From a virus (lineage: Duplodnaviria; Heunggongvirae; Uroviricota; Caudoviricetes): a DNA stretch of 7,837 nucleotides. The position numbers and the translations under genes are program-made. The notes under the pieces are model-generated. The model ran no database searches and was not told the DNA's origin. It was given only the letters and a program-made list of their open reading frames with translations. Positions 1 through 7,837 of the stretch are shown piece by piece. Each line of letters begins with the position of its first letter. Positions within the stretch are counted from its first letter, which is position 1. The stretch lies in IMG/VR virus record IMGVR_UViG_2711768019_000001. One strand, written 5' to 3'.

Positions 1-98
1 AGGGACAGCTGATAGAAACAGAAGCCACTGGAGCACCTCAAAAACACCATCATACACTAAATCAGTAAGTTGGCAGCATCACCTCATTCGTCTGTTCC

Positions 99-605
99 TT
101 AAATCTTCCAGGAAATTTCTGCATTGCCGTCAGCATCACCGGCACCTGTGAATTCAGCGTTGGTCAGCACCACGTTTTTGCCACTGACTGACGTGGACAT
201 GAATCCACCCAGCGGCACTTTGATGGATTCATCAGTGGAGACGACAACGTATACCGGATCGCCTTTTTTGATAGTGCTGGCATCAAAATCAGAACCGAGA
301 TTAACGGTCACGTAGCCACGCTTCATGGCGTCGCCCGGGAAGTTCTTGCCTGTTCCCACCTGGCGAACCATGTCCGGCTGCGACGTGGTCGGATAAGGGC
401 GCACGTAGATCCCCTTCACCTTGTCTGCGGTATCACCATCTGCCAGCGGCACGAAAAAACCGTCATCATCGTATTTACCAGCCAGGCCATAGGCAGCGAA
501 GGCGTTATCGGATTTAAGGACCACCGGTTCGACGGTTAAGTCCTGCGGGCGAGAGACAGCCCCGGCAATGCCAACAGGCATCCGGTACAGAAATACATTA
601 TTCAT
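99..605 (-). CDS. phage head-associated structural protein, 168 aa (possible decoration/cement-type protein; function not assignable from sequence alone)
   Basis: Intact minus-strand ORF. ATG at 603-605 with AAGGGT 6-7 nt upstream; stop TAA at 99-101. Its start lies 3 nt after the TAA of the upstream 406-aa ORF, i.e. tight operon packing. It occupies the slot after portal/MuF/scaffold where decoration or capsid-accessory genes sit in SPP1-type head modules. Confidence 0.6.
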   Translation of the reverse strand: MNNVFLYRMPVGIAGAVSRPQDLTVEPVVLKSDNAFAAYGLAGKYDDDGFFVPLADGDTADKVKGIYVRPYPTTSQPDMVRQVGTGKNFPGDAMKRGYVTVNLGSDFDASTIKKGDPVYVVVSTDESIKVPLGGFMSTSVSGKNVVLTNAEFTGAGDADGNAEISWKI

Positions 606-608
606 TTT

Positions 609-1829
609 TTACCCTTTACGGTTTGCCCAGAATTCAGCGTTTTGTTTGTTCAGGGAAGCGATACTGGTCATGCCCATGTTTAGGCGCTGTGCATCGCCGG
701 TGGTGGCGCGGGTGTTTCGCCCTTTGGCAACCTCAGACACGGCATTAAACGCCATGTCGACCGATTGTTTCGGTAATTTGCGGATATCCGCATCACCGAC
801 TATCTGGCGAACCAGCGTTTTGTCAGCAGAAGCCAGAACCTCGCGTTTGAACGCGGTCGGTTTCATCTTACGGCTCAGATCGATACCCGGAACGATAACT
901 TCGGCACGCCAGGCTGAGTCACCAGTAATCGTGGTTTCCTCTTCATCGTCCTCGCCGTCACCGGTCGGATTATCGTCAGGCTTATTATCGTTATCGCCCG
1001 TGGCATTTCTTTCCAGCTTAGCCAGCAGGGCTTTCAGTAATGTTTTGAGGTCATCATCACTGTCGCCGGTTGGATCTCCGCCCATCTCTGGTGCTTTGTC
1101 CGGTAGTGGTTGCTGCGGGGACAGGTTGATGTTGAGATTAACGCCCTGCGGCAAATCCCCCTCATCTCCTGTAACCGATGCGGGAGCCGACTCCACCAGT
1201 TCGTTCATGGTGTCGGCATCTCCTGTCTTGATGGCCGCACGCATGCGGTTCCACCAGTTTTTCTTTTGATTTGCCATTGTGTCTCTGTCTCCAATTGCAC
1301 AACGATTTCCGGCTCTGCCTTTAGGGACAAGAGCCACATGGTTTCCGGTAATATCGACCTGCTCGGCTTTACCTGGCTCGGTCTGCTCGTACTCCGCGTC
1401 ATAGCCGCACGACACTTCGCGCAGGCCATCTTCGATAAGCTGAATGGCGCTTTCGTCTTTGACGATAAGGTCAGCCAGCATCAAATCAGACTGCTCACCC
1501 GTCCCGCGCCGGACATTCTGGAGGTGCCCGACAGCAAGCTCTTTCCAGTTCTCGGGATTTACCAGCCGCACATTCCCGTTTTCATCTTCAGGATGCAGGA
1601 TCGTGATGCTCATCCCTTCGAATGAGGCAAGCGTGGCCGGATGGAATACCTGCTCAGGAGAACGCGTGACGACTATTTCACCGAACTTATCGGGTTTCAG
1701 TTTTGGCAGGTCATCAGCACCATAGAGCTGCTTACCTGTTCGTCCTATCGGCACGTCTTTGCACAGCAACGAGCCGTCAGCCAGGCGGTATCGGGTTTCC
1801 CCGAGCCTGGTCTCAAAAAAGTATTTCAT
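609..1829 (-). CDS. putative scaffolding / prohead-core protein, 406 aa, with a central Asp/Gly/Glu-rich low-complexity linker
   Basis: Intact minus-strand ORF. ATG at 1827-1829 lies 3 nt after the TAA stop (1833-1835) of the MuF-like gene; stop TAA at 609-611. Globular-looking N-terminal ~190 aa, acidic low-complexity region at about residues 201-306 (nt ~912-1229), then a basic/helical C-terminal region. Function is inferred from position and composition only. Confidence 0.6.
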   Translation of the reverse strand: MKYFFETRLGETRYRLADGSLLCKDVPIGRTGKQLYGADDLPKLKPDKFGEIVVTRSPEQVFHPATLASFEGMSITILHPEDENGNVRLVNPENWKELAVGHLQNVRRGTGEQSDLMLADLIVKDESAIQLIEDGLREVSCGYDAEYEQTEPGKAEQVDITGNHVALVPKGRAGNRCAIGDRDTMANQKKNWWNRMRAAIKTGDADTMNELVESAPASVTGDEGDLPQGVNLNINLSPQQPLPDKAPEMGGDPTGDSDDDLKTLLKALLAKLERNATGDNDNKPDDNPTGDGEDDEEETTITGDSAWRAEVIVPGIDLSRKMKPTAFKREVLASADKTLVRQIVGDADIRKLPKQSVDMAFNAVSEVAKGRNTRATTGDAQRLNMGMTSIASLNKQNAEFWANRKG

Positions 1830-1832
1830 GGG

Positions 1833-2615
1833 TTATGCTGCCCTTTTCATTGCGAATGGAACGCGAACAAACACGATCTCTTTATAGCAGCGGCAGTTTG
1901 GCAGCTCGCCCGCGTGGCCGGTCATGCCGTCCAAAGTTGGAGGTGAATCCCAGCGGACGAATTTACCTTTCATGTGATCGTGGGAATCTCGGACATCGCC
2001 ATCATCGGCTGTACGCCAAATATAACCATCCGAGCCAATAGCTATCGCTCGGGCCATATCCAGCGCGCCCGTTGCTCTTCCCAGTTCCGTTCGGGCAATC
2101 AGATCGGCCCTAGACTTAGCAACATCGCCGGTAGATGCAATCTCTTTAGCAAACTGCTCCGCCCGACCACCGGTGACAACAGCCTCTATCGCTTTGTTCT
2201 GGATGTCGTACACCCTGTCTGCGGCCTCGAGAGGCAGAGATTTGATGTACTTGACCTGTTCGGCGATGATGGATTGCATCACCTGGCCCACAGGAGCGCT
2301 TTCCACAAGATTGCGGAGCTCGCGACTGATGTTCTTGCTGTGTTGCCGCCAAACTTTCTCGTTCTGCCGGGTTAGGTCCGCAGTAAAGTTTTCCGCGACC
2401 TTTGTCGCCCAGGGGGTGATGATTTCACTGTAACGCTCCAGCGCCGCAATAATTTCCGTGATACTGTCATTTGAACCATCGTAGCGACCATTTACGATGT
2501 CTCCGACCGCCCTCGCTATCCTGCGTAGGCTGGTTCGATACCGGATTTCCGCCTGACGGCTCCTGCGGTTCGTCATCAGGTTCGCCGATGCCGGGCGGCG
2601 CTTCATCTTCGGCAT
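1833..2615 (-). CDS. phage head morphogenesis protein, Mu F / SPP1 gp7 family (minor head protein)
   Basis: 260-aa intact ORF directly downstream of the portal gene, which is the conserved gp6-gp7 arrangement. C-terminal region carries a Cys-x-Cys motif (ELPNCRCYKE) as recalled for this family. ATG at 2613-2615 has GAGGA 8 nt upstream. The start is uncertain because this ATG makes a 149-nt overlap with the portal 3' end; later in-frame ATGs exist at 2604-2606 and 2574-2576. Confidence 0.8.
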   Translation of the reverse strand: MPKMKRRPASANLMTNRRSRQAEIRYRTSLRRIARAVGDIVNGRYDGSNDSITEIIAALERYSEIITPWATKVAENFTADLTRQNEKVWRQHSKNISRELRNLVESAPVGQVMQSIIAEQVKYIKSLPLEAADRVYDIQNKAIEAVVTGGRAEQFAKEIASTGDVAKSRADLIARTELGRATGALDMARAIAIGSDGYIWRTADDGDVRDSHDHMKGKFVRWDSPPTLDGMTGHAGELPNCRCYKEIVFVRVPFAMKRAA

Positions 2616-3933
2616 TCTCGATGTCCTCGTCGGTAATGGATGCCCCGATGCCGGTTACGTCAGAATTTTCTCGCAAATCAGTCATAGCGGCTTTCAGTGT
2701 CATCAGACCATCACCCAGCGCCGTACTGATTGCGTTGGTGGTGTTTAACGCCACCGTTGAGCGATCGACATCAGACATTTGCCAGAGCGGGTTAAACTCA
2801 AACGTGAAATCGTCCGGCAGCGGCTTGCCAAGTTCCGAACGATGCATGATGTCCAGTATCCGCCGCACCGGAAGACGTAAACGCCTCTCCTGCAACGAAC
2901 TGATGCGATCGTAATAGTTGGCAAGGTCTGCATCACCGGTAGAAAATCCTTTCGGGGACTGTCCGAACAACCGCACCAGTGGGATACCAACAGCGCCACT
3001 AATCTGTTCTACAAACTGCGAAAGGATGTCATCCAGACCACTGAAGCTGTACTGATGGGTTTCAAACTTATCCCGCGAGTCCATGAGCGTCATGCCTTCA
3101 TTACTCTGGAACTGTCGAATCAGGTCGATATTCTTCAGCAACGCTTCATACGCAGGACCACCAAGTGCGATAAGCTCGCGTAGCTTCTCCACGCTGTAGG
3201 TACGCAAATGCGCCTTGTAGACCAGCTGCGCCGCGCCGACAGTAGCGCTGTCGAACGCGGTAAGACGATCCCAGATACGCTCTACAACCGACATTCCCCA
3301 TTCGTTCTCGGTCATCTTCTGCTGAAATGGCAACGTGACGCCATCAAAGCGAATCAGGCGACTGTGATGAATGCGCCAGGCAGGAATTCCCGTTGCTGTG
3401 GTCACCACATCGTAAAACTCAGGTTTACCCAGGTCCGGCCCCATATCTTTAATGCGGCGGGTCAGTGCCGGGTCGACCATCCAGCGGTCGAGCGGGAGAA
3501 TCCCCTTAAACTTGCCCTTACCGATGGTTTCGGGTCGCAGCGGGGTCATTGGTGCCTACCCCTCAATCATGATGAAACCCACCGCGCCGCCGTAGAGGCG
3601 CGACCATTTCAGCACGTCATTCAGCGCATCCCAGATTTGCAACTCATCCAGTTGTGATTCGAGAATGCCACGATCTTTTGCATCAATTTCCGAAGTGATG
3701 CGAATGCCTTTGCGGGTCATATCATCCGGGATAGCATCGACTGCTTCGCCGATGATCTAGGATGAACGATAGGACCATTCCACCAGCATGCGGTTACGAC
3801 TGGTGAAATTAGCCCGGTAGGTGGATGCTGAGTGCTGGTTAGGTGTCTGCATCCCTACGCGGGCAATAAAATTCTCATAACCATCAGCTGTGGCCTGCAC
3901 AGTTCGCCGCAGGGCTTGTTTGTTTCGTGCCAT
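2467..3933 (-). pseudogene. phage portal protein gene (SPP1 gp6-like), single 489-codon frame interrupted by two in-frame TAG codons at 3757-3759 and 3556-3558; longest uninterrupted segment is 2467-3549
   Basis: Minus-strand ATG at 3931-3933 overlaps the terL stop TGA (3933-3935) by one base, a typical coupled start. Translation gives MARNKQALRRTVQATADGYENFIARVGMQTPNQHSASTYRANFTSRNRMLVEWSYRSS, then TAG, then 66 sense codons (IIGEAVDAIPDDMTRKGIRITSEIDAKDRGILESQLDELQIWDALNDVLKWSRLYGGAVGFIMIEG), then TAG, then AP followed by the 360-aa ORF MTPLRPETIGKG...WFK ending at TGA 2467-2469. All three pieces are in the same frame with no indels. Acidic C-terminal tail and position between terL and the MuF-like gene support a portal. 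Typed pseudogene because the sequence as given cannot make full-length protein without stop suppression. Confidence 0.8.
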
Positions 3934-5363
3934 CAGGCCTGTCTCCCCAGCTGTTCCCAGATATCCAGCGATGTATCGATTGGCGCGAAGGCCATAATGA
4001 ATGCATCAGCAACGTTTGGTGACGGTATCTCGCGTTTTGCGAGGTCTTTTTTACTTTCGACCATCACACGTCCGTTACGGTCGAAATCACGATGAGGTGT
4101 TGTCAGTTCCAGTTTCAGCTTTTCAAGCAACGGACAACGAGAATCTATGCTGATCAGCTCATCCACAGGATACTGTTCTCCGTTGTTAATGGCGTTAAAC
4201 GTATTTCTGAAACGGTCAGCCACCAGCCACCATGCCTGAGCCTTAAGATTTGCGAAAAAGTCTTTGTTGGGGATGCCGTTGTACTCGTCATCTGGCTCAT
4301 GCACACCAGCACCGGCGTTAAACCTCTGGTAATTCACACGTCGCGCGTATGCGTTCTCGCTCTTCCGGTCAGCGTTAATTTCAGAGAATTTAGCACCGGC
4401 AGACGCACCAACACCGATAGAGTCGTAAACAATATCTGCTTCACGCTCCAGCGCCGCCTGATAAGTACGCTGGCAGCTCTTCAGTAATTCATCTTCTTTG
4501 GCCTTCCATTCGTCGGCCCAGAAAACAACGGATCCGTGACGGTAAACGTTAGCGCACTTATCTGTACCACTGTCAGCCACGTCAAAGCCAATACGCTTTC
4601 TTCCACTGGGTTCGAAATTTAACGTTTTGTGCGCATCCACTGCGGCTTCTATCCAAGACAGTTTGATGATTGCCGCATCATCATCAGACTCCGGAACGCC
4701 CTCATACACATGTTTAAAACCATCCGGATCACGGCGTCGCGCCGCGTCGATAACCTTAAGCATGGTGTCAGACAGAAACGGATTTTCGTCATAGTTAATT
4801 TTGCGGATGAGAGTGCCTTCGGGCGGATCAACAACGAAGTTGCGCCAGACGAAATCAGTAACAAGTCCGGGGTTGAATATGAACCAGCATTCCGAACCCT
4901 CTTTACGGATCGTTGGCTCCAGAATTTTCCACTGGTATTCCGTCAGTGCGTGGGCTTCTTCCAGCCACAACACATCGATCCCCTCCAGTGACTTAATTTC
5001 TTCGATGTTGCGCCATAATCCATAAAAAACAAATTCCGAGCCAGTAACCCGGTTAATGATTTTGTTGTTCAGAATACGGAAACGGTGCCGCAGACCAAAC
5101 CTGTCTATCTGAATTTTGAGCAGGGTATACACCGACTCTTCGATTTTATTCTGGATCTGACGGGCACAACAAAAACGCAGGGTGTATTTATTCGACAGAA
5201 ATATGGCAATGCCAGCGGCATCCCATGATTTTGACGATGACCGACCACCATAAAGCACTTTGTTACGTGCCCGCATAGTCCAGAAACTACGTAAAGCCGG
5301 ATTCAGCGTCGGTTTGGATGTCAGAGTAGAAGTCATTGAGGTCACGCTCTCCATTGCCATCAT
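3933..5363 (-). CDS. terL: terminase large subunit, PBSX/SPP1-type (N-terminal ATPase, C-terminal nuclease)
   Basis: Six-frame ORF 3933-5444. Walker A-like motif YGGRSSSKSW near the N-terminus and Walker B-like VLWLEEAH, with a long C-terminal domain typical of terminase nuclease. Stop TGA at 3933-3935. Start most likely an internal ATG (5361-5363, 5352-5354 or 5334-5336) rather than 5444, which would overlap terS by 158 nt; AGGT lies 5 nt upstream of the ATG at 5363, GGAGAG 11 nt upstream of the ATG at 5336. Exact start is uncertain. Confidence 0.9.
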   Translation of the reverse strand: MMAMESVTSMTSTLTSKPTLNPALRSFWTMRARNKVLYGGRSSSKSWDAAGIAIFLSNKYTLRFCCARQIQNKIEESVYTLLKIQIDRFGLRHRFRILNNKIINRVTGSEFVFYGLWRNIEEIKSLEGIDVLWLEEAHALTEYQWKILEPTIRKEGSECWFIFNPGLVTDFVWRNFVVDPPEGTLIRKINYDENPFLSDTMLKVIDAARRRDPDGFKHVYEGVPESDDDAAIIKLSWIEAAVDAHKTLNFEPSGRKRIGFDVADSGTDKCANVYRHGSVVFWADEWKAKEDELLKSCQRTYQAALEREADIVYDSIGVGASAGAKFSEINADRKSENAYARRVNYQRFNAGAGVHEPDDEYNGIPNKDFFANLKAQAWWLVADRFRNTFNAINNGEQYPVDELISIDSRCPLLEKLKLELTTPHRDFDRNGRVMVESKKDLAKREIPSPNVADAFIMAFAPIDTSLDIWEQLGRQA

Positions 5364-6051
5364 CAATACCTGCATCACGGCGAAGACGATCAGCCTCCAG
5401 AGACACCTTATCAGTGGCGGCCTTGCGGTAGGCTGTATCAGCAAATATTTTTCCTACCGTCGCAAGCGTGCCAACGATGGACTCAATACGAACTGTATTG
5501 CGCATCATTGCTTTCTCGGCGGCGCTGATATTTTCAATCAGCATCTTCCTTTCCTGGTCCCCATTAGCATCTTCCAGCGACACCAACCACCGACCAATAT
5601 TCTCTGCAGCGACAAGGTTGTTAGCACGAAGGCGAAATAATTCGTCCTCGAGCGTCAACGCTTTAGCGTCCTCTATCACCTCATCTTTGAGCAGAAGGCG
5701 ACGGGCATAACCACCGTGTTTTAATGCCTGCTGGTTACCGGGTTGGAATGGGTTAGTCGGGGGATCGGTACGCATTCCGCGTATCGGTTTCGTATCCGGT
5801 GTAGATTCTGTTTTTAGTTGCGTACTTTTTTGTGTAAGGCCAGTAATGGCAGGCTTTCTGCTGGTACGCACTTTCCTTTTTTGCGTACCATTTTTGCAAA
5901 CCTGCGTACCGCCACTGCGTGCCCAACCAAGCTTTTTGGCCCTCTTCCTGATAGCCCCTTCTGTAACGCCGTATTTCTCGCCTATATCACGGAGGCTAAG
6001 GACTCCGGCCCGGTATGCCGATTCGATGGCCTCCCAGTCCGGTTTTGCCAT
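5287..6051 (-). CDS. terS: terminase small subunit, 254 aa, with N-terminal helix-turn-helix DNA-binding region
   Basis: Intact ORF immediately upstream of terL. N-terminus MAKPDWEAIESAYRAGVLSLRDIGEKYGVTEGAIRKRAKKLGW is HTH-like, as in many small terminase subunits. ATG at 6049-6051 with AGGAAG 7 nt upstream; stop TAG at 5287-5289. Confidence 0.8.
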   Translation of the reverse strand: MAKPDWEAIESAYRAGVLSLRDIGEKYGVTEGAIRKRAKKLGWARSGGTQVCKNGTQKRKVRTSRKPAITGLTQKSTQLKTESTPDTKPIRGMRTDPPTNPFQPGNQQALKHGGYARRLLLKDEVIEDAKALTLEDELFRLRANNLVAAENIGRWLVSLEDANGDQERKMLIENISAAEKAMMRNTVRIESIVGTLATVGKIFADTAYRKAATDKVSLEADRLRRDAGIDDGNGERDLNDFYSDIQTDAESGFT

Positions 6052-6165
6052 GATTATGCTTCCTGTGATTTACTGTTATCGCTGCCTGTCACAATAGGTT
6101 GCTTTAATTCTTCCTCATCACTCACTCCTGCGACGCTCCGTGGCAGGGCCCCCCACAGGAGTACC

Positions 6166-6195
6166 TTGTAAATGTAAGGTGTTTAAGCCTAAATT
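6166..6195 (+). promoter_or_regulatory. candidate sigma70 promoter for the DedA/YqaA-like gene (TTGTAA, 18-bp spacer, TAAATT)
   Basis: Hexamers read directly in the divergent intergenic region 6052-6248, about 55 nt upstream of the ATG at 6249. Weak match to consensus; no experimental support. Confidence 0.2.
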
Positions 6196-6248
6196 AAGTC
6201 GTATCACGGTTAAATAGCAAAGAAAAATTCACAGAAGGAAAGACATTG

Positions 6249-6758
6249 ATGGAGTGGATAAATGCTTTGATGAACTATTTTGTACTTCATCCATATCGCC
6301 TATGGGGGCTTCTTTTTATAATAGCGTTCACAAAATCCACTTTACTCATTTCGGCGATATTGCCACCAGCATCAATTATGATGGCCACTGTAATTACAGT
6401 CAGCAAGACGACTCTTTCACCATGGGAAGCTGGAATCACGGTCATGAGTGGCGCATGGTGCGGTACTATCGTTAATTACCATCTTGGTATAATAATTGGG
6501 CATATCCCTCAACTTGCATGTATAATATCAAGCCGTTCCAATACAATAGAACGGGTTCGCCTTCAGTTGCAAAATAACTCTGTGTCAATACTTTTCACTT
6601 CGCGCTTTATCGCCGTGCTGCGTTATATTGCTCCTTTGGTGGCAGGAATGTTGCAACTTCATCCAGTGAAAGTGTATACAGTGAGTCTGATTTCAGCTGC
6701 TAGCTGGTCAGCACTTTATGTTGGTAGTTTTAGCTTCGTGTTGCCTTTTTTTAGCTAA
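6249..6758 (+). CDS. DedA/YqaA-like (VTT/SNARE-associated family) polytopic inner-membrane protein, 169 aa; moron-type accessory gene
   Basis: Only convincing plus-strand gene. ATG at 6249 (the six-frame ORF begins one codon earlier at TTG 6246) with AAGGAA about 8 nt upstream; stop TAA at 6756-6758. Translation is strongly hydrophobic with several predicted TM segments and recalled similarity to E. coli YqaA (ILPPASIMMATVI vs LLPGNSEVVLVAML; SGAWCGTIVNYHLG vs MGNSLGGLTNVILG). Visibly more AT-rich than the flanking structural genes (roughly 40% vs roughly 53% GC by eye) and transcribed against the phage late operon. Confidence 0.6.
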   Translation: MEWINALMNYFVLHPYRLWGLLFIIAFTKSTLLISAILPPASIMMATVITVSKTTLSPWEAGITVMSGAWCGTIVNYHLGIIIGHIPQLACIISSRSNTIERVRLQLQNNSVSILFTSRFIAVLRYIAPLVAGMLQLHPVKVYTVSLISAASWSALYVGSFSFVLPFFS

Positions 6759-6846
6759 ACTGCCCATAAAAAGCTCTTGCGAATCCAGCTTCCCCCATTC
6801 CTCTGACAACAGAATCTGATTTGAAGGATAATGAGTAAAATTACCG

Positions 6847-7095
6847 CTACCCCCCAAGGCATTGGATCCTGATGTACTCCTGAAGCATTCTCAATGCTGT
6901 CTGGTCGCTGATGATTCCGTCCCGGATACCGAGAACGTTTCGTCCAGCAACTGGAGAGAGTTCGACGGTGGCATCATTGCCCATGCCGGAGGCGCTGGAG
7001 GTTTCGGCTGAGGATGGCACAGGGCATTTTCCTTTGACGAGCACCCGACCACCATTATCAAGCTTGCGCCGAAGAGCATCATTTTCAGCTTTCGC
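6847..7095 (-). CDS. Rz: Rz-type i-spanin, C-terminal part only (5' end lies in the N gap)
   Basis: Translation from the gap edge reads AKAENDALRRKLDNGGRVLVKGKCPVPSSAETSSASGMGNDATVELSPVAGRNVLGIRDGIISDQTALRMLQEYIRIQCLGG. AKAENDALR matches the lambda Rz motif (ADAKAENDALRDD) and the C-terminus resembles P22 gp15 (YLQEYIRSQCLK), both recalled from memory. Stop TAG at 6847-6849 followed one codon later by TAA. Confidence 0.8.
   Translation of the reverse strand, partial: AKAENDALRRKLDNGGRVLVKGKCPVPSSAETSSASGMGNDATVELSPVAGRNVLGIRDGIISDQTALRMLQEYIRIQCLGG
6891..7082 (-). CDS. Rz1: Rz1-type o-spanin lipoprotein, embedded in the +1 frame of Rz; true start probably just inside the N gap
   Basis: Translation MMLFGASLIMVVGCSSKENALCHPQPKPPAPPAWAMMPP... 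has a lipobox (VVGC) and a proline-rich segment matching lambda Rz1 (LVVVGCTSKQ...CVKPPPPPAWIMQPP, from memory). Upstream in-frame codons before the gap read RKLKMML, like the lambda Rz1 N-terminus MLKLKMML. Stop TGA at 6891-6893. Confidence 0.8.
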   Translation of the reverse strand: MMLFGASLIMVVGCSSKENALCHPQPKPPAPPAWAMMPPSNSLQLLDETFSVSGTESSATRQH

Positions 7096-7630
7096 NNNNN
7101 NNNNNNNNNNNNNNNNNNNNNNNNNNNNNNNNNNNNNNNNNNNNNNNNNNNNNNNNNNNNNNNNNNNNNNNNNNNNNNNNNNNNNNNNNNNNNNNNNNNN
7201 NNNNNNNNNNNNNNNNNNNNNNNNNNNNNNNNNNNNNNNNNNNNNNNNNNNNNNNNNNNNNNNNNNNNNNNNNNNNNNNNNNNNNNNNNNNNNNNNNNNN
7301 NNNNNNNNNNNNNNNNNNNNNNNNNNNNNNNNNNNNNNNNNNNNNNNNNNNNNNNNNNNNNNNNNNNNNNNNNNNNNNNNNNNNNNNNNNNNNNNNNNNN
7401 NNNNNNNNNNNNNNNNNNNNNNNNNNNNNNNNNNNNNNNNNNNNNNNNNNNNNNNNNNNNNNNNNNNNNNNNNNNNNNNNNNNNNNNNNNNNNNNNNNNN
7501 NNNNNNNNNNNNNNNNNNNNNNNNNNNNNNNNNNNNNNNNNNNNNNNNNNNNNNNNNNNNNNNNNNNNNNNNNNNNNNNNNNNNNNNNNNNNNNNNNNNN
7601 NNNNNNNNNNNNNNNNNNNNNNNNNNNNNN
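7096..7630. other. assembly gap (535 N) within the lysis cassette
   Basis: Uninterrupted run of n. The six-frame ORFs drawn through it (poly-X) are artefacts. From typical gene sizes (inference) the gap should contain the endolysin body and the Rz and Rz1 starts. Confidence 0.99.
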
Positions 7631-7729
7631 ACCATCGTTACCACCTGGGCCAGTGATTAACACAGATGCTATAGCAACAGCCCCGCCACCAATAGCAACT
7701 GCAACAGCCTTGCGTAATGATGGCGACAT
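7631..7729 (-). CDS. SAR (signal-arrest-release) endolysin, phage 21 R21-like, N-terminal 33 codons only (remainder lies in the N gap)
   Basis: ATG at 7727-7729 with GAGAGGTG 6 nt upstream. Translation [33 protein letters not shown] is a basic N-terminus followed by a Gly/Ala-rich weakly hydrophobic segment, the hallmark of SAR domains, and closely resembles my recollection of the phage 21 R21 N-terminus ([33 protein letters not shown]). The downstream Rz/Rz1 pair fits a lysis cassette. Confidence 0.7.
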
Positions 7730-7783
7730 TATTCACCTCTCGCAGCCTTACTAGACTGGCCCCCTGAATCTCCAGACAACCAG

Positions 7784-7803
7784 TATCACTTAAATAAGTG
7801 ATA
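7784..7803. promoter_or_regulatory. inverted repeat TATCACTTA-AA-TAAGTGATA (9-bp arms, 2-bp spacer) in the leader upstream of the endolysin gene; candidate operator for a dimeric DNA-binding protein
   Basis: Read directly from the sequence. It sits in an 84-nt stretch (7754-7837) with stop codons in all three minus-strand frames. On the minus strand it overlaps a weak sigma70-like promoter candidate: TTAAGA (7810-7805), 17-nt spacer, GATACT (7787-7782). TATCAC/GTGATA half-sites recall lambdoid repressor operators, but the half-site spacing differs from lambda cI sites. Confidence 0.3.
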
Positions 7804-7837
7804 GTCTTAATACTAGTTTTTAGACTAGTCATTGGAG

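Follow-up and report, generated by a model that had tools for sequence, protein, structure and literature searches.

The contraction of Shigella genomes has involved the expansion of IS1, IS2, IS600 and IS911, together with deletions and nonsense mutations (Hawkey et al. 2020, PMC7373316). Prophages are also found in these bacteria and in Escherichia coli, and one of them, the ybhA–pgl prophage of E. coli FDAARGOS_944, VL40, CP065611 and CP119443, provides the reference point for this study. Its portal protein is WP_000113499.1 (DUF1073/PF06381), and in FDAARGOS_944 the prophage adjoins pgl at the same chromosomal site, between ybhA and pgl, as the locus described here. The stretch of viral DNA analysed in this work (the window; 7,837 nucleotides (nt)) has the same gene order as these four prophages and 99.86–99.90% nucleotide identity to them over 7,012 nt, and its portal frame carries two internal stop codons. 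Here we propose, with a probability of about 0.9, that this frame is a portal pseudogene with two spontaneous amber codons, lying in a dead, IS-truncated prophage remnant, and that it is a product of neutral decay fixed across assemblies of the Shigella sonnei type.

The portal gene lies on the minus strand at 2467–3933. Translation of this frame, read from 3933 to 2467, yields 488 codons followed by TGA, with stops solely at codon 59 (3757–3759, reading CTA on the plus strand) and codon 126 (3556–3558), both of which are TAG. The portal ATG shares one base with the TGA of the terminase large-subunit gene (terL) in the sequence TGATG. Ungapped alignment of window positions 84–7095 (7,012 nt) with the four intact E. 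coli relatives gives 7–10 mismatches and 0 gaps, so that translation and alignment both bear out the claim of the first-pass annotation that the frame holds two in-frame TAG codons and no indels. The intact FDAARGOS_944 allele matches the Pfam family PF06381 (Phage_portal_3/DUF1073) with E = 3e-106 and 355 bits, for a gathering cut-off of 33.8 bits, and homology extends to the solved portals of Pam3 (8hds; E = 2e-37) and E217 (gp19, 8fvh; E = 1e-14). The middle and C-terminal fragments of the window copy match PF06381 in register, at profile positions 13–76 and 84–355 (55 and 274 bits). As these matches fall on successive stretches of a single profile, the fragments derive from one gene rather than from unrelated genes, and the reading of the three segments as a single portal holds. 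The position of the gene, between terL and a Mu F-like head morphogenesis gene, is that of a portal. A full-length subunit requires an uninterrupted frame, which the TAGs at codons 59 and 126 deny to the window copy; this copy is a pseudogene of the PF06381 family, not a working member of it.

Gene callers have split this frame. The 360-amino-acid (aa) residual open reading frame (ORF), which begins at Met129 (ATG at 3549–3547; start region 3385–3549, minus strand), is annotated as a separate protein (UniProt Q3Z426_SHISS), and the source name on the portal fragments is 'putative bacteriophage protein [Shigella sonnei]'. The fragments have been in public annotations as separate ORFs since the Ss046 genome; the S. 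sonnei ORFs of 58, 54 and 360 aa in the databases are all remains of a single dead portal gene. They are indexed in 2,737, 2,758 and 2,576 blocks of public assemblies, respectively, mostly on contigs of 5–10 kb.

The remainder of the window is a phage head and lysis region bounded by insertion sequences. Positions 1–83 are the terminal 83 nt of an IS1, with 100% identity to the flank of an annotated IS1A transposase in a sonnei-type locus (L019); in complete S. sonnei genomes the InsA and InsB genes lie beyond this end. Positions 84–98 comprise the first 4 nt of the major capsid gene (84–87, minus strand) and an intergenic spacer, as aligned to FDAARGOS_944, where window position 84 falls on 4,309,985 and the capsid start on 4,309,982. 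Then follow, all on the minus strand, intact genes for a head cement/decoration protein (99–605; 168 aa; PF22758, PF23982) and a DUF2213/Pa193_gp24-like head protein (609–1829; 406 aa), the Mu F-like head morphogenesis gene (1833–2576; 247 aa; PF04233), which overlaps the 3′ end of the portal gene by 110 nt, and, beyond the portal gene, an intact terL (3933–5336; 467 aa) and a putative terminase small-subunit gene (terS; 5287–6051; 254 aa; TAG stop at 5287–5289), assigned from its position and without a Pfam match. A DedA-family membrane protein gene (6246–6758; PF09335) is encoded on the plus strand, opposite to the phage genes. The 3′ part of an Rz-type lysis gene (6847–7095, minus strand; PF03245) runs into a stretch of 535 N (7096–7630), in place of which complete genomes have 617 nt holding the 5′ portion of Rz together with the bulk of the lysozyme gene. 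The 5′ end of the lysozyme gene (7631–7729, minus strand; ATG at 7729; PF00959) is followed by the last 22 nt of a class II holin gene (7730–7751, minus strand), which align to positions 11413–11434 of an intact relative (L002), inside its holin coding sequence. The window closes with the terminal 86 nt of an IS2 (7752–7837), 100% identical to the L019 end that adjoins an annotated IS2 transposase; at this border, too, the complete S. sonnei genomes go on into transposase genes. The first-pass annotation had described all the other window genes as intact: the complete ORFs do have the lengths seen in intact relatives, but the IS1 and IS2 ends cut the capsid and holin genes.

Comparison with relatives established the ancestral state of the two stops. 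At the sites that the first-pass annotation had suggested comparing with intact homologues, the near-identical E. coli prophages have TGG (Trp) at codon 59 and CAG (Gln) at codon 126, as well as GCA (Ala) at codon 308, in an intact portal gene of 488 aa. Ten relatives outside the sonnei type were used to polarise the differences; they include E. coli FDAARGOS_944, VL40, CP065611, CP119443 and ECMA0423, S. flexneri SFBU1023, phage vB_EcoM-689R2 and more distant E. coli prophages. Plus-strand C at 3758 and G at 3558 were each present in 10 of the 10 that cover the site, and GCA at codon 308 is likewise the ancestral codon of the ten relatives. In four of them (L002, L003, L043 and L048) the portal frame is intact at 488 aa and no prophage gene is missing over the extent of the window. 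Among 23 homologues reaching down to 57% identity, Trp59 is conserved in at least 90% and Gln126 is invariant. Some relatives carry lesions of their own: an IS2 lies within terL of SFBU1023 at window positions 4669–4673, and in FDAARGOS_943 another lies within terL at about 4883–4888, together with an internal stop in the head morphogenesis gene.

Over positions 84–7095, the only changes both unique to and fixed in S. sonnei are those at 3011, 3558 and 3758. All three are in the portal gene and all are GC>AT transitions: the two ambers arise from single substitutions (plus strand C3758>T, giving TGG>TAG at codon 59, and G3558>A, giving CAG>TAG at codon 126), and the third, at 3011, replaces GCA (Ala) with GTA (Val) at codon 308 of the minus-strand frame. 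A synonymous difference at 6530 in the DedA gene was considered as a fourth and rejected, as G, the ancestral base, is found in the sonnei-type locus L047 and A in the intact relative L043. The change at 3758 affects the internal C of a Dcm site (CCAGG>CTAGG; 3757–3761 in the ancestor), whereas those at 3558, 3011 and 6530 are not at Dcm sites. The region contains 13 CCWGG sites, and deamination would create a nonsense codon at 8 of their 26 methylatable C positions. A strand-coordinated deamination cluster, as would follow single-strand damage, was rejected, the plus-strand changes being G>A, G>A and C>T. In the sonnei-type genome CP022672, a 1,153-bp IS630-family element with a TA duplication sits exactly in the CTAG made by the codon-59 amber.

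Both stops recur wherever the sonnei-type locus was read. Window positions 1–7095 and 7631–7837 have 100% identity to complete genomes, among them HE616528 and CP019689, which are S. sonnei 53G (lineage II) and 75/02 (lineage IIIc), respectively (PMC5447701). Over its whole length, a draft contig of 7,919 nt (L029) is identical to the window, with 617 real bases in place of the 535 N. T3758, A3558 and A3011 were found in every sonnei-type locus read, in about 30 assemblies, and four IMG/VR contigs carry both TAGs. Single-amber alleles were sought in the assemblies read and none was seen; among short N-terminal protein clusters, a search for single-amber intermediates returned just frameshifted or contig-end fragments, nothing decisive.

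The element around the portal gene is wrecked. The IS1 junction cuts the major capsid gene after 4 nt and the rest of that gene is gone; on the far side of IS1 in S. sonnei comes a DNA-invertase fragment and then pgl. In FDAARGOS_944 the same fragment by pgl lies 19,075 bp beyond the capsid start, and the comparison shows that the deleted segment of about 19 kb held the capsid, neck, sheath, tube, tape-measure, baseplate and fibre genes as well as the effector gene ipaHb. At the other border, an IS2 has entered the holin gene, severing its last 22 nt and leaving a 5-bp duplication, GTAAG, on its flanks (53G), and more IS elements upstream have displaced the tRNA cluster along with portions of the regulatory region. 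The intactness of the other window genes had been taken to argue against generalized decay. This argument fails because the element as a whole is wrecked, even though the complete ORFs of the window are intact: its capsid gene is lost to IS1, about 19 kb are absent, IS2 interrupts the holin gene and more IS elements lie upstream. The first of the three explanations put forward by the first-pass annotation, two nonsense mutations in a defective prophage, is the correct one, the ancestral codons being TGG and CAG and the prophage a remnant.

Its two other explanations, and a change of genetic code, fare differently. An artefact of base calling or assembly in a draft could be suspected from the N run and from the repeats in which the window ends, but the same bases recur in about 30 assemblies of independent origin, finished chromosomes and complete genomes of different laboratories among them, and in the four IMG/VR contigs; because of this recurrence sequencing error is excluded as the source of the TAGs, and we regard an artefact as vanishingly improbable. 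Slightly less remote, and still very improbable, is a functional portal read through by an amber suppressor, as for a sus mutant kept in a supE/supF-type host. Both stops are indeed TAG and both come from transitions typical of classical amber mutants. However, a tRNA scan of the window found none, and a local scan of eight loci of 13.6–21 kb revealed no CUA anticodon, either in the S. sonnei loci or in the intact relatives, where the tRNA genes present have the anticodons cat, tct, tgt and tcc/tac. One suppressor would also be unable to restore both Trp and Gln, each of them conserved, TAG terminates terS and Rz, and the hosts are natural clinical isolates of several lineages. A sus mutant presupposes a complete and viable phage genome, whereas here the capsid gene is cut, about 19 kb are absent and the holin gene is split. 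With capsid, tail and holin functions missing or cut, suppression has nothing to rescue, because the element lacks the genes for a particle. Reassignment of TAG to a sense codon in the phage draws on the two in-frame TAGs and nothing further, and we give it the least credence of all. As the first-pass annotation had noted in dismissing it, terS and Rz both stop at TAG, with Rz reading TAG CGG TAA (TAG at 6847–6849); this holds in the window and in the relatives, an in-frame TAG occurs in the portal gene only, both sites are occupied by normal sense codons in the intact relatives, and the loci scanned yielded no suppressor tRNA. The dismissal was right. Decay of the portal gene within a dead remnant would thus leave the stops neither suppressed nor needed, because the prophage is dead for independent reasons, namely the IS1 deletion and the IS2 in the holin gene.

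The position of the three changes deserves separate comment. If three GC>AT transitions fell at random in 84–7095, the probability of two or more being nonsense would be 0.0067, and of two or more being nonsense in the same gene 0.0012; all three would fall in the portal gene with P = 0.011, in any one gene with P = 0.024, and within a span of 748 nt or less with P = 0.032. The clustering is locally more than chance, but it concerns three events only, in a locus picked for its stops, and we consider it a mild oddity. Purely neutral and uniform decay should have spread the changes along the dead remnant, and their clustering counts against our preferred explanation. By a rough estimate that was not computed formally, several hundred dispensable genes evolving at a stem-branch rate of about 4e-4 per site would yield approximately one double-nonsense gene per genome by chance. 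We take chance and relaxed selection to be sufficient, because the locus was picked for its stops, only three events are involved, one of them is at a hotspot, Shigella accumulates nonsense mutations (PMC7373316) and a double-nonsense gene is expected by that estimate.

Selection could nonetheless have favoured inactivation of the portal gene, with the other changes hitch-hiking as decay, either to lock in a useful prophage (through ipaH) or to remove a cost of the portal, for example as the trigger of a portal-sensing defence. All three stem-branch substitutions are in the portal gene and two are nonsense, while the 5.5 kb flanking the gene shows no substitution that is at once confined to S. 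sonnei and fixed there; phages of this type are crippled in other lineages at the adjoining packaging gene terL, which IS2 has entered at separate points in S. flexneri SFBU1023 and in FDAARGOS_943; and ipaHb sits in the intact prophage. Yet one stop would suffice, and the second stop and the missense change look like drift; the prophage's own ipaH copy is deleted in S. sonnei; P values of 0.01–0.03 on three events, obtained after the locus had been selected, are weak; and the double-nonsense gene expected per genome by the same rough estimate makes the pattern less exceptional. We therefore judge selection unlikely. A broader form of non-random portal loss, either by selection for silencing or by the spread of a portal-defective element between Shigella lineages through a helper phage or recombination, seems to us equally unlikely. 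A somewhat stronger candidate, if still a doubtful one, is that the Gln126 amber predates S. sonnei and is common to S. dysenteriae type 1, through transfer or gene conversion of a defective allele or through parallel mutation. In S. dysenteriae type 1 strains Sd197 and 1617, an annotated 360-aa protein (ABB62211.1) starts at the same Met129; it is identical to the S. sonnei fragment at 355 of 360 positions, does not have Ala308Val and carries four private changes, one of them at an invariant Pro. The amber may be shared because an open codon 126 would put the ORF start further upstream, with the call expected to reach at least Met122 or Val118. On the other hand, the Met129 start may reflect the start choice of a gene caller or another nearby lesion, and no single-amber intermediate allele occurs in any locus read. 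A search of genome contigs for S. dysenteriae copies turned up S. flexneri SFBU1023 and E. coli ECMA0423 alone, each of them wild type; viral contigs gave sonnei-identical contigs only, a metagenome scan gave no match, and among the contexts of the 54-aa, 58-aa and terL products none was attributable to S. dysenteriae. Sharing with S. dysenteriae would affect when the amber arose, not what the feature is.

Neutral decay of a dead remnant remains our preferred account, and its course may be sketched as follows. A prophage of lambdoid/myovirus type was integrated between ybhA and pgl in the S. sonnei lineage. Two spontaneous GC>AT transitions turned Trp59 and Gln126 into amber codons, and a third turned Ala308 into Val; the codon-59 amber probably arose by deamination of the Dcm-methylated C in CCAGG, if, as we presume, the host had Dcm activity. 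Through IS1 the element lost about 19 kb with its capsid, tail and ipaH genes, and an IS2 split the holin gene. The ambers would represent neutral decay that had reached fixation by the time the sampled S. sonnei lineages separated, although both their neutrality and the order of events are our reconstruction.

Beyond annotation, the importance of the finding is small. The locus offers a clean and datable case of prophage decay in a young pathogen clone, combining point mutations (one at a Dcm hotspot), an IS1 deletion and an IS2 insertion, and the two TAGs together with the IS1 and IS2 borders could act as a lineage marker. Should the weak clustering or the possible link to S. dysenteriae be confirmed, the locus would be relevant to the question of whether useful prophages have their packaging genes actively disabled by bacteria.

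Set beside described systems, the locus is familiar in nearly every respect. The portals of Pam3 (8hds), E217 (gp19, 8fvh) and related myoviruses belong to the same family by sequence (E = 2e-37 to 1e-14), and Pam3 has Trp and Gln at the positions aligned to Trp59 and Gln126; the window copy differs from the Pam3 and E217 portals in being truncated, and the likeness is known from sequence comparison. Classical amber (sus) mutants likewise arose as TGG>TAG and CAG>TAG by GC>AT changes, with codon 59 here lying at CCAGG. Unlike those laboratory conditional-lethal alleles, however, the portal ambers are natural, fixed, apparently unsuppressed and part of a dead element. Dcm 5-methylcytosine is a classical hotspot for amber mutations, reportedly since the work of Coulondre, Miller and colleagues in 1978, and the codon-126 change, by contrast, is outside any Dcm site.

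The E. coli relatives at ybhA–pgl, unlike the window, retain TGG59, CAG126 and GCA308, an uninterrupted holin gene, and the capsid and downstream structural genes; FDAARGOS_944, unlike the S. sonnei remnant, has a full tail module and ipaHb. The closest match is with the pseudogenes of Shigella prophage remnants (PMC7373316), which concern the same organism group and share the same IS elements at the borders, IS-mediated deletion and lineage-wide nonsense mutations of a dispensable gene. Nothing essential separates the present case from them. What is particular to it is the coincidence of two nonsense changes and one missense change in one gene, beside neighbours that have stayed unchanged, and the portal frame is an ordinary prophage pseudogene of a known kind.

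Two observations in other genomes bear on the amber codons of the portal gene (minus strand, window 3933–2467). One sonnei-type genome (CP022672.1) carries a 1,153-bp element of the IS630 family, with terminal inverted repeats and a TA duplication at the insertion, in the codon-59 amber site (L050, the locus from that genome, 5579–6733; window 3758–3759). The insertion point is exactly the CTAG that arose from the codon-59 amber mutation; this point mutation created a new IS target. For codon 126, the relevant relative is Shigella dysenteriae type 1 (Sd197/1617), in which the counterpart of window 2467–3549 is a 360-amino-acid open reading frame (ORF; P0122, ABB62211.1). Because this ORF begins at the same Met129 as the residual portal ORF of Shigella sonnei and is identical to it at 355 of 360 residues, the sequences suggest that the codon-126 amber may be common to two Shigella lineages. 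The S. dysenteriae protein lacks Ala308Val, the third S. sonnei-specific portal substitution, and has four private changes.

The same phage type has also decayed elsewhere by independent routes. IS2 disrupts terL at two different sites, in Shigella flexneri SFBU1023 (L014; window 4669–4673) and in ‘Escherichia coli’ FDAARGOS_943 (L019; window ~4883–4888), and the head morphogenesis gene of the latter carries an internal stop as well. Among S. sonnei assemblies, single-nucleotide polymorphisms occur in the remnant at window positions 6530 (G in CP180280), 6535 (G/A, in several genomes), 5311, 362 and 583. Several nanopore-style assemblies also have 1-nt deletions scattered through the remnant, which are probably errors.

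The window begins inside an IS1 end (1–83) and terminates inside an IS2 end (7752–7837). Because a public draft contig of 7,919 nt (L029) has exactly the same ends, the window resembles the contigs typically obtained when short-read assemblies break at repeats. The run of 535 Ns (window 7096–7630) does not give the true length of the gap, since 617 bases, 82 nt more, occupy this place in complete genomes of S. sonnei; they cover the 5′ portion of Rz together with most of the lysozyme gene, and the two genes are intact ORFs in those genomes.

RefSeq naming of this portal family looks inconsistent: most copies are called ‘DUF1073 domain-containing protein’ and some ‘anti-CBASS protein Acb1 family protein’, and the protein itself is clearly a portal (hit H25 and locus L021, 3145–3684). 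The portal gene overlaps the head morphogenesis gene by 110 nt (window 2467–2576), and terS overlaps terL by 50 nt (5287–5336). Gene callers place the start of the head morphogenesis gene differently, giving 247 versus 152 amino acids.

Between Rz and terS, on the opposite (plus) strand, lies a gene for a DedA-family membrane protein (window 6246–6758), flanked at its 5′ end by about 190 nt of non-coding sequence. Among 5,426 complete genomes of E. coli, only 6 contain the entire DedA–Rz segment, which makes the gene a rare piece of cargo in this phage group. The intact relative, the FDAARGOS_944 prophage, is flanked by ybhA and pgl and has ipaHb, a type III effector gene (L018, 41761–43587), beside its tail-fibre genes; in S. 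sonnei, this ipaH gene, which would lie beyond window position 1, was lost with the 19-kb IS1 deletion.

Follow-up and report, generated by a model that had tools for sequence, protein, structure and literature searches.

A DedA-family gene in the accessory slot between the lysis and packaging genes of a Shigella prophage

We analyzed a stretch of 7,837 nucleotides of Caudoviricetes DNA (IMG/VR record IMGVR_UViG_2711768019_000001; hereafter the window). The prophage to which it belongs is lambdoid and contractile-tailed, is now largely defective, and occurs widely in Shigella and in enteroinvasive E. coli. With a single exception, all identifiable genes of the window lie on the minus strand, and these code for a cement protein, a DUF2213 protein, MuF, the portal, TerL, TerS and the C-terminus of Rz. 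The exception is a plus-strand gene, here called the DedA gene, whose product is annotated in RefSeq as a 'DedA family protein', an annotation that the original prediction had missed. It lies between TerS and Rz and is convergent with the latter, the remainder of which is masked by a run of N (7096-7630). The gene had been described as AT-rich, lower in GC than its neighbours and oppositely oriented, and the base composition bears this out (GC 0.418 and GC3 0.382, versus GC 0.489-0.552 and GC3 0.50-0.61 in the seven flanking genes). The comparison with the bor slot of lambda likewise holds for position: on the lambda map, bor has Rz on one side and the packaging genes on the other, and is oppositely oriented. 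However, bor has no homology to the DedA gene, and Bor is a small outer-membrane lipoprotein expressed from the prophage, whereas the DedA protein is predicted to be of a polytopic inner-membrane type. From the presence of relatives in 73 species representatives, and from dN/dS values of 0.16-0.24 against the relatives in Citrobacter and Kosakonia, we conclude that the open reading frame is a real gene and did not arise by chance. The original prediction did not recognise a DedA-type moron at this position as previously described, and our literature searches (DedA combined with prophage or Shigella, and the accession) indeed found no paper on the gene.

Table 1. Positions of the DedA gene and surrounding features in the window.
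Feature	Position	Strand	Basis
Small terminase subunit (TerS), left boundary of the slot	5287..6051	-	phrog_370, E 7.5e-95
Weak candidate sigma-70 promoter, TTGTAA-18-TAAATT	6166..6195	+	relaxed scan, 8/12
Leader, ~75 nt	6174..6248	+	DNA alignment with homologous cassettes
Shine-Dalgarno-like GAAGGA	6234..6239	+	9 nt 5' of ATG 6249, read off the sequence
Alternative start TTG	6246	+	start used by RefSeq
DedA gene, coding sequence, 169 aa	6249..6758	+	ORF list, Pfam VTT_dom 52.4 bits, paralog alignment, clade invariants, AlphaFold2 model
Stop codon TAA of the DedA gene	6756-6758	+	
Short 3' tail, end of similarity to homologous cassettes	6759..6775	+	DNA alignment
Rz spanin, C-terminal part, right boundary of the slot	6847..7095	-	Pfam Phage_lysis, phrog_13

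Of the two possible starts, the ATG is the likely one, because the homologs open with MEW and because of the position of the Shine-Dalgarno-like sequence. The leader is shared with the copy in a Citrobacter youngae prophage and with that of C. meridianamericanus, and this conservation among copies suggests that it travels with the gene; the transferred unit consists of the open reading frame and about 75 nt upstream. A search of positions 5900-7000 against Rfam gave no riboswitch or leader match, and neither the leader (z-score 0.80) nor the 3' region (z-score 1.22) folds better than shuffled sequences. A terminator scan, together with the fold z-score, revealed no intrinsic terminator or terminator-like hairpin 3' of the gene, and there were no flanking direct or inverted repeats that would point to a transposon-type insertion. 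The earlier claim that the gene has its own candidate promoter was the least well supported: the standard scan found nothing above threshold upstream of the gene, and the only match obtained in the relaxed scan has its -35 box outside the block that is conserved with the homologous cassettes.

The assignment of the product to the DedA/VTT type of polytopic membrane proteins was confirmed by profile search. Residues 41-161 match Pfam VTT_dom (PF09335) with E 9.2e-14 at a score well above the gathering score of 33.9, and the protein is hydrophobic (GRAVY 0.87). Its AlphaFold2 model is all-helical and of moderate confidence (mean pLDDT 76.9), with helices at residues 15-35/41-52, 58-84, 87-109, 111-118/124-134 and 139-168. 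The DedA domain has been described as consisting of re-entrant loop 1, TMH1, extramembrane helices, re-entrant loop 2 and TMH2 (bioRxiv 10.1101/2020.12.18.423352). The order of helices in the model is compatible with this published layout, which served for the comparison in place of a solved DedA structure, and the pLDDT drops to 52-59 over re-entrant loop 1. The predicted layout is an N-terminal helix followed by re-entrant loop 1, TMH1, cytoplasmic helices, re-entrant loop 2 and TMH2; the protein comprises the core DedA domain only and lacks an extra C-terminal helix. The sole match in a sequence search of the PDB was a chance one (E 0.14), a Foldseek search of the PDB with the model returned nothing at E<=0.001, and the same search of BFVD gave only weak matches to giant-virus 'SNARE-associated' proteins (best E 0.48).

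The two re-entrant loops hold the residues that set this protein apart. Re-entrant loop 2 contains R119 and R125, of which R125 is invariant in 57/57 aligned relatives; 56 of these also have Arg at position 119, and the remaining one has Lys there. These residues align with R130 and R136 of E. coli YqjA, the conserved DedA Arg pair that corresponds to R112/R118 of B. subtilis UptA. Re-entrant loop 1 contains K29/S30/T31 and P39/P40/A41/S42, and here K29 and A41 occupy the sites of YqjA E39 and D51, so that the acidic pair is absent. The original prediction had overlooked this absence. In YqjA, Glu39 and Asp51 are essential for function, and the Glu/Asp and Arg pairs sit at a putative lipid site (bioRxiv 10.64898/2026.09.20.752871). 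The canonical DedA activity may therefore be lost or changed in the phage protein. The site of YqjA E39 carries K or R in all 41 clade members (the clade is defined below) versus E in 15 of the 16 nearest outsiders, and the loop-1 turn is Pro-Pro (P39-P40) in 40/41 members versus Pro-Gly in 15/16 outsiders, a helix-breaking turn still being present despite the loss of Pro-Gly. In the clade, the membrane core contains three basic residues and lacks acidic ones.

We compared the protein with known members of the family. It shares the Pfam domain and 22-24% identity with E. coli YqjA and YghB, and its S42 aligns with S52 of YqjA, but it is without the C-terminal TM helix of YqjA. B. subtilis UptA and E. 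coli DedA, which are undecaprenyl-phosphate flippases, belong to the same fold family, and the Arg pair of UptA is kept in the phage protein, in which the equivalent of UptA E32 is Lys. In UptA, R112/R118 mediate the binding of C55-P, and E32 contributes to it (PMC11474028). The scores against equivalog models fall far below their cutoffs, both for DedA (NCBIfam PRK10847, 31 bits vs 236) and for UptA (NF052604 and NF052605, 19.9 and 16.3 bits vs 250 and 300). The nearest E. coli paralog by BLASTP is YabI (24.6% over 134 aa, E 8e-12), which is also the nearest outgroup in the tree. YabI and the phage protein are alike in their re-entrant-loop architecture, in the Arg pair and in having no Asp in the PGD motif (PGT in YabI). 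However, YabI is chromosomal, is longer (254 aa) with extra C-terminal helices, and has kept both the membrane Glu (LES) and the Pro-Gly turn. Resistance of B. subtilis to MX2401 is raised by E. coli DedA and weakly by YabI and YqjA (bioRxiv 10.1101/2022.02.03.479048). The earlier description of the protein as YqaA-like was not upheld. E. coli YqaA (142 aa) is also a short DedA-superfamily protein without extra terminal helices, but BLASTP gave no match to it at an E-value limit of 10, which suggests that the shortness of the two proteins is convergent.

Based on the profile searches, the protein belongs to a discrete and small DedA clade that is confined to the Enterobacterales. At E<=1e-30 it takes in just 12 clusters out of 1.84 billion representatives, and beyond its edge the profile scores fall from 148 to 82 bits. 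All 19 clade matches among the top 150 library matches carry the signature K-S-T...L-P-P-A, which is absent from the other 131 (at the Lys site these have Glu in 125 cases, Asp in one and Gln in one, and four are gapped). The subfamily, which the original prediction had also overlooked, is represented by chromosomal genes in Enterobacter, Lelliottia, Morganella and Arsenophonus, and it is vertically inherited in these genera. Loci were found in 73 species, with synteny conserved in about 30 Enterobacter and Lelliottia species, where the GC of the gene follows that of the genome. The tree mirrors taxonomy and places the Shigella copy within a Citrobacter/Kosakonia group (bootstrap 98/100). The gene has been kept even in endosymbiont genomes of less than 1 Mb. 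In about 30 species of Enterobacter, Lelliottia and Huaxiibacter it and an mgtE-like gene that has an M-box riboswitch are divergently oriented, and in the Arsenophonus nasoniae group it stands in tandem, just upstream of M-box-mgtE. Control of the ancestral gene by the M-box was considered and rejected, since in each arrangement it is the adjacent mgtE that has the M-box. It is also doubtful that the seemingly chromosomal copies of Citrobacter represent an ancestral non-mobile state, as they adjoin a prophage-type dinI and their GC is below that of the locus; the C. freundii copy also adjoins icd, a known prophage integration site.

The gene had been proposed to have the profile of a moron, and as far as position and composition are concerned this proposal is supported. 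The Klebsiella phages GZ7 and ST16-OXA48phi5.2 share TerS and TerL with the Shigella prophage at ~84% identity, and between their lysis genes and TerS they have a small same-strand ORF or none, and no opposite-strand gene. Since these related phages lack the gene, and since its GC is distinct, it fits the definition of a moron by position and composition. The Shigella copy and the copy of Citrobacter youngae, which are 78% identical, reside in two unrelated prophages, in both cases between lysis and packaging genes; the head module of the C. youngae prophage is of the GpA/portal_2 type and unrelated to that of the Shigella prophage. Among phage records we found no DNA match to the gene, and tblastn returned only canonical DedA matches at 24-30% identity, in records that, judging by their lengths and by where the matches fall, look like bacterial or induced-prophage contigs. 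We infer that temperate phages captured the subfamily gene in the Citrobacter/Kosakonia/Shigella lineage.

The exact protein sequence is present on at least 1000 contigs of Shigella and enteroinvasive E. coli, and the gene is carried by 6 of 5426 complete E. coli genomes. The neighbours of the gene have decayed: IS2 interrupts TerL, TerS has been truncated, MuF has become a pseudogene, and two stops lie in the portal gene of the window itself. By contrast, all 18 near-identical copies of the DedA gene are intact, some of them with flanks replaced by IS elements. Together with the dN/dS values, these comparisons indicate that the gene is under purifying selection and has been retained. In at least one genome, the same prophage family carries an ipaH effector gene.

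Our best guess for the product is a protein that handles envelope lipids or polyprenyl-phosphate, to the advantage of the lysogen. In full, this reading (to which we assign a probability of about 0.5) holds that a moron of a defective prophage supplies a minimal DedA protein, made in the lysogen, that handles anionic lipid for the envelope homeostasis of the host. The protein would be made independently of the late operon and would insert in the inner membrane, where Arg119/Arg125 and the clade-specific Lys29 would bind the head group of an anionic lipid and move it across the membrane, with undecaprenyl-phosphate or an anionic phospholipid as the candidate substrate. Transport would proceed in the absence of the Glu/Asp pair, the proposed basis of proton coupling in YqjA-type proteins, and the outcome would be support of host envelope homeostasis to the benefit of the lysogen. 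In its favour stand the conserved Arg pair and the lipid-related precedents of UptA, E. coli DedA and YqjA described above. Several considerations count against this explanation: the scans gave neither a promoter above the consensus threshold nor a terminator, the acidic residues essential in YqjA and the Glu that aids C55-P binding in UptA are replaced, the scores against the UptA equivalogs are far below cutoff, and the moderately confident model has no solved structure from the PDB searches to anchor it. In addition, the analysis linked the gene to no particular envelope pathway in the prophage, and an AT-rich gene acquired by Shigella may be silenced there.

The decay of the neighbours bears on the possibility that the gene is a silent passenger, that is, a hitch-hiking remnant without current function that owes its intactness solely to the recent entry of the prophage into Shigella. 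The near-identical copies differ by only 0-3 nt, which would leave too little time within Shigella for decay to show; the standard and relaxed scans gave no convincing promoter, and the gene is rare among complete E. coli genomes. However, IS elements and nonsense mutations repeatedly struck the neighbours in the same period while 18/18 copies stayed intact, and the dN/dS on the branch to the Citrobacter/Kosakonia copies speaks for constraint up to, or after, capture. We regard this possibility as unlikely, and as less likely than an anti-phage role, itself improbable, in which the membrane protein would stop incoming phages at DNA entry or at membrane steps. Such superinfection exclusion would agree with the predicted polytopic membrane protein in an accessory slot of two unrelated prophages, where other prophage membrane proteins act in this way, and with retention in defective prophages. 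It is opposed by the lack of a match in PADLOC-DB (no defence family at E<=1), by the vertical inheritance and conserved non-phage synteny of the orthologs in Enterobacter, Morganella and Arsenophonus, and by the persistence of the gene in endosymbiont genomes below 1 Mb, which would hardly be expected to retain anti-phage functions; the conserved Arg pair, moreover, points to the usual lipid or transport chemistry of the family.

Of lower probability than the silent passenger is a helper function in the homeostasis of divalent cations (Mg2+). Proteins of the subfamily would then cooperate with Mg2+ transport or compensate for it, and through the phage copy the lysogen would change in its cation balance or membrane potential. 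The M-box-mgtE neighbour recurs in two different arrangements, and the phenotypes of yqjA yghB mutants of Klebsiella and E. coli are rescued by Mg2+ or Ca2+ (PMC10846249), which is in line with this idea. Yet the subfamily gene is downstream of the M-box in neither arrangement, there is no mgtE neighbour in Morganella, many Arsenophonus, Citrobacter, Kosakonia or the two prophages, and the adjacency could be inherited synteny and not a functional link. Very improbable, finally, is a phage function linked to lysis, in which the protein would modulate the lipid or energisation state of the membrane to tune the triggering of a holin or SAR-endolysin. The gene does adjoin the lysis cassette in both prophages, but it lies on the strand opposite to the late operon, so that late transcription would run antisense through it; related phages lyse without it, and the majority of orthologs sit in chromosomes with no link to phages.

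DedA proteins have been linked to the recycling of undecaprenyl-phosphate, the distribution of phospholipids, resistance to polymyxin and virulence, and the coupling of their transport is unsettled. Against this background the clade is a natural variant in which the lipid-binding arginines are kept, the charge of the conserved membrane Glu is reversed and the Asp is dropped. Because this variant is under purifying selection and is kept in endosymbionts, it would provide a ready-made test of the need for the acidic pair in DedA function. The gene is also a rare instance, and a clean one, in which a DedA gene has moved as phage cargo. Its occurrence on so many Shigella and enteroinvasive E. coli contigs, and in a prophage family that can bear ipaH, means that a role in the Shigella envelope or in phage resistance could be tested with one deletion mutant; should it prove silent or without phenotype, it would be just another annotated accessory gene. 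A bolder version of the lipid-handling reading, which we consider doubtful, is that the K-S-T/P-P-A-S clade consists of mechanistically distinct DedA proteins that move or sequester anionic envelope lipid without proton coupling, and that the phage-acquired member is a lysogenic-conversion factor fixed in Shigella by an envelope effect on infection or phage attack. If true, the effect might concern, for example, the polyprenyl-phosphate supply for O-antigen or ECA, or the tolerance of bile or cationic peptides.

One copy of the region, L105, is identical to the window up to the run of N and differs at 146 positions after position 7630; by this pattern it is a close relative of the window with another endolysin allele.

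The window corresponds to the late region of a prophage and is read on the minus strand with a single exception (see table). Because of this gene order, late transcripts that run from the lysis genes into the terminase genes must pass antisense through the DedA gene. In a near-identical locus (L105), the stretch that is masked in the window reads as unremarkable Rz and SAR-type endolysin; beyond position 7630, the endolysin alleles of the window and L105 differ by 146 mismatches. The portal gene of the window contains two in-frame stop codons (3757-3759 and 3556-3558, minus strand), so that this prophage is defective, and the DedA gene is nonetheless intact. The portal counterpart in E. coli FDAARGOS_943 is annotated in RefSeq as intact (488 aa).

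Features of the prophage late region in the window
Feature	Position	Strand	Remark
Cement/decoration protein	99-605	-	
DUF2213 protein	609-1829	-	
Mu-F-like head morphogenesis protein	1833-2615	-	
Portal	2467-3933	-	2467-3936 with stop codons
Large terminase (TerL)	3933-5444	-	
Small terminase (TerS)	5287-6051	-	
DedA gene	6249-6758	+	sole plus-strand gene, in the gap between small terminase and Rz
Rz spanin, C-terminal part	6847-7095	-	right of the gap after the small terminase
N run, 535 nt	7096-7630		covers the Rz N-terminus (with Rz1, if embedded there) and the greater part of the endolysin

The DedA gene exists where the original prediction placed it and is not a chance ORF, since a ribosome-binding site (GAAGGA) precedes its ATG by 9 nt, its composition is distinct (GC 0.418 and GC3 0.382, versus GC 0.489-0.552 and GC3 0.50-0.61 in seven neighbours), and its strongly hydrophobic product of 169 aa matches the Pfam VTT/DedA model with 52.4 bits against a gathering score of 33.9 (E = 9.2e-14). 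RefSeq places the start one codon earlier, at TTG 6246, and already uses the label 'DedA family protein', so the existence of the gene is not new.

The lambda map has bor in the corresponding slot, and the proposal that the DedA gene is a moron in this slot is borne out by its position, its AT-rich composition and the comparison with relatives. The backbone of the window has relatives in Salmonella phage SEN34, in a number of induced E. coli myoviruses and among Klebsiella prophage-type phages. Two Klebsiella phages with ~84% identity in TerS/TerL lack a counterpart of the DedA gene in the interval from the lysis genes to TerS, which is nearly empty or contains one small ORF on the same strand. 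We regard the assignment of the gene as a DedA-family moron of the subfamily described below as very probable.

Within this subfamily, the Shigella copy falls inside a Citrobacter/Kosakonia subclade (bootstrap 98/100), in which gene GC is lower than local GC and the contexts are variable. According to DNA alignment, the shared unit consists of the ORF with ~75 nt upstream and ~15 nt downstream; the conserved 75-nt leader neither matches an Rfam entry nor folds significantly. The Citrobacter youngae prophage copy (78% identical) is likewise in reverse orientation, with lysis genes on one side and the terminase region on the other; the prophage that carries it has an unrelated head/packaging module (GpA terminase, portal_2, ClpP-capsid fusion) and a GH19 endolysin. 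The C. youngae slot (L003, 8311-9776 and 10736-11005) also holds more small accessory genes on both strands, encoding a DUF6694 protein and ORFs of 119, 161 and 89 aa without a Pfam match. In C. meridianamericanus and C. freundii the gene adjoins dinI, and in C. freundii its neighbours include icd and an ars operon found as well at the border of the C. youngae prophage; this dinI/icd/ars locus looks like a prophage remnant. An 82-kb C. freundii sequence typed as plasmid pRHBSTW-00902_4 (L114, NZ_CP056259.1) looks like a piece of chromosome because it carries icd, rluE, mnmA, purB and phoPQ, and its gene order (ars operon, dinI, VTT gene, icd) is suggestive of prophage remains at the icd attachment site. 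The Kosakonia copies have ordinary chromosomal surroundings.

The subfamily is sharply delimited. In a profile search of 5.8 billion proteins, all clade members reached 148 bits or more and no other DedA protein exceeded 82 bits, and in an exhaustive HMMER search 12 of 1.84 billion 50%-identity representatives reached E<=1e-30. Lys at position 29 was found in 19 of the best 150 matches, all of them clade members or their fragments and all with L-P-P-A; the other 131 have Glu (125), Asp (1), Gln (1) or a gap (4). In an alignment of 57 sequences, this position is K in 40 and R in 1 of the 41 clade members versus E in 15 of the 16 outsiders, and the loop turn is P-P in 40/41 versus P-G in 15/16. 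Many of the next-best profile matches outside the clade are proteins of ~650-700 aa (list range 630-730 aa; P0106, P0109, P0111) with a DedA domain at the N-terminus (residues 1-160) and a long C-terminal part.

With each GTDB species represented by one genome, a scan yielded 73 loci, exclusively in Enterobacterales: Enterobacter (many species), Lelliottia, Huaxiibacter, Kosakonia, Citrobacter, Entomohabitans, Morganella, Arsenophonus and Proteus myxofaciens; the profile search added Hafnia. The neighbour-joining tree agrees with taxonomy, and in the Enterobacter/Lelliottia/Huaxiibacter and Arsenophonus lineages gene GC follows genome GC (~0.60 in Enterobacter, 0.33 in A. nasoniae, 0.22 in reduced Arsenophonus). 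The persistence of the gene in Arsenophonus insect-endosymbiont genomes of 0.85-0.93 Mb (L070, L084, L089-L092; GC down to 0.22) suggests an important housekeeping role there. In Kosakonia arachidis (L028, 8656-9639), a same-strand L,D-transpeptidase gene (YkuD and Ldt_C domains) lies 3' of the ortholog; among the genera, this peptidoglycan-related neighbour was encountered in Kosakonia only.

As the original prediction had surmised, a literature search found no paper on a DedA-type phage moron, nor on this gene or its subfamily. No curated model covers the subfamily, the NCBIfam equivalogs DedA/PRK10847 and UptA giving 31, 20 and 16 bits, below cutoffs of 236-300. Phage reference sets contain hardly any DedA-like proteins, and one PHROG family of unknown function weakly matches the product.

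By BLASTP, none of the eight DedA paralogs of E. coli K-12 (taken from NC_000913.3) shares more than 25% identity with the protein. The nearest is YabI (24.6% over 134 aa, E = 8e-12) and not YqaA, to which the protein had been likened and which gave no match at an E-value limit of 10. Residues were mapped by MAFFT alignment with YqjA, YghB, DedA, YabI and YohD. The arginines of re-entrant loop 2 are conserved (R119/R125, equivalent to YqjA R130/R136 and UptA R112/R118), and re-entrant loop 1 has other residues in place of both membrane-embedded acidic ones: YqjA E39 is K29, so that a third basic residue of the membrane core stands in place of the acidic partner, and G50-D51 of LPGDS are P40-A41, giving LPPAS, with S52 conserved as S42. 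In YqjA, E39, D51, R130 and R136 are needed for function, S52 also matters, and the former four lie at the centre of a modelled dimer, in a putative lipid site (bioRxiv 10.64898/2026.09.20.752871); R112, R118 and E32 contribute to undecaprenyl-phosphate binding by UptA (PMC11474028). Unlike the paralogs of 190-255 aa, which have a C-terminal helix, the prophage protein stops directly after TMH2. An AlphaFold2 model from 57 sequences (mean pLDDT 76.9, pTM 0.73, confidence lowest in re-entrant loop 1) predicts a helix pattern in agreement with the published DedA-domain topology (bioRxiv 10.1101/2020.12.18.423352); neither a PDB sequence search nor Foldseek of the model against the PDB found a matching solved structure. 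This is a clean, testable case that combines an unusual active-site signature with a Shigella connection.

The evidence supports a DedA-domain inner-membrane protein with intact anion-binding arginines. UptA and the DedA protein of E. coli act on undecaprenyl-phosphate, with weak activity of YabI and YqjA in the same assay (bioRxiv 10.1101/2022.02.03.479048), and PetA acts on phosphatidylethanolamine (PMC10193950). Since these precedents point one way, the most likely activity, by analogy, would be to bind an anionic lipid or polyprenyl-phosphate and move it across the bilayer. This would proceed without canonical Glu/Asp-based coupling, and the lysogen would gain envelope-homeostasis capacity. 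We give this combined reading a probability of about one half, with substrate and expression as the main uncertainty. Superinfection exclusion comes first among the alternatives and is itself unlikely; a lysis-linked role comes last and is highly improbable. A role in Mg2+ or divalent-cation handling, third in rank and doubtful, draws on PMC10846249 and on the mgtE neighbourhood of the orthologs. In ~30 Enterobacter/Lelliottia/Huaxiibacter species, the gene is divergent from a short mgtE-like gene (~333 aa; MgtE and CBS domains) preceded by an M-box riboswitch (RF00380); members of the Arsenophonus nasoniae group have a tandem arrangement, with the gene directly upstream of M-box-mgtE. Loci with an M-box-mgtE neighbour include L031 (7673-7842), L034 (7676-7845), L012 (10810-10979) and ~30 others. 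This adjacency may reflect a link to Mg2+ homeostasis or mere inherited synteny.

That the gene is a silent passenger ranks second among the alternatives and is improbable as well. A standard scan detected no sigma-70 promoter 5' and no terminator 3' of the gene. The candidate promoter proposed originally, TTGTAA(6166)-18-TAAATT, was recovered as the sole promoter-like site in a relaxed scan (8/12 positions), but it is sub-threshold in the standard scan and not conserved, its -35 lying outside the conserved cassette and the site being missing from the C. youngae copy. Judged from the sequence, expression in the lysogen is plausible. We favour retention of the gene by selection because the ORF is intact in 18/18 near-identical copies (0-3 nucleotide differences), the prophage is decaying and dN/dS relative to the Citrobacter and Kosakonia copies is 0.16-0.24; divergence within Shigella alone is too small to serve as proof. 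Decay is evident in FDAARGOS_943, where IS2 splits TerL and MuF has an internal stop, and in an O121 strain, where IS911 truncates TerS. At several loci IS elements directly abut the gene. In the viral contig L109 it is flanked by two inverted IS3-family copies (6598-7802 and 8672-9876; orfA 112 aa, orfB 279 aa) in a composite-transposon-like arrangement, and in L108 and L096 IS or foreign DNA lies directly against it; the ORF is intact in all three. The exact protein occurs on at least 1000 contigs of S. flexneri, S. sonnei, S. dysenteriae and E. coli, and the gene in 6 of 5426 complete E. coli genomes; the two of these six inspected for surroundings are both IS-rich, one with ipaH. In E. coli O121 strain 201805972 (L002, NZ_CP119441.1), the prophage that holds the DedA gene has the T3SS effector gene ipaHa (1-1449) at its tail-fibre end, so that in invasive E. 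coli this prophage family has two or more cargo genes.

Follow-up and report, generated by a model that had tools for sequence, protein, structure and literature searches.

The 108 nt upstream of the endolysin gene at the right end of the window (the whole stretch of 7,837 nt that was analysed, from an IMG/VR tailed-phage record) consist, with a probability of about 97%, of the last 22 nt of a holin gene and the left end of a 1,331-bp IS2 that split this prophage holin, rather than of a leader. A complete IS2 would have transposed into a class II holin gene of the phage 21 pinholin family, duplicating the target CTTAC and pushing the holin body 1.3 kb away, to the far side of the element and outside the window. 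The prophage appears to be a decayed remnant in a Shigella sonnei-type chromosome, with IS2 being one of several lesions. The window itself holds 86 nt of IS2, and the remainder of IS2, the other CTTAC copy, and the holin body were seen in identical or related sequences.

The holin–IS2 junction

The visible 5′ part of the endolysin gene, 33 codons of the SAR type (rrrD/phage 21 R), lies at 7631–7729 on the minus strand with its ATG at 7729, as originally predicted, and the remainder of the gene is hidden by an N mask at 7096–7630, across which coordinates and ORFs are unreliable. In complete E. coli genomes, megablast places the visible part at 100% identity on a gene annotated as ‘lysozyme RrrD’. 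In L006, an identical genome, the full endolysin has 165 aa and gives matches to PF00959 (E 1e-43) as well as to the structures 4ZPU (RrrD) and 3HDE over residues 1–165 (E 3e-104 and 2e-103, respectively), the latter of which we take to be the phage 21 lysozyme. These full-length matches include its Gly/Ala-rich N-terminus, as in SAR endolysins of the R21 type, and release of the enzyme is predicted from the sequence. The Rz/Rz1 genes of the same minus-strand lysis cassette end at 6847. It should be noted that the masked run measures 535 nt, against 617 nt between identical flanks in L006 (4118–4734); either masking altered the length, or 82 nt over the endolysin/Rz overlap are deleted in the source.

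Next to the endolysin start, at 7729–7751 on the minus strand, lies the 3′ remnant of a class II (phage 21 S-type) holin, 100% identical to the ends of the intact holins in L001 and L010. It reads gt AAG GCT GCG AGA GGT GAA TAA, that is, (R)K-AARGE-stop, and its TAA shares the final A with the endolysin ATG (a TAATG overlap), as in intact cassettes, where the lysozyme start is overlapped by the holin stop (L007 and L010). The claim that no holin gene directly precedes the endolysin therefore holds at the level of ORFs, and there are indeed stops in the endolysin frame upstream of the ATG, but 7730–7751 is a genuine holin 3′ end.

Homology breaks at the end of this remnant. When 7631–7837 was compared by megablast with 5,426 complete E. 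coli genomes, query positions 1–121 (window 7631–7751) matched alone, at 100% identity, over features annotated as ‘lysozyme RrrD’ and ‘class II holin family protein’, and no record among these genomes covered at least 80% of the query. In an alignment with the intact locus L001, the two sequences are identical through 7751 and unrelated past that position. The other side, 7752–7837, gave on its own 20,770 matches in 4,678 of the 5,426 genomes (median 3 and maximum 41 per genome), located on chromosomes and plasmids and inside varied interrupted genes, including an autotransporter gene and a phage tail gene. None of the 5,426 complete E. coli genomes or 50,697 phage records spans both halves of the junction, so that prophages of E. 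coli do not generally carry the insertion. An exact 32-mer across the junction (CTCGCAGCCTTACTAGACTGGCCCCCTGAATC), used as a probe, retrieved two IMG/VR contigs and nothing in species-representative genome contigs, a miss that we attribute to representatives without this Shigella lineage. Closed chromosomes were reached via the 406-aa head protein encoded at 609–1829, and four of them (L006, L008, L009, and L012, the last being CP019689 of S. sonnei 75/02) show 100% identity across all 7,302 unmasked bases of the window, junction included. Moreover, S. sonnei assemblies with this insertion appear to be very numerous.

These occurrences bear on the suspicion of an assembly chimera at the junction, with a contig end falsely joined to a repeat. 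The window does start and end inside IS elements (83 nt of IS1 and 86 nt of IS2), which are typical break points of short-read assemblies. However, the same junction is present in several independently assembled closed chromosomes and in two IMG/VR contigs, where a full-length IS2, a matching 5-bp duplication, and, past the element, the rest of the holin go with it, leaving such an artefact next to no probability.

In L003, L004, and L006, the element at the junction is exactly 1,331 bp long, beginning with TAGACTGG… and ending with …GGGGCAAATCCA. Its ends are 42/41-bp imperfect inverted repeats with TA and CA tips, of which the left one (IRL) alone is inside the window, and its ORFs, outside the window, encode a 121-aa protein with the Pfam domain HTH_Tnp_1 and a 301-aa protein with rve, rve_3, and HTH_21. 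In the same three sequences, CTTAC flanks both ends of the element: one copy of this target-site duplication (GTAAG in the opposite orientation) is at 7747–7751 on the plus strand, and the second lies beyond the window, past the right end of IS2. Five base pairs is the usual length of the target duplication made by IS2. Removal in silico of the element and one CTTAC yields an ORF of 68 aa with the same sequence as the intact L010 holin; it matches PF04971, ‘Bacteriophage P21 holin S’ (E 1.3e-35), and an upstream in-frame ATG (MYQMEK…) provides it with a 71/68-aa dual start. IS2 sits after codon 63 of the 68-aa form (codon 66 of the 71-aa form), with the last five sense codons and the stop remaining by the endolysin, while the 5′ fragment reads into the right end of IS2 for 28 extra codons to give a 91-aa PF04971 ORF in L006 and L011.

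The original prediction had offered two possibilities, a displaced or missing holin and a regulatory or foreign insert. Extension to the right, as afforded by the identical closed genomes, located the remaining 63/66 codons on the far side of IS2, so that displaced holin and foreign insert prove to be one and the same event, and the idea of a missing holin is contradicted by the 91-aa ORF. The regulatory option, namely a genuine leader or endolysin 5′ UTR in a cassette that has no holin or keeps it elsewhere by design, would agree with the lack of an endolysin-frame ORF upstream of the ATG and with the abundance of palindromes in this stretch. Nevertheless, identity to intact holin–endolysin loci stops exactly at the 7751/7752 boundary, the other 86 nt are the end of a multi-copy mobile element found in unrelated contexts, the holin is restored by in silico excision, and the palindromes fall on the published operator and promoter of IS2. 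Conservation of the stretch along with the endolysin was not observed among the intact relatives, all of which have holin coding sequence there and lose similarity at 7751. A leader has already been refuted by the breakpoint and the target-site duplication, and its probability is negligible.

One of the IMG/VR contigs, L003, carries an additional difference: the A-run after the holin start (~4700–4715) is one base shorter (ATGGAAAAATATC vs ATGGAAAAAATATC), shifting the frame, through either another lesion or a sequencing error at the homopolymer. The Rz of this contig is 93% identical to that of the window, and the same junction is thus found in a somewhat different backbone.

CTAG sites and palindromes in the IS2 left end

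The first 86 nt of IS2 (IS3 family) occupy 7752–7837 at 100% identity to IS2 copies, with the transposase genes on the plus strand, opposite to the lysis genes. In L002, where the IS2 copy splits an autotransporter pseudogene, a CDS annotated as ‘IS3-like element IS2 family transposase, programmed frameshift’ begins about 5–6 nt past the 86-nt match, and the orfA ATG comes 5 nt past the window end in L002, L003, and L006. The IS2 copy at this junction has T for A two bases past the GGAG motif (GGAGTACAGATG vs GGAGAACAGATG in L002) and differs from other copies at 2 to 7 positions over 1,331 bp.

The left inverted repeat spans 7752–7793 on the plus strand (42 bp, outer tip TA), as delimited by a gapped alignment with the 41-bp right end that contains one indel. 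The published lengths are likewise 42 bp for IRL and 41 bp for IRR, and IRL is the transposase-binding end that serves as recipient when figure-of-eight structures and minicircles form (PMC3299598). According to the same study, transposase protects IS2 residues 39–42 (TTAA) and 43–48 (ATAAGT), the OrfA repressor docks on TAAATAA, and TGAT at base pairs 48–51 constitutes the first four bases of PIRL, a weak extended −10 promoter that drives orfA/orfAB (PMC3299598). The window reads TTAA ATAAGT GAT at 7790–7802, and the published residues match when IS2 base 1 is set at 7752, with T48 shared by the two motifs. The site of OrfA (InsA) repression and transposase protection (residues 39–48, TTAAATAAGT) is consequently at 7790–7799, the docking sequence TAAATAA at 7791–7797, and PIRL, the weak native promoter reading inward to orfA, at 7799–7807 (TGAT at 7799–7802), all on the plus strand; the hexamer of PIRL is probably TAGTCT at 7802–7807. 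By motif position, GGAG at 7834–7837 (plus strand) is the orfA ribosome-binding site. Between the −10 and this motif, 7812–7837 of the plus strand is a probable orfA 5′ UTR that contains ACTAGT at 7812 and 7824 and GACTAGTC at 7823. The ACTAGT pair and GACTAGTC (7812–7830) most likely form the first bases of this UTR, whose start is placed from the position of the −10. The ACTAGT pair is not known to have a function inside IS2.

All of the motifs that had drawn attention to this region, the CTAG tetranucleotides at 7751, 7813, and 7825, the two ACTAGT sites, and GACTAGTC, are present, and their clustering exceeds chance, with three CTAG in the 87 nt at the right end vs three in the remaining 7,216 unmasked nt. 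When the segment was shuffled by mononucleotide, three or more CTAG arose in 0.3% of trials (P = 0.003), and with the remaining window as background, such a count would be reached with P ~7e-6 per 87-nt stretch. That remainder is itself depleted in CTAG, as base composition predicts 28 and a second-order Markov estimate 5.8, against the three observed. The complete IS2 has just two CTAG, both within its first 86 nt (the ACTAGT pair), and the third, at 7751, is a chance product of the junction, which it spans (C/TAG) by combining the last C of the target duplication with the terminal TAG of IS2. A perfect 9+9 palindrome (TATCACTTA-aa-TAAGTGATA) at 7784–7803 is centred on the OrfA operator, and an imperfect 13-nt palindromic pair lies at 7802–7827. 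The CTAG sites and palindromes are thus working parts of IS2 (IRL, OrfA operator, and the orfA 5′ UTR with its Shine–Dalgarno sequence), not features of the lysis genes. RNA folding of the region from ACTAGT to GACTAGTC gave an MFE of −11.8 kcal/mol, which is no better than that of shuffled sequences (−10 ± 2.4; z −0.75); this removes a structured RNA leader from the evidence, and no structural role is assigned to the ACTAGT region for this reason.

The statement that 7754–7837 contains stops in all three minus-strand frames was mistaken, as one frame is open throughout (PMTSLKTSIKTITYLSDTGCLEIQGAS) and belongs to a 64-aa ORF at 7832–7638. As a candidate for a small lysis protein, this ORF was rejected: it starts inside IS2, antisense to the IS2 5′ UTR, its first 27 codons belong to IS2 and recur with every copy of the element, and it overlaps the endolysin gene out of frame.

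Probable consequences for the lysis cassette

With the insertion in place, the holin would have lost its last five residues (AARGE) and gained 28 residues encoded by the IS. The endolysin adjoins the left end of IS2 because the IS2 genes face opposite to the lysis genes. To judge from this arrangement, the cassette is most likely uncoupled and silent, since 1.3 kb of antisense IS2 would cut off the endolysin and the spanin genes (Rz/Rz1) from any late promoter.

A contrary effect would follow if IS2 acted as a mobile promoter, with its end driving holin-independent expression of the SAR endolysin and the spanins, and IS2 fusion promoters are in fact known to activate neighbours, for example, ampC, acrEF, and neoR (review PMC9330008). 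The outward −35 of these fusion promoters resides in the right end, IRR (PMC9330008), whereas the endolysin adjoins the left end, at which the sole promoter described, PIRL, is weak and directed inward, away from the endolysin. In addition, a consensus promoter scan of IS2 and its flanks in L003 returned 0 sigma-70-like sites on either strand, with weak or non-consensus sites lying beyond the reach of such a scan. Expression from the IS end is, on these grounds, extremely unlikely.

Somewhat different in kind is the suggestion, prompted by the apparent abundance of S. sonnei assemblies with the insertion, that it amounts to more than neutral decay, either fixed for its disarming of the lysis cassette or giving the host a domesticated module for holin-independent lysis or vesiculation. 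In the domesticated version, the module could comprise a holin with a 28-residue IS-encoded tail and an SAR endolysin made from a cryptic minus-strand start in the left end of IS2. We consider this very unlikely.

Just upstream of the holin, at 4762–4788 on the minus strand of L003, there is a strong terminator-like hairpin with a 10-bp stem, six GC pairs, and a T-run, which may be a late-operon terminator acted on by Q antitermination.

Prophage decay and relation to known systems

About 12 kb of one remnant contains IS1, IS2, IS110-family, and other IS3-family insertions; capsid and tail genes are deleted there, and the portal gene has acquired nonsense mutations. The IS110-family element (398-aa transposase, PF01548/PF02371) is located in L006 at ~1008–2457, ~10–15 nt upstream of the first ATG of the holin, inside a G-rich run, and a further IS3-family element lies upstream of it. 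As the IS110-family element sits upstream of the holin besides IS2, the lysis cassette carries at least two separate IS insertions. With several disabling lesions in the cassette, lysis of the host by this prophage remnant is very improbable.

The portal gene (2467–3933, minus strand) has two in-frame amber stops, at 3757–3759 and 3553–3555 (TGG to TAG and CAG to TAG). Relative to the intact 488-aa portal of L007/L010, it shows three nucleotide differences, two of which are nonsense, a proportion that is striking if decay was neutral. A gene at 6246–6758 on the plus strand, opposite to the phage late genes and located between Rz and the small terminase gene, encodes a membrane protein of 170 aa whose domain is of the VTT/DedA type (PF09335, E 9e-14); it is present in intact and decayed relatives alike and looks like moron-type cargo.

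At the left edge, window positions 1–83 are the terminal 83 nt of IS1 (reverse complement GGTGATGCTGCCAACTTACTGATTTAG…), an identity that we presume from the terminal repeat and from the adjacent gene in L005, which has IS1 Pfam domains. In the identical genomes, these 83 nt are repeated ~4 kb off in inverted orientation, and IS1 truncates the prophage 4 nt inside the major capsid gene, after which chromosomal genes follow. In 3,923 of the 4,653 collection blocks holding the neighbouring gene, this gene is on contigs of 5–10 kb. The window is probably a short-read contig broken at repeats, with IS1 at its start and IS2 at its end, and the holin is out of sight because the contig broke at the repeat.

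The locus, a prophage gene broken by an IS in a Shigella-type genome rich in such elements, is a textbook case of little biological weight; it is also already known, in that public Shigella genomes annotate an IS transposase beside the lysozyme gene. For phage biology, the sole point of note is a lysis cassette disabled in several places. For the reading of sequences, when CTAG and palindromes cluster at a sequence edge, beside a gene that misses its usual neighbour, they should first be tested as an IS terminal repeat and as a contig break at a repeat.

Compared with IS2 of E. coli and Shigella, the element agrees in every property tested, namely identity, length, terminal repeats, 5-bp duplication, orfA/orfB with a programmed −1 frameshift, and operator and promoter positions, and there is no difference of substance. 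The cassette has the same gene order as that of phage 21 (S21 pinholin, R21 SAR endolysin, and Rz/Rz1) and as essD-rrrD-rzpD of DLP12, sharing a PF04971 holin with a dual start (MYQMEK…), the TAATG overlap, an RrrD-like endolysin, and a Phage_lysis (Rz) gene after it. It differs from both in that IS2 interrupts the holin five sense codons ahead of the stop and, in the full genomes, an IS110-family element lies just upstream of the holin start. A holin–endolysin pair of the phage 21 type is obtained only with IS2 removed in silico, and the holin so restored is predicted to be of the pinhole type. The cassette is therefore a disrupted copy rather than a variant architecture, and with respect to the IS-driven prophage decay of Shigella genomes, this locus is typical and shows no difference.

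Follow-up and report, generated by a model that had tools for sequence, protein, structure and literature searches.

The inverted repeat at positions 7784 to 7803 of the window (i.e., the whole stretch of 7,837 nt that was analyzed) is left-end DNA of the insertion sequence IS2 and not prophage DNA. It coincides with an already known feature, the stretch along the inner edge of the left inverted repeat of IS2 that contains the OrfA-binding site and P_IRL. We consider it highly probable that this part of the IS2 left end is a two-half-site OrfA operator lying over the promoter P_IRL, with no role in the regulation of the lysis genes. The present analysis shows that the DNA is IS2, where the element inserted, and that the palindrome is conserved; OrfA binding and P_IRL come from the literature. 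The apparent operator before the lysis genes is the edge of IS2; the main value of the check lies in preventing misannotation, and it also records the interrupted lysis cassette of this prophage.

IS2 in the holin gene of a prophage

The palindrome (TATCACTTAAATAAGTGATA, plus strand) is composed of a left arm, TATCACTTA (7784 to 7792), and a right arm, TAAGTGATA (7795 to 7803), of 9 nt each, which are 100% complementary and separated by a 2-nt AA spacer. The original prediction of a 9-bp inverted repeat with a 2-bp spacer was therefore exact, and its expectation that such a repeat is unlikely by chance was confirmed. None of 200 dinucleotide-preserving shuffles yielded such a palindrome, and 5,000 mononucleotide shuffles of the 86-nt IS2 stretch produced a 9-bp arm pair anywhere in 19 cases and at the position of the palindrome in 1 case. 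With up to three mismatches permitted, the palindrome was the sole match in the whole window. The conserved inner element of the IS2 terminal repeat forms the left arm and occurs once in the right inverted repeat (IRR) too. The right arm, which lies just outside the left inverted repeat (IRL), is an inverted extra copy of this element and is present at the left end only. A full-text search for the palindrome sequence led to a paper on a Shigella phage-resistant mutant.

On the basis of left-end identity, the IRL match, and the distribution of the sequence, positions 7752 to 7837 (plus strand) are the first 86 nt of IS2, a member of the IS3 family. This stretch is identical to left ends located directly before annotated IS2 transposase genes; the RefSeq annotation at such identical left ends is "IS3-like element IS2 family transposase" with a programmed frameshift, and in the two copies inspected the stretch stops 5 to 6 nt before this coding sequence. 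The 42-bp IRL, which is the transposase-binding and recipient end, corresponds to 7752 to 7793 (plus strand) (PMC3299598). Its published sequence is [TAGACTGG...ATCACTTAA], and the published left-end substrate is [TAGACTGGCCCCCTGAATCTCCAGACAACCAATATCACTTAA]ATAAGTGATAGTCTTA (PMC3299598). The window agrees with the IRL (TAGACTGGCCCCCTGAATCTCC...ATCACTTAA) at 41 of 42 positions and with the substrate at 57 of 58 IS2 positions, the exception being A32G at 7783, a variant common to many natural IS2 copies. The 93-nt sequence at 7745 to 7837 was found at 20,770 places in 4,678 of 5,426 complete Escherichia coli genomes (median, 3 per genome; maximum, 41), on both chromosomes and plasmids (3,725 places on plasmids), and the flanks vary among IS2 left-end copies, as in a dispersed, flank-independent distribution.

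The remainder of the element could be read in an IMG/VR viral contig (L004) that has the same holin/IS2 junction. L004 contains, in full, a 1,331-bp IS2 with CTTAC duplicated at both sides and the remaining part of the holin gene beyond; this IS2 has an orfA of 121 aa and the A6G motif GCAAAAAAG for a programmed -1 frameshift. According to the alignment with L004, the orfA ATG lies 5 nt past the end of the window, and GGAG at 7834 to 7837 (plus strand) is its presumed ribosome-binding site. The 41-bp IRR in L001 and L004 pairs with the IRL (TGGATTTG...TTATCACTTAA, also given as TGGATTTGCCCC...TTATCACTTAA). Regarding its boundaries, orfA position, 5-bp duplication, and length of 1,331 bp, the element agrees with the published IS2 (Hu et al. 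1994; Lewis et al. 2004, 2012), from which it differs by one base (A32G, window position 7783) and by its location in a prophage holin gene.

IS2 interrupts a class II holin gene within its 3' end, 5 codons short of the stop codon. Positions 7631 to 7751 match the junction between the class II holin and rrrD lysozyme genes that is found in many lambdoid phages and in prophages of E. coli, with identities of up to 100%, and in searches with 7631 to 7837 no E. coli or phage match went on beyond 7751. When aligned to the intact holin and rrrD genes of E. coli CFSAN029787, the sequence is identical through ...GTAAGGCTGCGAGAGGTGAATAATG (gene strand) and then fully divergent, with the homology break exactly at 7751/7752. 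CFSAN029787 has an identical lysis-cassette junction with an intact holin gene and without IS2. E. coli VL40 harbors the same prophage (99.9% identical across window positions 84 to 7095), also with an intact holin and no IS2; the order in VL40 is antiterminator-region genes, four tRNAs, holin, rrrD, an Rz-type lysis gene, an opposite-strand DedA gene, and terminase. The identical holin/IS2 junction is present in two IMG/VR viral contigs (i.e., L004 and L005), and an exact search for it in genome contigs gave no match. The window holds only 86 nt of the element; from L004 and L005, we infer that the rest of IS2 follows beyond 7837 in the source genome.

CTTAC at 7747 to 7751 is one copy of the 5-bp target-site duplication, the same pentamer that flanks the L004 IS2 at both ends. 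The CFSAN029787 alignment identified the cut-off 3' end of the class II holin gene (..GT AAG GCT GCG AGA GGT GAA TAA) at 7729 to 7751 (minus strand), and the last A of its stop codon is shared with the endolysin ATG. The 5' part of the RrrD-type endolysin gene (7631 to 7729, minus strand), which encodes a hydrophobic N-terminus, is 100% identical to annotated rrrD of several E. coli genomes, and the remainder of the gene is N-masked in the window. A distance of 22 nt separates the endolysin ATG (7729) from the tip of IS2, and in L004 the endolysin gene is intact (165 aa). The mask consists of 535 N at 7096 to 7630 and hides the greater part of the endolysin gene as well as the beginning of the Rz-type gene; the same stretch is 617 nt in L004 and VL40, so either the mask is not length preserving or the source has an 82-nt deletion.

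The other side of the insertion is seen in L005 (1508 to 1792, minus strand), in which the interrupted holin frame encodes 94 aa, i.e., 66 native residues and a 28-aa tail from the IS2 right end (WICPYISRHLLSLNPLQARCRRYSRGER). The intact holin has 71 residues, of which the last five (AARGE) are replaced by the IS2-encoded tail. Both hydrophobic segments of the holin are kept in the 66 native residues of the truncated protein in L005. A literature search on IS2 and holin yielded nothing relevant. The effect of IS2 on the lysis genes is one of disruption, with a replaced holin C-terminus and 1.3 kb of IS DNA between holin and endolysin. The lysis cassette of this prophage is damaged, and not specially regulated, because IS2 has split the holin gene from the endolysin gene.

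The window is bounded by IS ends, with IS1 at 1 to 83 and IS2 at 7752 to 7837. The IS1 end (reverse complement of GGTGATGCTGCCAACTTACTGATTTAGTG...) matches annotated IS1A/IS1B transposase regions in 4,963 of 5,426 E. coli genomes. Given that there are IS ends on both sides, features close to either end of the window are not to be taken for phage regulatory DNA. Inside these borders, a 170-aa open reading frame at 6246 to 6758 (plus strand) is flanked by the Rz-type gene and a small terminase-like gene and lies on the strand not used by the phage late genes; the annotation of its VL40 counterpart as a DedA family membrane protein suggests that it is a moron.

The probable OrfA operator and promoter P_IRL

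Literature coordinates were mapped on the window by numbering IS2 from 7752. Protection has been reported for IS2 residues 39 to 48, among which lies TAAATAA, the docking sequence of the OrfA repressor (PMC3299598, citing Hu et al. 1994). These residues (TTAAATAAGT; Figure 1C legend and Discussion of PMC3299598) correspond to 7790 to 7799 (plus strand), and the docking sequence corresponds to 7791 to 7797 (plus strand). Since residues 39 to 48 fall at the center of the palindrome, this center is the OrfA site. The TGAT at residues 48 to 51 (7799 to 7802, plus strand) starts the weak extended -10 promoter P_IRL, which drives IS2 protein expression in the first transposition step (PMC3299598). 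In the window, P_IRL (TG-A-TAGTCT, TGATAGTCT) is located at 7799 to 7807 (plus strand) and drives orfA/orfAB rightwards. Its -10 hexamer TAGTCT occupies 7802 to 7807 and is kept as TAG(T/G)CT in all relatives examined; both the TG extension and the beginning of this hexamer fall within the right arm of the palindrome. P_IRL is directed into IS2 (plus strand) and points away from the lysis genes.

The N-terminus of OrfA and OrfAB consists of an H+HTH bundle, which is the binding domain, followed by a coiled-coil, leucine-zipper-like dimerization motif, with OrfA residues 58 to 105 mediating dimerization (PMC3219604). In the mechanism that we propose, the N-terminal helix-turn-helix of the transposase would recognize the left-arm element at both IS2 ends, and the two arms together would form a two-half-site operator for OrfA (InsA, 14 kDa), which has the transposase's helix-turn-helix and the coiled-coil dimerization motif. 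One OrfA subunit presumably contacts each arm; the literature names the central TAAATAA (residues 39 to 48) and not the full palindrome. Because of the overlap between the right arm and the 5' part of P_IRL (TG extension and first -10 bases), OrfA bound at the palindrome would block RNA polymerase and repress orfA/orfAB transcription (plus strand, out of the window), and this repression of P_IRL would keep transposition low. The original prediction had recognized the right kind of site, in that a dimeric helix-turn-helix repressor site matches the published OrfA/InsA binding region, but had assigned it to a phage CI, Cro, or antirepressor protein instead of IS2. Similarly, its operator-over-promoter arrangement holds insofar as the palindrome overlaps P_IRL, but it had the strand (minus instead of plus), the promoter, and the target wrong.

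Two further symmetric elements occur downstream. ACTAGT-TTTTAG-ACTAGT at 7812 to 7829 (plus strand) lies between P_IRL and the orfA ribosome-binding site, and a dyad at 7802 to 7830 (TAGTCTTAATACT / AGTTTTTAGACTA; 13 nt; 85% complementary) takes in the -10 hexamer. Both are kept in close IS2 relatives, and they are not found in the L010 or L011 types described below.

The IS1 repressor InsA binds within the IRL over the insA promoter, the same logic as that of IS2 OrfA. In IS30, the transposase N-terminal fragment overlaps its own promoter, which again corresponds to the left-end repressor logic of IS2 (PMC3299598). The three elements share a small IS-encoded DNA-binding protein that has the transposase end-recognition domain and represses a promoter embedded in the left end, although IS1 and IS30 belong to IS families unrelated to that of IS2 and have other sequences. 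Within the IS3 family, IS911 has the same OrfA/OrfAB layout, including helix-turn-helix and leucine zipper, and relies on the same strategy of a circle-junction promoter; unlike IS2 OrfA, IS911 OrfA has no promoter repressor role and modulates OrfAB complexes (PMC3299598).

Alternative readings of the palindrome

The original prediction was that a phage-encoded CI/Cro-like repressor or antirepressor controls the lysis genes from an operator over a minus-strand promoter. The 9-2-9 geometry does suit a dimeric repressor site, the palindrome lies ~55 nt upstream of the endolysin start (ATG at 7729, minus strand), and the sequence TTAAGA-17-GATACT is found on the minus strand. There is also a resemblance of TATCAC to the operators of lambda. 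The OR and OL operators of lambda are 17 bp long, have the half-site consensus TATCACCGC with TATCAC/GTGATA as outer hexamers, and are placed over promoters. However, these hexamers are 5 bp apart in the lambda operators and 8 bp apart in the palindrome, and tandem arrays in lambda contrast with a single site here; the likeness is coincidental. The DNA is IS2 and is missing from the same prophage with an intact holin (VL40) and from CFSAN029787. This comparison with empty sites, in which homology ends at 7751, excludes a native phage operator. The palindrome is near the endolysin gene because IS2 inserted there and not as part of a native phage architecture. The flanks place it inside the disrupted class II holin gene, and a location within a coding sequence had been named in the original prediction as evidence against it.

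Other expectations of a phage operator were not borne out either. No further copies of the palindrome with up to three mismatches were detected in the window or in the 14.8 kb of adjoining prophage in L005, in which no immunity region was identified; the original prediction had also named a lack of further copies as evidence against it. The TATCAC at 6202 to 6207, in the divergent region between terS and the moron, had been suggested as a related half-site and was rejected as chance, given that the count of this hexamer in the window is unremarkable (7 observed versus 2.9 expected, 2 of the 7 being the palindrome's own arms). The minus-strand pair matches 8 of 12 consensus positions and was not reported by the promoter scan. 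A tie between lysis-gene transcription and a repressor or antirepressor was not supported, as P_IRL reads away from these genes and the site is that of IS2. The probability that we assign to a phage operator is vanishingly small.

The minus-strand hexamers could instead form an outward promoter of the IRL that drives the endolysin and Rz genes and is gated by OrfA on the palindrome, a reading that we regard as very unlikely. As originally described, TTAAGA (7810 to 7805) and GATACT (7787 to 7782) are present on the minus strand with a 17-nt spacer, which is optimal; the -10 candidate keeps A2 and T6, and the palindrome sits in the spacer and -10 region. Nevertheless, the agreement with the consensus (8 of 12 positions) is below the scan threshold, and the -10 candidate is not conserved, given that the closest relatives have GATACC and canonical IS2 has GATATT. 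The sigma-70 consensus scan of both strands detected no promoter-like site; this result is uninformative on P_IRL, because an extended -10 promoter without a -35 element is undetectable by such a scan. Late transcription is made terminator resistant by antitermination, and when arriving from upstream it could cross the IS without a new promoter. IS elements can activate neighboring genes, but the documented case for IS2 uses a -35 hexamer in the IRR (PMC9330008), whereas the IRL faces the endolysin gene here.

It is extremely improbable that the palindrome functions as a hairpin in RNA or DNA (i.e., a terminator, read-through barrier, or cruciform) and not as a protein site. An 8-bp stem with a 4-nt loop can form on either strand, with energies of -7.7 kcal/mol on the plus strand (z = -3.3) and -7.0 kcal/mol on the minus strand (z only -1.6), and the AA/TT polymorphism of the center described below is the product expected of hairpin-templated inversion. 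The stem is, however, AU-rich and weak and is not followed by a U-tract, and judging from the promoter geometry, P_IRL transcripts should start past the -10 hexamer and thus lack the hairpin. Furthermore, footprinting reports protein protection at the site (PMC3299598). An Rfam search with the whole window returned no match. An intrinsic terminator was rejected in view of the A+T-rich stem of about -7 kcal/mol, the lack of a T-run, and the empty terminator scan.

Variation among IS2 copies and relatives

The center of the palindrome occurs in two orientations. Among 63 IS2 copies (L012 to L074), 21 had the window form (AA) and 37 had TATCACTTA-TT-TAAGTGATA, which is exactly the window form in reverse complement; the viral contigs contained the flipped form in 53 stretches and the window form in at least 120. 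The inversion is limited to the central dinucleotide (window positions 7793 and 7794), and its combinations with the A/G polymorphism at IS2 position 32 need no recurrent flips. The double change from AA to TT looks like a single hairpin-templated inversion that is neutral for a symmetric binding protein. Both orientations are expected if only the symmetric arms matter, as a symmetric dimer would not tell them apart. Counting against an OrfA operator at this site, the flip changes the published docking heptamer TAAATAA itself.

For comparison with diverged IS2-group elements, which were taken from plasmids and from one genome per species, we used the 95 nt before orfA. Close relatives (82 to 95% OrfA identity to the L004 IS2) from Klebsiella, Enterobacter, Pantoea, Yokenella, Citrobacter, Providencia, and others keep TATCACT-N6-AGTGATA. 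An element of Rahnella woolbedingensis (L087) has TCACTTA-A-TAAGTGA, with IS2-like arms. The arms are CCTCTTAA-C-TTAAGAGG in a type from Salmonella plasmids and Aeromonas (L010, L090, and L091) and TATCTC-CAGATAA-GAGATA in a Klebsiella plasmid element (L011). The palindromes of these lineages all end at the conserved TAG(T/G)CT hexamer. Symmetry is imperfect in L006 (7 of 9 positions) and in a common TATCACTTA-AG-TTAGTGATA type (8 of 9), and L088 and L009 are degenerate. The numbers of shuffles, out of 5,000, with a palindrome at least as long in the same place were 1 for IS2, 7 for L010, 73 for L011, 23 for L087, and 15 for L008; these tests were made lineage by lineage, because a MAFFT alignment misplaced the left arm of L011 by 2 columns.

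The left arm is in every lineage similar to the inner end of the IRR carried by the same element, and the helix-turn-helix region of OrfA varies among these lineages. A palindrome kept with changed arms fits a dimer operator built from the transposase-recognition element, and is not proof of one. Given that the arms are retained in changed form and that the center occurs in two orientations, these comparisons suggest that OrfA represses its own promoter as a symmetric dimer, which refines known biology and does not constitute a new system. The published view of IS2 OrfA as a repressor of its own promoter is supported by this comparative result. A more far-reaching model, in which the two-half-site operator and the OrfA helix have co-diverged, center flips are cost-free, and OrfA modulates transcription through the IRL into the endolysin gene, is in our estimation unlikely; if true, residual lysis-gene expression would be coupled to the state of the IS through OrfA occupancy in this insertion.

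Five genome contigs (L049, L052, L057, L075, and L078), all very short, encode an OrfA with 95 to 100% identity to that of the L004 IS2. Their assemblies are labeled Streptosporangium, Paenisporosarcina, Lamprocystis, Brevibacterium, and Collinsella, and these copies probably represent E. coli or cloning-host contamination and not true hosts.
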